Source of the DNA: Planctomycetota bacterium
GTDB taxonomy: Bacteria > Planctomycetota > UBA1135 > UBA2386
Length of the DNA: 64,000 nt
Assembly (NCBI GenBank): GCA_046290465.1
Contig: JBKAGP010000001.1
Location: forward strand, 5,440,001 to 5,504,000
Direction of reading: 5' to 3'
Both the position numbers and the translations under genes were made by a program. Each line of letters begins with the position of its first letter. Within the stretch, counting starts at the first letter, position 1. The notes under the pieces are model-generated. The model did no database searches, was not told the origin of the DNA, and was given only the letters and a program-made list of their open reading frames with translations. Below are positions 1 to 64,000 of the stretch, piece by piece.

Positions 1-195
1 GAACCAGGCCGCGTAGCCGCTGTATTCGACCGCGTAGGTGCGCAGCGCCGCGACCGGGTCGCGGAACTCGCAGCGCGAGAACCGGGTCAGGAACGGGTGG
101 TGCACGGCGGGGTGCGCGAGCGACTCCTGGACGAGGGCTTCGACTCCTTCGGGGCGCTGCAGGTCCGTTGCGGGTGCGGTGCTGATCGTGGTCAT
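1..195 (-). CDS. Partial (runs off the left edge) heme-oxygenase-like / iron-containing redox enzyme (PqqC/CADD/TenA superfamily)
   Basis: Manual translation from ATG at 195: MTTISTAPATDLQRPEGVEALVQESLAHPAVHHPFLTRFSRCEF...YAVEYSGYAAWF. HPAVHHPFL resembles the N-terminal motif of this superfamily. Not in the ORF track because it is truncated. Confidence 0.6.
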   Translation of the reverse strand, partial: MTTISTAPATDLQRPEGVEALVQESLAHPAVHHPFLTRFSRCEFRDPVAALRTYAVEYSGYAAWF

Positions 196-403
196 GGCTG
201 GCGGCTTCTGGTTTGTGGCGCCATGGGACTGGGCTTCCATGGCTCGGGGCTTCCACGCGCCGTCTCGGGGGGGAATCCGGCGACATCAGCAACTATGCGA
301 AGACCTTAAGAAGCCGCCCTTGCCACCGCTGGTTCGCGGGTGCGAAGTGCTTGTCGCGAAAGGGGTTTGGAGCAATCTCCGAAAATCGGTCGATAGTCCC
401 GGG

Positions 404-2788
404 ATGAGCCGTCCGCCCCTGCTCCCGGTTGCCCTGTTCGCGATGGTCGCGGTCGCCGGGGCCTGCCTGCTCGCTGGCTGGATCGCGCCGTTCGCCGTCG
501 CGCCCGATGGGGGCGGCGTCGCCCCTCCGAGGCTGGCGTCGGGGCCCCGGCCCGAGGCCGCGGCCGAGCCGCTGCAGCGCGCGCTCGCCCGGCCGGCGCC
601 GACGCTGGCCGGTCGCTGCGTCGACTGGGACACGGGCGCGCCGATCCCGGGCAGTGAGGTCGCCGTCGTCGGGGGCGCGTCGGCGTATTCCGACCTGGCC
701 GGCAACTGGCGCATTGAGTCCGCGGACGATGCGTGGGCGGTGCGCGTCCGCGCGGCTGCGTCCGGCTACCTGCCGGTCGCGCGCACCTTCGACCTGCCGC
801 ACCGTGCCGCGATCGAGATCCCGCTGCGCCGCGCGGGTCGGGTCGAGGGCCTGCTGCTGCACGCCGATGGCGCCGCACCGGTCGGCGCGGTCGTGCGCCT
901 CGCCTACCCGTCCGCTGCCGAGCGGAACGACGGCTGGGACGAACCGCACGCTCGGTCCGCGTCGGTCGCCGCCGACGGCACGTTCGGGTTCTTGCGCGGC
1001 GTGCCGCGCGGACCGGTGACGGTGTCGGTCGACGGCGCGGCGCCGCTCATCGGCACGGCCCGACACGTGGTCGAGGCGCACACCTTCCTCGACCTGCGCT
1101 GCCGCGCGGTCGCGATCGGCGAGGTGATCCGCGGCCTGGTGCTCGGTGCCGACGGCGCGCCGGTGCCGGACGCGCTGGTGCACGCCCGCGTCGACGGCAT
1201 GCCGATCGCCGCGGGGCGCACGGACCGCAGCGGTCGGTTCTGCCTGCTCGGCGAACGGCCGCACGACCGTCCGTGCTCCCTGACGGCGACGTGCACGCGC
1301 GGGGCACACCTGCAGGAGGGCCATCTCGACGGGGTCGCATGGGGCAGCGCCGGCGTCACGCTGCAGCTCGAGCCGGGCGGTGCCGTCGCGCTGCACGTGC
1401 ACGACGCCGCCACCGGCCAGCCAATCGAACGCTACGCGGTCCAGTGCGTGCGCGTGTCGGGCGTGCGTTCGGCCCGCGGCGGCGAGCCGCGCGCCGACGG
1501 GCGGCATCCCGGTGGCTGGTCGGCGCTCAGGGGGCTCGCGCCGGGGGACCATCGGCTGGTCGTCTGGCCCGACGATGCGCGATGGTTGCCCAACCTGCCG
1601 ACCGCGTTCGCCGTCGAGGCCGGGTCGCCGCGCGAGCTGCGCCTGGCGCTGCAGCCGGCGCGGCCGTGCCGCGTGCTGGTCGTCGACGGCGCCGACGTGC
1701 CGGTCGTCGGCGCGCGCGTGCAGCTGCTGGTGCCGGGCGAGCACGAGCTGGTGCGCGACCACCGTGACCTTTTGCGCAGCGGCGCCAGCCGCAGCCGCCT
1801 GACGGTGCGGGTCGCGACTGCGGCGACCGGCGCCGACGGCGTGGCGACGTTGCGCTGGTTCGACGATCCCGAGCCGCGCACGCTGCGCGTCGACGGCGGC
1901 GGCGTCGTGCCGTTCGAGATGACGGGCGTGCGGCTGACGCGCGATGGCGTGGTCGTGCGTGCCGCGCCTGCCGGCCTCGTCGACCTCCGGCTTCGCGGCG
2001 TGTCCGGTTGGAACGTCGTCGCGACCGGCGCCGACGGCTCGGTGTCGCCGCCGCCGTGGAGCGGCCCCTGCACGATCGGCGACGATGGCCGCGCGACGCT
2101 GCGCCTGCCGGCCGGGCGCTGGGACCTGAGCGTCACCGCGACGCACCGAGGCCGCCGCCGAACGGTCTCGCTCCGGCAAGGGCTGCGGGTCTGCGCCGGC
2201 GAGCGCGTCGCGGTCGAACGCGACCTGCGCGCCGCGATCGTGCCGGCGACCTGGACCACGCGGGTCCTGTTCGACGGGCAGCCGCTGCGCATCGTCGAAC
2301 TGGAGCGCGGCGAACGCGGCCCGGACGGCGATGTGCGCTCGGTGCACGTCGAACGCGTCGCGCTCGACGAGCATGGCCGCTTCGTCGGTGCGGCGCTGCC
2401 ACCCGGGTGCTACGCGCTGCACGCGCCGTGGACGTGCGCCGGCCAGGACGTGCGCGTGCCGTTGACGGGGTGGGTCGAGCTCGGCCCGGCCGCGCGCCGC
2501 GACGACGACGCGATCCAGGTGGCGACCGGCCGCATCGACCTCGAGCTGGCCAGCCCCGATGGCGGCGTGCCGAGCGGCGGCCTGCTGGTGCTGCGCGGCG
2601 ACCACGGCTGCACGCTGGTCGCGACGCCGGACGACCGCGGCCGGGTGCGCGCGGCGCGCGTGCCCATCGGTCGCTACCGGCTCACCTGGCGCGGCCAGGC
2701 TGCCGTCGTCGACGTCGGAGTGGTCGAGGTCGTCGAGCAGGGTGGCCGCCGGTCGGCGGCCGCGGATCGCCGCATCGTGCCGCTGTGA
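404..2788 (+). CDS. Membrane-anchored protein with repeated carboxypeptidase-regulatory-like (transthyretin-like) beta-sandwich domains
   Basis: Start chosen at ATG 404 (MSRPPLLPVALFAMVAVAGAC, hydrophobic anchor). Repeated G.V.D..G.PV.GA.V and T...G.F motifs. Confidence 0.75.
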   Translation: MSRPPLLPVALFAMVAVAGACLLAGWIAPFAVAPDGGGVAPPRLASGPRPEAAAEPLQRALARPAPTLAGRCVDWDTGAPIPGSEVAVVGGASAYSDLAGNWRIESADDAWAVRVRAAASGYLPVARTFDLPHRAAIEIPLRRAGRVEGLLLHADGAAPVGAVVRLAYPSAAERNDGWDEPHARSASVAADGTFGFLRGVPRGPVTVSVDGAAPLIGTARHVVEAHTFLDLRCRAVAIGEVIRGLVLGADGAPVPDALVHARVDGMPIAAGRTDRSGRFCLLGERPHDRPCSLTATCTRGAHLQEGHLDGVAWGSAGVTLQLEPGGAVALHVHDAATGQPIERYAVQCVRVSGVRSARGGEPRADGRHPGGWSALRGLAPGDHRLVVWPDDARWLPNLPTAFAVEAGSPRELRLALQPARPCRVLVVDGADVPVVGARVQLLVPGEHELVRDHRDLLRSGASRSRLTVRVATAATGADGVATLRWFDDPEPRTLRVDGGGVVPFEMTGVRLTRDGVVVRAAPAGLVDLRLRGVSGWNVVATGADGSVSPPPWSGPCTIGDDGRATLRLPAGRWDLSVTATHRGRRRTVSLRQGLRVCAGERVAVERDLRAAIVPATWTTRVLFDGQPLRIVELERGERGPDGDVRSVHVERVALDEHGRFVGAALPPGCYALHAPWTCAGQDVRVPLTGWVELGPAARRDDDAIQVATGRIDLELASPDGGVPSGGLLVLRGDHGCTLVATPDDRGRVRAARVPIGRYRLTWRGQAAVVDVGVVEVVEQGGRRSAAADRRIVPL

Positions 2789-3047
2789 GCCACGCGCGGC
2801 CGCGGGTCGTGCGGCGGCGATCCTGCGCAAGGGCCTAGGGGTTCTCCGCGTGCTTTAGTACGCGACACGAAGTCGCGGGCTGCGCAGCCGACGCGCGCCA
2901 ACGCCCGCTGGCAGCGGCGTTGCTGCGGTCCCGGATCGAGAACGTGAGCGCCCTGGCGAGCCTCGTCGGCGGCCCTGGCTGCGGGGCCTCACCGATATCC
3001 CAGGTCGCCGGGAGGTTCCGGCAACACCCGGGAGCAGACGCCAGACC

Positions 3048-3383
3048 TTGCACGCGCTTCGAGCCTTGACCCTGGCCTTCGTGGCCATCCTCACCTTCGC
3101 AACCAGCGCTTCGGCGCAGTCGTCGTCGCAGCCGCGACTCGACGTGCCCAAGCTGATGAACGCCGGCAAGTCGGTTTCGATCGGCTACACCAACCCCGCG
3201 ATGGCGGGGCAGACGGTGATCATCGAGGTCGACAACGGCATGCGTCGCGAGACGCAGACCGCCGTCATCGAGATCCACCTCGACGCCAAGGGACGCGGCT
3301 CCGCGACCTGGACCGTGCCGCAGTGGTTCGGCGCGAACTTCAACGCGCCCGAGGCGGCCGAGCAGCACGCGACCATCGTCTGA
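3048..3383 (+). CDS. Small secreted hypothetical protein
   Basis: TTG start, signal peptide ending ASA-Q, codon usage typical of the window, beta-rich mature part. Confidence 0.7.
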   Translation: MHALRALTLAFVAILTFATSASAQSSSQPRLDVPKLMNAGKSVSIGYTNPAMAGQTVIIEVDNGMRRETQTAVIEIHLDAKGRGSATWTVPQWFGANFNAPEAAEQHATIV

Positions 3384-3398
3384 CCGCGCGCCGTCCGG

Positions 3399-4217
3399 CT
3401 ACCGCTGCGCGAACGCGCGGATGCGCTGCAGCTGCGCCTGGTTCTGCGCCATCAGTTCTTGCGGCTCGCCGGCCGCGGCGATCGCCTTGAGCGCGCGCAC
3501 GCCGTAGACGATCTGCTCGGTCAGCTGGTCGACCGACGAGAGCCGCGCCGACAGGTCGCCGTCGGATGCGAGCGCCTGGCTGCCGAGCAGCTGGTGCTGC
3601 ATCGCGAACGACGAGATCGCAAACGGCTGGTCGTCGTCGACCGCCGCGCGGATCATCGCCAGCCCGCGCTCGGCGCCGGCGGCCATCGCCGGCTCGGCGG
3701 CGACGTCGCGCAGGATGCCGATCGACTCGATCACGTCGAAGTAGACACGGCCCTGCGCCGCGCTGCGCGCGTCGAGGTCCTGCTGCGCATCGGTCAGGAT
3801 CGCGATCGCCTCCTGGAACGGCAGGCTGGTGGTGGTGTGGCGCAGCACCAGGGCGCTGACCGCGATCGCCGTGATCGCGCCGGCGGCCAGCAGGAACTTC
3901 GGCGCCACCAGCAGCGCGGCGGCGGCCGCGAGCAGGCCGCGCCAGCTCGACAGGTCGTGCACCTTCGCCTGCGGCGCTCCGTGCCCGATGCCGGTCGCGT
4001 CGGCGACGGCGGTGACGTCGGCGACGATCGCGTCGACCATCGTGTCGGCCAGCGGCTCGGCCTCACCCTGCTCGTCCAGCTCGGCGAGCAGCTGCTCGGC
4101 GTCGGTCAGCTCGTCGGCCGACGGGGCCTGCGCCTCGTCGGAGGCCTGCTGCAGACGCTGCCAGTACTCGTCGTCGTCGATCAGGTTGCGGTCCACGTTG
4201 CTCGGATCTCGGGTCAT
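3399..4217 (-). CDS. Putative anti-sigma-like membrane protein
   Basis: Start MTRDPSNVDRN at 4217 overlaps the ECF stop (ATGA coupling). Acidic N-terminus, then a hydrophobic segment (GLLAAAAALLVAPKFLLAAGAITAIAVSALVL). Confidence 0.6.
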   Translation of the reverse strand: MTRDPSNVDRNLIDDDEYWQRLQQASDEAQAPSADELTDAEQLLAELDEQGEAEPLADTMVDAIVADVTAVADATGIGHGAPQAKVHDLSSWRGLLAAAAALLVAPKFLLAAGAITAIAVSALVLRHTTTSLPFQEAIAILTDAQQDLDARSAAQGRVYFDVIESIGILRDVAAEPAMAAGAERGLAMIRAAVDDDQPFAISSFAMQHQLLGSQALASDGDLSARLSSVDQLTEQIVYGVRALKAIAAAGEPQELMAQNQAQLQRIRAFAQR

Positions 4218-4873
4218 GCGATCTGGCTCCGTTCGCCGGTGGGTTCGAAGCCGCGTTCGCTCAGTACGCGGCGCAGCGTCTTGCGGGCGGTGTTGCGGGA
4301 CACGTAGATGGAGTTCTTCGACGTGCCGAGCTCGGCAGCCAGTTCGCCGGCGTCGGCGACGCCGCCGCAGCGCAGGTCGGCCTCGATCACGCCGCGCTGC
4401 ACGCGCGGCAGGGCGTCGATGGACTCGCGCAGCGCCAGCAGGAACGGCGACGTCGAAGCTCCGCTCGCGCCGTCGCTCGGCTGGCCGGAGGCCGGCGCCG
4501 CCCGTCGCTCGATGTCCTGGTCCAGGACCTCGGCGCTGCGGCGCTGCCGCTGGCGCAGGATCTCGTTGCCGGCGTTGCGCGCGATCGTGAAGAACCAGGC
4601 GCGCAGCGTGCCCTTGGCGGGGTCGAAGGTGTCGGCCGAACGCCACGCGCTGTAGGAGGCGGTGGAGACGGCTTCGTCGATCTCGATCTGGGTCAGCATG
4701 GTTCCGAACGTCTTCTGCAGCGCCCGCCGCACGGTCCCCCCGTGCACTTCGAGCAGGCAGCGCAGACCGGTTCCGTTCCGCTCACGGAGCTGGCGGGCGA
4801 TCACCTGGTCGTCGACGGGGGTCGTGCTGGGGTTGCTCGAGGGCATCGTCCAAGGCCGCAGGGCCTCTTCCAT
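4214..4873 (-). CDS. ECF-family RNA polymerase sigma factor
   Basis: Region 2 FDPAKGTLRAWFFTIARN; region 4 IDALPRVQR...ELAAELGTSKNSIYVSRNTARKTLR. Alternative start at 4846. Confidence 0.9.
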   Translation of the reverse strand: MEEALRPWTMPSSNPSTTPVDDQVIARQLRERNGTGLRCLLEVHGGTVRRALQKTFGTMLTQIEIDEAVSTASYSAWRSADTFDPAKGTLRAWFFTIARNAGNEILRQRQRRSAEVLDQDIERRAAPASGQPSDGASGASTSPFLLALRESIDALPRVQRGVIEADLRCGGVADAGELAAELGTSKNSIYVSRNTARKTLRRVLSERGFEPTGERSQIA

Positions 4874-5005
4874 CCGGGACTATGCAGGCACCTTAAACGC
4901 GCGCCCGAAAAACCTTCGGCGTCGCGGGCGCGCCGCCCTGGCCGACGCCGGCCGGCGTGCCCGCATTTGCGTTGCCGGCGCGCGGTCGCCACACTGCTCG
5001 TCCCG

Positions 5006-8157
<3,152 letters not shown>

Positions 8158-8161
<4 letters not shown>

Positions 8162-8709
8162 CTGCGAAGCAGCAGTTCGAACGTCTTGCGCAGGCGTTCT
8201 TGTGCCCGCAGCGACGCCTTCTGTGTGGCGGCGTAGCTGATGCACAGACGCTCGGCTTGTTCGTCGAGAGGGACCTGCTCGCTGTGCATCTGCACCAGTT
8301 CGCGATCGCGATCCGGCAGCGACGCGAGCGCGCGCGTCGCGAGCTGCAACAGCTCGCGCCGCTCGGCGAACGTGCCCGGGCCGGTGCGCGTGCTCGCCGG
8401 GAGCCGGACGCCGGTGCGGCCCTGGGAGACCGTGTAGCGCAGCACCTTGCCCGAGCGCCGCTTCAGCGACGTCCAGTAGTCGTGGCGGTCGGCCAGATGC
8501 GCGCGCGCCAGCGTGAACAGCCAGGCCACGAACTCGGGGTCGCTGCGGTACTCGAACCGGCCGCGTTGCTCGAGCGCGCGGACCTCGATGCCCTGCCGCA
8601 GATCGTCGACGCCTTCGAAGCCGAGCAGGGCGCCTGCGTGGCTTCGTACGAACGCGTTCAGGCGACTGCGGTTGCGGTCGAGCAGGGCTTCGAGGGTGGG
8701 GGGTGGCAT
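8158..8709 (-). CDS. ECF-family sigma factor associated with a Ser/Thr kinase
   Basis: DDLRQ...FEYRSDPEFVAWLFTLARAHLAD and ALASLPDRDRELV...; lies directly downstream of the kinase on the same strand. Confidence 0.85.
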
Positions 8710-8825
8710 GGTGTCATCCGACGGGCGCCGCACGGGTCGCGGTCGCGCAACGATGCGTTCGACCCTTGATGGCCGATTGCATCATAGTCGTTCGCCTCGT
8801 GCTTCCTGCCCGGTAGCGGTCGCCG

Positions 8826-11471
8826 TCACTCACGCGGCGCCCACACCAGGCGGAAGCCGGTATGCAGGCCGGCGGCTCCGGCATCGAGCGCACGTACGGC
8901 GTCGATGGCGAACGCGTCGGGGTGGCTGTCCTGCCACGATCCGCCAGCCAGCGGGCGAAGGGTCTGGCCTTCGTCGAGGAAGTCGTTGCACCACTCGGCT
9001 GCGCTGCCGGCCATGTCGAGTGCGCCGTACAGCGAGACGTCGAACGGGTACGAACGGATCGGCTCGAGGGTGGCGGTCGGGCGCGCGAATCGACCCTTGC
9101 ACCAGTGCGGCGAGAAGTAGTTTCCGAACGGATAGCGGCGGAACGACGGCGTGTTGACGGCGCCGGCGGCACGGCGCCACTCCTTGCGGGTGGGCAGGCG
9201 TGCCTCGTACGAAACGTCGAGGATGCGCAGTTCGTGGTTGCGGTTCCACCAGCGTGCGTAGCGCGCCGCGTCGTGCCAAGACACACCGACCACGGGATGG
9301 TCGTGCTCGGTCGTCGCCGGCAGTTCGTGGCTGCCGTGCTCGCGCTCCGTCCAGGGCGTGCGGCCGAGCGGCCGCGGTGGTTGCGCCAGCCGCTCTTCCG
9401 GGTCGCGCGAAGAGCTGTTGAGGAACGTCAGATACTCCCCGTTGGTCACTTCGCGTTCCTGCATGAAGACGCCCGGCCAGCGCCCGCGTGCGTCGGAGAC
9501 CCGGACGAATCCGGCAGGGGTCGTGCCGAGCGGCAGCATGCGGCCGCCGTATTCTCGGTGCAGGGCGCGTTCGGGTTCGCGGTACGGGACGACGACCGGC
9601 AGGGTCACCGTCTCGTGCTCGGGCATGCGGAGCTCGATGATGTACTCGCCGCGCTCGATCGGCAGCCGCGCGATCGGAGCCTTGCCGAGCAGGCTGGTTT
9701 CGTCGGGCCAAGGGATCCGGATCATGCGTCGGTCGCCGGCGAGGGCCTGCACTGGCTGCAGGGGTTCGTCGCGGCCGAGGTCGGCGGCTTCGACCGAACG
9801 GAACATGTGTACCTCGGCGCCAGGTGGGTCGCTGACGATGGAGATCTCGACGGCGCCCCGCATGCGGCGACGCTCGTCACCGTCGTGGTCGTGCAGCTCC
9901 GCCTGCTGCCGACAGAACGCGAACAGTGCGCGCCAGTCGAGCGAGGTGCGGTGATCCGTCCAGCGTTCGAACCAGAACCGTGCCCAGACCTCGTCGCCTT
10001 CGCGAGAGTCGGGATCGAGCTCCTCGGCGAGGTGCACCTTCTGGGCCAGCACCGCGAACAACGCATCCGTCGAACCCCAGTGCACCTCCCGGTTGATGCT
10101 GTGCCGCTGCAGGAACGCGAGCTCGTCCTCGCTCAGGAAGCGTTCGAGCCTGGCCTTCTCCAGCTGGTAGGCGCGGTCGGCGGCGATGCTGAACGCGGCG
10201 CGGCGTTCGCGGTAGGCGTTGATCTCGTCGCGCGCCTCCTGCAGCAGGTTCGCGGCCTGCTGGCGGCGATGCTGCTGGTCGCGGCGTTGCTCGATCCACT
10301 GCAGCACGACGACGAGCACGAGTGCTGCGGCCATCGCGGCGGCGGTCAGGACCGTGCCGCGGTTGCGGCGACACCATCGCGAAAGGCGACGTCCGCGGGA
10401 TGGCGGCGATGCGGCGACCGGACGCAGCTCGAGCACGGCGAGCAGGTCGCCGGCGAACGCCTGCATCGTCGCGTAGCGGTCGTCCGGCGAGGCCTCCATC
10501 GCCTTCTCCACGACCAGCGCAAGGTCGCGCGCGATGCCCGGATTGCGCTGGCGCACCGCCGGTGGTTCGCGGTGGCTCGCCTCCGCGGCGATCGACTCGA
10601 GCGTCGTGCCTTCGTATGGCAGGCAGCCGGTGAGCGCTTCGTAGAGGACCACGCCGAGCGAATAGATGTCGCTGCGGTGGTCGACTGCATCGCGTTCGCC
10701 GCGACGCTGTTCGGGCGATGCGTACTGCGGGCTCCCCGCGAACTCGATCGTGCGCGGCGGACCGTGCTCGAGCAGGTCGCGGGCGAGGCCGAAGTCGAGC
10801 AGCACCGCACGATGTTGCGGATCGATACGGATGTTCGACGGCTTGACGTCGCGATGCACGATGCCTTCGCCGTGGGCGATCTGGAGTGCCGTGGCGATCT
10901 CGTGGCACCACCGCACCGCGCGATCGACGCGCACCTGGTCGGTCGCCAGCACCTCGTCGAGGCTGCGGCCGGGCACCAGCTCCATCACCAGGAACCGTAC
11001 TCCGTGTTGCTCGCCGCTGCTGAACAGCGTGACGATGTGCGGATGCCGGAGCCGCGCCACGGCGCGTGCTTCGAGCTCGAACCGCTGGCGCGCGGTCGGC
11101 GAGCCGAGCAGGTCGCCGCGCACGACCTTGAGTGCCACGAGGCGTTGCAGCGACGGTTGTTCGGCGAGGAACACGGTGCCCATGCCGCCTTCGCCTAGCT
11201 GCTTCAGCAGGCGGAACTCCCCCAGCATCTCGCAGGGGAGGCCGTCGTCGGCCGGCAGCAGTCGTCCGTCGCCTTGCGTTCCGTCGTTTGCCCGCGCATC
11301 TCCGCCGAGCTGCTCGCAGATGCGTTCCAGCGCGGCGCGAAGCGCCGGGCCGGCGCCGTGGCGTCCGCAGAACGCCGCTGGCGGTTCGACGTCGCCGGCC
11401 AACGCACGGTCGAGCCATTGGTCGAACAGCGCGTCTTGGTCGGATGGGGGCGGCGAGGAGGACGAGGGCAT
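8826..11471 (-). CDS. Ser/Thr protein kinase with TM segment and C-terminal FGE-sulfatase (SUMF1) domain
   Basis: LGEGGMGTVF, VALK, HRDVKPSN, DFGLA, GSPQYASPEQ, SDIYSLG; TM segment VLTAAAMAAALVLVVVL; EVTNGEY, HPVVGVSWHDA, RLPT..EW, DMAGSAAEWC, GFR. Confidence 0.93.
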   Translation of the reverse strand: MPSSSSPPPSDQDALFDQWLDRALAGDVEPPAAFCGRHGAGPALRAALERICEQLGGDARANDGTQGDGRLLPADDGLPCEMLGEFRLLKQLGEGGMGTVFLAEQPSLQRLVALKVVRGDLLGSPTARQRFELEARAVARLRHPHIVTLFSSGEQHGVRFLVMELVPGRSLDEVLATDQVRVDRAVRWCHEIATALQIAHGEGIVHRDVKPSNIRIDPQHRAVLLDFGLARDLLEHGPPRTIEFAGSPQYASPEQRRGERDAVDHRSDIYSLGVVLYEALTGCLPYEGTTLESIAAEASHREPPAVRQRNPGIARDLALVVEKAMEASPDDRYATMQAFAGDLLAVLELRPVAASPPSRGRRLSRWCRRNRGTVLTAAAMAAALVLVVVLQWIEQRRDQQHRRQQAANLLQEARDEINAYRERRAAFSIAADRAYQLEKARLERFLSEDELAFLQRHSINREVHWGSTDALFAVLAQKVHLAEELDPDSREGDEVWARFWFERWTDHRTSLDWRALFAFCRQQAELHDHDGDERRRMRGAVEISIVSDPPGAEVHMFRSVEAADLGRDEPLQPVQALAGDRRMIRIPWPDETSLLGKAPIARLPIERGEYIIELRMPEHETVTLPVVVPYREPERALHREYGGRMLPLGTTPAGFVRVSDARGRWPGVFMQEREVTNGEYLTFLNSSSRDPEERLAQPPRPLGRTPWTEREHGSHELPATTEHDHPVVGVSWHDAARYARWWNRNHELRILDVSYEARLPTRKEWRRAAGAVNTPSFRRYPFGNYFSPHWCKGRFARPTATLEPIRSYPFDVSLYGALDMAGSAAEWCNDFLDEGQTLRPLAGGSWQDSHPDAFAIDAVRALDAGAAGLHTGFRLVWAPRE

Positions 11472-11564
11472 CGCGAACCAGGAATGTAGCGCAGTTCGCG
11501 GATTTCCTGTCTGCGTCCGCAGCGGCCCCCGATCCAGCACGCAGACCTACCGAGGATTCCGACC

Positions 11565-13172
11565 ATGCTCCGCATCTCCTTCGTGGCCGCCCTGCTGGCC
11601 TGTTCGGCGCTCGCCCAGAGTCGCCCCTTCAACTTCGCGACCACCAACAGCCCTGCCGCGCCGTTCGCCAGCGGCGGCTATGGCGACAACATCACGGGCA
11701 TGGGGGATGTCGATGACGACGGCTTCGAGGACTACGCGGTGGTCGCGCCCGGCGCGGCGATGCCGCTCGGCGGGCTCGACCCGTTCGGTGTGATCTACGT
11801 GCACAGCGGCCGGGACGGGGCGCTGCTGGTGACCATGCTCGGCGACCAACTCGGTGCGGATCTCGGCAAGGCGATGGTGTCGCTCGGTGACGTCAGTGGT
11901 GACGGCGTGCCGGACCTGTGTGTCGGTTCGCCGAGCCACGACTTCGCGTTCGGTAATGCTGGCCGGGTGACCATGTACTCCGGCGCCGACGGTTCGTTGC
12001 TGTGGAGCAGCGACGGCGACGGACAGGGGCTCGAGCGGGGCACCTGCCTCGCAGCGATGCCCGACATCACCGGCGATGGTGTGCCCGACGTGCTCGCCGG
12101 CGAACCTGGATACAGCGTCGGCGGCCTCGGCCGTGGCCGCGCCGTGTTCCTCAACGGTGCGACCGGTGCGACCGCCGGTGAAGCGATCGGCCCGCTGGCG
12201 CTGTCCTCCTTCGGCACGACCTCGGTCGGTTCGACCAGCCAGCTCGCCGTGTTCGTCGGCGACGCAGTCGGTCGCGTCTACATGGTGCCAGCGCCAGTGG
12301 CGGGTCTCGCCGCGCCGACGCTGTTCCGCGACAAGCCGCCCGGCAGCCACGTCGCCGCGAACCTCGCCTTGGTGCCGAAGGTCTCCGGTGGGCTTCGCGT
12401 CGCGATCGCGCTGACGTCGGCCGACGTGAACGGCAACAACTCCGGCGCGTTGTGGCTGCACGAGCTCAGCGGCTTCGAGTTGTTCGAGCATGCCGGCGCC
12501 GTTCCGATCGCGTCACTCGGCGCGTCGGTCGCCCGATGCCACGACCTCGACGGCGACGGTGAGGACGAGGTCATGGTGACACGCGGCAACGGCGGTGCGT
12601 TGCCGGCCGTCGTCGAGGTGTTGCGGCAGGACGGCTCCATCCAGGAGACCATCACGACGACCTGTGCCGGTGCGCCGACCCTGTGGTCGATCGACGACAC
12701 CACCGGCGATGGCCGTGGTGAACTGATGATGGCCTACGCATCGGGCCTGTGTGGGCTCGCCGAAGCCTGGCTGTTCGCCACCGGTCTGGAGGTCTGCGCA
12801 GCGTCGTCCCCGGCGGGTGTCACGGCGTCGAGCACGATCGACTTCGGCGCGGCCCGGGCCGGCCAGGATTACTGGCAGCTGTTCTCGATCACCGGCACCG
12901 AGCCGGGCTTCGTCGGTGCAGGCTGGCCGCTGGTGCCGCTGAACATCGACGGCATCACGACGCTGGCGGATAGCCTGTCGGGGACGCCCGTCGCGCCCGA
13001 CACCGCGGGCGTGCTGGATGCATCGGGGCGCGCGACGACGACGCTGGACGTGCCGGCGTCGGTCGCCCCGTTCCTGTCGGGGCTGCCGTTCCAGACGGTG
13101 GCGGTCGTGCTCGATGGCACCGGGCTCGAGATCGTCGCGACCACGAACCCGGCCGGTTGGGTGATGCCGTAG
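11565..13172 (+). CDS. Secreted FG-GAP (integrin-alpha-like) repeat protein
   Basis: Signal peptide ALA-Q; repeats GDVDDDGFED, GDVSGDGVPD, PDITGDGVPD, HDLDGDGEDE, DDTTGDGRGE. Confidence 0.88.
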   Translation: MLRISFVAALLACSALAQSRPFNFATTNSPAAPFASGGYGDNITGMGDVDDDGFEDYAVVAPGAAMPLGGLDPFGVIYVHSGRDGALLVTMLGDQLGADLGKAMVSLGDVSGDGVPDLCVGSPSHDFAFGNAGRVTMYSGADGSLLWSSDGDGQGLERGTCLAAMPDITGDGVPDVLAGEPGYSVGGLGRGRAVFLNGATGATAGEAIGPLALSSFGTTSVGSTSQLAVFVGDAVGRVYMVPAPVAGLAAPTLFRDKPPGSHVAANLALVPKVSGGLRVAIALTSADVNGNNSGALWLHELSGFELFEHAGAVPIASLGASVARCHDLDGDGEDEVMVTRGNGGALPAVVEVLRQDGSIQETITTTCAGAPTLWSIDDTTGDGRGELMMAYASGLCGLAEAWLFATGLEVCAASSPAGVTASSTIDFGAARAGQDYWQLFSITGTEPGFVGAGWPLVPLNIDGITTLADSLSGTPVAPDTAGVLDASGRATTTLDVPASVAPFLSGLPFQTVAVVLDGTGLEIVATTNPAGWVMP

Positions 13173-13182
13173 CGGCGAAGGC

Positions 13183-13593
13183 CTACTCGGCCTTCAGCAG
13201 CTTGTCGATCTGCGACTGGATCGCCGGCTTCTTCTGGGTGTGACCGTCCTGCTTCCAGAGGACCTTGTCCTGGGCGTCGGTGATCACCATGCCGTGCTTG
13301 TCGAAGCCCAACTCCCGGATGTGCTCGGCCGCGCCGGGCGCGGTCGTCAGGAGGACCTCGAATTCCATCTTGCCGTCGTACTGTTCCGCGAGCTCATTCA
13401 CGATGCGCTCGACTTGGCCACAGAGGAATCAACCCTCGATGTTGTAGTACGTCAGCGTGAGCCTGCGAGCAGGCTGCGCGGGAGCTTCCGGCTTCGCGGT
13501 CGGCTCGTCGGCCGGGTTGTCGGTGACGGGTTCGCTGGTGCACGACGCGACGAACGCGAGCAGCAGCGCCCCGGAGAGGAGGTGCTTGATCAT
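13183..13593 (-). CDS. Thioredoxin-fold lipoprotein, probable selenoprotein (UxxC, Sec at TGA 13429-13431)
   Basis: ORFs 13429..13728 and 13183..13401 are in the same frame. Reading through the TGA gives MIKHLLSGALLLAFVASC...LTLTYYNIEG-U-FLC-GQVERIVNELAEQYDGKMEF...; 136 aa. Confidence 0.85.
13390..13410 (-). promoter_or_regulatory. Candidate bacterial SECIS hairpin
   Basis: GAGC-G-CAU-[CGUGA]-AUG-A-GCUC starts 18 nt after the UGA. The loop lies 26 nt from the UGA and has G at position 2 followed by U. Confidence 0.65.
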
Positions 13594-13898
13594 CGTGGCA
13601 GGATACCGGGCCGCGTGCCGCGGCGCGTGCGTTGTTCGCCGCCGCGGCGATCGCGGCTCGGCCGCGCGGGCGTCAGCGGCCGCCGGCTTCGTCCTGGGCC
13701 AGCAGCGAACAACCCAGCAGCGAAGCACAGAGTGCCAGCAGGCACGGCAGCAGTCTCGTCGTCATCTCGTCTCTTCCTCGTGAGCCGAAATCGGTATCCC
13801 CAGTGCCGCGAATCCGCAGGTTTTCCGGTCGCTCCGATCGTGCGGTGCCCCCGTTCGTGGTTGCATGCTGCGATATGGCCCCGACACTGGAGTCCACG

Positions 13899-14351
13899 AT
13901 GCACAAGACCCTGTTGACCGCCCTGCTCGCCGTCGCGCTGCCGACGACCTCGCTGTTCGCCCAGGAAGACGCCAAGCCGGCGACGCCGCCGATCAAGGCG
14001 GAGATGAAGAAGTTCGACAAGGCGCTCGACGCCGTGATCGACTTCCTCGAGAAGCCGTCGGACAAGGCGCCGATGAAGGAGGTCGCCGCCGCGCAGGCCG
14101 CGCTGCAGGAGTCGAAGCAGCACCCGCCGCGCATCACCGAGCAGCAGCCGAAGGAGAAGCAGGCCGAGTTCGTGCGCAACTACCGGCTCGCGATGAACAA
14201 GATGCTGCGTTCGATGCTCGACCTCGAGGACGCGCTGCTCAACAAGGACTACAAGGCCGCCGAGAAGGCCGTCGACGAGATGGTTGCGCAGAAGAAGACC
14301 GGCCACCGCACGTTCAAGGGTCGCCGCCGTCGTCGCTCGTCGGGCAAGTAG
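13899..14351 (+). CDS. Periplasmic cytochrome b562-like four-helix protein
   Basis: Signal peptide LFA-Q; all-helical; N-terminal Met (IKAEMKK) and C-terminal His (KKTGHRTF) positioned like the b562 Met/His heme ligands. Confidence 0.7.
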   Translation: MHKTLLTALLAVALPTTSLFAQEDAKPATPPIKAEMKKFDKALDAVIDFLEKPSDKAPMKEVAAAQAALQESKQHPPRITEQQPKEKQAEFVRNYRLAMNKMLRSMLDLEDALLNKDYKAAEKAVDEMVAQKKTGHRTFKGRRRRRSSGK

Positions 14352-14424
14352 TCGGCCCGAATTGCATCCGGGGAACCGTTCCCCGGGGCGAAACACGCTG
14401 CGCGACGCGCCCGTTGCGACGTGC

Positions 14425-14901
14425 ATGCGTGACCTGCCTGACCCGTCGCCCGACACCCCGACGCTCGCCGGACTGCGCGCGTCGTTCGACCGCCTCGAGC
14501 CGACGTCGAAGCCGCGATGGGGGCGCATGAACGCGCCGCAGATGCTGCTGCACTGCCGCACGTTCGTCGACCTGTGTCTCGGCCGGGTGCCGGTCGGGCT
14601 GCCGGTCCGGCTGCTTGCGCGCCTGCTCGGTCCGATGTTCCTCCGGCGCATGCTGGCGAAGTCACCGAGGCAGGCGCCCAAGGACCTGACGACGCTGAAG
14701 CCGCTGCGCACCGGCGACGCGCAGGTCGACCTCGACGGCGCGCGCCGCGATCTCGCCGCGCGCTTCGACGAACTCGAAGCGCTGCCGGCCGAGCACCGCC
14801 ACCCGCTCTACGGCCGCATGCGCAAGCAGGACGTGATCGCGCTGGTGCGCCACCACACCGCCCACCACGCCAACCAGTTCGGCCTGCTGCCCGACGCCTA
14901 G
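14425..14901 (+). CDS. DUF1569 / DinB-like protein
   Basis: PRWGRMNAPQMLLHC, HPLYGRM and HTAHHANQFG motifs. Confidence 0.85.
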   Translation: MRDLPDPSPDTPTLAGLRASFDRLEPTSKPRWGRMNAPQMLLHCRTFVDLCLGRVPVGLPVRLLARLLGPMFLRRMLAKSPRQAPKDLTTLKPLRTGDAQVDLDGARRDLAARFDELEALPAEHRHPLYGRMRKQDVIALVRHHTAHHANQFGLLPDA

Positions 14902-14957
14902 CGGGCAAAGCCCCGTCCGCATGCGTACACGCCGCTTCTGCGATCACGGTTGGAAGC
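14899..14957. repeat. Dispersed ~57-bp repeat, copy 1
   Basis: TAGCGGGCAAAGCCCCGTCCGCATGCGTACACGCCGCTTCTGCGATCACGGTTGGAAGC; 50 of 56 aligned bases match copy 2 at 32178. Confidence 0.8.
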
Positions 14958-15283
14958 CAGGCGATCCTGCCGCGCAGCCGTTCCTGTTCCTGGATGCGCG
15001 CGTCGAGCGCGTGCAGGTGTCGGTCCAGCACGGCCAGCAGTTCGCCGTCGGGTCGCTCCAGGCACGCCGCGACCTCCTGCAGCGACAGGCCCAGCTGCTT
15101 CAGCGACGCGATGCGCTGCAGCCGGAGCAGGTCCTTGGGCAGGTAGTAGCGGTGTCCCGCGGCCGTGCGTCCGGACGGACGCAGCAGGCCGAGCTCGTCG
15201 TAGTGGTGCAGCGCGCGAACGGACAGTCCGGTCGCCCTGGCCACGTCGCCGACCTTGAAGCGGGTGGGTTGGCTCGGGTTCAT
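14958..15283 (-). pseudogene. TipA-like MerR-family regulator, 3'-truncated
   Basis: FKVGDVARATGLSVRALHHYDELGLLRPSGRTAAGHRYY...LKQLGLSLQEV plus coiled coil. The frame then enters the repeat and runs antisense through DUF1569 to 14249 with no effector domain. Confidence 0.7.
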
Positions 15284-15289
15284 GCGCAG

Positions 15290-15320
15290 ATGGTCCGACC
15301 TCACGTCGCGTGAGGAGCAA
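15290..15320 (-). promoter_or_regulatory. MerR-type promoter with operator palindrome
   Basis: -35 TTGCTC, 19-bp spacer overlapping the palindrome CCTCACG-CGA-CGTGAGG (15299-15315), -10 GACCAT, ATG 6 nt downstream. Confidence 0.8.
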
Positions 15321-15593
15321 GCGGGAAACGAGCGAATAGCGTAGCCTGGGGCGCGCGGTGCCCGGGATCGAGCCGGCGCAGGTCGTGGTACACGCCAACG
15401 GGGACGTCACCCCGCTCCTCGTCACGTTCTGATGCGCTGCGACGGGTCGGTTGTCCCCAGGCTGCTCACACACGTTCCCCAGCCGCGTCCGGCGCGCCGC
15501 AGCCGTCCGGCGACGAGCACGCAAGCTCGGGCTTCAACCGGCCAGGAACCGCTGGTATGGTCCAATCGAACCTCTGCTGAGGAACGGTCAAAC

Positions 15594-16220
15594 ATGGTCA
15601 ACACGCTCCTTTCGTCCGCGCGCGGCCTCGTCAGCTGCGCCGCGGCGTGTGGTCTGCTGCTGCTCGCCGGCTGCAAGACTCCCAACCCGGTCGACGTCGA
15701 CGCGACGTTCGTGACCACTTCCGAGTTCACGACGCAAAGCCCGTCGATCCTGTCGCTGCTGCCGATCGAGGATGGCACCAAGGACGGCTCGGCCGCGCGC
15801 CACCTGACCTACCTCCGTCAGGAGATCAACCGCCAGCTGCCCGACCGCCTGTACGCGCCGACGCGCCAGACCTGGGTCGATGCGTCGCTGCGCGGCGCGG
15901 TGCCGGCGGGCGAGTCGATCCTGACCCCGGCGACGCTCGCGAGCCTCGCCCGTTCGGGCAAGGACGACGCGGTGCTGGCCGTGCGCGTGGCCGAGTGGGA
16001 CGAGTCGGCGCTGATGTCGACCCGCAAGGTGCGCTTCCAGTTCGAGGCCGCGATGGTGGCCAGCGACGGCACGCCGCTGTGGAGCGGCACGATCCAGGGC
16101 CGCGTCAAGGCCGGTGGCGCCGGCGCGGCGCCGCTCGGGCGGGACGCCTCGGCGCGCAGCTGCGTCGAGCTGGCCGTGCACGAACTGCTGCTCCGTCTGC
16201 CCGATCGCAGCGTCCGCTGA
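15594..16220 (+). CDS. Lipoprotein (GNA1162/DUF799-like fold possible)
   Basis: Lipobox LLAGC; ILSLLPI...DAVLAVRVAEWD...VASDGTPLWSG pattern. Confidence 0.7.
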   Translation: MVNTLLSSARGLVSCAAACGLLLLAGCKTPNPVDVDATFVTTSEFTTQSPSILSLLPIEDGTKDGSAARHLTYLRQEINRQLPDRLYAPTRQTWVDASLRGAVPAGESILTPATLASLARSGKDDAVLAVRVAEWDESALMSTRKVRFQFEAAMVASDGTPLWSGTIQGRVKAGGAGAAPLGRDASARSCVELAVHELLLRLPDRSVR

Positions 16221-16367
16221 GACCGGATCGTCGGGGCGCCCGATCGGCTGGAATGGCCGGATTCGGCTCGGCCCGAGGGCTCCGGATGTCCGATGCACCT
16301 GGATGCCGGCGCACTTCCCACGAGGACGTGGGTTTCCCACAAAGACGTGGGGAAATGGGCGCCGCGC

Positions 16368-16397
16368 TTGCGGCCGGGGTAGGCACGTCGCTATCCT
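16368..16397 (+). promoter_or_regulatory. Candidate sigma-70 promoter of rpsO
   Basis: TTGCGG-18 nt-TATCCT, about 125 nt upstream of rpsO. Confidence 0.45.
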
Positions 16398-16523
16398 GCT
16401 GCCGCATTAACGGGCCAACTGGGCCCGAAACCTGCTCGTCCGGATCCGCCGGGCGGGCCGACCACGCCTCCGGAAGCCCTGTTCTGGAGCGTTGGTTCTG
16501 AAACCCTCAACGAGGACACAGGG

Positions 16524-16793
16524 ATGACCATCGAACGCGATACCAAGAAGCAGATCATCTCCGACAACCGCCGTCACGATACCGACAGTGGTTCGCCGGA
16601 AGTGCAGATCGCCGTGCTGACGGCTCAGATCAAGGAACTGACCGCGCACATGCAGCGCCACCCGAAGGACTACCACAGCCGTCACGGTCTGCTGGCCAAG
16701 GTCAACCGGCGCAACAAGCTGAGCACCTATCTCCGTCGCACCGACCCGAAGAAGCACGCCGAACTGGCCGCCAAGCTCGGCCTGCGTCGCTGA
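16524..16793 (+). CDS. rpsO: 30S ribosomal protein S15
   Basis: 89 aa, DSGSPEVQIAVLT...HPKDYHSRHGLL...LGLRR; upstream of pnp. Confidence 0.98.
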   Translation: MTIERDTKKQIISDNRRHDTDSGSPEVQIAVLTAQIKELTAHMQRHPKDYHSRHGLLAKVNRRNKLSTYLRRTDPKKHAELAAKLGLRR

Positions 16794-17138
16794 ATCTCTC
16801 GGCCGACGAGCTCGAACGCGATCGATCTGCCTCGGGGTTCGCCACACCCCAGGAGACCCTCCTTTCGAACACATCGCGATCCTGCCGGCAGATGGCCGGG
16901 GGTCGCAACGACAGAACCCGATACCGCCACCGCCGCATCGTTTGCCGGTGGCCCCTCGCGCCAGCGACCGGAGATCCCGTCGCGGCGCCTCGCGATCCGG
17001 CCGAGATGACGCCGGTCGCACCAGCTGGCGAAGCGGGCAGGAGGTCCGCATCCCGATCGTGAGCCCCAGGTAGGGGCTGATCGGGGTTCGTCGGCGCTTC
17101 GACAACAGATCAAGAAGCAGAGAGAACCAAGAACCCAA

Positions 17139-20100
17139 ATGGCAACCAAGAAGAGCGCCGACGGCGCGAGCGCGACCAAGAAGACGCGCAGTTCCACCAC
17201 CCGCAAGGCCACCGCGCGCAAGACCACGAAGAAGGCCACCAAGAAGGCCTCCAAGAAGAGCGCGAGCAAGAAGGCGGTTGCGCCGGCCAGCGGCCACGTC
17301 GTCGTCGAGCGCGAGATCGGCGGCCGCACGCTGACCCTCGAGACCGGCCGCCTGGCCAAGCTCTCGGACGGCGCCGTGCTGGCGCGCTACGGCGACACGG
17401 TGGTGTTCGCTGCGGCCAACAGCAGCAAGGCCCCCGACTTCATGGACTTCTTCCCCCTGACGGTCGACTACCGCGAGAAGATGTCGGCTGCGGGCGTGAT
17501 CCCCGGCGGCTTCTTCAAGCGCGAAGGCCGGCCGAACACGAAGGAGATCCTGACCTGCCGGATCATCGACCGCTCGATCCGGCCGATGTTCCCCGACGGC
17601 TTCCGTCGCGACGTGCAGGTGCTGTCGCAGTGCATCGCCAGCGACCGGGAGAACGACGGCGACATCCTCGCCGCGATCGCGAGCTTCGCCGCGCTGGCGG
17701 TCAGTTCGCTGCCGCACGGCCGTTCGCTCGGCATGGTACGGATGGGCTACGTCGACGGCGAACTGGTCGTCAACCCGACCTGGACGCAGCTGCAGAGCGA
17801 GGAGAACAAGCTCAACCTGACGGTCGCCGGCCACTCGGACGCGGTCGTGATGGTCGAGGCCGGCGCCAAGGAAGTGAAGGAAGACGTCGTGCTCGAGGCG
17901 CTCGCCAAGGCGCACGAGGTCATCAAGGTCGTCGTCGAGATGGTCGAGGAGCTGGCCGAGAAGGCCGGCAAGCCGAAGATGGAGTTCGACGCTCCGGAGG
18001 CCGACGCCAAGCTCGAGGCCAAGATCGAGAAGGCGCACGGCAAGGCGCTGCGCGCCGCGCCGCTGACGCTCGGCATCAAGCAGGAGCGCCAGGCCGCGAT
18101 CAAGGAGGCCAAGGCGGCCGCCGAGGCCGACTTCGCCGCGCCGGCCGACATGGACGAGGCCGAAGCGAAGGCGCACAACAAGAAGGTCGGGGAGATCATC
18201 GGCAAGCTCGTCAAGCAGGGCGAGCGCGAGTCGATCCTCGACAAGGGCGTGCGTGCCGACGGCCGCGACACCTCGACGGTGCGTCCGATCACGATCGAGG
18301 TCGGCGTGCTGCCGCGCGTGCACGGCTCGGTGCTGTTCACCCGCGGCGAGACGCAGGCGCTCGGCGTCGTCACGCTCGGCGGCACCGATGACCAGCAGAT
18401 CATCGACGGCCTGATGCCGGAGCCGCGCAAGCGCTTCCTGCTGCACTACGCGTTCCCGCCGTTCTCGGTCGGGGAGACCAAGCGCATGCTGGCGCCCGGT
18501 CGCCGCGAGATCGGCCACGGCGCGCTCGCCGAGCGCGGCCTCGAGCCGCTGCTGCCGAGCCTCGAAGAGTTCCCCTACACGATCCGCGTCACCAGCGAGA
18601 TCATGGAGTCGAACGGCTCGTCGTCGATGGCCACGGCCTGCGCCGGCACGCTGTCGATGATGGACGCCGGGGTGCCGATCAAGCAGCCGGTCGCGGGCAT
18701 CGCGATGGGCCTGGTGATGGAGGGCAAGGACTATGCGATCCTGTCCGACATCCTCGGCAGCGAGGACGCGTGCGGCGACATGGACTTCAAGGTCGTCGGC
18801 ACCGGGCGCGGCATCACCGCGCTGCAGATGGACATCAAGTGCGAGGGCCTGACCCGAGAGATCCTCGCGGAAGCGCTCGAGCAGGCCAAGGAAGGCCGTC
18901 TGCACATCCTGCGGGAGATGCTCAAGGCGCTGCGTTCGCCGCGCAAGCAGCTCAGCCCGAACGCGCCGCGACTCGAGTCGGTGCAGGTGCCGAGCGAGAA
19001 GATCGGCCTGATCATCGGCCCCGGCGGCAAGAACATCCGTTCGATGCAGGAGGAGTACGAGGTCAAGATCTCGATCGAGGACAGCGGCCTCTGCACGATC
19101 ACCGGCGTCAACGGCGAGAAGGTCGACAAGTGCCTCGAGCACATCAAGGCGATGACCGCCGAGGTCGAACTCGGCACCGTCTACACCGGCCGCGTCACGG
19201 CGATCAAGGAGTTCGGCGCGTTCGTCGAGATCCTGCCGGGCCAGGAAGGCCTGGTGCACGTCAGTGAGCTCTCCAACGAGTTCATCCGGGCGGTCACCGA
19301 CGTCGTGCGCATCGGCGATGAGGTCGAGGTCAAGGTCATCGCGATCGACGACTTCGGCAAGGTCAAGCTGAGCCGCAAGGCGCTGATGGAGCCCGCCGAG
19401 GGCGGCGCCGAAGGTGGGGACGAGGGCGACGAAGGCCCGCGTGGCCGCCGCCCGCGTCGCGACGACGAAGGCGAGGAGCGTCCGCGTCGCTCGCGCGAGG
19501 AGCGTGGCGATCGCGGCGATCGCGAAGAGCGCCGGCCGCGCCGTAGCCGCGAGTGGGACGAAGAGGGCGAAGGTCGCGAAGAGCGCCCGGCCCGTGGTCG
19601 CGGCCCGCGCCGCGACGACGAGGTCGAGGATCGTCCGCGCCGCCCGGCGCGCGACGAGGACGGGGAGCGCGAGGAGCGCCGCCCGCGCCGCGGTCGCCGT
19701 GACGATCGCGACGACGAGGTCGAGGCCCGCGACGACGCGCCGCGCCGCGGCCGTCGCCCGCGTCGCGACGACGAAGGTGAGGATCGCCCGCGCCGTCCGC
19801 GTCGCGACGACGAAGGTGAGGATCGTCCGCGCCGTCCGCGTCGCGACGACGAAGGTGAGGATCGTCCGCGCCGTCCGCGTCGTGACGACCAAGGTGAGGA
19901 TCGTCCGCGCCGTCCGCGTCGCGACGACCAAGGTGAGGATCGTCCGCGCCGTCCGCGTCGCGACGACGCCGGGGACGACCGTCCGCGCCGCTCGCGTCGC
20001 GACGACGACGAGGATCGCCCGCGCCGCCCGCGCCGCGATGACGCCGGGGACGACCGCCCGCGCCGCGACGACGACGACGATCGCCCGCGCCGTTCGCGCC

Positions 20101-20372
20101 GGGACGACGAGGGCGACGAGCGCCCGCGCCGTTCGCGTCGCCGCGACGAAGGTGAGGATCGCCCGCGCCGTCCGCGCCGCGACGACGAAGACGAGCGCCC
20201 GAGCCGCCGCGGTGGCCGCAGCTCGTCGATGCCGATGGCCGAGTTCGACGAAGGCGGCAAGGAAGCCGGCTTCGGCGGCGAGCCCGAGCTGGAGTCGATC
20301 GACAGCGTGATCGGCGATGGCGAGGAGCGTCCGCGCCGCGGTCGTGGCCGCCGCCCGCGCCGCCGCGACTGA
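17139..20372 (+). CDS. pnp: Polyribonucleotide nucleotidyltransferase with Lys-rich N-tail and long R/D/E repeat C-tail
   Basis: DFFPLTVDYRE, RREIGHG, ESNGSSSMA, DMDFKV, KH domain (IGLIIGPGGKNI), S1 domain (FGAFVEILPG..GLVHVSE). Confidence 0.97.
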   Translation: MATKKSADGASATKKTRSSTTRKATARKTTKKATKKASKKSASKKAVAPASGHVVVEREIGGRTLTLETGRLAKLSDGAVLARYGDTVVFAAANSSKAPDFMDFFPLTVDYREKMSAAGVIPGGFFKREGRPNTKEILTCRIIDRSIRPMFPDGFRRDVQVLSQCIASDRENDGDILAAIASFAALAVSSLPHGRSLGMVRMGYVDGELVVNPTWTQLQSEENKLNLTVAGHSDAVVMVEAGAKEVKEDVVLEALAKAHEVIKVVVEMVEELAEKAGKPKMEFDAPEADAKLEAKIEKAHGKALRAAPLTLGIKQERQAAIKEAKAAAEADFAAPADMDEAEAKAHNKKVGEIIGKLVKQGERESILDKGVRADGRDTSTVRPITIEVGVLPRVHGSVLFTRGETQALGVVTLGGTDDQQIIDGLMPEPRKRFLLHYAFPPFSVGETKRMLAPGRREIGHGALAERGLEPLLPSLEEFPYTIRVTSEIMESNGSSSMATACAGTLSMMDAGVPIKQPVAGIAMGLVMEGKDYAILSDILGSEDACGDMDFKVVGTGRGITALQMDIKCEGLTREILAEALEQAKEGRLHILREMLKALRSPRKQLSPNAPRLESVQVPSEKIGLIIGPGGKNIRSMQEEYEVKISIEDSGLCTITGVNGEKVDKCLEHIKAMTAEVELGTVYTGRVTAIKEFGAFVEILPGQEGLVHVSELSNEFIRAVTDVVRIGDEVEVKVIAIDDFGKVKLSRKALMEPAEGGAEGGDEGDEGPRGRRPRRDDEGEERPRRSREERGDRGDREERRPRRSREWDEEGEGREERPARGRGPRRDDEVEDRPRRPARDEDGEREERRPRRGRRDDRDDEVEARDDAPRRGRRPRRDDEGEDRPRRPRRDDEGEDRPRRPRRDDEGEDRPRRPRRDDQGEDRPRRPRRDDQGEDRPRRPRRDDAGDDRPRRSRRDDDEDRPRRPRRDDAGDDRPRRDDDDDRPRRSRRDDEGDERPRRSRRRDEGEDRPRRPRRDDEDERPSRRGGRSSSMPMAEFDEGGKEAGFGGEPELESIDSVIGDGEERPRRGRGRRPRRRD
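19761..19955 (+). repeat. Coding tandem repeat, 5 x 39 bp (RRDD[E/Q]GEDRPRRP), with degenerate copies over about 19440-20200
   Basis: Units start at 19761, 19800, 19839, 19878 and 19917. Confidence 0.92.
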
Positions 20373-20510
20373 TCGGAACCCCGCGGCGCGCTGTCGAGCG
20401 CGCCGCCGACTGGGCCGCCCGGGCGATGCGCATCAGCGCATCCCGGGCCCGATCCTCAGGCCGGTCGCTTGTCGGCCAGGCCACTTCGCGACTAGCATGC
20501 CGCGACCTCG

Positions 20511-23500
20511 ATGGTCCGCATGCTGCTCACGACGCTGCTGGTCACCGCCCTGGCGGGGACCAGTTCTGGCCAGAACACCTCCGATCCGCAGGGGCCGGAA
20601 TTGGTCGCCAGCCGTTTCACCCCGGTCGTCGACGGCGACCTGGCGGATTGGAAGGCCTTTACTGGGAACGGCTTCGGGCGTGACCAGATCTTCGAGGGCG
20701 CCGACAAGTGGAAGAGCGGCAAGGACCTCTCGGCCAATTTATTGGTCAGCTGGGACAACAACCGGCTCTACCTCGCCGGCACGGTCCGGGACGACCAGTT
20801 CGCCGCAGACGAACTCGCCGCGCAGCGTCAGGTCGACTGCATCGAGGTCCACGTCGGCGGCGACACCCGCGACGCGGCGACCCGCACCGAGCGCAGCGTG
20901 CTGCGGCTGTTCCCGATGCAGGCGCACCGGCCGTGGGCGTGGGGCGGCGGCCAGCGCGCGGCCGTCGGTGAGGAGCCGGTCCAGCAGATCACCCAGCTGG
21001 CCGGCCTGACGGTCGTCGGCAAGCAGCTCGACGCGACCTCGTACCAGTTCGAGGCGGCGATCCCGTTCCATCACTTCCCGAACCTGCGCCCCGGCACCAC
21101 CAGCTTCGGGTTCGATCTGGCCCTGCGCGACCACGACCTCGCCGGAGGTGGCGGCGGCACGTCGATGTCGTGGAGCCGCACCGACCCGTTCTTCGGGCCG
21201 CGCAACGCGGTGCTGCGGCTCGGCGAGCCGGGCCTGCTGGCGCCGACTGTCGAGCCGCGGCCGCTGCTGTCGGGCGAACTGCTGGTCGATCTGCCGTACC
21301 TGCTGGTGCCGCTGCTCGCGCTGGTCGCGCTGGTGCTGCTGTTGCGCGGCTGGGCGCGCATCCGCGGCCGGGTGCGCTGGCTGCGCAGTGCGCTGGTGGT
21401 GGTCGGGGTCACGACCTTCCTGGTCGGGCTGTGGCTGCCGTCGCTGATGACGTCGTGGCGCGCCGACGAGCAGCGCCAGCAGCTGGCGGCACGGCTCGGC
21501 AACCTGCAGGCCATGCTGCCGTTGCTCGAGGGCGGCTCGCTGAAGAGCTACCGCGGCGCCAGCCGCGACCGCGCCGTCGTCGACCTCGTCAGCGGCCGCG
21601 GCATCACCCGCCAGCGCTACACGACCTACCGGTCGCTGGTCGACATCGCGCCCGAGCAGTTCGGGCCGCCGGTGCGTTCGTTCGACGGCCTGCCGGTGCG
21701 CTGCTACTGGCTGCCGCTGCCCGAGGAGCGCACCGAGAGCTTCCAGTTCGACCGCGAACTGCAGGGCAACAAGCTGTTCCTGGTGGTGGCGCGCCCGTTC
21801 GCGCCGTCGATCGCGCTGACCACCGATCCGCTGCCGCCGGCGGTGCTCGACATCGAGCTCGACTACGGCGAGGAGAAGGTGCAGCAGCAGATCTCGCTCG
21901 ACCTGCCGTTCGACGACGCGACGTCGCTCGGCCGCGACTTCTGGGAGGCCGGCATCGTGCAGCTCGAGCTGTCGGGCCAGCTGCGGTCGGCGACGCTCGG
22001 CTGCGCCGGCAACCCCGACGTGCGCCTGGTCGGCATGTCGCTCGAAGGTGCCGAGGTCGGCTCGGTCGAGCCGCTGTCGCTCGGCAAGCCGTCGCGCGAC
22101 GGCGTGCTGACCGATCTGCGCGGCGCCTACCCACAGGACGCCGGCCTCGAGCTGGCGCCGGGCGCGGTCGCCAAGGTCACGATCCCGGAGGACGTCGAGT
22201 CGCCGGAGAAGATGTGGCTGTTCTACCGCGCGGTCTACCCCGGCCTGCCGGCGTCCAACCCGGGCTCGCGCGTCGCCGAGGTCGTGCTGCACTTCCGCGA
22301 CGGCCGCCAGAAGCAGACCCACGTGCTCGAGCACCAGGTCTCGATGTTCTACGAGCTGGCGGTGCACAACACGCGCGATGACCCGCCCGAGGAGTCGGCT
22401 GCGTCGATCGCGCTGACGTGGGTCGACGACACCCAGGAGCGGCACGTCAACGTCGGCTACCCGCTGCTGGAGCTGCCGACCGACACGTCGGTCGAGGCGA
22501 TCGAGTTCAAGAACCTCGCCGACTACCGCATGCGGTTCCGTTCGGTGGTGTTCGTCAACCAGCGCGCGGTCGCGCCGCAGGATCCGCCCGACTCGCCGCT
22601 GGTCAAGAAGGGCAACCAGCGGTTCCTGAGCGAGGCGGCGCTCGCCGAACTCGACGACCTGGTGGTCTCGATCTACCGCACCGGCGAACTCAGTGAGTCG
22701 ACGCTCGGCCTCGAGCAGCGCGTCGACGTGCAGACGCTGCCGCGCTCGGTCGGCTCGGCCGAGTCGACCGAGACCGCGTCGCTGCTGCCGAGCGGCGGCC
22801 GCCGTCTGTCGCTGTTCGCGCCGCTGCGCGGCGACGGTTGGGACGGCGCGGTGCTGGCGGTCTCGGCGACCGACGACCAGTGGGCGGCGTCCGAGCAGTC
22901 GGGCAACCGCATGGGGCTGCTGCTGTGCCTGTTGAGCACGCCGTTCCTGCTGGTGCTGCTGAGCGAACTGCTGGCGGTCGTGACCAACCTGCGCTTCCGC
23001 CTGATGACGGTGCTCTCGGTCGCGTCGCTGGCACCGCTCGGCCTGCTGTCGCTGGTGCTCGTGCAGGTGCTCGAGAGCGGCCACGAGACCGAACTCGAAG
23101 GCAGCGTGCGCGCCACCGTGCGCAGCGCAATGGCGCAGCTCGAGGACCAGAAGGTGCGGGTGCAGCAATCGGCGCAGCAGTGGCTGCGCGACCTGGCGAC
23201 GCTGGCCAACGAGAAGCTCGAGGGGCTGCCGCAGCAGCCGCAGGGCCAGGAGCAGGGCATCTCGATCGCGTCGTTCTCCGACGAGCTGCAGGCGCTGCTG
23301 TCCGGCCAGCTGCCGCCCGAGTGGGGCGGCGGCTTCCTGCGGCTCGAGTGGCAGCAGCCCGGCGAAGGTGCGGCCGCGCCGCTGGTGCTGGTCTCGGGCG
23401 ACGACCGCATGGTGCAGGCGGAGGCGCCGGCGCGCCTCGATCCGGGCCTGTTCATGCAGTGGGGGCGGTTGATGCTCGGCGTGCGCGCCGAGCAGGTCGT

Positions 23501-26336
23501 GCACGGCGGCACGCTGTCGCTGACCGCCGGCCGCCCGATCGACGGCAGCCTGCTGGGCGCGCTGGCGCCCGGGCGCGACCTGCTGTTGACCGACGTGCGC
23601 GGCTACCCGCTCGCGGCCAGCGACGGGCGCGAACGCGCGCAGCGGCTGGTGCAGCACGCCTACGACCCGCCGACGATGGCCGAACGCGAACGCGCGGTCG
23701 CGACCGTCGAGGAGACCCGCCAGCCGGTGATCGTGCGCGAGTCCGGGCCGACCGGCGACCAGGTGGTCGGCGCCGAGGTGCTGCGCGACCTGCAGGAGAC
23801 GCCGCGCGCGCTGCTGGTGGCGGCGATGCCCGACGAGCGCGCGACGCTCGAACTCGCGATCGGGCGGATCCCGGTGCGCGCGTTCTTCCTGCTGGTCGCC
23901 GGCTCGCTGGTCGTGCTCGCGGCGTTCTTGTCGTTCGTCGTCAGCGGCCGCATCAGCCGTCCGATCGAGCGGCTCGAGAAGGGCGCGCAGGCGCTCTCGC
24001 GCGGCCAGTTCGACACCCGCGTGCCGGACGACGAGGGCGGCCAGGTCGGTCGCCTGACGCGCGCGTTCAACCAGATGGCCGAGGACCTGCACGGTCGCCT
24101 GCGCGACCTGCAGGCGCTCAACCGCACGATGGGGGAGCTCGCCGCAGAACACGACGAGGCGCGCGCGATCGAGGTCCTGCGGCGGTTCTGCGCCAACCAC
24201 ACGGCCGCCGACGCGGTGGTCGCGACGATGCTCGACGACAGCGGCACGGCGCTGGTCGTGCACAGCGACGGCGAGGTCGTCGGCGAACGGATCGAGCTCG
24301 GCGGCTTCGCGATCGTCTCGCTCGGCGGCCCGTTCTGTGCGCGCGCTCGCAGCGGCAGCCTGCCGCCGCCGTGGAGCGACGCGCTGCCGCAATCGGGTTC
24401 GGTGCTCGGCTTGCCGATCGTGTTCGCCGGCCAGACGCGTGGCGTGGTCCTGCTCGGCTTCGACCTGGGCCACCCGTCGCCGGTCGACCTGGAGCTGTTG
24501 ACGACGGTGGTCGCGCAGGCGGCGTCGGCGTGTGAGCGATCGCAGCTGCAGCGGCTGGCGGTGCAGGATCCGGTGACCGGAGCGTTTGCGACCGACTACT
24601 TCCGTCGCCGCGTCGTCGACGAGGTGTCGCTGGCGCAGCACGGCGGCCATCCGTTCGCCCTGCTCGCGTTCCGCGTCTCCGAGCGCAACCGCAGCGCGCT
24701 GCGGCTGCAGCGGTTCGCCCACCTGCTCGGCGAACGGGTCGCCGACCGCGGCGTCGTCGGGCACGGCGAGGGAGGTCGCTTCTACGTGGCGCTGCCGGGT
24801 GTCGATCGCAGCGACGCCGAACTGGTGCGCCAGGGCGTCGCGGCGGACTGGCGCGAGGAGGGGCGGCGCGACGGCATCGAGGCCGGTGGCGCCGCGTTCG
24901 GCAGCGCGGTCGTGGTGTTCCCCGAGGAGGCGGCGTCGGCCGAGTTCCTGTTCGAGGCGGTGCGCGCACAGCTCGCCAAGGATCCGGTGCGCGACGCGGT
25001 CGAGGCCGAGTCCGACGCCAGCCTGCTGCGCGCCGGCGTGACCGCGGTCAGCGCCGCGATGCGTCCGGTCTACGGCACGCTGCGGCGCGTCGCGCCGACC
25101 GACCTGCCGATCCTGCTCGAGGGCGAGACCGGCGTCGGCAAGGAGGTGCTGACCAACCTGGTGCACCGCTGGAGCCGCCGCGCCCGCGGGCCGCTGGTCA
25201 AGGTGCACTGCGCGTCGCTGTCCGAGACCCTGCTCGCGAGCGAACTGTTCGGCCACGAGCGCGGCGCGTTCACCGGCGCGGACCGACGCAAGGTCGGCCG
25301 CTTCGAGCAGGCGAGCGGCGGCACGCTGTTCCTCGACGAGGTCGGCGAGATCCCGCTCGACGTGCAGGTCGCGCTGCTGCGAGCACTGCAGGAAGGCGAG
25401 ATCGATCGCGTCGGCGGCACCGAGCCGGTCCAGGTCGACGTGCGCGTCATCGCGGCGACCAACCGCGACATGAAGCAGATGGTCGCGGACGGCCGGTTCC
25501 GGGAGGACCTGTACTATCGCCTGCAGGGCATGGTCGTGGTCGTGCCACCGCTGCGCGACCGCCGCGAGGAGTTGCCGCCGCTGGTCGAGCGGTTCCGGCA
25601 GGAGATCGTCGCCGACGGCCACGCGCCGGCGCGCGAGCTGTCCACGGGTGCGCTCGACGAGCTCTACCGGCAGGAGTGGCCGGGCAACATCCGGCAACTG
25701 CGCACGACGGTGTTCCGGGCGCTGGTGCTGGCGCGTGGGGCGGTCGTGCGCCAGCACGACGTGCTGGCGGCGCTCGCGGGCGGGGCGGCGGCTCCGGAGC
25801 TGCCGGATGCGGTCACGGTCCCGCCCGCCGAGCCGGTGGCTCCCGGCGGGTCGGCCGAGTCGGGCCCGGTCATCGAAGGGGCGGCCGCCGAAGAACCGCT
25901 GGCCGGGACCGCGCCGCCGGCCGGGATCGCCGTCGAGCCCGCTGGTGCGGAGGCGCCAGCGAGGATCCCGCGCCCTGCCGGGGATCCCGACGGTGCGGCC
26001 CCCGAAGTGTCGCGCAATCCGGCGGTCGAGGCCAAGGCGGTCGAGGTACCGCGGCCGGATGCGACGGTTCCGGATCGCGAATCCGGTGTGGCCGAATCCC
26101 ATTCCGAGCCCGACCCGGCCGATCTCTCGCCACGTCTCAGGGGGCTGCTATCCCTGATCCGGGAGCGGGGCCGATGCACCACGCAGGAGCACATGGCCAA
26201 TTCGGGAGTGTCTCACCGGACGGCGCTGCGTGACCTGCAGGCGCTTGTCTCGCAGGGGTTTATCGAGCGTGTCGGGGTTCGTCGGGGAGCCTGGTATCGG
26301 CTTTCGGCCGGCGTGACCGATTCTGCGTCCGATTGA
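20511..26336 (+). CDS. Large membrane-bound sigma-54-dependent activator (CBM9-like - multi-TM - HAMP - GAF - degenerate GGDEF - AAA+ - winged HTH)
   Basis: [66 protein letters not shown]...[12 protein letters not shown]-terminal [10 protein letters not shown]...[15 protein letters not shown]. Confidence 0.9.
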
Positions 26337-26456
26337 ATCCACAGCGTGGCCAGTTCTGTCCACATCTCGCCAAGGGTGTGGCCATTACTTTTTCTGAAGT
26401 CGTAGAAGCCTTTCCCGCAACAGGTTGGCGGAGGATTCGTCCGATTGGCCGATTGC

Positions 26457-26472
26457 AGGCCCGAAGCTTGCT
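26457..26472 (+). promoter_or_regulatory. Candidate sigma-54 (-24/-12) promoter
   Basis: AGGCCCG-AAGC-TTGCT, exact GG-N10-GC spacing, about 100 nt upstream of ATG 26575. Confidence 0.65.
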
Positions 26473-26574
26473 CATCCGGCATGCAGCGATTGGCCGAATC
26501 TCCAACCGGGTCAGCGGCCGCCGAACGCCACAGCACCACGCAACGCGAACCACGCAACGCCACGCGACACAGTC

Positions 26575-26955
26575 ATGCGCACCAACCTGATCGTCAGCTT
26601 GTTCCTCACCACCTTCCTGGCCGCGACGGCTTCTGCCCAGGTCTCCCTGAAGAAGAAGGCGGTGGTCTACGTCGGCAGCGCAGCCAATACGTCCGCGCCC
26701 GCCACGCTGGTCGCGAAAAAGGTGCGCTCGGCCACTCCTGAGTGGAAGAAGATCAAGAGCGACGGGATCGACCCGGACTCGGCTCGCGGCAAGCAGCTGA
26801 TCACCAAGATGAACAAGCGCATCCGCAAGGCGGTCAAGGCAGTCGCCGACAGCGAGAGCCGCGACATGGTGACGCGCAAGATGGACCTGCGGGACGACCA
26901 GGGTCGCGAGGTCGTCGACCTGACCGATCTGGTCATCGCCGAGATCGAGGCGTAG
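26575..26955 (+). CDS. Small secreted basic protein, OmpH/Skp-like
   Basis: Signal peptide ASA-Q; KKVRSATPEWKKI and RIRKAVKAVA...DMV...VVDLTDLVIAEI resemble the Skp body motifs. Confidence 0.6.
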   Translation: MRTNLIVSLFLTTFLAATASAQVSLKKKAVVYVGSAANTSAPATLVAKKVRSATPEWKKIKSDGIDPDSARGKQLITKMNKRIRKAVKAVADSESRDMVTRKMDLRDDQGREVVDLTDLVIAEIEA

Positions 26956-27041
26956 GGCGGTCGTCGGGGAACCCGGTTTGCGCAGTTGCGAGGCGCCGAA
27001 AGCCTCGCGCAGATCCTTCATCTGCTCCACAATCTCCGTCC

Positions 27042-28529
27042 GTGCCACGTCTCGATCTTCTCTGGCCCGCGCTGCGCACGGGGGCCTGGGCCTCGGCGCT
27101 GCTGGCGTTGGGTTGCGTCAACGCCGGCCCGCCCAAGCGTGTCGCCGAGACCCGCGTCGAGGGCGCGGTCTTCGGTGGTTCGCGGAGTGCCGGCCCGGTC
27201 GCCTGGCGGCTCGGCGACGACCACAAGCTCGACTCCGCCTCCTATCGCGCGGCCAGTGCTTCGCCGCAGGACCCGCAGGGTCAGGACCCGGAGACGGCCG
27301 AACAGCGCGATGCGCGGCTGCGTCTCGAGTTCGGCAGCAACGTGCTGATCAGCGCCGACGGCTCGGTCACCAAGCAGTTCTTCCTCGCGGGCGACCTGGC
27401 GCAGACGTTCCTCAAGCTGATCGCGGAGATCACGCCGGAAAAGCCGCCGGTCGACGGCCGGCAGCCGCAGCCGGTGCCCAAGCCGGGCACCAAGATCGGC
27501 GGTCCGGCGGCGACCAGCATCCTCGGCCGCATGCTGCGCGAGCACACCGTCGAGGTAACGTTCGTGCCGGACTTCGAGGTCCTGAGCGGGGCCAAGCTGG
27601 TCGATCAGACCAACAAGGCGTCGGTGATCACCGGCGAGCCGCCGAACTGGAAGTACAAGGACGCTCCGACCGTGTCGCTGGCGTTGGTCACGGCGCAGCC
27701 GGCTGGCCTGGCCGCGTTCGAGGCGGCGCTCGACCTGTTCTACAGCAGCATCCCGCAGGTCGAGATCAGCGTGCTGGTCATCGAGTACAACACCGGTGAC
27801 GCGCTGTCGTTCGGCGTCGCGCAGCTCGACGAGAACACGCCGATCCTCAACAACCTGACCAGCAGCCAGCTGGTGCGTTCGTACTCGTCGGCGTTCCCGG
27901 CCAGCCAGCCGATCGTCGGCACGACGCCGGTGGCCGACATCGGCCGGTTCGCGCTCGGCGGCATCCACGACGCGTGGGAGCTCAACGCGCTGATCGAGGC
28001 GCTCGAGGCCAACAACCTCGCCGACATCACCAGCTCGCCCAAGATGGTCGTGCGCAACGGCGGCGTCGCGGCGATCTCGACGCTGACGCAGGTGCCGTTC
28101 CCGAAGGCGAAGTTCTCGCAGCTCGGTTCCGAGGTCGCGACCGACATCAGCTTCAAGCCGGTCGGCGTGCGGATGAACATCATCCCGGTCATCGCCGGCA
28201 CCGACTCGGTGATCCTGCAGGTGTTCGCCGACGTGTCCGCGATCACCAGCTTCGCCGATACGACGCCGATCGTGACGCCGGTGACCAGCCAGCGCAGCGC
28301 CGTGACGACCGTCTACCTCAAGGACGGACACACGCTGGTGATCGGCGGGCTCAAGTCGAAGACCCTGTTCGAGAGCGAGACCAAGGTCCCGATCCTCGGC
28401 GACATCCCGGTGCTCGGCTTCCTGTTCCGCTCGACGTCGACGGTGCGCAACGAGACCACGGTCGAGTTCCACATCACGCCCCGGATCGTCGAGGACCGCG
28501 GCTCGCCGACGATCGGCACGCAGTTCTGA
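27042..28529 (+). CDS. Secretin (GspD/PilQ family), lipoprotein type
   Basis: PQVEISVLVIE, SSPKMVVRNG, FKPVGVRMNIIP, TTVYLKDGHTLVIGGL, KVPILGDIPVLGFLFRS, ITPRIV; GTG start with LALGC lipobox. Confidence 0.9.
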   Translation: MPRLDLLWPALRTGAWASALLALGCVNAGPPKRVAETRVEGAVFGGSRSAGPVAWRLGDDHKLDSASYRAASASPQDPQGQDPETAEQRDARLRLEFGSNVLISADGSVTKQFFLAGDLAQTFLKLIAEITPEKPPVDGRQPQPVPKPGTKIGGPAATSILGRMLREHTVEVTFVPDFEVLSGAKLVDQTNKASVITGEPPNWKYKDAPTVSLALVTAQPAGLAAFEAALDLFYSSIPQVEISVLVIEYNTGDALSFGVAQLDENTPILNNLTSSQLVRSYSSAFPASQPIVGTTPVADIGRFALGGIHDAWELNALIEALEANNLADITSSPKMVVRNGGVAAISTLTQVPFPKAKFSQLGSEVATDISFKPVGVRMNIIPVIAGTDSVILQVFADVSAITSFADTTPIVTPVTSQRSAVTTVYLKDGHTLVIGGLKSKTLFESETKVPILGDIPVLGFLFRSTSTVRNETTVEFHITPRIVEDRGSPTIGTQF

Positions 28530-28620
28530 GTCGCGGTCGGCGCGTGGGCGCCGGCTGGCAAGAGCCCGATCATCAGCGGCTCGACCATCAGGTGCCCAGC
28601 ATCAGGGCTCCATCGTCATC

Positions 28621-29745
28621 TCAGAAGCCGGGGTGCGCCGCGATCCCCTGGCTGCTCGCAGCCGCGAGCGTGCTCAGGTCGAGGCCGAACGCCTGCGTGA
28701 ACACCGTCGGCAGGCCGGGCAGCACGGCCGGGATCGGCAGTGGAACCACCAGCGGTCCGGCGCCGGCAGCCGCGATCGTGACCACCGGATCGACCAGCAG
28801 CGGGCAGCCTGCGAGCGGCGCGAACACGGTGCCGACGTCCAGCGGCAGGGGCGCTACACCGCCGAGCGCGCAGCGGTCGAGGCCCACCGCCAGCACCACC
28901 AGGCTCGCGCTCGCAGGCGCCGCGCGCAGCGCGAACGTGGAGTTGCCGAGGGTCGGCGTGCCGATCGCGGTCAGCTGCAGGCTGCCCGGTGCGCCGCAGC
29001 CGGGGCCGGTGTTCGAGTCGAACGTGCCGACTCCGGCGCGCGGAGCGGCCGCCAGCGCCTGTACCTGGTTCGCGTTCCACAGGCCGTCGATCCACAGGAA
29101 CTCGTCGATGTCGAGCGGCGACGGGCTCGAGCCGCTGTCGTCGCGCGCGCCGATGGTGAAGTTGCTGCCGCTGATCCACGCCGGTGCGCCGAAGAACGCC
29201 GGCTGTTCGGGCACCCCGTTGATGTAGAAGGTCGCCTCGACCGAGCCCGAGTCGACGACGCAGGCCAGGTGGGTCCAGCCGGCGTTGAGGTCGGCGGTCA
29301 GGCTGGCGTTGGTCACCGCCACCGCCGGAAAGCCGTCCAGCGTCACCCGGCCGGTGCTGCCGATGTACATGCGCAGCTGGCCGCCGGTCGCGCCGAACAG
29401 GTAGCCGAACGGGATCGTCGTCGGGTTGCCCTGGTGGTTGCGCAGCCACATCGCGAACGAGAAGTCGCCGGTCGGCGCGTCCGGCACCCAGCCGGTGTCG
29501 ACCCGCACGCTGGTCTGGCCGGGGATGCTGCCCGAGAGCCCCTGGCCGAAGGCTCCGGTCAGGCGGCCACTGCCGGCGGCGGCGCCCTGCGCGGTCAGCG
29601 TGCCGCGCGCGCTGCCGGGTGCCAGCCCGATCACCTCCGAGCCGCAGCCCTCCTCGAAGCGGAAGTGCAGCACCTCCTGCGCGCCGAGCGCGGCGCAGGC
29701 CAGGGTGGTCGCCAGCAGAAGCCTCGCCGATCGTCCCGTTCGCAT
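28621..29745 (-). CDS. Secreted LamG/concanavalin-like domain protein
   Basis: Signal peptide; LHFRFEE, FSFAMWL, WTHLACV, FYINGV, FTIGA, IDEF motifs; extra C-terminal domain. Confidence 0.8.
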   Translation of the reverse strand: MRTGRSARLLLATTLACAALGAQEVLHFRFEEGCGSEVIGLAPGSARGTLTAQGAAAGSGRLTGAFGQGLSGSIPGQTSVRVDTGWVPDAPTGDFSFAMWLRNHQGNPTTIPFGYLFGATGGQLRMYIGSTGRVTLDGFPAVAVTNASLTADLNAGWTHLACVVDSGSVEATFYINGVPEQPAFFGAPAWISGSNFTIGARDDSGSSPSPLDIDEFLWIDGLWNANQVQALAAAPRAGVGTFDSNTGPGCGAPGSLQLTAIGTPTLGNSTFALRAAPASASLVVLAVGLDRCALGGVAPLPLDVGTVFAPLAGCPLLVDPVVTIAAAGAGPLVVPLPIPAVLPGLPTVFTQAFGLDLSTLAAASSQGIAAHPGF

Positions 29746-29877
29746 CGCGCCGACGATAGCAGGGTTTGCATGGTGGTGGCCCTCGGCTGGCGGTAGCGGC
29801 GATTTCGGTGGCGGCGATTCGCGGTCCCCGCGCCGCCAGCGGGAAGGAACGGCTAGGATCTCCGTCGGAAACCAGCC

Positions 29878-31524
29878 ATGTCGAGCCTCCACAACCGTGC
29901 CCGCAGCCGATCCGCCGCTGCCACCGGTGCCGCCAGCGATCCGCAGGCCGGCGTCGCGCTGGTGATGGCGATGATCTTCTCGATCCTGCTCTACATCCTG
30001 GTGGCCGAACTGGTCGTCTCGAGCCGCATGGTGCGCGCCACGGGTGAGAACGACGCGCTGCTGGCCAGGATGAACACCCAGATGCTCTATGAGCTGGGCG
30101 AGGCCGAGGACAAGCTGCTCGCGGACATGGCGAGCGCGACGGCCGAGGGCGAAGGCGGCGCGATGCCCGGCGGCGGCGGCGGCGCGCTCGGCGAGGCGCT
30201 GGGCTCTGCGCCGGCCGGCGGCGAGGGGCTCGGCGAGGAGGGGGCCGAAGAGGACCCGACGACCAAGTGCGATTCGAGCCGCGATGCGTGGTTCGAGCCG
30301 AGCGGCCACCCCGACAACGACCTGACCACCTACGTCTGGATCGAGGACGAGAACCGCAAGTTCAACCTGCTGTCGATCTGGAGCCCCGACGAGGAGTTCG
30401 CCCAGGAGTCGCGCGAAGGCCTGGTGCGCCTGATCGACACGCTGCGCGAGGACACCGAGTGGGACGTGCCGTCGACCGACGCGTCGCTGATCGTGCAGGA
30501 GATCGTCGAGTGGGCGCGCCGGCCGGCCACCGAGGCGATGCCGGTGCCGCCGCTCAAGAGCATGAAGGAGGACGACCGCGACTTCGCGATCCCGCTGCAC
30601 CTCGACGAGCTGATGATGCTGCCGTCGGTCGACGCGGAGCTGTTCTTCGACAAGGCGATCGACCAGAAGGTCTACCTCGGCCTCGAGTCGGTGCTGACGA
30701 TCTGGACCGCGCAGATCCAGGACCCGGGCAACCCCGAGAAGCTCGCCCGCCAGCGCGCGATCGCCGAGGCCCGCGGCCAGCGCGCGCCGCAGGGTGAGGG
30801 CGAAGGCGAAGGTGCCGGCGCCGAAGGTGGCAACGAGGCCGGCAACGAGGCCGGCGCCGAGGGCGACGAGCCGCAGCAGCCCGAGGGCATCGGCATCAAG
30901 GTCAACGTCAACACCGCCACCCGGCCGGTGCTGCGCGCGCTGTTCCCCGAGGACATGGTGCCCGATCGCGTCATCGACGGGATCATCCGCTACCGCAACG
31001 AGATCGACGAGGAAGCGACCGACGAGGCGTCCGACCAGCAGGCCGAGGAGACCTCCGACTTCGGCGACATGATGCTCGGCGACCAGCCGCTGAAGCGGTT
31101 CTTCGAGACGCTCGAGGACCTCGAGCAGGTCGAGGAGTTCGCGCAGATCCCGGATCCCGAGGTCAAGTCGAAGATCATGACCCGGCTTACGGTCAACTCG
31201 GACGTGTTCTCGATCCACCTGGCGTCGCTCTACAAGCGCAACGAGAACGAGAACAAGCGCATCTTCCTGCTGCGCCGGGCGCGCTCGATCGTGCGCCGCA
31301 TCGACGACGGCGAGGAGGGACAGATCCTGCCGATCGTGCCGTACGAGGAGCGCATCGGCCTGCGGGTGCAGCCGGTCGACATGCAGGACGAGATCCTGCA
31401 GGACTGGACGGTCACCTACATGGACATGGACCAGTTCTCGCAGGAGGAACGGGCGTGGAACCCGTTCCTGATCGACTTCTACCTGCCGCCCGACGTGCGC
31501 GAGAACTTCTACTCCAACCGCTGA
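29878..31524 (+). CDS. gspK: Type II secretion minor pseudopilin GspK-like protein
   Basis: Prepilin-like QAG-VALVMAMIFSILL; IEDENRKFNL, HLDELMML, KVNVNTA..PVLRAL, LTVNSDVFSI. Confidence 0.85.
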   Translation: MSSLHNRARSRSAAATGAASDPQAGVALVMAMIFSILLYILVAELVVSSRMVRATGENDALLARMNTQMLYELGEAEDKLLADMASATAEGEGGAMPGGGGGALGEALGSAPAGGEGLGEEGAEEDPTTKCDSSRDAWFEPSGHPDNDLTTYVWIEDENRKFNLLSIWSPDEEFAQESREGLVRLIDTLREDTEWDVPSTDASLIVQEIVEWARRPATEAMPVPPLKSMKEDDRDFAIPLHLDELMMLPSVDAELFFDKAIDQKVYLGLESVLTIWTAQIQDPGNPEKLARQRAIAEARGQRAPQGEGEGEGAGAEGGNEAGNEAGAEGDEPQQPEGIGIKVNVNTATRPVLRALFPEDMVPDRVIDGIIRYRNEIDEEATDEASDQQAEETSDFGDMMLGDQPLKRFFETLEDLEQVEEFAQIPDPEVKSKIMTRLTVNSDVFSIHLASLYKRNENENKRIFLLRRARSIVRRIDDGEEGQILPIVPYEERIGLRVQPVDMQDEILQDWTVTYMDMDQFSQEERAWNPFLIDFYLPPDVRENFYSNR

Positions 31525-31529
31525 GCGCG

Positions 31530-32180
31530 ATGCCGAGGCCGGCCGACCCGACGCTGCGCGAACGGCTGATCGCGGCGGCGACCGCGGAGTTCGCCGAGGG
31601 CGGCTATTCGGGCTCGACGCTCGACGCGATCGCGACGCGCGCCGGGGTCACCAAGGGCGGCCTCTACTTCCACTTCGCCGGCAAGGAAGAGCTGTTCTTC
31701 GCGGTGCTCGACCACTGGCGCGAGCACCGGCGGCGCGAGCTGCAGCTGCAGGGGCCGTCGGGTGACGGTGCGGCTGGCGCGCTGCGTTCGTTCCTGGCCG
31801 GCTACCTGTCGTTCCACCTGCGCGAGCCGGCGGCGACGCACCTGCTGCGCGTGCTGTCGACCGAGCTGCGCGGCCGCTTCACCGCGCGGCTGCGCGAGGA
31901 CGACCGCCAGGAGCAGCGCTGGTTCCGTGCGCAGGTGCGCGAACTGCTCGAACTCGGGGCGCGCGACGGCACCCTGGCCGCGGGCGATCCGGCGCTGTCG
32001 GCGTTCGTGCTGTGCGGTGCCGTGATCGGCATCCTGTCGCAGTGGCACAGCGCGCCGTCCGACGTCGAGATGCACTGCGACGAGACGCTGCTGGCGCAGC
32101 AGCTGGTCGGGCGGTTCGCGACCGGCCCGGCGCGCGACGGTGAGCCGCTGGGCGAGGGCGAGTTCGACTTCGGGCGTTAG
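31530..32180 (+). CDS. TetR/AcrR-family regulator
   Basis: LIAAATAEFAEGGY..STLDAIATRAGVTKGGLYFHFAGKEELF. Confidence 0.93.
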   Translation: MPRPADPTLRERLIAAATAEFAEGGYSGSTLDAIATRAGVTKGGLYFHFAGKEELFFAVLDHWREHRRRELQLQGPSGDGAAGALRSFLAGYLSFHLREPAATHLLRVLSTELRGRFTARLREDDRQEQRWFRAQVRELLELGARDGTLAAGDPALSAFVLCGAVIGILSQWHSAPSDVEMHCDETLLAQQLVGRFATGPARDGEPLGEGEFDFGR

Positions 32181-32233
32181 CGGGCGAAGCCCCGTCACGC
32201 GTACACGCGGCTTCCGCGATCACGGTCGGCAGC
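32178..32233. repeat. Dispersed ~57-bp repeat, copy 2
   Basis: TAGCGGGCGAAGCCCCGTCACGCGTACACGCGGCTTCCGCGATCACGGTCGGCAGC; matches 14899-14957. Confidence 0.8.
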
Positions 32234-32255
32234 GCGTCCACTACATGGACGCGCT
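32231..32255. terminator. Perfect hairpin between convergent genes
   Basis: AGCGCGTCCA-CTACA-TGGACGCGCT (10-bp stem); no U-tract. Confidence 0.5.
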
Positions 32256-32282
32256 CCTGGAGGGCCGGCCGAGAAGGGGCCT

Positions 32283-33029
32283 CTAGAAGCGGAAGCCCGC
32301 CGTCAGCAGCAGGCCTTCGTAGCCGGCGTCGAAGCCGTAGACGAACTGGCCGGACTCGATGTCGCTGCGGTCCATCGACTGGTAGCGACCGATGAACGCG
32401 AGGCCGAACTCGGCCGGGCCGAACGCGACCCGGGTGCCGGCCTCGACGTTGAGGAAGCCCGAGTCGGACTCGTAGTCGCGGAAGTCGCCGTCGACGTCGA
32501 TCGCGGTGCCGGCGACGCCGAACCCGAACTGGCCGTAGATCGTCCAGCGAACCGCGCCGGCGCGGACCAGCGTCAGCTCCGGTTCGACTTCGAAGAACGG
32601 TCCGATCGACGCGTAGGTCGTCTCCGGGTTGACCGATCCCTGGTCGTCGAGCACCAGGCCGTTGAGCAGCACGCCGACGCGGACGGGCATCTCGAAGCGG
32701 TGCTGCTGGATGCGGTAGGTGAAGTGGCCGAGGAACGTGCCGCTGGTCGCCTGCGTGCCGCGGTCGAACGGATTGCCGGGGTCGCGGAACAGGCTCTCGT
32801 CGTCGTCGGTCGCGAACGCCTCGTAGCGGATGCCGCCGCCGAAGCCGCGGCGCGTGGTGACCTCGAACTCGGCCTGGAACAGGCCGGCGGTGGCGTCGTC
32901 GTCGAAGCCCGCGAGGTCGGACTCGAAGGTGTAGGTGCCAAAGGAGATGCCGATGCCGCCGCGGAACAGCGGGCGTTGGGCGACCAGGGGCGTGGTGAGG
33001 AGCAGCAGGGGCAGGGCGAGCCAGCGCAT
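32283..33029 (-). CDS. Outer-membrane beta-barrel protein
   Basis: Signal peptide, alternating amphipathic strands, C-terminal LTAGFRF BAM-type motif. Confidence 0.8.
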   Translation of the reverse strand: MRWLALPLLLLTTPLVAQRPLFRGGIGISFGTYTFESDLAGFDDDATAGLFQAEFEVTTRRGFGGGIRYEAFATDDDESLFRDPGNPFDRGTQATSGTFLGHFTYRIQQHRFEMPVRVGVLLNGLVLDDQGSVNPETTYASIGPFFEVEPELTLVRAGAVRWTIYGQFGFGVAGTAIDVDGDFRDYESDSGFLNVEAGTRVAFGPAEFGLAFIGRYQSMDRSDIESGQFVYGFDAGYEGLLLTAGFRF

Positions 33030-33101
33030 GGCGGAGATGGTAGCGGGTTGTGGGGGCTTGGGTCGAAACCCGGCCCCCAGCGCAGCTCCGCCGCCGGCGT
33101 T

Positions 33102-35159
33102 CTACAGAAGGTCGAGCACGCCCGAGACCTGGTTGGTCAGCGTCTCCACCGCCGCGCGGTAGTTGATGTTGGTGCTGATCTTCGAGTGCCAAGGCAGCTT
33201 TGCACGGTCGGCGACGGCGCCGAGCGCGACCGCCGCGAACGCCCGCTGCAGGTCGCCGCGGCCTTCGTCGAACAGCGCCCGCTTGAGCGGCGCGACCGAC
33301 CGACGGTCGCCGATCTGGCCGAGCGCCTCGGCGATCGCGGCCAGCGTCGCGAGGTTGCTGTCCTCTTCGTCGAGCTTCTTGTGCAGCTCCTCGGCGGCCG
33401 ACTTGTCGCCGAGCAGGCCGAGCGCGATCGCCGCCTGCACGAACAGGTTGCTGCGGCGCTCCGACACCGACATTGCCTCCTGGATGTCCTCGACGCTGCC
33501 GTCGTCCCGCATCAGCGCGACGCCGAGGCACAGGTAGCCGGCCTGCACTTCCTTCTGCAGGTCACGCTTCATGATCCGCACCATCGCCGGCGCGGCGTCC
33601 CGGTGGCGGGTCAGGCCGAGCGCGACACCGAGCGCGCCGACGAACTCCGGCTGCTTGGCCTTCTCGAGCTCTTCGAGCAGCGCGTCGCCGACGGTCTCGT
33701 CGATGTCGGCGGCCAGCTGCTGCGCCTCGGCCGCGCGGTAGCGCTCGTGCGCCTGCACGCCGAGCGCGATCGCCGCCCACGGCTGCTCGAGGTTGTTGCC
33801 CTTGCGCAGCATCCGCAGCAGGAAGTCGCGGTTCTTGGTGCCGCCGATCTGGCCGAGCGCCAGCAGCGAGAAGTTGCGGGTCTGCGCGTCCTTGTGGTTC
33901 GCGAACGTCTTCTCGAGCAGTTCGCTGTAGCCGGCGTGGCGGCTGCGCTTGTCGTCACGCGGCTCGCACAGCTGGCCGAGCGCCAGCACGCACGAACGCG
34001 CCAGGTCGTGGCTGCGGCGCTTGCGGTTCTTGCCGTCGAGCTCCTCGGCGAAGCGCTGCCGGAACTCGTCGGCGCGCGCGCTGCCCGGATCGAGCAGCCG
34101 GGTGATCGCCGTCGGGCAGTGCGACTGGATCAGCTGCTGGCCGGCGCCGAGCGGCCGTTCGTAGTAGCGCAGCAGCGCGTCGAGCGCGTCGTCGAGCATT
34201 GCCGCCTGTTCGGTGTCGCGCGGGTCGAGCGCCAGCAGGCCGATGCCGGTGATCGCCGCGACCTTGAGGTTGCGGTCGCGCAGCCGGTCGTCCTCGAGCA
34301 CCTTGCGCAGCGTCGTCAGCGCCTGCTGCTTGACCTTGTCGTCGTTGTGTTCGCTGGCGTAGAGGCCGAGGCCGTAGAGCGCGAACGACCGGGTGCGCAC
34401 GCCGAGTTCGCCGCCGCGCAGCTTGCGGCCACGTTCGTTGTCGAGCGCCAGGTCGCTGAGCGTCTCGATCGCATCGCCCTGCTTGATCGCCGCGATGCCG
34501 TAGACCAGTGCCGCGGTCTCGCGGATCTCCTGGTTGTCGCGCGACAGCCGCGGTTGGAACACGTCGGCGAGCGCGAACTCGGGGTGGTTCTGGCCGATCT
34601 TGGCCATGCCGATCAGGCAGGACGACACGATGTCGCGCTGCTCGGTAGAGTCGATCGCCTTCTTCAGCGACGGCAGGATGTCGTTCTGGATCTGGTCGCG
34701 GGTCGGTTCGAGCAGGTTGCTGTTGCTGCTCATCGTGCCGCGGCCCTTCCAGAAGCCCTCGTAGCCGGTCGAGGTGTTGGAGCGGTGCACGGCATCGCGC
34801 AGGCCGATGAAGTCGTGCTTGTTGAACTCCCACCAGTAGCTCCAGCCGGTGAGGTCGGCGTCGAGCCGGATGCCGCCGCCGGTGCGACCGGCCGGGCTGC
34901 CGCCACGCGGGCCGCTGGGGCCGGTGCTGCCGCCGGTGCCGGGGCCGGACGGGATCGGCGCCGACGGGCCGCGCGGGCCGCCGGTTCGCGGCGCGCCGGT
35001 CGGGCCGCTCGGTCGGCCGGTCCGGCCGCCGCTGCCGCCGCCACCGGGCGGGACGACGTCCTCGGGGCCGCGGTACTGGCCGCCGTGGGCCTCGGCTTCG
35101 TTGCTCAACAGCGCGCAGACGACGACGCCGAGCGCGCACGAGAGGATGCGAGATTGCAT
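33102..35159 (-). CDS. Secreted HEAT-repeat protein with Gly/Pro-rich N-terminal linker
   Basis: AAGGAG RBS; signal peptide then AHGGQYRGP; W..WWEFNK; repeated AAIALG / LALGQIG. Confidence 0.85.
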   Translation of the reverse strand: MQSRILSCALGVVVCALLSNEAEAHGGQYRGPEDVVPPGGGGSGGRTGRPSGPTGAPRTGGPRGPSAPIPSGPGTGGSTGPSGPRGGSPAGRTGGGIRLDADLTGWSYWWEFNKHDFIGLRDAVHRSNTSTGYEGFWKGRGTMSSNSNLLEPTRDQIQNDILPSLKKAIDSTEQRDIVSSCLIGMAKIGQNHPEFALADVFQPRLSRDNQEIRETAALVYGIAAIKQGDAIETLSDLALDNERGRKLRGGELGVRTRSFALYGLGLYASEHNDDKVKQQALTTLRKVLEDDRLRDRNLKVAAITGIGLLALDPRDTEQAAMLDDALDALLRYYERPLGAGQQLIQSHCPTAITRLLDPGSARADEFRQRFAEELDGKNRKRRSHDLARSCVLALGQLCEPRDDKRSRHAGYSELLEKTFANHKDAQTRNFSLLALGQIGGTKNRDFLLRMLRKGNNLEQPWAAIALGVQAHERYRAAEAQQLAADIDETVGDALLEELEKAKQPEFVGALGVALGLTRHRDAAPAMVRIMKRDLQKEVQAGYLCLGVALMRDDGSVEDIQEAMSVSERRSNLFVQAAIALGLLGDKSAAEELHKKLDEEDSNLATLAAIAEALGQIGDRRSVAPLKRALFDEGRGDLQRAFAAVALGAVADRAKLPWHSKISTNINYRAAVETLTNQVSGVLDLL

Positions 35160-35210
35160 AGGGGTCTCCTTGGGTTCGCGCACGCGGCGACAGCGTGCAT
35201 GCACCCTCTT

Positions 35211-35226
35211 GGCAATGGCCGTGCCA
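35211..35226 (-). promoter_or_regulatory. Sigma-54 promoter
   Basis: TGGCACG-GCCA-TTGCC, near-perfect consensus, about 50 nt upstream of the HEAT-protein start. Confidence 0.8.
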
Positions 35227-35248
35227 GCGGCGAAGGTGTGCGCGATCC

Positions 35249-36178
35249 GTGACGAAACCCGAGCGATCGCTACCCCGACGAAACGACAAGCGGCGCCGAC
35301 GGCTCCGCAGGTGGGGGATCGCCCTGGTCTCGTTGCTGATGGCCTGGTGGCTCGTCGGTGCCGCCGGCTACTTCGCGGCGACCAGGCCCAACCCGCGGCC
35401 GATCCAGCCGCTGCAGCAGCTCGCCGGCCATGCGGTCGCCGTCCATTCGGTGCAGGCCGTCGACGGTGTCACGAGCCGGGCCTGGTGGATCCCGGCTGGC
35501 GACGCGCGCCGCGCCGTGGTGCTCTGCGCCGGCATCCGCGGCGATCGCCAACGCATGCTCGGCCGCGCCCGGTTCTATCTCGAGCGCGGCTGGTCGACGC
35601 TGCTGGTCGACCTGCGCGGCACCGGCGAGAGCGAACGCGTGCGCATCTCGATGGGCTGGCACGAGGCGCTCGACCTGCTCGCGTGGCGGCAGTGGCTGCT
35701 GCAGCGGGGGGTCGAGCAGGTCGGCGTGCACGGCCAGAGCCTCGGCGCGGCGGCGGCGGCGTTCACGGCGTTGCGCGATCGCGACGCGGCGCGCTGGCAC
35801 TTCCTGGTGCTCGAGGCCTGCTACACCAACCTCGCCGAGGCGGCCGCTGCGCGCGCCCGCGGCGTGCCGCAGGCCTGCTACTGGCCGATGCTCTGGCTGG
35901 CGGAGTGGCTGCTCGACCTCGACGTCGAGGCGATGGACGCCGTGGCGGCCCTGCGGCAGCAGCCTGCGCCGACGCTGCTGCTCTGCGGCGATCGCGACCG
36001 CAAGGTCGGGCGCGATGGGCTGCGTCGCCTGTTCGAAGCGTCGGCGGCCGCCGACAAGGTCCGGTACGAGGTGCCGGGTATCGCGCACCGGGATCTGTGG
36101 CGCGGGGGTGGCGAGGCCGTCCGCGTCGTCGTCGACCGGTTCCTGGCTCGTCGCCGGGCGGCTATCGAACCTCGATGA
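35249..36178 (+). CDS. Alpha/beta hydrolase with N-terminal TM anchor
   Basis: DLRGTGES, nucleophile GQSLG, LLLCGDRD, GIAH; start position uncertain. Confidence 0.85.
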   Translation: MTKPERSLPRRNDKRRRRLRRWGIALVSLLMAWWLVGAAGYFAATRPNPRPIQPLQQLAGHAVAVHSVQAVDGVTSRAWWIPAGDARRAVVLCAGIRGDRQRMLGRARFYLERGWSTLLVDLRGTGESERVRISMGWHEALDLLAWRQWLLQRGVEQVGVHGQSLGAAAAAFTALRDRDAARWHFLVLEACYTNLAEAAAARARGVPQACYWPMLWLAEWLLDLDVEAMDAVAALRQQPAPTLLLCGDRDRKVGRDGLRRLFEASAAADKVRYEVPGIAHRDLWRGGGEAVRVVVDRFLARRRAAIEPR

Positions 36179-36413
36179 TCTCGATGATCACCGGCTTGCT
36201 CACCGACGCCTCCTTGCCGGGGCTCACGATGCCACTGATCGCCATCGCCGGTTCGTTCGCGCTCAGGGTGACGGACTCCGGCGATCCCTGTCCTTCGAAC
36301 TTCAGGGTGATCGAACCGCTCACGTCGTTGGGCCGCCGGACCAACACGGTCAGTCGAACGTCGTTGTTGGTCGCGTTGGTGTAGAAGTCGCCCCTGGTCA
36401 CCATCTTCGTCAT
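36162..36413 (-). CDS. Small hypothetical protein (83 aa, beta-rich)
   Basis: ATG start, normal codon bias, fills the gap between genes; sigma-54-like site upstream. Confidence 0.55.
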   Translation of the reverse strand: MTKMVTRGDFYTNATNNDVRLTVLVRRPNDVSGSITLKFEGQGSPESVTLSANEPAMAISGIVSPGKEASVSKPVIIEIIEVR

Positions 36414-36433
36414 GCAGCGGACGAGAGCGACTC

Positions 36434-36449
36434 GGCACCAGATGTGCCA
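36434..36449 (-). promoter_or_regulatory. Candidate sigma-54 promoter
   Basis: TGGCACA-TCTG-GTGCC (GG-N10-GC); quasi-palindromic, so it could instead be an operator. Confidence 0.45.
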
Positions 36450-36464
36450 GCCAATTTTCGTCGC

Positions 36465-37799
36465 CTAGGCCTGCACGTACTTGCCCGCGATCGGCAGCAC
36501 GTCCGCCATCGCGTTGCGCGAGTCGACCACCAGTCGCGCGTGCTGGCCGATCAACCGCCAGTCGACCGCCTTGTGGTTGGTCACGATCAGCACGCAGTCG
36601 GCGCGCTGCAGCGCCTCGGCGTCGAGCGGCGTCGAGTGCATGCGGTACTCCATGTACTTGCGCATCCCGGCGAACAGCGGCACGTGCGGATCGTGGTACG
36701 ACACGTCGGCACCGTGCTCGAACAGCAGCTTGATGATCTCCGCGGCCGGCGTCTCGCGCACGTCGTCGACGTCCGGCTTGTAGGCGAGGCCGACGACCAG
36801 CACCTTGCTGCCGCGCAGCGGCTTGCCGAGGTCGTTGAGGCCCTCCATCGTGCGGCGCACCACGTACATCGGCATCGAGTTGTTGACCTCGCCGGCCAGT
36901 TCGATGAACCGCGTGTGGTGGCCGAACTCCTTGGCCTTCCAGGTCAGGTAGAACGGGTCGATCGGGATGCAGTGGCCGCCGAGGCCCGGCCCGGGGTAGA
37001 AGGCCTGGAAGCCGAACGGCTTGGTCTTGGCGGCTTCGACGACCTTCCAGATGTCGATGCCCATGTCGGTCAGCACCGGCTTGAGCTCGTTGACCAGCGC
37101 GATGTTGACGCAGCGGTAGATGTTCTCGAGCAGCTTGGCCGCCTCGGCGACCTCGGCGGTCTCGACCGGCACGACCTGCGCGATCGCCGCGCTGTAGCAG
37201 AGCGTCGCCAGCTTGCCGCTGGTCTCGTCGATGCCGCCGACCAGCTTCGGGATCGTCTGGGTCGAGTGGTCCTGTCGGCCCGGGTCCTCACGCTCGGGGC
37301 TGTAGGCGAGGAAGAAGTCTTCGCCGGCCTTCAGCCCGGTCCGCTCCAGGATCGGCATCATGTCGCCGCGGGTCGTGCCGGGGTAGGTCGTCGACTCGAG
37401 CGTGACCAGCTGGCCCTTGCGCAGCACCTTGGCGACCATCTCGGACGACTGCACGATGTAGCTCATGTCCGGCTCGCCGTGGCCGCCGAGCGGCGTCGGC
37501 ACGCACAGGATGATCACGTCGGCGTTGCCGAGGTTTTGCGCGTCGGCCGTCGCGACGAACGTGTCCGAACGGGCGAGATCGGCGACGAAGTCCTCGCCGA
37601 GGTGCTTGAGGTACGACTCGCCCTTGTTGAGCAGGTCGATCTTCTGCTGGTCGACGTCGAAGCCGATCACCGGGAAACCGGCCCGGAAGAACGCGCGGAG
37701 GAGGGGGAGCCCGACGTAGCCCAGGCCGACGACACCGATGGTGGCGGTGCGGGACTGGAGCTTCTGTTCGAGCTGTGCAGCGGGTGAGGTCGCGGCCAT
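36465..37799 (-). CDS. Nucleotide-sugar dehydrogenase (UDP-GlcNAc 6-dehydrogenase, WbpA/WecC family)
   Basis: GLGYVGLP, CVPTP, ESTTYPGTT, YSPEREDPG, GPGLGGHCIPIDP, GLAYKPDVDDVRETP. Confidence 0.93.
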   Translation of the reverse strand: MAATSPAAQLEQKLQSRTATIGVVGLGYVGLPLLRAFFRAGFPVIGFDVDQQKIDLLNKGESYLKHLGEDFVADLARSDTFVATADAQNLGNADVIILCVPTPLGGHGEPDMSYIVQSSEMVAKVLRKGQLVTLESTTYPGTTRGDMMPILERTGLKAGEDFFLAYSPEREDPGRQDHSTQTIPKLVGGIDETSGKLATLCYSAAIAQVVPVETAEVAEAAKLLENIYRCVNIALVNELKPVLTDMGIDIWKVVEAAKTKPFGFQAFYPGPGLGGHCIPIDPFYLTWKAKEFGHHTRFIELAGEVNNSMPMYVVRRTMEGLNDLGKPLRGSKVLVVGLAYKPDVDDVRETPAAEIIKLLFEHGADVSYHDPHVPLFAGMRKYMEYRMHSTPLDAEALQRADCVLIVTNHKAVDWRLIGQHARLVVDSRNAMADVLPIAGKYVQA

Positions 37800-37941
37800 G
37801 GATTCGCGCATAGGAGTATCGCGTCATCGGCAATCGGGCCAGCGCGGCCTGACTCGGCGCACAGCTTTGACGGGGGGCTCACGGGCTGCGACGATGGTCG
37901 CCGTGGGCAACCGAGACGGCAGGCAGGCACGGCGCCTTGGC

Positions 37942-39039
37942 ATGGTGCGTCCCGCGCTGGCGATGCTGGCCTGCCTGGTCCTGTTGCCGTCGTGCGTCAC
38001 GACGATGCTCTGGCAGGATGACGGCGGGCCGGGACGTCGGCGGCAGCCGCGGACCTAGCCCGAGCTGCTCGGGGAGGACGCGCAGTCGGTTGCGGGCGAC
38101 CTCGCGTTCGGAGGGGACGGCCGCGCCGGTGAGGCCTGGATGTGCGACCAGCAGGGGCGCGCCAACTGGTCGGTGCTCGCGCCGCACGGCGGCGACGCCG
38201 CCGCGGTCGTGCTCGCGGGCCGCTGCGGTGCGGTCGAGCACGTCACGGTCCTCGGCAGTCGCAGCTTCGTCGACGCGGACCTGACCATGAGCACGGCCGA
38301 GGTGCGGGTCGAGACCCGCTTCGAACCCGAGCGCATCGGGCGCGCGGTCACGTGGCGCGAGGTCGGCGATGCTGCCGCCGACGTGTTGTCGGTCGAACGG
38401 CGCAACGCGTTCGCGTTCGCGGCCGATCCCTGGCTGCGCTTCCCGCGGGTCTATCGCGAGTGCGTGCAGCGGCTCGACACCGTCGACCTCGGTCGGCTGG
38501 TCGGCGGGTCGGGCGGCCAGAGCTGCGACGTGCTGGCGTTCGTGCTGGTCGACGACGAGGGGCTGCCGTGTTTCGAGCCGGGTTCGACGCGGCGCGCCGC
38601 GCCGCCGCTGGCCGACCGGCAGGTGACGTTCGACGAACGGCTCGAGCTGCTCGGTCAGGTGCAGCTGCTGGTGCGCGCGCGCATCGGCGGTGAAGAACGG
38701 CTGCTGCAGCTCGACCCCGAGCAGCTGTGGCTGTGGTCCAGCGCCGAGAGGTCCGGGCGTCGGCTGGTGCACACCGGGCGCTGGACGCTGTTCCCCGCGG
38801 ATCCCGACGAGCCGCCGGGCGACGGTTCGCGGCGGGTCGCCTACGTCGCCGACATCCGTACCCGGCGCTTCGAACTGGTCGAGACCGTGCCGCCGATCGA
38901 CGCCGGATCCGACTTCTGGAACAAGCTCGCGTGGACCCCGGTGACGCTCGCGATCGACATCCTGACGCTGCCGATCCAGGCGTTCGTCCTCGGCGGCGAC
39001 GACGAGGACGACCGGCCGGCGCGGCGACCCCGCCGCTGA
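37942..39039 (+). pseudogene. Hypothetical lipoprotein interrupted by an in-frame TAG at 38056-38058
   Basis: MVRPALAMLACLVLLPSCVTTMLW...PRT*PELLGED... continues in frame into ORF 38140..39039. Confidence 0.6.
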
Positions 39040-39045
39040 GGGACG

Positions 39046-39489
39046 ATGATGCTCGCCGACGACCAGGCCGCGACGTGGTGGGACCAGCTCTGGTCCTGGT
39101 GTGACGAGCACGCCGCGCTGATGACGTGGCTGTTCGTCGGTTCGCTCGCGTCGCTGGTGCTCGTGATCGCGCTGCTGCCGGTGGTCGTGGTGCGGCTGCC
39201 GGCCGATCATTTCGACCCGGCGCGTCCGTCGGCGCCGCCGCCGCGAACGCTGCTGGGCTGGATCGGCCGCGTGCTGCGCAACGTGCTCGGTTGGCTGTTC
39301 GTCGTGGTCGGCGCGATCCTGCTGCTGCTGCCCGGGCAGGGGCTGCTGACGATGCTGATCGGATTGATGATGGTGGACTTTCCCGGCAAGCGCGGCCTCG
39401 AGCGCCGCATCCTGACGCGGCCGACGATCCTGCGGGTCGTCAACCGCATGCGCGAGCGCCGCGGCCACCCGCCGCTGATCGTCGACTGA
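39046..39489 (+). CDS. PGPGW-family-like membrane protein
   Basis: LRNVLGWLFVVVGAILLLLPGQGLLTMLIGLMMVDFPGK. Confidence 0.8.
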   Translation: MMLADDQAATWWDQLWSWCDEHAALMTWLFVGSLASLVLVIALLPVVVVRLPADHFDPARPSAPPPRTLLGWIGRVLRNVLGWLFVVVGAILLLLPGQGLLTMLIGLMMVDFPGKRGLERRILTRPTILRVVNRMRERRGHPPLIVD

Positions 39490-39491
39490 CC

Positions 39492-40382
39492 GTGCACGTC
39501 TTCTACTCGGATCCGTTCACGTTCCCGCTGCCGCCGGAGCATCGCTTTCCGTCGCAGAAGTACCGGCTGCTGCGCGAACGGGTCGAGCGCTGGCCGGCAT
39601 CGACCGGGGTCGAACTGCGGCTCGCGCCGCGCGCGACCGACGACGAGCTGCGGCTGGTGCACACGGTCGACTACCTCGACGGCTTCGCTGCCGGCACGCT
39701 CGGTGACGAAGCGCAGAAGCGGATCGGCTTTCCGTGGAGTCCGGAGCTGGTCGAGCGTTCGCGGCGCAGCTGCGGCGGCACGGTCGCGGCGGCCCGGCGC
39801 GCGATCGTCGACGGACGCGCGGCCTACCTGGCCGGCGGCACGCACCACGCGCGCGCCGACCGCGGGGCCGGCTACTGCGTCTACAACGACTGTGCGGTGG
39901 CGGCGCGGGTGCTGCAGCGCGAGGCGGGCATCGCGCGCGTGCTGGTCGTCGACACGGACGTGCACCAGGGGGACGGCACCGCGGCGATCTTCGCGGGCGA
40001 CGAGCGGGTGTTCACGTTCTCGATGCACGGCGACCAGAACTTCCCCGCGCAGAAGGCGGTCAGCGATCTGGACATCGCGATGCCGACTGGCACCGGCGAC
40101 GAGGCGTTCCTGGCGCAGCTGCGCGACGGTCTGGCCGAGGCGCTGCGGCGGGCGCGGCCGCAGTTCGTGTTGTTCCTGAGCGGCGCGGATCCGTTCGTGG
40201 GGGATCGGCTGGGGCGGCTGGCGCTGAGCAAGGCGGGGCTGCGCGCCCGCGACGAACACGTGCTCGGCGAGCTCCGGCGGCGGTCGCTGCCGCACGTCAC
40301 GGTGATGGGCGGCGGCTACGGCAAGGACATCGCGGACACCGTCGACGTCTACGAGGCGACCGTGCGTGCGACGTTGGGTTGA
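39492..40382 (+). CDS. Histone deacetylase family protein
   Basis: HRFP..KY, GGTHHA, GYCVYND, DTDVHQGDGT, GADP, GGGY; GTG start 2 nt after the upstream stop. Confidence 0.92.
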   Translation: MHVFYSDPFTFPLPPEHRFPSQKYRLLRERVERWPASTGVELRLAPRATDDELRLVHTVDYLDGFAAGTLGDEAQKRIGFPWSPELVERSRRSCGGTVAAARRAIVDGRAAYLAGGTHHARADRGAGYCVYNDCAVAARVLQREAGIARVLVVDTDVHQGDGTAAIFAGDERVFTFSMHGDQNFPAQKAVSDLDIAMPTGTGDEAFLAQLRDGLAEALRRARPQFVLFLSGADPFVGDRLGRLALSKAGLRARDEHVLGELRRRSLPHVTVMGGGYGKDIADTVDVYEATVRATLG

Positions 40383-40430
40383 GCTTCGCAACTGCTTGCC
40401 TCGGGGCCCGGCCGGCGGTGTGATTTCCAC

Positions 40431-41464
40431 GTGTTCGGCAACCTGCGATGGTCGCGGTGCGGCGCCGACGCCGAAGCGCGTCGGCTTTACAAGGCGCAGC
40501 TGTGCGCATCGTGCCACGCGATGCACGGCTTGAGTGGCCGGGCGTCGTCGCTGCTCGCCAACTACGACCAGTCGCTGCTGGTGCTGGTGCTGTCGGCGCT
40601 GGCCGGCGGCGAGCCCGAGCCGCGCCGCTGCACCGCGGTGCCGTGGCGGACCGTCGCCGTGCAGCAGCTGCCCGCGGCGCTGCAGACGTTCGTGGCTGCC
40701 GGCAACCTGGCGCTGATCGACGCCAAGCTGCGCGACGACGTCGACGACGGCGGCCGCTGGTATGCGCGGCCGCTGCGCTGGCTGCTCGGACGCAAGGTCC
40801 AGAAGGCGCTGCAGGCGCTGCGCGAACTCGGCTTCGACGTCGCGCGCGTGACCGGGCTGCCGGCGCGGCAGGCGCAGGCGGAGCGCGGCAACGGGCACGA
40901 CCTTGGGGGGTTCGCCGAGCCGTCGGCGGATCTGCTCGGCGAGATCTTCGCCCACGGGGCGCGGCTCGGCGGCGCTGCCGAACGCGAGCCCGACGTGCGT
41001 CGGTTCGGGGCCGCGGTCGCCCGCGCGGTCTACGGTCTCGACGCGCTCGAGGACCACGACGAGGATCGGCGCCGCGGTCGCTTCAACGCGATCGCCCGGA
41101 CCGCGGCCCGGCTCGGCCACGGGGCCGCCGTGCAGGCCGCTGCCGCCTCCGTGCAGGGAGCGGCGATCGAGGCACAGCAGCTCGCGACGCGGCTGTTGCC
41201 CGAGGACCGCCAGCGCATGGTCGGCGAGATCCTGCAGCAGCTGGTGCGCCGTTCGGACACCTGCCGCGATCGCCTGCTCGGCCGCCCCGAGGTCGCCGCC
41301 GCGCGCCCGTCGGAGGCCGGCGACTGCGACTGCGCCTGCGAGGGCTGCGGCGGCGGCGAAGGCTGCTGCGCCGGCGAGGGCTGCTGCTTCGCCTGCGAAT
41401 GCTGCGACGTCTGCTTCTGCTGGAGCGAAGAACGCCGCCAACGCCGCCGCGACCGCCGAAGTAG
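40431..41464 (+). CDS. DUF5685-like protein with Cys-rich C-terminal tail (3' end uncertain; the frame stays open to 42065)
   Basis: MFG...Y...LC..C......G.......NYD motif; DAKLRDDVDD; DALEDHDEDRRRGRFN. Confidence 0.7.
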
Positions 41465-41543
41465 CCGTACGAGTCGCTGGCTCATCCTGCAGCTGCTGCG
41501 CGCTCGCGGAAGTTGGAGGATGAACCAGGTACCGTACGGCTAC

Positions 41544-41891
41544 TCAGCGGTGGAGGGTGCCGGTGATGCGGACGGTCTTGAGGCGGACGAGGCCGAGGGA
41601 GAGGTGGGTGCCGAGCCAGTCCCAGAAGTTGGCGCCGGCGCGCACGCGGAAGTCCGAGATCGAGGTCGCACCGTCGCAGCGTTCGCGCAGCAGGTCGGCG
41701 ACCTTCGGCTGCTTCTCGCCGAGCAGGCCGTGCACGTACATCACGTACTTGCTGTCCAGGGAGAACGGCTCGCCGCCGGGGGCGCCGTGGGAGTCGGCGC
41801 GCACCGGGAAGGGCACGCCGTCGAGGTCGTAGCGCATCGAGCTGCACGCGGTCGCGAGCAGCAGAAGGAGCACGGTGGTCGCACGGAGCAT
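41544..41891 (-). CDS. Small lipoprotein (Bor/TRL-like)
   Basis: Lipobox LATAC; C-terminal FWDWLGTHLSLGLVRLKTVRITG. Confidence 0.7.
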   Translation of the reverse strand: MLRATTVLLLLLATACSSMRYDLDGVPFPVRADSHGAPGGEPFSLDSKYVMYVHGLLGEKQPKVADLLRERCDGATSISDFRVRAGANFWDWLGTHLSLGLVRLKTVRITGTLHR

Positions 41892-42061
41892 CGCGCCATG
41901 TTCGCGGCTCGATGGCGGTGGCGCCAGCGCGACGCGCGCAGAGATACGCGCCGGAGTATCGAGGGCCCGGCGGCGGCGTCACCGCGTGGGGTAGAGTTGG
42001 ATTTCCTGCAGCGGCCGCGGCGTTCGGAAGAACGCTCCCGTCCCCCGAAGCCTGGCTGCCC

Positions 42062-44632
42062 ATGACCATCCCCGAGCAGAGCGTGGAGGAGGCCTTCCTG
42101 GCCTACCGCAAGGACCGCGACCCGGCGGCGCTGGCCGCGGTCTACGACGGCACGTCGTCGCGCATGCTCGCCGTCGCGCTGCACCTGGCCAGCAGCGCCA
42201 ACGCCGCCGAGGACGCGGTGCAGGACACGTTCCTGTTCGCGCTCGAACACCCAGAACGCTGGGACGAAACCCGGCCGCTGGTGCCGTGGCTGCTCGGCAT
42301 CCTGGTCAACCGCCTGCGCCAGTCGGCCTACCGCGCCAACCGCACGCCCGATCCCGGCCGCATCGCGCAGCCGGACGTTCCGGATCCCTCGTCGGAGCTG
42401 CAGGCGAGCGAGCTGCTGACCCGCATCGACGACGCGATCACGCACCTGCCGCAGCCGTATCGGACGGTCGTGCTGCTGCGACTCCGCAACGGCCTCGAAC
42501 CGGCCGACATCGCGGTCGCGCTCGATCGCAAGCCGAGCACCGTGCGCGCGCAGCTGACGCGCGGTGTCGAGATGCTGCGCAAGGTCCTGCCCGCCGGCGT
42601 CGCAGGCCTGATCCTCGGCACGCTGGCGCTGCCCCGGGGGCTGACCGCCGCGCGTGAGGTCGTGCTGAAGCGGGCCGCCGAAGTGCAGCGCGCGCTCGAG
42701 ATGCAGGCGCCGCTGGCCACACTCAAGCTCTGGTTGTTCGGCACCGGCGGCGTGCTGGCGATCGCGGCGCTGATCTGGGCGCTGGTGCTCGCGCGATCCG
42801 ATCCCGAGCTGCCGGAGCCGATCGACGAGCTGTTCGGGGTGGTCACCGAGACCCAGTCCGAGGTGCGCGAACTGCCCCTGCCGACGCCGTCCGCGCCGCC
42901 GTCGAGCGCGCGCGTCGAAGCGGCCGGCTCGACGGTGGTGCGGGTGTTGCGCCGCGATCGGGGCATGCCGTTCGCCGCGGTCGAGATCGAACCGCTCGGC
43001 GACCCACCGCAGGCGTTCGTGCACGCGACGTCGACTACGCGCGGCAGCTGGCGCGACGTCGTGCCGGCGCTGCCCAATCCGCCCGCGCTGGTCCGCCGCG
43101 CGACCACCGGCAACGACGGTGCCTGCGTGTTCAACCGGCTGCCGCCGGGGATCTGGGTCGGTCGCGCGCTCGGTGTCTGCACCGTGTTCGAGGTGCGTGC
43201 CGGCAGCGCCGGCGAGGTGCGCCTGACGGTCGAGCCGGGCAGCCGTCTGGTGCGCGGCATCGCGCTCGACGGCGATGGCTTGCCTCTGGTCGGAGCCCGC
43301 GTCTGGACGTGCCAGGAACACCGCAGCCGGGTGCGGCGGTTCGTCACCGCGTGCGACGAGGCCGGTCGCTTCCAGCTCGCGGTCGCGCCTTCGACCACCG
43401 TCGGCGTGGTCGCCGCCGGACTGGCACCGGTGGCCGTCGCCGTCGGCCGGCTCGCCGACATGCCGCCGCTCGACGTGCGCATGGTGCTCGAGCAGCCCGG
43501 CGCCAGCATCCGCGGTCGCGTCGTCGACGCCGCGGGGCGGCCGGTGGCCGGCGCGGTCGTGCAGGTCGGCCACTCGCGCGACGCGAAGGTCCGTTCGTGG
43601 CCGCAACAGCCCCAGGTTGTCGCGCGCGCGACGCGCATCGTGACCGACGACGACGGCCGCTTCACCTGTGTCGGGCTGGTGCCTGGCGCGGTTCGTCTGC
43701 GCGCGTTCACTCCCGACGCCGGCGTGTGCAGCGAGGTCGTGCAGCTGGCGGCCGGCGGCGAGGCCACCCCGGAGCTGCGGCTGCGCGGCACCGGTTCGGT
43801 GCAGGGCGTCGTCACCGGTGCCGACGGTCGGCCGCTGGCGGGGGCGATGGTGCGGGTCGGACGTCGCGGCGCCGTCGACCACCGCTCGTGCGTCAGTGGG
43901 GCGGACGGTTCGTTCCGGCTCTCGGGCGTGCCGGTCGGAGACGTGCGGATCGAGGCGTGCGACTACCGCGACGGCTTCGCGAGCACCGTGCTGGAGGTCG
44001 TCGCCGGGCAGGCCGCGCCGTGGTCGCCGACGTTCACCGCCGAGGATCTGGTCCTGCGCGGCCGGCTGCAGACGCCAGGCGGTCAGCCGTTCGCGGCGTG
44101 GATCGTGCACCGCGGGCGCATCGGCACGCGCGTGCTGCGAACGGATGGCGACGGCCGCTTCGCGGTGCCGGTCTCGGAGCGCGAGGCCGCGCTCGAGCAG
44201 TCGGTGTTCGTCTACCTCGAGGATCCGCGCAACGCGCGCGGCCACGTGCAGGGCACGCCGCACACCGGGGCTCGCGATTTGCGCGTCGGCAGCGAGGCGG
44301 TGCTGACGGTGCCGCCGCGCGCCGACTACCGCGGGCCGCGGCTGCGCAAGCTGGTCGGCGGCGAGCACCCGGTGCACATGGCGATCGTCTGGCCCGATGG
44401 CGCGGCCGGCGACGAGAGCGTCGACCTCGAGGTCTTCGACGCCGACGGGGCGCTGCTGCACCGTTCGATCTACCGCGGCGGCCGCTTCAACCAGGAAGGG
44501 CCCTACGTACTGCTGCCGTTCGGGACGTTCCGCATCGAGGCGCGCACCGCGTCGGGCCTGGCGGCGACCGTGGTCACCGGGTTCGGCCCGCAGGCGCCGC
44601 AGTTGCGCGCGGTGCTGCTGCCGCTGCGCTGA
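42062..44632 (+). CDS. ECF sigma factor fused to a TM segment and carboxypeptidase-regulatory-like repeats
   Basis: AEDAVQDTFL, LVPWLLGILVN, LPQPYRTVVLLR..NGL...DIA..L....STVRAQLTRG; TM LFGTGGVLAIAALIWALVL; repeated GRVVDAAGRPVAGA. Confidence 0.88.
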   Translation: MTIPEQSVEEAFLAYRKDRDPAALAAVYDGTSSRMLAVALHLASSANAAEDAVQDTFLFALEHPERWDETRPLVPWLLGILVNRLRQSAYRANRTPDPGRIAQPDVPDPSSELQASELLTRIDDAITHLPQPYRTVVLLRLRNGLEPADIAVALDRKPSTVRAQLTRGVEMLRKVLPAGVAGLILGTLALPRGLTAAREVVLKRAAEVQRALEMQAPLATLKLWLFGTGGVLAIAALIWALVLARSDPELPEPIDELFGVVTETQSEVRELPLPTPSAPPSSARVEAAGSTVVRVLRRDRGMPFAAVEIEPLGDPPQAFVHATSTTRGSWRDVVPALPNPPALVRRATTGNDGACVFNRLPPGIWVGRALGVCTVFEVRAGSAGEVRLTVEPGSRLVRGIALDGDGLPLVGARVWTCQEHRSRVRRFVTACDEAGRFQLAVAPSTTVGVVAAGLAPVAVAVGRLADMPPLDVRMVLEQPGASIRGRVVDAAGRPVAGAVVQVGHSRDAKVRSWPQQPQVVARATRIVTDDDGRFTCVGLVPGAVRLRAFTPDAGVCSEVVQLAAGGEATPELRLRGTGSVQGVVTGADGRPLAGAMVRVGRRGAVDHRSCVSGADGSFRLSGVPVGDVRIEACDYRDGFASTVLEVVAGQAAPWSPTFTAEDLVLRGRLQTPGGQPFAAWIVHRGRIGTRVLRTDGDGRFAVPVSEREAALEQSVFVYLEDPRNARGHVQGTPHTGARDLRVGSEAVLTVPPRADYRGPRLRKLVGGEHPVHMAIVWPDGAAGDESVDLEVFDADGALLHRSIYRGGRFNQEGPYVLLPFGTFRIEARTASGLAATVVTGFGPQAPQLRAVLLPLR

Positions 44633-44664
44633 GCGCGCTCCCCGCAGGATGCGCGGTTCCTGCC

Positions 44665-45834
44665 TTACGGCAGGAACTTCTTCGGCTCCGCGAGCTTGCG
44701 CGGCAGGTACTCCTCGATCACGAAGTTGAGGCCCCACTTGGCCAGCGCCTGCTGCTCGGCGCGAACGCCCATCTTCAGCATCATCTTGATCGCCTTCTGC
44801 CACTCCTTGTGCGCCTGGAAGAACGGGTCGTTCTTGAGTGCGTCCTTGGCGCGCTTGACGTCGACGTCCTTGAGCGGGTGGGTCGCGTCCTGCAGCTCGA
44901 AGTCGAGGATGTCCTGCGGCGTCACGCCGAGGTAGCGCGCCTGCGGCACGCAGAAGAACTTGTTGAGGTGCACCGCGTTGCCGGAGCCGACCTTGAGCGT
45001 GCGGTAGATGTTGGAGATCCCGTACGGATCGCAGTCGTTGAAGCAGTAGACGGGCAGCTTGTTGTCGTCGGACAGCTTGCGGATGAAGCGCCGCGTCGAG
45101 CGCGTCGGCACGCCGGACGTGCCGATGATGATGCAGTTGACGTCGCGCCACCACTTGTGTTCGTGCAGCCGCGCGAACATGCCGCCGGTCTCGATGACCA
45201 GGATGAACTCGGCCTTGGTCTCGAACTTGAAGTGTTCGACGGAGCTCGGAATCGTGTAGCTGCCGCTGCCGAAGCGCGTGCAGTCGATGCGCTCCTCGGC
45301 GCCGGTCTCGCGGTCGCGGTCGATCACCACCAGCGAACCCGCGACGTTGCCGCCGTGATCCTCCGGACGGAACCGCAGCTGCTCGCGCGCGACGCCCTCG
45401 AGGCTGAACAGCGCCTCGATGTCGTCCATCACCGTGTCCGACTCGGGCTGCGACGTGAACTTCGCCTCGCCCCAGTTCTTGGACACGTAGTAGGCCTCTC
45501 GCTTGGTCGCGAAGTCGTCCTCCTGGACCATGTCCTTGCTGAGCGCCATCAGCTTGAGCGTCTGCGCGAACGTCTTGACGGTGTTGACCGTCAGCGTGCG
45601 TTCGATGCGGCCGCGGCCCATCTGGAAGCCGCCCTTCTTGTCGTAGCGCGCATTCTTCAGCGATCGCTCGGGGAACTTCAGCTCGGGCTTGTCGAGCTTC
45701 TGGATGCGGCCGTAGACGTGCTCGGCGCAGCGGTTGATCTCCCCGACCGTCACCTGGTCCAGCTTCGACATCGGCTTGCGCTGCTTGGGCTTCGCCGGCT
45801 TCTTGGTGATCTTCTTGGTCTTCTTGGCTGCCAT
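44665..45834 (-). CDS. top6A: DNA topoisomerase VI subunit A (Spo11 family)
   Basis: TKREAYY (catalytic Tyr), QPESD..MDDIE, ILVIE, GVP..STRRF, TOPRIM NDCDPYG, RAEQQAL. Confidence 0.93.
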   Translation of the reverse strand: MAAKKTKKITKKPAKPKQRKPMSKLDQVTVGEINRCAEHVYGRIQKLDKPELKFPERSLKNARYDKKGGFQMGRGRIERTLTVNTVKTFAQTLKLMALSKDMVQEDDFATKREAYYVSKNWGEAKFTSQPESDTVMDDIEALFSLEGVAREQLRFRPEDHGGNVAGSLVVIDRDRETGAEERIDCTRFGSGSYTIPSSVEHFKFETKAEFILVIETGGMFARLHEHKWWRDVNCIIIGTSGVPTRSTRRFIRKLSDDNKLPVYCFNDCDPYGISNIYRTLKVGSGNAVHLNKFFCVPQARYLGVTPQDILDFELQDATHPLKDVDVKRAKDALKNDPFFQAHKEWQKAIKMMLKMGVRAEQQALAKWGLNFVIEEYLPRKLAEPKKFLP

Positions 45835-45908
45835 GGATTCTCATCGGGCTCTGACCAGCCCGCTTCGACCGGATCGTAGCGAAGCGCGTCGACAGTTCGC
45901 AGGCAGAA

Positions 45909-47405
45909 ATGAACGGCTCCCCAGCGCCACAAGAGCCTCCTCGTGGAGTGTTGCCAACGTTGCGGCGGCTCGGACCCGGGCTGATCATCGCCGGCTCGAT
46001 CGTCGGCTCGGGCGAGCTGATCGCGACCACCAAGGTCGGCGCCGAAGCGGGCTTCACGCTGCTGTGGCTGATCGTCGTCGGTTGCGTCGTCAAGGTGTTC
46101 ACGCAGGTCGAGTTCGGCCGCGGTGCGATCGGGCGCGGGCGCACCGCGCTGCAGCTGCTCGACGACCTGCCGGGGCCGCGCTGGCGCGCCGGCTGGGCGG
46201 TGTGGCTGTGGGTCGCGATGACGCTGCTGACGCTGGCGCAGCAGGGCGGCATCGTCGGCGGGGTCGGCCAGGCGCTGACGATGGCGGTGCCGCTGACCGA
46301 ACGCGGCGCCGAGCTGCAGCAGCTGCAGGGCGAACTGGTCGCGCTGCAGGTGCAGATGGCGATGCAGCCGGACGTGCTCGATCTCGGCGCGATGCAGGTG
46401 CAGGCGGCCCTGCTGCAGGGACGCATCGAGGCGCTCGGCGGCTCGTCCGACGCGGTGCTGTGGGCGGCGATCCTGACCGCGCCGACCGCCGTCGTGCTGG
46501 TCGTCGGCCGCTTCACGCTGATCCAGCTGTTCGCGACCGGCATGGTGGTCGCCTTCACGATCGTCACCGTGCTGACCGTCGCGATGCTGCAGGCGCAGCC
46601 GGACTGGGCGATCCGTTCGGCGGAGCTGCTGCACGGGATGTCGTTCTCGCTGCCCGAGGCGGGCGGCGGTGCGGCGTCGTCGATGGGGACCGCGCTGGCG
46701 GCGTTCGGGATCATCGGGGTCGGCGCGGCCGAACTGGTGATGTATCCGTACTGGTGCCTCGAGAAGGGCTACGCGCGCTGGACCGGCGAGGCCGACGGCA
46801 GCGCCGACTGGCGCGGCCGCGCGCGCGGCTGGCTGCGGGTGATGCGTTGGGACGCGTGGCTGTCGGCGATCGTCTACACGTTCGCGACGGTGGCGTTCTA
46901 CCTTCTCGGCGCCGCGGTGCTCGGCCGCGTCGGACTCAACCCCGAGAAGGGCGCCATGGTGCGCACGCTGGCGCAGATGTACGTGCCGGTGTTCGGCGAG
47001 TGGGCGCGACCGATGTTCCTGGTCGGCGCGTTCTGCGTGCTCTACTCGACCTTCTTCGTGGCCAGCGCCGGCCTCGCGCGGATCGCGGCCGACTGCGTCA
47101 TGGTGCTCGGCCTCACACCGCGAACGGATGGTGCGCGGCGCCGCTGGACCCGCGTCTTCTGCGGCCTGTTGCCGGTGATCAGCTTCGCGGTGTTCGCGTG
47201 GGTCGAAGCGCCAGCCCAACTCGTGCTCGCCGGCGGCGTCGCGCAGGCGCTGATGCTGCCGGTGCTCGGCTTCGCGGCGCTGTGGGCCCGCTATCGCTGG
47301 ACCGACGTCGGGCTGCGACCGGGCCGCGCGTGGGACGTCGCGCTGTGGCTGTCGTGCGCCGCGTTCGTCGTGGTCGGTGCGTGGTCGCTGCTCTCCCGAT
47401 GGTAG
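45909..47405 (+). CDS. Nramp/MntH-superfamily transporter
   Basis: LGPGLIIAGSIVGSGELI, GFTLLW, YPYWCLEKGY; multiple TM helices. Confidence 0.85.
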   Translation: MNGSPAPQEPPRGVLPTLRRLGPGLIIAGSIVGSGELIATTKVGAEAGFTLLWLIVVGCVVKVFTQVEFGRGAIGRGRTALQLLDDLPGPRWRAGWAVWLWVAMTLLTLAQQGGIVGGVGQALTMAVPLTERGAELQQLQGELVALQVQMAMQPDVLDLGAMQVQAALLQGRIEALGGSSDAVLWAAILTAPTAVVLVVGRFTLIQLFATGMVVAFTIVTVLTVAMLQAQPDWAIRSAELLHGMSFSLPEAGGGAASSMGTALAAFGIIGVGAAELVMYPYWCLEKGYARWTGEADGSADWRGRARGWLRVMRWDAWLSAIVYTFATVAFYLLGAAVLGRVGLNPEKGAMVRTLAQMYVPVFGEWARPMFLVGAFCVLYSTFFVASAGLARIAADCVMVLGLTPRTDGARRRWTRVFCGLLPVISFAVFAWVEAPAQLVLAGGVAQALMLPVLGFAALWARYRWTDVGLRPGRAWDVALWLSCAAFVVVGAWSLLSRW

Positions 47406-47539
47406 CGGCGGCGGCGTCGGCCATGGCGGCAACCGCTTAGGGGATGGTCCCACTGCGGGCATCCATCGCATGGGCGCTCGTGCTGGCAAACGCTTGAGGG
47501 CTACGCCATCGACTCCCGATAGACCGGGCCGGAGGGGGT

Positions 47540-48421
47540 ATGAGCAAGCACACGATCGTCGCGTTGTTCCTGACCGGCGCCGCCGCTGTCGCGCAGCAGG
47601 CGCCGAAGCTCGAATGGGTCGGCTGCGGCATCGCCAAGAAGGCGTTCATGACGTCGCTCGCGGAGGGCTACGAGAAGCACTGTGGAGTGCGGATCTCGCT
47701 CGCCGGCGGCGGCGCGACGCGCGGCATCCGCGACGTCGCCGCTGGCAAGGCGGACCTCGGCGGCACCTGCCGCCACAAGCTCGACCGACCGGACGAGGCC
47801 GACGCGGTGCTGCACCCGGTCGGTTGGGACGCGATCGTCGTCGTCGTGCATCCGGACAACCCGATCCAGAGCATCTCCTTCGGGGACCTGAAGAAGGTGC
47901 TGACCGGCGCCGTCACCAACTGGCAGCAGCTCGGTGGTGAGGACCACGCGATCGACGTGTTCGCTCGCAAGAGCAAGACGTCGGGGGTCGGCCTGATGGC
48001 GCGCGAACTGATCTTCTGGAACCCCGACTTCGAGTTCGCCGGGGCCACCAGGACGTTCCGCTCGAGCGGCCCGCTCGAACTGGCGCTCGAGAAGTCGCCG
48101 CACGCACTCGGCCTGACCGGCGTCAGCAGCGCGCACAAGCGCAAGCTGAAGATGCTGCAGGTCAACGGCAAGGCTCCGGACGCGAAGAACATCATGACCG
48201 GCGCCTACCCGGTCGTTCGCCCGCTCTACCTCGTGAGCAACAAGAAGGCCTCGGCCGCAGTGAAGCAGTTCGTCGCCTGGACCCTGAAGGACGGCCAGAA
48301 GCTGATCCAGAAGGAGGGCACGGTGACGGCCGCCGAAGGCCGCAAGCTGTGGGTCAAGTACAACAAGCTGATGAAGGGCATCCGGACGCGCCAGCGCGCC
48401 GCCGCGAAGCCCGGCAAGTAA
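47540..48421 (+). CDS. PstS-like periplasmic binding protein
   Basis: [56 protein letters not shown]. Confidence 0.85.
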
Positions 48422-48440
48422 CGCCAACCGGACCAACCCC

Positions 48441-50243
48441 GTGCGCCTCAGAACCGCGATCCTGGTCGGCCTTGCGCCGGCGCTCCTGCCGCTCGTCGGC
48501 TCGACGCTTTGGACCTACTCGAGCACGTCCGAGAGCATGCTGTGCGATCGCGAACGGATCGTGCAGCTGGTCGCCGACAACGCCGCGATGCGGGTCGAGG
48601 CCCGCGTCGAGCGTGCTGCGCAGACGGTCGCGTCGTGGCAGCGCAACGCCGCGGACTCGCTCGGCCTCGGCCTCGAGTTCGAGAACGGCGACGAGGTGCG
48701 CTCGGTGCTGCAGGGCATGTTGTCTACAGCCGATGGCTTCGAACTGCTGCTGCTCGTCGATGCCGACGGCAAGCTGGTGCAGGCCGCGGATGGCGATGGG
48801 CGGGCCGGGCTGCTGGCGAGGTTGCGGGAGGCCGAGGTGCCGCTGCTGCTGGACCGCGTGCCGGCCGACGGCCGCTTCGCGCTGATGCGCCATCCCGCGC
48901 TCGACGCGATCGGGAGCGCGCAGCCCCGCACGCTGGTGGCGTCGTTCGCGACCAGCTCGAGCGTCGGCGAGGCGAACGGCAGCGTGCTGGCGTTCTTGCG
49001 CTGGAGTGAGGTCGCCGGCATCGTCGGAATGCCGGTGGCACAGCTGCATGAGACCGGCATGCCGGGCGGTGCCTGTCGCCTGTCGCGCGCCGGCGGCGAC
49101 GTGCTCAGCGGCGTCGGCGGCGAGCAGGTGTTCGACGATGCGGTGGCGGCCACCCGGCCGATCGAGGCGGGCCGGATCGACGCCAGGCTCGAGCTGCGGG
49201 TCGGCGCGCCGGCTGCCGTCGCGCTGGCGCCCGTGCGCACGCTGGCGGCCGTGAACTTCTCGCTCGGCCTGGCCGCCATCGGCCTGCTGGTCGGGCTCGG
49301 TGCGCTGGTCGCCGCGCGGCTGACCCGCAGCCTGTCGTCGGTGGGCACGCGGCTGGCGGCGATCGCCAGCGGCGGCAGCGACCTGCGCGCCCGCGTGCCC
49401 GAGGTCGGGGTGCACGAGGTGCGCGCGCTGGCCGGATCGTTCAACACGTTCGTCGGCGGGCTGCACGACCTGATCTGCGACGTGCAGGCACAGGCGATGA
49501 CGATCGAACGGGGCACCACCACGCTGGACTGCGAGATCCAGGAGATCGTCGAGCGAGCGTCGTCCCAGGCTGCGTCGACGCAGGCCATGCGCGGCACGCT
49601 GCACGAGATCGCCGACGGCACCGCCGCGTTTGCCGAGGCGGCGAAGCGGGTCGAGGTGTCGTCACAGAAGACCAGTGACGGTGTTGCGACCGGTCGCGCC
49701 AACATGCAGGACGCGACCGTCAAGATGCAGGCGATCACCGAGTCGGCGCACGAGATCGGCAAGGTCATCGACGTGGTGCAGAACATCGCGTTCCAGACCA
49801 ACCTGCTGGCGCTCAACGCCGCGGTCGAGGCCGCGCGTGCCGGCGAGGCCGGCAAGGGCTTCGCCGTCGTCGCCGAGGAGGTGCGCACGCTGGCGGCTCG
49901 CGCCGGTGCTGCGGCGCAGCAGACCGAAGGGCTTGTGCATGCGTCGATCGAGAACGTCGAGCAGGGCACCGAGTGCATGCAGGCGGCGACGGCGTCGTTC
50001 GAGGTCATCCTCGACCAGTCGAAGGCGCTCGGCGAAGAGATCGCCAGGACCGTGGACCAGGCCGAATCGCAGAACCGGTCGGTGTCGGTGCTGCAGGACG
50101 CGATCGTGCAGGTCGACGGCGACGCCAACCGGACCGCGGCCGGCACCCAGCAGCTGGCCGCGGGGGTCGCCGAGAACGCCGCCGCCGCCGCGATGCTGAA
50201 CGCGCTGACGTCGCAGTTCGTGGTCGAGCAGCCGGCGTCGTAG
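48441..50243 (+). CDS. Methyl-accepting chemotaxis protein
   Basis: Two TMs, [38 protein letters not shown]. Confidence 0.95.
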
Positions 50244-50296
50244 CCCCGTCCGCCGGCGCGGTAACGCCGCCGGCCGGACGTCGACCCGACCGTTCG

Positions 50297-52015
50297 TCAG
50301 TCGGCTCGGCGGCACGCGGCGCGCTCGTGCAGCCGCGACCAGTGCGACGGGGTGATCGGCATCGCCTCGCCGAACGCGGCCGCCGCGAGCAGCTCGCCGG
50401 CCCACGGTCCGGTGACCGCACCACGCGAGCCGTGGGCCAGCGTGACCGCGCGGTCGGGCGACGGCATGCCGATGCGCGCTAGCCGCTGCGCGGTGGTGGC
50501 GCGCACGCCGACGAAGCGGCGCACGGTCGGCAGGTCGCGCAGCGCTGCGGCGACCGCCGGCAAGGCGTCGAACTTCTGCAGCACGCGCGCGTCGTCGTCG
50601 GGCCGCTCGTCGCCCGCGTCGTCGCGGCGGTCGTAGGTCGAGCCGAGCCAGAGGCGTCCGTCCCGGTCGGGCGGGCACAGGTAGCCGGTCGTGCAGAGCA
50701 CCGCGCGCGGCGCGGCCGCGGGTGCCGGGATCGCGATCGCCTGGCCGCGCACCAGCTCGCCGTCGGCGATGCGCGCGGTCGCGTCGACCTCGAGGTCGAC
50801 GGCGGTCGTCGGCGGTTCGGCGACGACCTCGATCGCCTGGTGGGCGAGCAGTTCGTGCACGGCGCCGCTGAGGTCGACGACGCCGCCGGTCGGGATCCAG
50901 GCGGCGCCGAACGGCAGCGCGATGCCGGCCTGCTCACTGGCGCGTTCGCGCGGGCACCAGTGGGCGAGGTCGGCGGTGCGCGGGTTCTCGGCGCGGGCGC
51001 GCACGCGGGCTTCGTCGTCGGCGTCGACCGCGCAGAGCAGCACGCCGCAGCCGCGGAACGAAGCCGGCGCGTTCTGCGGCAGCCATCGCGAAGTCCAGCG
51101 GAAGGCCTCGGCGACGATCTCGGCGTCGGGCACCGAATGGCGGCTCGGCCGCCACAGCCGCGGCCGCACGGCGGCGGCGGGGATGCCGGAGGCACCGTCG
51201 GCGATGCCGTCGGGCCCGTGCACGGTGACCCGGCAGCCGCGCGCGGCGAACGCGCGCGCCGCCGACGCACCCGCGATGCCGGCGCCGCGGACCAGCACGT
51301 GCTGCGGTGCGCGCGTGCGAGCGACGGCGGCGTCCTCGCCGAGCCAGCGGGCGTGCAGCATTTCGCGCTTGTCGCCGAAGCCGCGTCGGCGCTCGAGCTC
51401 GAAGCCGGCCGCGAGCAGCGCACGCCGGACGTCGCCGGCGACGGTGTAGGTGGCGGCGGTCGCGCCCGGTCGGCAGCGGTCGGCGACGGCGCGGAGCAGT
51501 TCGGGCGTCCACAGCTCCGGGTTGACGCGTGGTGCGAAACCGTCGAGGTACCAGGCATCCGCCGCGAACGTGTGGCCGTGCAGCACCGTGCGGGCATCGC
51601 CGAGCAGCAGGTTGAGCGTGACCCGTCCGTCTGCGAACACGGCGCGGGTGTCGCCGCCCTGCAGGGTCTGCCGCACCCGCTGCGCTGCGTCGTGCCATGC
51701 CTCTGGCAGCCGCGCGTGCACGGGGCCGAGCACGTCCGCGCCGAGCGGTGTGCGTTCGCAGCTGATGTAGACGAGTCGCGCGTCGGGGTGGGCGTGCTCG
51801 GCGAACGCGCGCAGCGTCACCAGGAAGTTCATGCCGGTGCCGAAGCCCAGTTCGGCGACGACGAACGTGCCGCGCGCCGCCGCGAACCGTTCGCGCAGGT
51901 CGTTGCCGTCGACGAACACGTGCGCCGCCTGCTGCACGCCGTCGCCGCTGAAGTAGACGTCGCCGAACTGCGTCGAGCGCAGCCGGCCGTCGGCATCGAA
52001 ATGCGCGGGCGTCAC
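50297..52015 (-). CDS. mnmC: Bifunctional tRNA mnm5s2U34 methyltransferase / FAD-dependent oxidoreductase
   Basis: FGDVYFS, ELGFGTGMNF, DAWYLDGFAP..NPELW, GFGDKREML; GAGIAGA, VRGQ, HGSRG. Confidence 0.9.
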   Translation of the reverse strand: MTPAHFDADGRLRSTQFGDVYFSGDGVQQAAHVFVDGNDLRERFAAARGTFVVAELGFGTGMNFLVTLRAFAEHAHPDARLVYISCERTPLGADVLGPVHARLPEAWHDAAQRVRQTLQGGDTRAVFADGRVTLNLLLGDARTVLHGHTFAADAWYLDGFAPRVNPELWTPELLRAVADRCRPGATAATYTVAGDVRRALLAAGFELERRRGFGDKREMLHARWLGEDAAVARTRAPQHVLVRGAGIAGASAARAFAARGCRVTVHGPDGIADGASGIPAAAVRPRLWRPSRHSVPDAEIVAEAFRWTSRWLPQNAPASFRGCGVLLCAVDADDEARVRARAENPRTADLAHWCPRERASEQAGIALPFGAAWIPTGGVVDLSGAVHELLAHQAIEVVAEPPTTAVDLEVDATARIADGELVRGQAIAIPAPAAAPRAVLCTTGYLCPPDRDGRLWLGSTYDRRDDAGDERPDDDARVLQKFDALPAVAAALRDLPTVRRFVGVRATTAQRLARIGMPSPDRAVTLAHGSRGAVTGPWAGELLAAAAFGEAMPITPSHWSRLHERAACRRAD

Positions 52016-52018
52016 CGC

Positions 52019-52378
52019 TCAGGTCGAGGCCGACGTGTTCGACGTGTTCTGGCTCTCCTCGTGCTGGGCCAGCATCGAGGTCGCCATCGAGCTGCTGCGG
52101 AACGACGTCAGGCACGGGATGCCGATGCCGAAGCCCTTCATGTCGTTCTGCCACAGCTGGCGGCCGGTGGCGGCGTCGATGCAGTAGGTGTAACCCTGCA
52201 CCGAGGCGATCACGCGGTCGCCGTCGAGCATCAGCGCGACCGGGCCGTAACCGCGCGGGGAGCGCCACTTCCAGACCAGCTCGCCGGTCTCCCGGTCGAG
52301 CGCTGCGGCGCGGGAGTTGAAGGCGACGAAGACGAGGTCCGCGATGGCCGGCGAACCGGACGGGGTGGACGTGCTCAT
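52019..52378 (-). CDS. Small PQQ-like beta-propeller repeat protein
   Basis: ALDRETGELVW and CIDAATGRQLW repeats. Confidence 0.8.
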   Translation of the reverse strand: MSTSTPSGSPAIADLVFVAFNSRAAALDRETGELVWKWRSPRGYGPVALMLDGDRVIASVQGYTYCIDAATGRQLWQNDMKGFGIGIPCLTSFRSSSMATSMLAQHEESQNTSNTSAST

Positions 52379-52466
52379 GCCGCCACGTTGGGCTGCCCGC
52401 GCCCGTTTGGCAAGCGGGCTCCGCCGCGTGCGCGGTCGGTCGGTCCGGTCGCTCGTCGGATCGCCG

Positions 52467-54206
52467 CTACATCTTGCGGCTGCGCTCGAGCACGTCGGTC
52501 AGGTTGCCGGTCGCCGCCTCGACGTCCTTGTCGTCGAGTTCGAGGATGTCCTTCAGCGCGTCGACCACGTGCGGGATGTACATCGTGATGTAGTTGCGCT
52601 TCTTGAACTCGTTGGCGAGCTTCTTGCCCTTGCGCACGTGCGTGCCGAGCTTGCGGCCGCACTCCATCAGCGCGCGCTTCAGCTCCTCCATGATCTCGTC
52701 GTAGCCGGCGATGGCCTCCTTCGACTCGCTCGTGAACGGCACCCACACCGACGCGATGTGCACGAAGATCACCATCGGGCCGATCGGCAGCGCGCCGCGC
52801 GGCTGCTGCAGGCCGTAGTTCTTCCAGTTGGTGCCGACCACCGCCTTGGTGATCGCACAGGCCGACTGCTGGAACACCAGCGGCACGCGGTTGGCGAAGC
52901 GGATCAGCCGCACCGGGTCGTCCGCGTTGCCCATCAGCAGCTCTTCGTTCTTCTTGACCGACTTCTCGACGATCTTGCCGGTCTCGGTCATCTCGAGCGT
53001 GTCGCCGGGACGGCCGTAGGCGATGCCGACCTCGACCGCGAACGGGCGGCCGCGGTAGACGACCGGCTTGCGCGACGCGGCCTGGTAGAAGTCGGCTTCG
53101 ACCTCCTTCTTGAGGCCGGCGATGATCAGGTCCTCGCCGATCGGCGCGATGCAGGTCAGCGGCGGCGACTTGATCTTGGTCGCCTCGATCGCGTCCTTCA
53201 GCTTCTGCACGGTCTTGGTGTCGAGGCGCCGCGGGTTGCTGCCCGGGTTGACGCCGGCCTTCTCGCAGATCTCCTTGGCGACCGTCGGTCCGACTCGCGA
53301 GAAGTCCTGCTGCAAGAACGCGCTGACCGTGCGGTTCTCGCTCTCCTGGATCATCTTCAGCAGGATGCCGAGCTCGACGCCGTGCGGGTGCGGCTTGATC
53401 TCCTCGACCTCCTTTGGGAGCTCGTTGGTGTTGCGCACGTACTCGGTGACGGTGCCGTCCGGCTCGGTGAACGTCAGGTTCACGTGCGGGTTGGACACCG
53501 CCATCAGCTTGAGGAACTCCTGGATGCTGCGCTGGCCGCGGCGGTACTCGCCCTCCATCGGGATCGACACCTCGGTGCCGTGCTTCTTGTCCCACTCGAT
53601 CGGCTCGTCCTTGGCCTCCGGGCGGTTCTTGGCGGTGTCGATGCGGATCGTGTACTGCATCGGCACCGCGCGGCGGCCGGCCTTGCTGCGCACCTTGACC
53701 GGCTGGCCGGTGGTCAGCTGGCCATACATGCCCGCTGCCGAGATGCCGATGCCCTGCTGGCCGCGGCTCTGCCGCAGGCGGTGGAACTTCGAACCGTAGA
53801 GCAGCCGGCCGAACACGTGCGGCACCTGCGCCTTGACGATGCCGGGACCGTTGTCCTCGACGACCATCGTGAACTGCTTCTCGTTGTCGCCGATGCGTTC
53901 GATCGTGACCTTGATGTCCGGCAGGATGCGGGCTTCCTCGCAGGCGTCCAGGCTGTTGTCGACCGCTTCCTTGACCGCGGTCAGCAGCGCCTTGCGCGGA
54001 CTGTCGAAGCCGAGCAGGTGGCGGTTCTTGGTGAAGAACTCGCTGACCGAGATCTCGCGCTGGCGCTTGGCCATCGTCTCGGCGTTGATGGTCTTGCTCT
54101 TGCTGGCCTTCTTCGCCGCCGTCGGCGCCTTGTTCTTGCTGGCTGCCATCGTGTCGTCGTCGGTCGCGCCGGCGAACAGGTCTTGCTGCCCGGACGTGTT
54201 GCTCAT
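52467..54206 (-). CDS. top6B: DNA topoisomerase VI subunit B
   Basis: ISVSEFF.KNRHLLGFD, KEAVDNSLDACEE, EDNGPG, GSKF..RQSRGQQGIGIS, PHPHG, RFANRVPL, VPFTSESKEAI; alternative start at 54149. Confidence 0.95.
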   Translation of the reverse strand: MSNTSGQQDLFAGATDDDTMAASKNKAPTAAKKASKSKTINAETMAKRQREISVSEFFTKNRHLLGFDSPRKALLTAVKEAVDNSLDACEEARILPDIKVTIERIGDNEKQFTMVVEDNGPGIVKAQVPHVFGRLLYGSKFHRLRQSRGQQGIGISAAGMYGQLTTGQPVKVRSKAGRRAVPMQYTIRIDTAKNRPEAKDEPIEWDKKHGTEVSIPMEGEYRRGQRSIQEFLKLMAVSNPHVNLTFTEPDGTVTEYVRNTNELPKEVEEIKPHPHGVELGILLKMIQESENRTVSAFLQQDFSRVGPTVAKEICEKAGVNPGSNPRRLDTKTVQKLKDAIEATKIKSPPLTCIAPIGEDLIIAGLKKEVEADFYQAASRKPVVYRGRPFAVEVGIAYGRPGDTLEMTETGKIVEKSVKKNEELLMGNADDPVRLIRFANRVPLVFQQSACAITKAVVGTNWKNYGLQQPRGALPIGPMVIFVHIASVWVPFTSESKEAIAGYDEIMEELKRALMECGRKLGTHVRKGKKLANEFKKRNYITMYIPHVVDALKDILELDDKDVEAATGNLTDVLERSRKM

Positions 54207-54435
54207 GGGGGTGGTGGTCTCGGTTGCGTGGCTCCACCGTGTCGTGCTCCTGCGGAACCGCCGCTTGCGTGCGCACGTGCACGGGTCCGGGCTCTGACCA
54301 GCCCGGACCGGGCCGATCCTAGCGACGCGCCCGCGCTCGGGAAATGCGTTTTGCGGCGGTCGGGTGTCAGGGTTGCCGACGGGCCGCCGCGTCACCGGAA
54401 GCAAGGGCGCTGTCCACGGGCTTTCCAGCTCCGGT

Positions 54436-55380
54436 CTACGAGGCCGGCGGCCGCGTCGCGCGGCAGTAGAACAACTCGGTGTTGACGACGGCGTTCGGCG
54501 AGTGGTCGTAGAAGGCGTAATCGACATCGAAGCCAAGCGAACGCAGCGAGTCGTCGAGTTCCCTGCCGTAGACGCGGTACGACAGCGCCGCGTTCTCCGG
54601 ATCGTTGGCGTCACCGTGGTACTCGCGCTCCATGACGTAGTCGTCCTGCTCCGGGTCGTCGGGATCGCGAACCACGACGCGATGCATCGTCTCGTGGGCC
54701 TCGCGGGTGTGCGGCACGTTGAAGACGTATGCGCCGCCGTCGCCCAGCACCCGTCGGATCTCACGGTGTGCGAGGTCGTCGAGCCGAACGTGCTCCATCA
54801 CGTCGCTGGTGAGGATCAGGTCGAAGTGCCCGTCCGGGAACGTGAGGCGCTCGAGGTTCTGGTTGGTGACGTTCTGCTTGCCGTCGATTGGCGAGCCGAG
54901 TGGGTCGTCGCAGCGAAAGCGCGAGAGCTGCACGTCGACGCCGTCGATCGCGGCCAGCTCCAGAGGGATCGGATAGGCGCAGGTCAGGTAGGCAAACGGC
55001 AGCTGGGTGTCGTAGATGCGGATGGGCCGAGGTAGGCGGTGGTTGCGCAGTTCGCGCAGCGAGGAGGCCTCGACTCCGAGTTCTTCCGCGAAGAACCGCA
55101 GGACACCGCGCGCGACCGAGCGGTAGCGGCTGGTCGTGAGGCATCCGGCGCACAAGTAGGACTCGCGCGCCAGGGGCGTCTCCTTGCAGTAGAAGGCGGT
55201 CGTCTCGCCGCACACGTTGCAGGTCGCGAGCAGGCAGGGGGCGTTGCCGAAGCGCGCCGAGTGCTCCTGCAGGCGTCTGACACACTGCAGCCAGTCGCCT
55301 GCCTCGATGCCGCGCCCAGCCGCAGCCGGCGGTTTGGAGGGCAGCAGGAACTGCTTCATCTGGCTGAGGAGGCCTTTCAT
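54436..55380 (-). CDS. Class I SAM-dependent methyltransferase-like protein with CxxC/CxxC module
   Basis: CNVCG...CAGC; NLERLTFPDGHFDLILTSDVMEHV, EIRRVL..GG.YVFNVP. Confidence 0.85.
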   Translation of the reverse strand: MKGLLSQMKQFLLPSKPPAAAGRGIEAGDWLQCVRRLQEHSARFGNAPCLLATCNVCGETTAFYCKETPLARESYLCAGCLTTSRYRSVARGVLRFFAEELGVEASSLRELRNHRLPRPIRIYDTQLPFAYLTCAYPIPLELAAIDGVDVQLSRFRCDDPLGSPIDGKQNVTNQNLERLTFPDGHFDLILTSDVMEHVRLDDLAHREIRRVLGDGGAYVFNVPHTREAHETMHRVVVRDPDDPEQDDYVMEREYHGDANDPENAALSYRVYGRELDDSLRSLGFDVDYAFYDHSPNAVVNTELFYCRATRPPAS

Positions 55381-55487
55381 GACGTCTGCATTGCACGATC
55401 CTGGGCTCGGTGCGCCGGGTCAATCGCTTTCCGGGCGACGTGCCTGGCAGCCGACGCGAGCACGCGAGATCGGCTACGATCCGCGGC

Positions 55488-56648
55488 ATGGTGTGGAGAA
55501 CGTCTCGGGCGGCCGTGGCCGCCCTGTCCTGTTGCCTCGCGGCGGTGCCCGCCCAGGGCGGAGAGGGGCAACCGGAGAAGGGGTACCAGGGCCACGATTC
55601 GCAGGGCCAGAATCCGCAGGGCCAGGATCCGCAGGGCCAGGATCCGCAGGACGAAGATCTGCCCGCGGCCGTGCGCGCCGAGCGCTGCTACCAGCTGCTG
55701 CTGGCCGAGGCGTCGCGCCCCGAGGCGATGCACGTGCTGTGGCAGCTGCAGCGGGACGCCTTGCCGGTGTTGTCCCGTGCCGTCCGCAGCAAGGATCTGG
55801 CGGTGGTCCAGGCGGCATGTGCAGTGCTGCACGAGATCGGCGGGGTCGCGGCGCCGGTGCGCGAGATCCTGATCCGCGAGCGGCGTGGGTCGAAGGGGGA
55901 CCGGCGGCTCGCCTACGAGTGGGCGCTGCACGCGATCGAGGCCCGCGGCTTCACGTTCGCGACCTGGAACGGCGAACTGCTGTTCGTCGACGACGACGGC
56001 GAGATCGCGCGCACGCTCGAAGGCTTCGCCAGCGCGTGGGACGTGCAGACCCTGCCGGGCGCGCGCATGCTGCTGACGCAGGTGTCCAAGCAGGGCGCGC
56101 GCGAACTCGACGGCGAGGGCAAGGAGCGGCGTGCATTCGGCGGGGATGCCAACACGCCGCTGCGTGGCCGACGGCTGTGGAACGGCAACACGCTGATCAG
56201 CGACAGCCAGAAGGGGCTGACCGAGTTCGACCCGACCGGCAAGGTCGTGTGGCGCCACGAGACCGGCGCTAACTGCATGCAGCGCCTGTTCAACGGCCAC
56301 ACGCTGTTCGCGACCGGCGGCGGCAAGCTGGTCGAGATCGACCGCGACGGCAAGACCGTGCGTTCGGTCGACGTGCCGGATCAGATCTACGGCATGCGCC
56401 GCCTGCCCGACGGCAACACGCTGCTGGCGACGCGCGCGGGCGACGGGGTCGTGCTGGTCGGCCCCGAGGGCAAGGTGATCAAGCAGTGGCAGAAGCTCGA
56501 GAACCCGAGCGACGCGATGCTGCTCGAGGACGGTTCGATCCTGATCTGCGGCAGCGCCAAGGCGGCGCTGTTCGATCCCGACGGCAAGGAGCGCTGGAGC
56601 TTCGAACGCCAGTGGGTCGCCGGCGTCTGCCGCGGCGGCGTCTACTGA
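55488..56648 (+). CDS. Secreted protein with a short helical repeat and a beta-propeller
   Basis: Signal peptide, QGQDP repeats, then RLxNGNTLI...E.D..GK.VW blades. Confidence 0.8.
   Translation: MVWRTSRAAVAALSCCLAAVPAQGGEGQPEKGYQGHDSQGQNPQGQDPQGQDPQDEDLPAAVRAERCYQLLLAEASRPEAMHVLWQLQRDALPVLSRAVRSKDLAVVQAACAVLHEIGGVAAPVREILIRERRGSKGDRRLAYEWALHAIEARGFTFATWNGELLFVDDDGEIARTLEGFASAWDVQTLPGARMLLTQVSKQGARELDGEGKERRAFGGDANTPLRGRRLWNGNTLISDSQKGLTEFDPTGKVVWRHETGANCMQRLFNGHTLFATGGGKLVEIDRDGKTVRSVDVPDQIYGMRRLPDGNTLLATRAGDGVVLVGPEGKVIKQWQKLENPSDAMLLEDGSILICGSAKAALFDPDGKERWSFERQWVAGVCRGGVY
55602..55649 (+). repeat. 15-bp coding tandem repeat (QGQ[N/D]P)
   Basis: cagggccagaatccg cagggccaggatccg cagggccaggatccg cag. 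Confidence 0.8.
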
Positions 56649-57023
56649 CCGAACCGATCGCGGAGCGCATCCCCAACCGCATCCCGAAGCGCGCATACCG
56701 AACCGGGTTCATCCTGCGCCGGCGCTCCGTCCGACGGGCCAGCAGGGAGCCGCTGCAGGCCAGGCGGTGGGCCAGGCGCGGCGCGGCGCGGCGGGCCGGC
56801 CCCGTCGCCGCGGTGCCATGGTCGGCCGGCGCGCGCTGCTAGGCCCGCGCTCCATGGCCGTTGCTGGCCGAGGTTTGCGGCGTACCGGGAACCGGGCGGC
56901 GGCGGCGGCGTCCGCGCCGAGCCGCAGGGGTGATGCCGACGTGGCGATCGCCCGCTACCATCTCTGGTTGAGTCGCCGACCCCTCTCGACGGCCGATTGC
57001 CACTGGCCTGCCCCGGTCCCGCC

Positions 57024-60000
57024 ATGATCATTACCTCATCAAGGACGTATCTCCTCGCCCTCTCCCTCGGTTCGACCCTGCTGGCGCAGGCCGGGCCGCA
57101 ACCGGCCGACGCGTCGCGCATCGACATCCGCTATGCGTCGTTCGATCCCTTGCAGTCGGTTCCGACCGTCCCGGAATTGCTGCGGGCCACCAATGAAGGA
57201 GGTCTCTGGATCGTGCAGTTCGACGCGACGCCGACGCAGGCCGACCGCGACGCGATCGAGGCGGTCGGCGGCCAGCGCATCGGCTACCTGCCCGACAACG
57301 CCTACATCGTGCGCATGAACGGCGCCGCGGCCGACACGGCGCGCGCGCTCCCGTCGGTCCGCTGGATCGGCAGCTACGAGACGGCCTACCGGATCGACCC
57401 GGCGCTGCTGCAGCGGCGCGCGCACCTCGGCGCGGGCAACGCCCGCTACAACATCGTGGTCGCGGACAAGCACAGCGACAAGCCGGCCCTGGTTGCGAAG
57501 ATCGCCGGCGTCGGCGGCAAGGTCGAGGACCTGCACGTCGGCAGCGTGCTGATCGATGCGACGCTGAACGGCGCGCAGCTGGCGCAGGTCGCCGGCTTCG
57601 ACGAAGTGCTGTGGATCGACCTGTGGTCGCAGCCCGAGGTCGACATGGACAACGCCCGGGTCCAGGGCGGTGGCGACTACATCGAGGGCCAGGCCGGCTA
57701 CACCGGCACGGGCGTCAACGTGCATATCTACGAAGGCATCCAGGCCAACCACCCGGACTTCACCGGCGGGGCGACCAACGTGCAGAGCGGCGGCACGGCC
57801 GAGGACCACGGCCACGCGACCGGCGGCATCGTGTTCGGCAACGGCAACTCCAACCCCGCCGTGCGCGGCATGGCGCCGGACGCCGGCAAGTTCTACACCA
57901 ACTACAACACCGTCACGGCGTCGCGCTGGCAGGTCTTCGACGACCTCGTCAACATCCACGACGTCAGCCTGTCGACGGCCTCGTGGGGTGACCAGCGCAC
58001 CACCGTCTACACGTCGATCTCGATGGAGTCGGACGACATCGTGTTCGACCACGACCTCACCTGGACGCAGAGCCAGTCGAACGCCGGCAACCGCGATTCG
58101 CGCCCGCAGGCATGGGCCAAGAACGTGTTCTCGGTCGGCGGCGTGCAGCACTTCGACGACGCCAACCCGAACAACGATTCGTGGAACGCGGGCAACGCGA
58201 GCATCGGCCCGGCCAACGACGGTCGCATCAAGCCGACGATGTGCTCCTACTACGACAACATCGGCACGTCCGACATCGTCGGCGCAGCTGGCTACACCAA
58301 CAACAGCTGGAACCCGGGCTTCGGCGGCACGTCGGGCGCGACGCCGATCGTCGCCGGCCACTGCGTGCTGGCGATCGAGATGTTCACCGACGAGACCGGC
58401 AACCCCGGCTTCGGCAAGTTCGGCAACCCGCTGCGCACGCCCGGCGGCTCGTCGTTCGAGAACAAGCCGCATGCCGCCACGCTCAAGGCGCTGATGGTCG
58501 CGACCGGCTCGCAGTACACGTTCAACGCCAGCAGCGCCGACAACATCCGCGTGCACCAGGGCTGGGGTCACCCGGACCTGCGCGAGCTGTGGGATCGCCG
58601 CGACGAGACGTTCATCGTCGACGAGGAGAGCGTGCTGACGCAGGGCGAGTCGGACGTCTGGCAGATCACCGTGCAGCCGGGCGAGCCGTCGCTCAAGATC
58701 GTGCTCAACTGGAGCGAGCCGGGCGCCAACCCGTCGGCCAACCGGCACGCGATCAACGACCTGTCGCTGCGCGTCGCCGCGCCGGACGGCACCATCTACG
58801 TCGGCAACGCCGGCCTCACGGACGGCATGTGGTCGGTCACCGGCGGCAACCTCGACACGATCAACACGATCGAGAACGTGTTCGTGCAGAACCCGCAGGC
58901 AGGGGACTGGTACGTGCAGGTGCAGGCAACCGCCGTCGTCGAGGACAACCACGTCGAAACCGCGGCGGTCGACTCGGACTACGCGCTCGTGGTCATCGGG
59001 GGCGACGGCCAGGCGGGTCCTTCCGGCGCGTTCGCGAACCTCGAGAAGATCGGCATCGGCTGTGACGGCTCGGTCTGCGTCGACGCGGTCTACGAGTTCC
59101 CGACCTTCAGCATGGCCAACAACGGCCTGACGTTCGACTACGAGAACGGCGACTACACGCTGATGCAGGGCCAGGGCACCTGGATCCCGCCGGCGGGCAG
59201 CAACCTCGGCCTCGGCGACAACAGCGAGGTGATCCGCAACGTCGGCTTCACGCTGCCCTACCCCGGTGGTTCGACCGGCACGATCCGCATCTGCAGCAAC
59301 GGCTGGATCACGGTCGGTCAGTTCACCGGCGCATCGAACATCCTGCCGGTGCCGAACGACTTCCTGAACCACATCATGTGGGCGCCGCTCTGGCGTGACC
59401 TCAACCCGGCGGCCGGCGGTTCGGTCTGGTTCGACGTGACGGCGCAGCGCTGCGTGGTCACCTGGGCCTCGGTGCCGAACTTCTTCAACAGCGGCTCGTC
59501 GACGTTCCAGGTGCAGTTCTGGGCCAACGGCGACGTGCACTACGTCTACCAGAACATCAACGTGCAGGGCGACTACCTCGCCGGCTTCTCGATGGGCCTC
59601 GGCGCCGATCCGGGCAGCATCGTGCTCGCCAACAACCTCAACGGAGGGGTCGGGGTCTGCGGCACCAACCAGCCGGAGATGGACCTCGACGGCTCGGCGC
59701 GGCCGATCCTCGGCACGACCTTCGACCTGGTGACGACGAACATTCCGCAGTCGGCGCTGTTCGGCACGATGATCCTGTCGACGACCCCGCTGAACCCGTC
59801 GTTCGACCTGACCGCGCTCGGCATGCCGGGCTGCCAGCTCCACCAGAACCTCGACATCGCGGTCCTCTGGGCCGGTGCGGGCACGTCGTACGTGCCGTGG
59901 CCGCTGCCGGCCAACCCGGCGCTGGCCGGTTTCGAGGCCTGGTGCCAGTCGGCGGCATTGGCGCCGGGGATCAACGCGTTCGGCTTCGCGATCTCCAACG

Positions 60001-60029
60001 GCCTCAAGGTCACCGCCGGACTCAACTAG
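57024..60029 (+). CDS. Secreted S8 subtilisin-like serine peptidase
   Basis: Propeptide GYLPDNAYIV; HPDF, DHGHATGG, AKNVFSVG, GP..DGRIKP, GGTSGATP, LKALM; C-terminal accessory domains. Confidence 0.9.
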   Translation: MIITSSRTYLLALSLGSTLLAQAGPQPADASRIDIRYASFDPLQSVPTVPELLRATNEGGLWIVQFDATPTQADRDAIEAVGGQRIGYLPDNAYIVRMNGAAADTARALPSVRWIGSYETAYRIDPALLQRRAHLGAGNARYNIVVADKHSDKPALVAKIAGVGGKVEDLHVGSVLIDATLNGAQLAQVAGFDEVLWIDLWSQPEVDMDNARVQGGGDYIEGQAGYTGTGVNVHIYEGIQANHPDFTGGATNVQSGGTAEDHGHATGGIVFGNGNSNPAVRGMAPDAGKFYTNYNTVTASRWQVFDDLVNIHDVSLSTASWGDQRTTVYTSISMESDDIVFDHDLTWTQSQSNAGNRDSRPQAWAKNVFSVGGVQHFDDANPNNDSWNAGNASIGPANDGRIKPTMCSYYDNIGTSDIVGAAGYTNNSWNPGFGGTSGATPIVAGHCVLAIEMFTDETGNPGFGKFGNPLRTPGGSSFENKPHAATLKALMVATGSQYTFNASSADNIRVHQGWGHPDLRELWDRRDETFIVDEESVLTQGESDVWQITVQPGEPSLKIVLNWSEPGANPSANRHAINDLSLRVAAPDGTIYVGNAGLTDGMWSVTGGNLDTINTIENVFVQNPQAGDWYVQVQATAVVEDNHVETAAVDSDYALVVIGGDGQAGPSGAFANLEKIGIGCDGSVCVDAVYEFPTFSMANNGLTFDYENGDYTLMQGQGTWIPPAGSNLGLGDNSEVIRNVGFTLPYPGGSTGTIRICSNGWITVGQFTGASNILPVPNDFLNHIMWAPLWRDLNPAAGGSVWFDVTAQRCVVTWASVPNFFNSGSSTFQVQFWANGDVHYVYQNINVQGDYLAGFSMGLGADPGSIVLANNLNGGVGVCGTNQPEMDLDGSARPILGTTFDLVTTNIPQSALFGTMILSTTPLNPSFDLTALGMPGCQLHQNLDIAVLWAGAGTSYVPWPLPANPALAGFEAWCQSAALAPGINAFGFAISNGLKVTAGLN

Positions 60030-60076
60030 AGCTGATCGCTCGGGTGTTGGTGCGCCAACACCCAGTCGATCAGCTC
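60029..60076. terminator. Long hairpin between convergent genes (candidate bidirectional terminator)
   Basis: GAGCTGATCG-ctc-GGGTGTTGG-TGCG-CCAACACCC-agt-CGATCAGCTC. Confidence 0.6.
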
Positions 60077-62466
60077 CCCGTGATGGCGAGCGGCGTGATC
60101 TTGCCGAGGACCTTGCGGGTCTTGGCGTCCAGAGCGATGACCCGGCCCTGCCAGTCCGCGGTGAACACGCGCTTGCCGTCGTTGCTCGCGGCGACTCCGT
60201 AGACCCAGTCGGCGATGCGCGGCAGTTCGGGATCACGGCTGCCGTTGGTCTTCCAGGTGATCACCCGGCCGTCTGCGCCGCTGCTGACGATGCGCGTCGC
60301 GGTGCGCCAGGTGAGGCACAGGGCCTGGTCGCTGTGGGTGGTGTTGCGGAACAGGCGGCGGCCGTCGCGCATGCGCCAGAGGCTGACGGAGCGGTCGGCG
60401 CCGGCGGCGGCGAGGGTCGCCGAGTCGGGGGCGAAGGCGAGGCTGCTGAGCAGGCCGTCGGCGGCCTTGAAGTCGTGCACCTCGCGGCCGTTGGCTGCCT
60501 CGTGAACGGCGACCATGCCCTGGCGGTCGGCGCTGGCGAGCAGCTTGCCGTCGGGAGAGAAGGTCAGCGCCGTGACCCAGTCGTCGTGGGCGCTGCGCCA
60601 CAGCACCTTGCCGTCCGCGACGCGGAAGACCTGCGCGCGGCGGCGGGTGCCGCCGACCGCGACCAGGTCGCCGCGCGGCGACAGCGAGGCGGTCAGGGCG
60701 GCGTCGCGGCGCGCGCCGAAGCGACCGCGTTCGGCCCCGGTGCGCAAGTCGTAGACGACGGCGCCGCCTTCCTTGCCCGGGGTGCCACCGGCCGCCACCA
60801 GGGTAGTCGCGTCGGCGGAGAACGACAGGCTCTCGACCTGGCCGAACGGGAACTCGAGCACGCCCAGTTCGCGGAGGTTGTCCTGGTGCAGCAGCAGGAT
60901 CTGGCCGAAGCCCGGTGCGGCCAGCAGCGGCGCGCCGGGGCTCGCCGCGATGCAGCGCATCGCGCCAGGGCGCTGAGGGTAGCGCTTCTTGATGCGCGGC
61001 AGTTCTTCCGGCATCACGGCCTGCACGACGACCTTGGCGAGCTCGCGCTGCTTGGCTTCGGCCGCCGCCTTGGCGCGGGCCTTGGCGCGCTGCTCGGCGA
61101 GCTTCTGCGCCTGCGCTTCGTCCTTCGGTGCGCCCTGCGCGATCCACGTGCGGATCGTGTCGATCAGGGCACTGTCGATGCGCGGCTCCTTCGGCGGCAT
61201 CGTCGGCTTCTCCTTGTGCGACACCAGCAGGTAGAGGCGGCTGTCGTCCGGACTGCCGGGCCGCAGCGTTTTGCCCGAGCTGCCGCCCTGCAGGGTCGAT
61301 GCGTGTGAGCTGAGGTCCAGGCCGCCCGACTCGTCGCCCTGGTCGTGGCAGGCGATGCAGTGCTCGTCGAAGATCGGGTAGACGTGCTGTTCGTAGGTGA
61401 CGAGCTTGTCGTTGCCGTTCGCACCGGAGGAAGCCTGTTGCGACGGCATCGCGGCGGCCGGCGCGGCGGCAGCCGGTGGCTCGGCAGTGGGCTTTGGCTT
61501 GGCAGTGGGCTTCGGCTTGGGGGTGGGCTTCGGCTTGGCCTTCTTCGCGGCAGCCTTCTTGGCTGCCGTCCCCTTGGCGGCGGCTTCCTTGGCAGCAGCT
61601 TCCTTCGCAGCGGCAGCCTTCATCGCGGCTGCCTTCATCGCGGCGGCCTTGCTCGCCTCGGGTTGCTTCGCCATCGCCTCCTTCGAGGCCGGCTTGGCGT
61701 CGCTCGCCTTCTTCGTCGTCGCCTTGCTCGATGCAGGCTGCTTCGCCGCCGGCTTCTCGGCTGCGGCCATGTCTTTGCTCGCGGCTTCTGCCTTGGCGAC
61801 GGTGGGCTTGGTGGCGGGCTGCCTGGCCGGGGCGGTGCTGGCGAGCACCTTCATCTCGATCGACGCGACCAGCTTCTGCAGTTGCTGCAGCTTCTGCTGT
61901 TCGGTGTCCAGCGAACTGGCCTGCGCGTCCTTGCCGGCGGCGTCGGCGAGCAGTTGCTTGCTCTGCGCGCGGAGGTCGGCGGCGCGCTTGTCGTGCGACG
62001 CGGACCTGGCGCGCATCGCGCCGCCGCGCGCGTCCCAGGCGGCTTTCGGCAGCTTGCGCAGCCCGGCGAGGGCCAGTTCGAGCTGGCCCTGGGCGCTGGC
62101 CTTGGCCTCGCCGCTGCCGGCGGGATCGACGAAGCCGAGCGTTGTGAGCGCGGCGCGGACCTGCTCCAGCTTCTCGATCTCGGCGAGCAACTGCTTCGAA
62201 GCCGCGACCTCGGCCGCGGCCTGTTGGTCGCGTTCGCCGGCCTGCTTGCGCAGCGCGGCGGCCTCGTCGCGCGCCTTCTTGGCGGCGGCCGTCATCGCGG
62301 CGCTGCGCGCCTGCCAGGTCTTGCCGTCGGCTCCCTTGAGCTGTGCGAGCAGGGCGTCGAGGTCGCCGGGTTCCGGCTGTTGCGCCCGCAGCACGGGCGC
62401 GAACAGCAGGGCGGGGGCGAGCGCCGCGCTGGCGACGCGGAGCTTCCATCCGTGGTTGCGGGTCAT
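60070..62466 (-). CDS. Planctomycete cytochrome c domain + WD40 protein with coiled-coil and Lys/Ala-rich N-terminal half
   Basis: VYPIFDEHCIACH...GGLDL...MPP...IRTWIAQGA; WD40 HDDWVTALTFSPDGKLLASADR; signal peptide. Confidence 0.88.
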   Translation of the reverse strand: MTRNHGWKLRVASAALAPALLFAPVLRAQQPEPGDLDALLAQLKGADGKTWQARSAAMTAAAKKARDEAAALRKQAGERDQQAAAEVAASKQLLAEIEKLEQVRAALTTLGFVDPAGSGEAKASAQGQLELALAGLRKLPKAAWDARGGAMRARSASHDKRAADLRAQSKQLLADAAGKDAQASSLDTEQQKLQQLQKLVASIEMKVLASTAPARQPATKPTVAKAEAASKDMAAAEKPAAKQPASSKATTKKASDAKPASKEAMAKQPEASKAAAMKAAAMKAAAAKEAAAKEAAAKGTAAKKAAAKKAKPKPTPKPKPTAKPKPTAEPPAAAAPAAAMPSQQASSGANGNDKLVTYEQHVYPIFDEHCIACHDQGDESGGLDLSSHASTLQGGSSGKTLRPGSPDDSRLYLLVSHKEKPTMPPKEPRIDSALIDTIRTWIAQGAPKDEAQAQKLAEQRAKARAKAAAEAKQRELAKVVVQAVMPEELPRIKKRYPQRPGAMRCIAASPGAPLLAAPGFGQILLLHQDNLRELGVLEFPFGQVESLSFSADATTLVAAGGTPGKEGGAVVYDLRTGAERGRFGARRDAALTASLSPRGDLVAVGGTRRRAQVFRVADGKVLWRSAHDDWVTALTFSPDGKLLASADRQGMVAVHEAANGREVHDFKAADGLLSSLAFAPDSATLAAAGADRSVSLWRMRDGRRLFRNTTHSDQALCLTWRTATRIVSSGADGRVITWKTNGSRDPELPRIADWVYGVAASNDGKRVFTADWQGRVIALDAKTRKVLGKITPLAITGS

Positions 62467-62470
62467 GGCT

Positions 62471-64000
62471 CTAGTGTTGGAAGAGGAATTCCTTGCTGTT
62501 GAACATCGCCCAGAGGACATCCTCCCAGGCGCCGCGGGCGTCGTCGCCGGCGGCCTGGATCGCGCCGAGCACGCGGTCGCGTTCGTCGGCGCGCGGTCGG
62601 CGCGCGTAGGTGGCCAGGAACAGCTCCTCGAGGATCTGTTCGGGCTCGGTCTCGTCCGACAGCAGGCGCACGAGGCGACCGTCGGCGCTGCGCACCTTCT
62701 GTTCGATCGTCGTGCCGTTGATCAGGTGCAGCACTTGGTTGAGCGTCGGCTCCTCGCGGCGTTCGCAGGTGCAGACCGAGTCGCGGTCCGGCCGGCCGAA
62801 CAGGTCGAGGAAGCGGTTGCCGCTGTCCGGGGAGACGACCTGGACGGCGCTCGCGCCGAGCGGCACGCCGCGGAACTTGGTCGGCACCTCGGTCACCTGG
62901 CCGATCGCGTCGAGCATCTGCTCGGCCGACAGGCGGCGCGGCGTCATGCCGGCGAACGTCGCGGCCGGCGCGGCGTCGGGGTGCTGCGCCGACTGGTAGG
63001 TCGCCGACGCGCAGATCTCGCGGATCAGTTCGCGCACGTCGAAGCCGGATGCGGCCAGCTTCTCGCCGAGGCGGCGGTGCAGGTCCGGGTGCGAAGGCGG
63101 GTTGCTGACGCGCACGTCGTCGACCGGGTGCACCAGGCCGCGGCCGAAGAACCGTGCCCAGACGCGGTTGGCGAGGTTCTTCGCGAACCACGGGTTCTTG
63201 CGCGAGGTCAGCCACTCGGCGAGCACCTTGCGGCGGTCGACGTCGCCCGGGATCTCCGGTGCGTCGCCGCCGAGGAACCGCGGCTTCGCCCTCTGCAGGG
63301 TGCGCGCGTTGCGGATGTCGCCGCTGGAGCGGTCGTAGATGATCTGCTCGCGCGGCGTGTCGCCGTTCTTGCGGCCGAGCTGCGCGAAGAACGCGGCAAA
63401 GCCGTAGTAGTCGTCCATCCGCCAGCGCTCGAACGGATGGTTGTGGCACTGCGCGCACTGCAGGCGGATGCCGAGGAACGTCTGCGCCGCATTCTCGGCG
63501 AGCACCTTCGGGTCGCGCGCGGTCGCCCAGTAGTTGGCCTCGGGCACCCGGAACGCGCTGCCCGACGCGGTCAACATGCGGGTCACGACCTGGTCCATCG
63601 GGGTGCCGTCGCGCAGCGCCTCGCGCAGCCACCGCGTGAAGATGTGCACGCCCTTCTGCTCGAGGTTCTGCGGCTCGATGCGCAGCACCTCGGCCCACGT
63701 CATCGCCCAGACGTCGGGGAACTCCGGCCGCTGCAGCAGTTCGTCGACGATGCGGGCGCGCTTGTCGTCGCTCTCGTCGGCGAGGAACGCGCGCACGTCG
63801 GCGGCCGTCGGCAGCTGGCCGATGATGTCGAGGTAGACGCGCCGGAGGTAGGTCGCGTCGTCGCAGCCCGGCGCCGGCGCCAGCTGCAGCTTGACCAGCT
63901 TCTGCTGCACCAGCGCGTCGATCTCGTTGCGCTGGTCCATCGTCGGCGGCGTCCACGGCTCGGCGTTCGGCAGCACGATGACCTGCGCGACCTCGGTCAG
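62471..64000 (-). CDS. DUF1549/DUF1553 domain protein (partial, start beyond the right edge)
   Basis: NEIDALV, YLRRVYLDIIGQLPT, FLGIRLQCAQCHNHPF, NRVWARFFGRGLVHPVDD, RRLSAEQMLDAI, NSKEFLFQH; frame open to 64000. Confidence 0.93.
   Translation of the reverse strand: MTEVAQVIVLPNAEPWTPPTMDQRNEIDALVQQKLVKLQLAPAPGCDDATYLRRVYLDIIGQLPTAADVRAFLADESDDKRARIVDELLQRPEFPDVWAMTWAEVLRIEPQNLEQKGVHIFTRWLREALRDGTPMDQVVTRMLTASGSAFRVPEANYWATARDPKVLAENAAQTFLGIRLQCAQCHNHPFERWRMDDYYGFAAFFAQLGRKNGDTPREQIIYDRSSGDIRNARTLQRAKPRFLGGDAPEIPGDVDRRKVLAEWLTSRKNPWFAKNLANRVWARFFGRGLVHPVDDVRVSNPPSHPDLHRRLGEKLAASGFDVRELIREICASATYQSAQHPDAAPAATFAGMTPRRLSAEQMLDAIGQVTEVPTKFRGVPLGASAVQVVSPDSGNRFLDLFGRPDRDSVCTCERREEPTLNQVLHLINGTTIEQKVRSADGRLVRLLSDETEPEQILEELFLATYARRPRADERDRVLGAIQAAGDDARGAWEDVLWAMFNSKEFLFQH

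Follow-up and report, generated by a model that had tools for sequence, protein, structure and literature searches.

Within the window, that is the whole 64,000-nucleotide stretch of DNA analysed, a long gene predicted to encode a membrane-bound sigma-54 activator is followed by a sigma-54-type promoter and by genes for a small secreted protein, a secretin and a GspK-like protein. The features are given below with coordinates, strand and basis.

16524-20372, + strand: rpsO and pnp, which usually lie upstream of the activator gene (synteny)
20511-26336, + strand: gene of the membrane-spanning one-component sigma-54 activator (1941-aa ORF, Pfam, orthologues)
20595-21227, + strand: CBM9/DOMON-fold domain, after a predicted signal peptide (Pfam, structure comparison)
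21279-21455, + strand: predicted TM1 and TM2 with an Arg-rich inside loop (hydropathy, model)
21462-22910, + strand: second extracytoplasmic region, aa 318-800 (model pLDDT 94, structure comparison)
22917-23081, + strand: predicted TM3 and TM4 (hydropathy, model)
23082-23855, + strand: dCache-fold extracytoplasmic domain (structure comparison)
23880-24092, + strand: predicted TM5 and HAMP (hydropathy, Pfam)
24195-24530, + strand: GAF-like domain (Pfam, weak)
24552-24950, + strand: degenerate GGDEF-like domain (motif counts, Pfam matches of relatives)
25047-25784, + strand: sigma-54 AAA+ domain and lid (Pfam, motifs)
25788-26120, + strand: Pro/Ala linker, unconserved (alignment)
26124-26300, + strand: DeoR/DIP2311-like winged HTH (Pfam, alignment)
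26314-26498, + strand: cluster of TG[GA]C[CG]RA[AT]-type motifs, candidate winged-HTH sites (motif counts)
26385-26420, + strand: AT-rich tract separating the promoter from the distal sites, a candidate bend in the DNA (GC content)
26457-26472, + strand: sigma-54 -24/-12 element AGGCCCGAAGCTTGCT, start predicted near 26483 (pattern, conserved)
26575-26955, + strand: small secreted Skp/OmpH-like protein of 126 aa (mini-Skp), its helical arms presumably shortened (profile)
27042-28529, + strand: lipoprotein secretin (PF00263, lipobox)
28621-29745, - strand: LamG-domain secreted protein, here between secretin and gspK, outside the conserved unit
29878-31524, + strand: GspK-like minor pseudopilin, third conserved gene of the unit (below family cut-offs)

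A single fused gene and its conserved neighbours

The 1941-aa ORF described in the initial annotation is present at 20511-26336 (+) and encodes a CBM9-fold domain, five hydrophobic segments, two jelly-rolls, a dCache domain, HAMP, GAF, a motif-less GGDEF, AAA+ and a winged HTH. Orthologues of about 1,600-2,100 aa were found in 73 of the 90 family genomes and across 16 Planctomycetota families, including three sister families (3/3, 10/11 and 3/3 genomes), so that the activator is conserved across many uncultured Planctomycetota. The initial annotation had raised the possibility of a mis-assembled fusion, and the odd size and domain mix of the protein, but nothing else, would fit a chimera of a membrane diguanylate-cyclase-like sensor with a soluble activator. 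This is virtually impossible, being refuted by three observations. First, all 67 fetched relatives carry the activator as a single ORF (1805-2049 aa) and 25 loci from 12 further families likewise hold sensor, AAA+ and winged HTH within a single frame, which makes 92 fetched loci with the identical frame. Second, there are 80 database matches to the activator. Third, an independent contig spans 20147-25274 without gaps, linking the sensor and ATPase parts. The locus thus holds one real fused gene.

The gene order activator-skp-secretin, proposed earlier as a synteny check, is conserved: mini-Skp and secretin genes lie downstream of the activator in 63/67 loci each, and gspK in 56/67. The GspK-like gene, missed by the initial annotation, belongs to this conserved unit. 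The likeness of the first gene product to Skp is partial. It is a small secreted protein, and 46 of 63 mini-Skp proteins match the OmpH family at E<=0.05 (best 1e-7), but the protein of the window scores 17.8 bits against an OmpH cut-off of 32.4. Its match to Skp in the PDB (E 0.0012) covers the C-terminal 48 positions, and the mature protein has 106 aa versus about 143 for Skp. An atlas search with mini-Skp returned unnamed Planctomycetota clusters only, and co-folding it with the secretin gave a score of 0.00, which speaks neither for nor against contact. The secretin call held (PF00263, 129.8 bits versus a cut-off of 27.5), with two amendments: the start is most likely GTG 27042 rather than 26742, and the protein is a lipoprotein, with a lipobox Cys at 27114 and lipobox-like sequences in 67/74 loci. 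It matched no Pfam N domains and fell below the TIGR02517 (T2SS GspD) cut-off (141.5 versus 351 bits), as did the GspK-like gene for NF037980 (28.4 versus 130 bits). Judging from sequence, the two would work like T2SS GspD and GspK while not being classed as these equivalogs.

Predicted topology and cytoplasmic half of the activator

Hydropathy analysis gave five hydrophobic segments for the activator, and exactly five were predicted in 47/67 aligned activators, with four to seven in the remainder. The loops between TM1 and TM2 and between TM3 and TM4 are rich in Lys/Arg and nearly free of acidic residues (4.7 versus 0.27 and 1.9 versus 0.0 per loop, respectively, in the 67 aligned sequences), which fits the cytoplasmic placement of the HAMP-to-HTH part suggested before. 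This topology is a prediction from hydropathy plus an AlphaFold model. The claimed signal peptide is a hydropathy-only call, and an N-terminal hydrophobic stretch occurs in 53/70 database homologues. With predicted TM segments and a DNA-binding domain in a single chain, and no kinase, the protein would belong to the transmembrane one-component regulators.

The HAMP domain (aa 1144-1194, E 7e-14) and the GAF domain (aa 1229-1340) were both found as annotated, the latter as a weak match under the Pfam cut-off here and above it in some relatives. The GGDEF-like domain, as stated, has no motif: GG[DE]EF occurs in 0/90 activators and the RxxD c-di-GMP inhibitory site in 1/90, counts on which we rejected an active cyclase or an RxxD c-di-GMP receptor, and PF00990 recognises the GGDEF fold in 11/28 distant relatives. 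The AAA+ domain is intact, as translation, Pfam and relatives agree. Sigma54_activat matches aa 1513-1674 (E 6e-66; 221.6 bits versus a cut-off of 20.2), the AAA lid matches too, Walker A/B, Arg finger and sensor II are intact and conserved, and the GAFTGA loop is found in 86/90 activators. Enhancer-binding proteins carry out ATP-dependent open-complex formation, and this one may do so as well. A Pro/Ala linker of 17-156 aa (median 74 in 67 sequences) leads to the winged HTH (HTH_DeoR, aa 1875-1921, E 2e-6), which, as annotated, stands in place of Fis, with no Pfam match to HTH_8 in the activator. HTH_DeoR is matched in 39/46 and DIP2311-like_C in 33/46, and the S-x-R-T-x-x-R-D-L helix of the domain is conserved. 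Among the named NCBIfam activators shown, there was none whose cut-off the protein reached.

A membrane anchor raises a steric question, since the ATPase forms a ring and five anchoring helices per subunit would be demanding. Proteolytic release, or an internal start, could instead yield a soluble GAF-GGDEF-AAA+-HTH protein that activates, much as other membrane transcription factors undergo regulated intramembrane proteolysis. In line with this, the GGDEF-like part is shared with soluble FHA-GGDEF-like-AAA+ activators (E 3e-10 and 9e-9), which lie near the activator family in a quick AAA+ tree whose deep support is weak. Against it, the TM-HAMP junction is the most conserved stretch of the activator outside the ATPase, a hallmark of conformational signalling, and the HTH is already freed by the long linker. 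We regard release as quite improbable.

Sigma-54 promoter and motif cluster behind the activator gene

The -24/-12 site annotated downstream of the activator, AGGCCCGAAGCTTGCT, begins 120 nt past the stop codon and is conserved. GG-N8-TTGC is present in 60/67 orthologous intergenic regions, while shuffles expect 8.7, and controls gave 7 on the reverse strand and 5/67 upstream of the activator. The genome encodes two copies of rpoN, whose presence had been listed for checking, and 23 other full sigma-54 activators. The AT-rich tract noted before the promoter is also there (26385-26420, 42% GC versus 71% in the window; 48% versus 64% in relatives).

The two GTGGCCA repeats reported at 26346 and 26378 are real, and belong to a larger set of motifs, with sites at 26314, 26347, 26367/26379 (an inverted pair), 26426, 26446 and 26491. 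The promoter region has 9.1 motifs per kb, against 2.6/kb ahead of the activator gene and 0.53/kb within its coding sequence, values from the same regions on which the motif was defined and from related, non-independent sequences. Offsets are fixed, with 21/60 at -37 to -40, and this promoter is the only one of 3,409 GG-N8-TTGC sites in the genome with three strict copies (by crude ORF calling). In addition, the motif variant tracks one recognition-helix residue: TGGCC[GA]A goes with His, TGGCG[AG]A with Pro/Ala/Gln and TGGCGCA with Arg. Counting against the activator reading given below, the motif resembles the -24 element, and at -38 and +8 it lies nearer than enhancers normally do.

Other readings of these repeats were considered. 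A terminator-like hairpin at 26360-26381 (z -0.88) is matched by 35/200 shuffles that fold as well, and the motif travels with mini-Skp, so that we rejected a mere terminator; the region may have an additional terminator role. DnaA boxes and IHF sites fit 3/67 and 1/67 loci and were likewise rejected. No wider regulon appeared among 17 starts (approximate) of pilin, ATPase, secretin and related genes, all scoring <=8.2. One other strong promoter, G000 4183534 (-), has a similar layout, and its conservation amounts to short weak matches in 2/14 genus genomes.

Rearranged loci and gene losses bear on the pairing of activator and promoter. First, in three inverted loci (clear in L134 and L136, weak in L149) motif and promoter precede mini-Skp and do not follow the activator. 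Second, 11 family genomes, including four with a completeness of 92% or more, have lost activator, mini-Skp and secretin together. Third, in loci outside the training set, a promoter score of at least 10 was reached in 10/26 with activator versus 2/20 without, and two or more motifs were found in 12/26 versus 2/20. The looser GG-N8-TTG[CAT] did not separate the groups (8/20 without versus 7/14 with activator). rpoN was kept in all 30 activator-less genomes tested. In six family genomes mini-Skp and secretin are kept and the activator was not found, a fallible call, as the profile search missed G107, which carries one. In five activator-less genomes, a search for a soluble replacement carrying this winged HTH gave weaker matches only, in frames of 137-402 aa, and we rejected the idea.

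Taking these observations together, we consider it likely that this one-component membrane receptor activates the sigma-54 promoter just behind its own gene, and with it mini-Skp, the lipoprotein secretin and the GspK-like gene. On the other side, the 23 other full activators could use this promoter, the six genomes mentioned above keep mini-Skp and secretin, two of them (L190 and L191) together with a GG-N8-TTGC match, the looser promoter pattern does not tell the groups apart, and in this genome a minus-strand gene splits gspK from the secretin. Could another, soluble activator drive the promoter, with the winged HTH binding the sites to repress or modulate it, or is the motif an element related to sigma-54, the membrane protein acting on other genes? 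Motif copies lie on both sides of the polymerase site, at -38 and +8, the -24/-12 match persists in two loci where the activator was not found (L190 and L191), and G000 4183534 (-) repeats the layout. However, the GAFTGA and catalytic motifs are conserved, the strict motif is missing at 20/27 of the strongest sigma-54-like sites of the genome, and motif loss accompanies activator loss, which leaves this alternative very improbable.

Candidate cue, proposed mechanism and related systems

About 1,000 residues of the activator are predicted to be extracytoplasmic. The fold of the annotated CBM9/DOMON-like domain is borne out (CBM9_1, aa 65-223, E 6e-8, above cut-off; 1i82, Z 17.1, rmsd 2.9, 179 aligned) and its acidic residues are conserved. 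The aromatic sugar clamp, Trp71/Trp175 in TmCBM9-2 (PMC8280721), is missing here: Gln replaces Trp71, where 31/67 have Trp, and neither the profile nor 23 rows of the alignment showed an equivalent of Trp175. Glycan sensing is thus a guess, and this absence counts against the receptor reading above. The CBM9 domain is entirely missing in two f2 members and in database relatives, with profile matches starting at positions 216-251. The region aa 318-800 comprises a helical stalk, two inserted jelly-rolls (aa 365-688; nearest folds AziU3/U2, best at Z 11.1, CBM8 8.5 and CBM15 8.2) and a PAS/Cache-like sheet read from secondary structure only; an atlas search with it gave no usable match. The last domain has the long helix and tandem PAS-like fold between TMs expected of dCache (model 830-1094, Z 11-12; best match McpX 6d8v, Z 12.4, rmsd 5.0, 214 aligned, with many dCache ties) and no Pfam Cache match.

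The cue is the weakest step of our explanation. That the jelly-rolls and dCache, and not the CBM9 clamp, read an extracytoplasmic glycan or a surface polymer has in our view slightly less than an even chance. With the same activator and target, the cue could be the cell's own envelope or secretin/pseudopilus state, perceived through the TMs and periplasmic domains, which we judge rather unlikely; the wiring is common to both and the signal alone differs. Such feedback would suit a target set made up of a secretin, a pseudopilin and a protein resembling a chaperone, the lack of conserved sugar-use genes near the activator, the loss of the CBM9 clamp in this clade and the relatives devoid of the whole domain, and PilS sensing pilin is a precedent (PMC6058289). 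Conversely, three beta-sandwiches, with carbohydrate-binding modules making up most of their nearest folds, and dCache point to ligand binding, and the operon persists in activator-less lineages.

For the receptor acting on its downstream promoter, we propose that a ligand bound outside would shift TM5 and the HAMP dimer, and that GAF and the enzymatically dead GGDEF fold would pass on the signal as a coiled-coil relay and brake. AAA+ domains of several receptor dimers could then oligomerise beneath the membrane, the long linker allowing the winged HTH to hold TGGC[CG]RA[AT] sites. The AT-rich tract would bend the DNA, GAFTGA would remodel the sigma-54 holoenzyme, and the promoter would be pulled towards the membrane in the process. 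Pilus/secretion ATPases, platform proteins and pilins are encoded elsewhere without such a promoter, and no strong sigma-54 site precedes the pilin genes checked; the activator would therefore probably control a type IV filament (T2SS-like) machine at its outer-membrane gate and its tip. More speculatively, and with greater doubt than confidence, these would be old five-pass receptors of the Planctomycetota: a polymer from outside, bound to tandem lectin-like domains, would drive the assembly of a sigma-54 ATPase ring within the membrane, while a borrowed winged HTH tethers the promoter and a T2SS-like machine is gated by limiting its secretin and tip.

A sigma-54 activator has to form oligomers and loop the DNA, and those with a published characterisation that we found are soluble, or membrane-held until release. 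If correct, our reading would mean activation without the usual two-protein relay, the outside-to-sigma-54 pathway being complete within one chain. A conserved family, a single defined promoter, a helix-tracking motif and regulator-loss lineages make the function of a membrane-embedded enhancer-binding protein directly testable, and offer a way into the regulation of the lipoprotein-secretin/GspK/mini-Skp module, which is unstudied and widespread in uncultured Planctomycetota. HAMP-coupled sigma-54 output could also become a tight one-protein biosensor scaffold.

Bacterial enhancer-binding proteins (PF00158) include one-component NifA, NorR and FhlA and the NtrC type; their C-terminal HTH is usually, not universally, of Fis type. 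The activator shares with them AAA+ with GAFTGA, GAF, an adjacent -24/-12 element, upstream sites and an AT-rich tract, and differs by five predicted TMs, HAMP, a dead GGDEF beside the ATPase and the winged HTH. In PspF-PspA the activator is sequestered at the membrane, and the ToxR, TcpP and CadC class of transmembrane transcription regulators is not known to carry an ATPase and acts with sigma-70. In a survey of 431 Clostridiales activators, most regulatory domains came without TM regions (PMC6615313). ToxR, TcpP and CadC resemble the activator as one-component proteins with an outside sensor and a winged HTH at the membrane (survey PMC10269533); the nine supplementary files of the latter survey hold no "sigma" domain entry, possibly reflecting its filter. 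PilS-PilR likewise pairs a membrane sensor with a sigma-54 activator, and this pair controls a type IV filament gene (PMC6058289), whereas here one polypeptide without kinase or receiver has a large periplasmic sensor, and its targets are secretin, GspK-like and mini-Skp genes rather than the major pilin. RedR2-BtdS also ties activator activity to the membrane (PMC10084136), but there a membrane partner keeps a soluble activator inactive, which acts after release, while ours is predicted to be integral.

The initial annotation did not recognise the architecture. We found no published description of it in a search that left aside older subscription-journal domain-architecture surveys, and this particular build appears to be new. 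The novelty is narrower than first thought, as databases hold other integral-membrane sigma-54 activators: the uncharacterised P0293 (TM-TM-HAMP-PAS-AAA-Fis) and P0315 (multi-TM-GAF-AAA-Fis), neither matching the sensor or winged-HTH profiles of the activator family. Membrane dCache-HAMP-GAF-GGDEF diguanylate cyclases have the same sensor-TM-HAMP input, the catalytic motif being gone in 90/90 activators.

A single-frame activator gene and its architecture

The activator gene lies between rpsO/pnp and a conserved unit with a candidate promoter, arranged as follows:

16524-20372 (+), rpsO and pnp
20511-26336 (+), predicted membrane-spanning one-component sigma-54 activator
26457-26472 (+), -24/-12 element
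26575-26955 (+), mini-Skp
27042-28529 (+), lipoprotein secretin
28621-29745 (-), secreted LamG-domain protein, inserted between secretin and gspK in the window
29878-31524 (+), GspK-like protein

Translation gives 1941 aa, as initially annotated, in a host genome of 6.59 Mb on one contig. By using the first 1200 residues as query, we found orthologues in 73/90 genomes of the family; in three sister families they occur in 3/3, 10/11 and 3/3. At E 1e-12, the 49 genomes of family f9 and the 136 of f10 gave no hit. All 67 orthologous loci sampled, taken for long contigs and spread, carry a single uninterrupted frame of 1805-2049 aa. When 401 genomes of the phylum were searched with a profile, 150 matched, many in the CBM9 part only; among 40 loci sampled from these, 25 (12 further families) encode sensor, ATPase and winged HTH as a single frame, and the other 15 are CBM9-only matches without such a fusion. 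Moreover, an independent contig covers 20147-25274 gap-free, showing 42 differences. The mis-assembled fusion against which the initial annotation had warned is thus ruled out by the single frame in 67/67 and 25 distant loci and by this gap-free contig. Names of database relatives point to Planctomycetota, and 26 of 28 distant database proteins scanned have the sigma-54 ATPase and retain a 2+2+1 helix pattern, CBM9 being absent from some. On sequence comparison, the gene is real and old.

Pfam identified CBM9_1, HAMP, GAF, Sigma54_activat (E 6e-66) with its lid and HTH_DeoR but no Fis HTH, in agreement with the domains first proposed, weakly so for GAF; every match to the NCBIfam named activators shown fell under its cut-off. 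Exact GAFTGA is present in 86/90 full-length members, while the GGDEF-like part, rightly read as motif-less, lacks its motif in 90/90 and RxxD in 89/90. Behind an unconserved linker of 17-156 aa, the winged HTH matched DeoR-like (39) and DIP2311-like (33) domains in 46 members. Hydropathy of the window protein predicts the five membrane segments originally counted; over 67 aligned sequences there are five in 47, six in 13, four in 5 and seven in 2, and two short inter-helix loops obey the positive-inside rule. Judging from domain order, the signal would pass from TM5 through HAMP, GAF and the catalytically dead GGDEF to the ATPase; release of the activator by proteolysis is improbable.

In the AlphaFold model of aa 22-1150 (pLDDT 86), the N-terminal domain resembles CBM9 (Z 17.1, rmsd 2.9, 179 aligned) and a later one dCache sensors (Z 11-12). 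The middle region forms two jelly-roll domains (pLDDT 94), whose middling matches (AziU3/U2, Z 11.1; CBM8, CBM15 and other sandwiches, about 8) denote likeness of fold only, not function. According to PMC8280721, Trp71 and Trp175 form the CBM9 sugar clamp. The Trp71 position is Gln in the window protein and Trp in 31/67, no Trp175 equivalent was seen in the family profile or in 23 aligned sequences, and acidic residues of the CBM9-fold domain are invariant in the 67 aligned sequences. We tentatively consider that the cue could be an external glycan or polymer.

By the ATPase criteria the protein is a bona fide enhancer-binding protein, differing in its lack of the usual Fis HTH. Literature searches found no description of this architecture, and no integral-membrane activator of this build is described in the accessible portions of PMC6615313, PMC4641369, PMC12316311, PMC3162934, PMC10084136, PMC6058289, PMC8280721 and PMC10269533. 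Because unrelated membrane-anchored sigma-54 activators are already in databases (proteins P0293 and P0315), newness is confined to this build. Soluble FHA-GGDEF-like-AAA+-Fis activators (P0291, P0307, P0328) share with the family a dead GGDEF beside the ATPase and group near it in a weakly supported tree.

The downstream promoter and its repeated motif

Between the activator stop and mini-Skp, GG-N8-TTGC occurs in 60/67 intergenic regions (66 relatives plus the window) versus 8.7 in shuffles, 7 on the reverse strand of the same regions and 5/67 upstream of the activator. The proposed -24/-12 site is therefore conserved well beyond expectation. Words matching TGGC[CG]RA[AT], candidate sites of the winged HTH, are enriched in the same regions at recurring offsets near -169, -137, -106, -38 and +8; their density, for a motif defined on the promoter regions themselves, is 9.1/kb there versus 2.6/kb upstream of the activator and 0.53/kb in coding DNA. 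The favoured variant tracks one recognition-helix residue, though along lineages. Among 3,409 GG-N8-TTGC sites in the genome, only the window promoter has three strict copies (by matrix, two of 4,458 sites do), and the strict motif is absent at 20 of the 27 strongest sites.

The host has two rpoN genes, settling whether sigma-54 is present, and 31 sigma-54 ATPase matches (24 full-length), among which only the 20511-26336 product combines a multi-pass region with this winged HTH. Together, these data suggest that the membrane protein probably activates directly the promoter behind its own gene; that it modulates this promoter beside another activator is more doubtful still than proteolytic release.

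At least two motif copies also precede the activator gene in 12/67 loci (2.6/kb), a hint of possible autoregulation. Elsewhere in the genome (G000:C1:4183534 (-), locus L248), a strong -24/-12 site with the motif layout of the window promoter precedes a 41-codon ORF, divergent from a gene reading like an ECF sigma factor; this site is not conserved at the DNA level within the genus. A dispersed, REP-like repeat of about 36 bp occurs in about 50 places (e.g. C1:4136905-4136950), often as close inverted pairs.

Target genes, gene order and loss of the activator

Mini-Skp is shorter than Skp, whose C-terminal body it resembles (E 0.0012), and gives an OmpH match in 46/63 at E 0.05. From its sequence, the secretin most likely starts at 27042 with a lipobox, which is seen in 67/74 loci, and the GspK-like gene matches GspK under the cut-off. 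Genome-wide, we counted 7 matches to secretins, 13 to T2SS/T4P-type ATPases and 16 pilin N-termini. Envelope or machine feedback as the cue is rather unlikely, less so an external glycan or polymer. Since relatives have other insertions where the window has the LamG gene, gspK may have its own transcript in some lineages.

The expected activator-skp-secretin synteny was recovered: mini-Skp and secretin each follow the activator in 63/67 loci and the GspK-like gene in 56/67, most misses being contig ends. Of the 25 distant loci, 13 have the mini-Skp/secretin pair immediately after the activator and 3 have it next to the activator but inverted; in the remaining 9 it lies elsewhere, and mini-Skp is present in each of these 9 genomes. 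In the inverted loci, motif and promoter precede mini-Skp, clearly in two (L134, L136) and weakly in one (L149). Activator, promoter and operon are well supported as a system.

Activator, mini-Skp and secretin are jointly absent from 11/90 family genomes, and 6/90 keep mini-Skp and secretin without the activator; the four genomes with activator that lack mini-Skp, secretin or both have a completeness of 58-75%. Absence calls are fallible, one genome scored activator-less having it. In activator-less loci, pnp usually leads straight into mini-Skp-secretin-gspK, and rpoN is retained in 30/30 activator-less genomes. A promoter matrix score of at least 10 was found in 10/26 loci with the activator versus 2/20 without, and at least two motifs in 12/26 versus 2/20, kin not being independent. 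Counter to this association, a looser promoter pattern did not separate the two groups, and the activator-less L190 and L191 retain a strict -24/-12 match.

Several lineages have a tandemly duplicated secretin gene (L034, L035, L146, L152, L200), and a second, divergent mini-Skp copy lies in a mobile-looking region of the host genome (G000:C1:4005955-4006269) with no secretin nearby. The PNPase just upstream of the activator (17139-20372) continues past its S1 domain for about 320 aa as a repetitive, Arg/Asp-rich C-terminal tail, and its N-terminus is extended by a Lys-rich stretch. In loci L190 and L191 (genus g29), with no activator between pnp and mini-Skp, a palindromic GGCAAG-N3-CTTGCC that also fits the -24/-12 spacing is retained, and rewiring to another regulator is possible.
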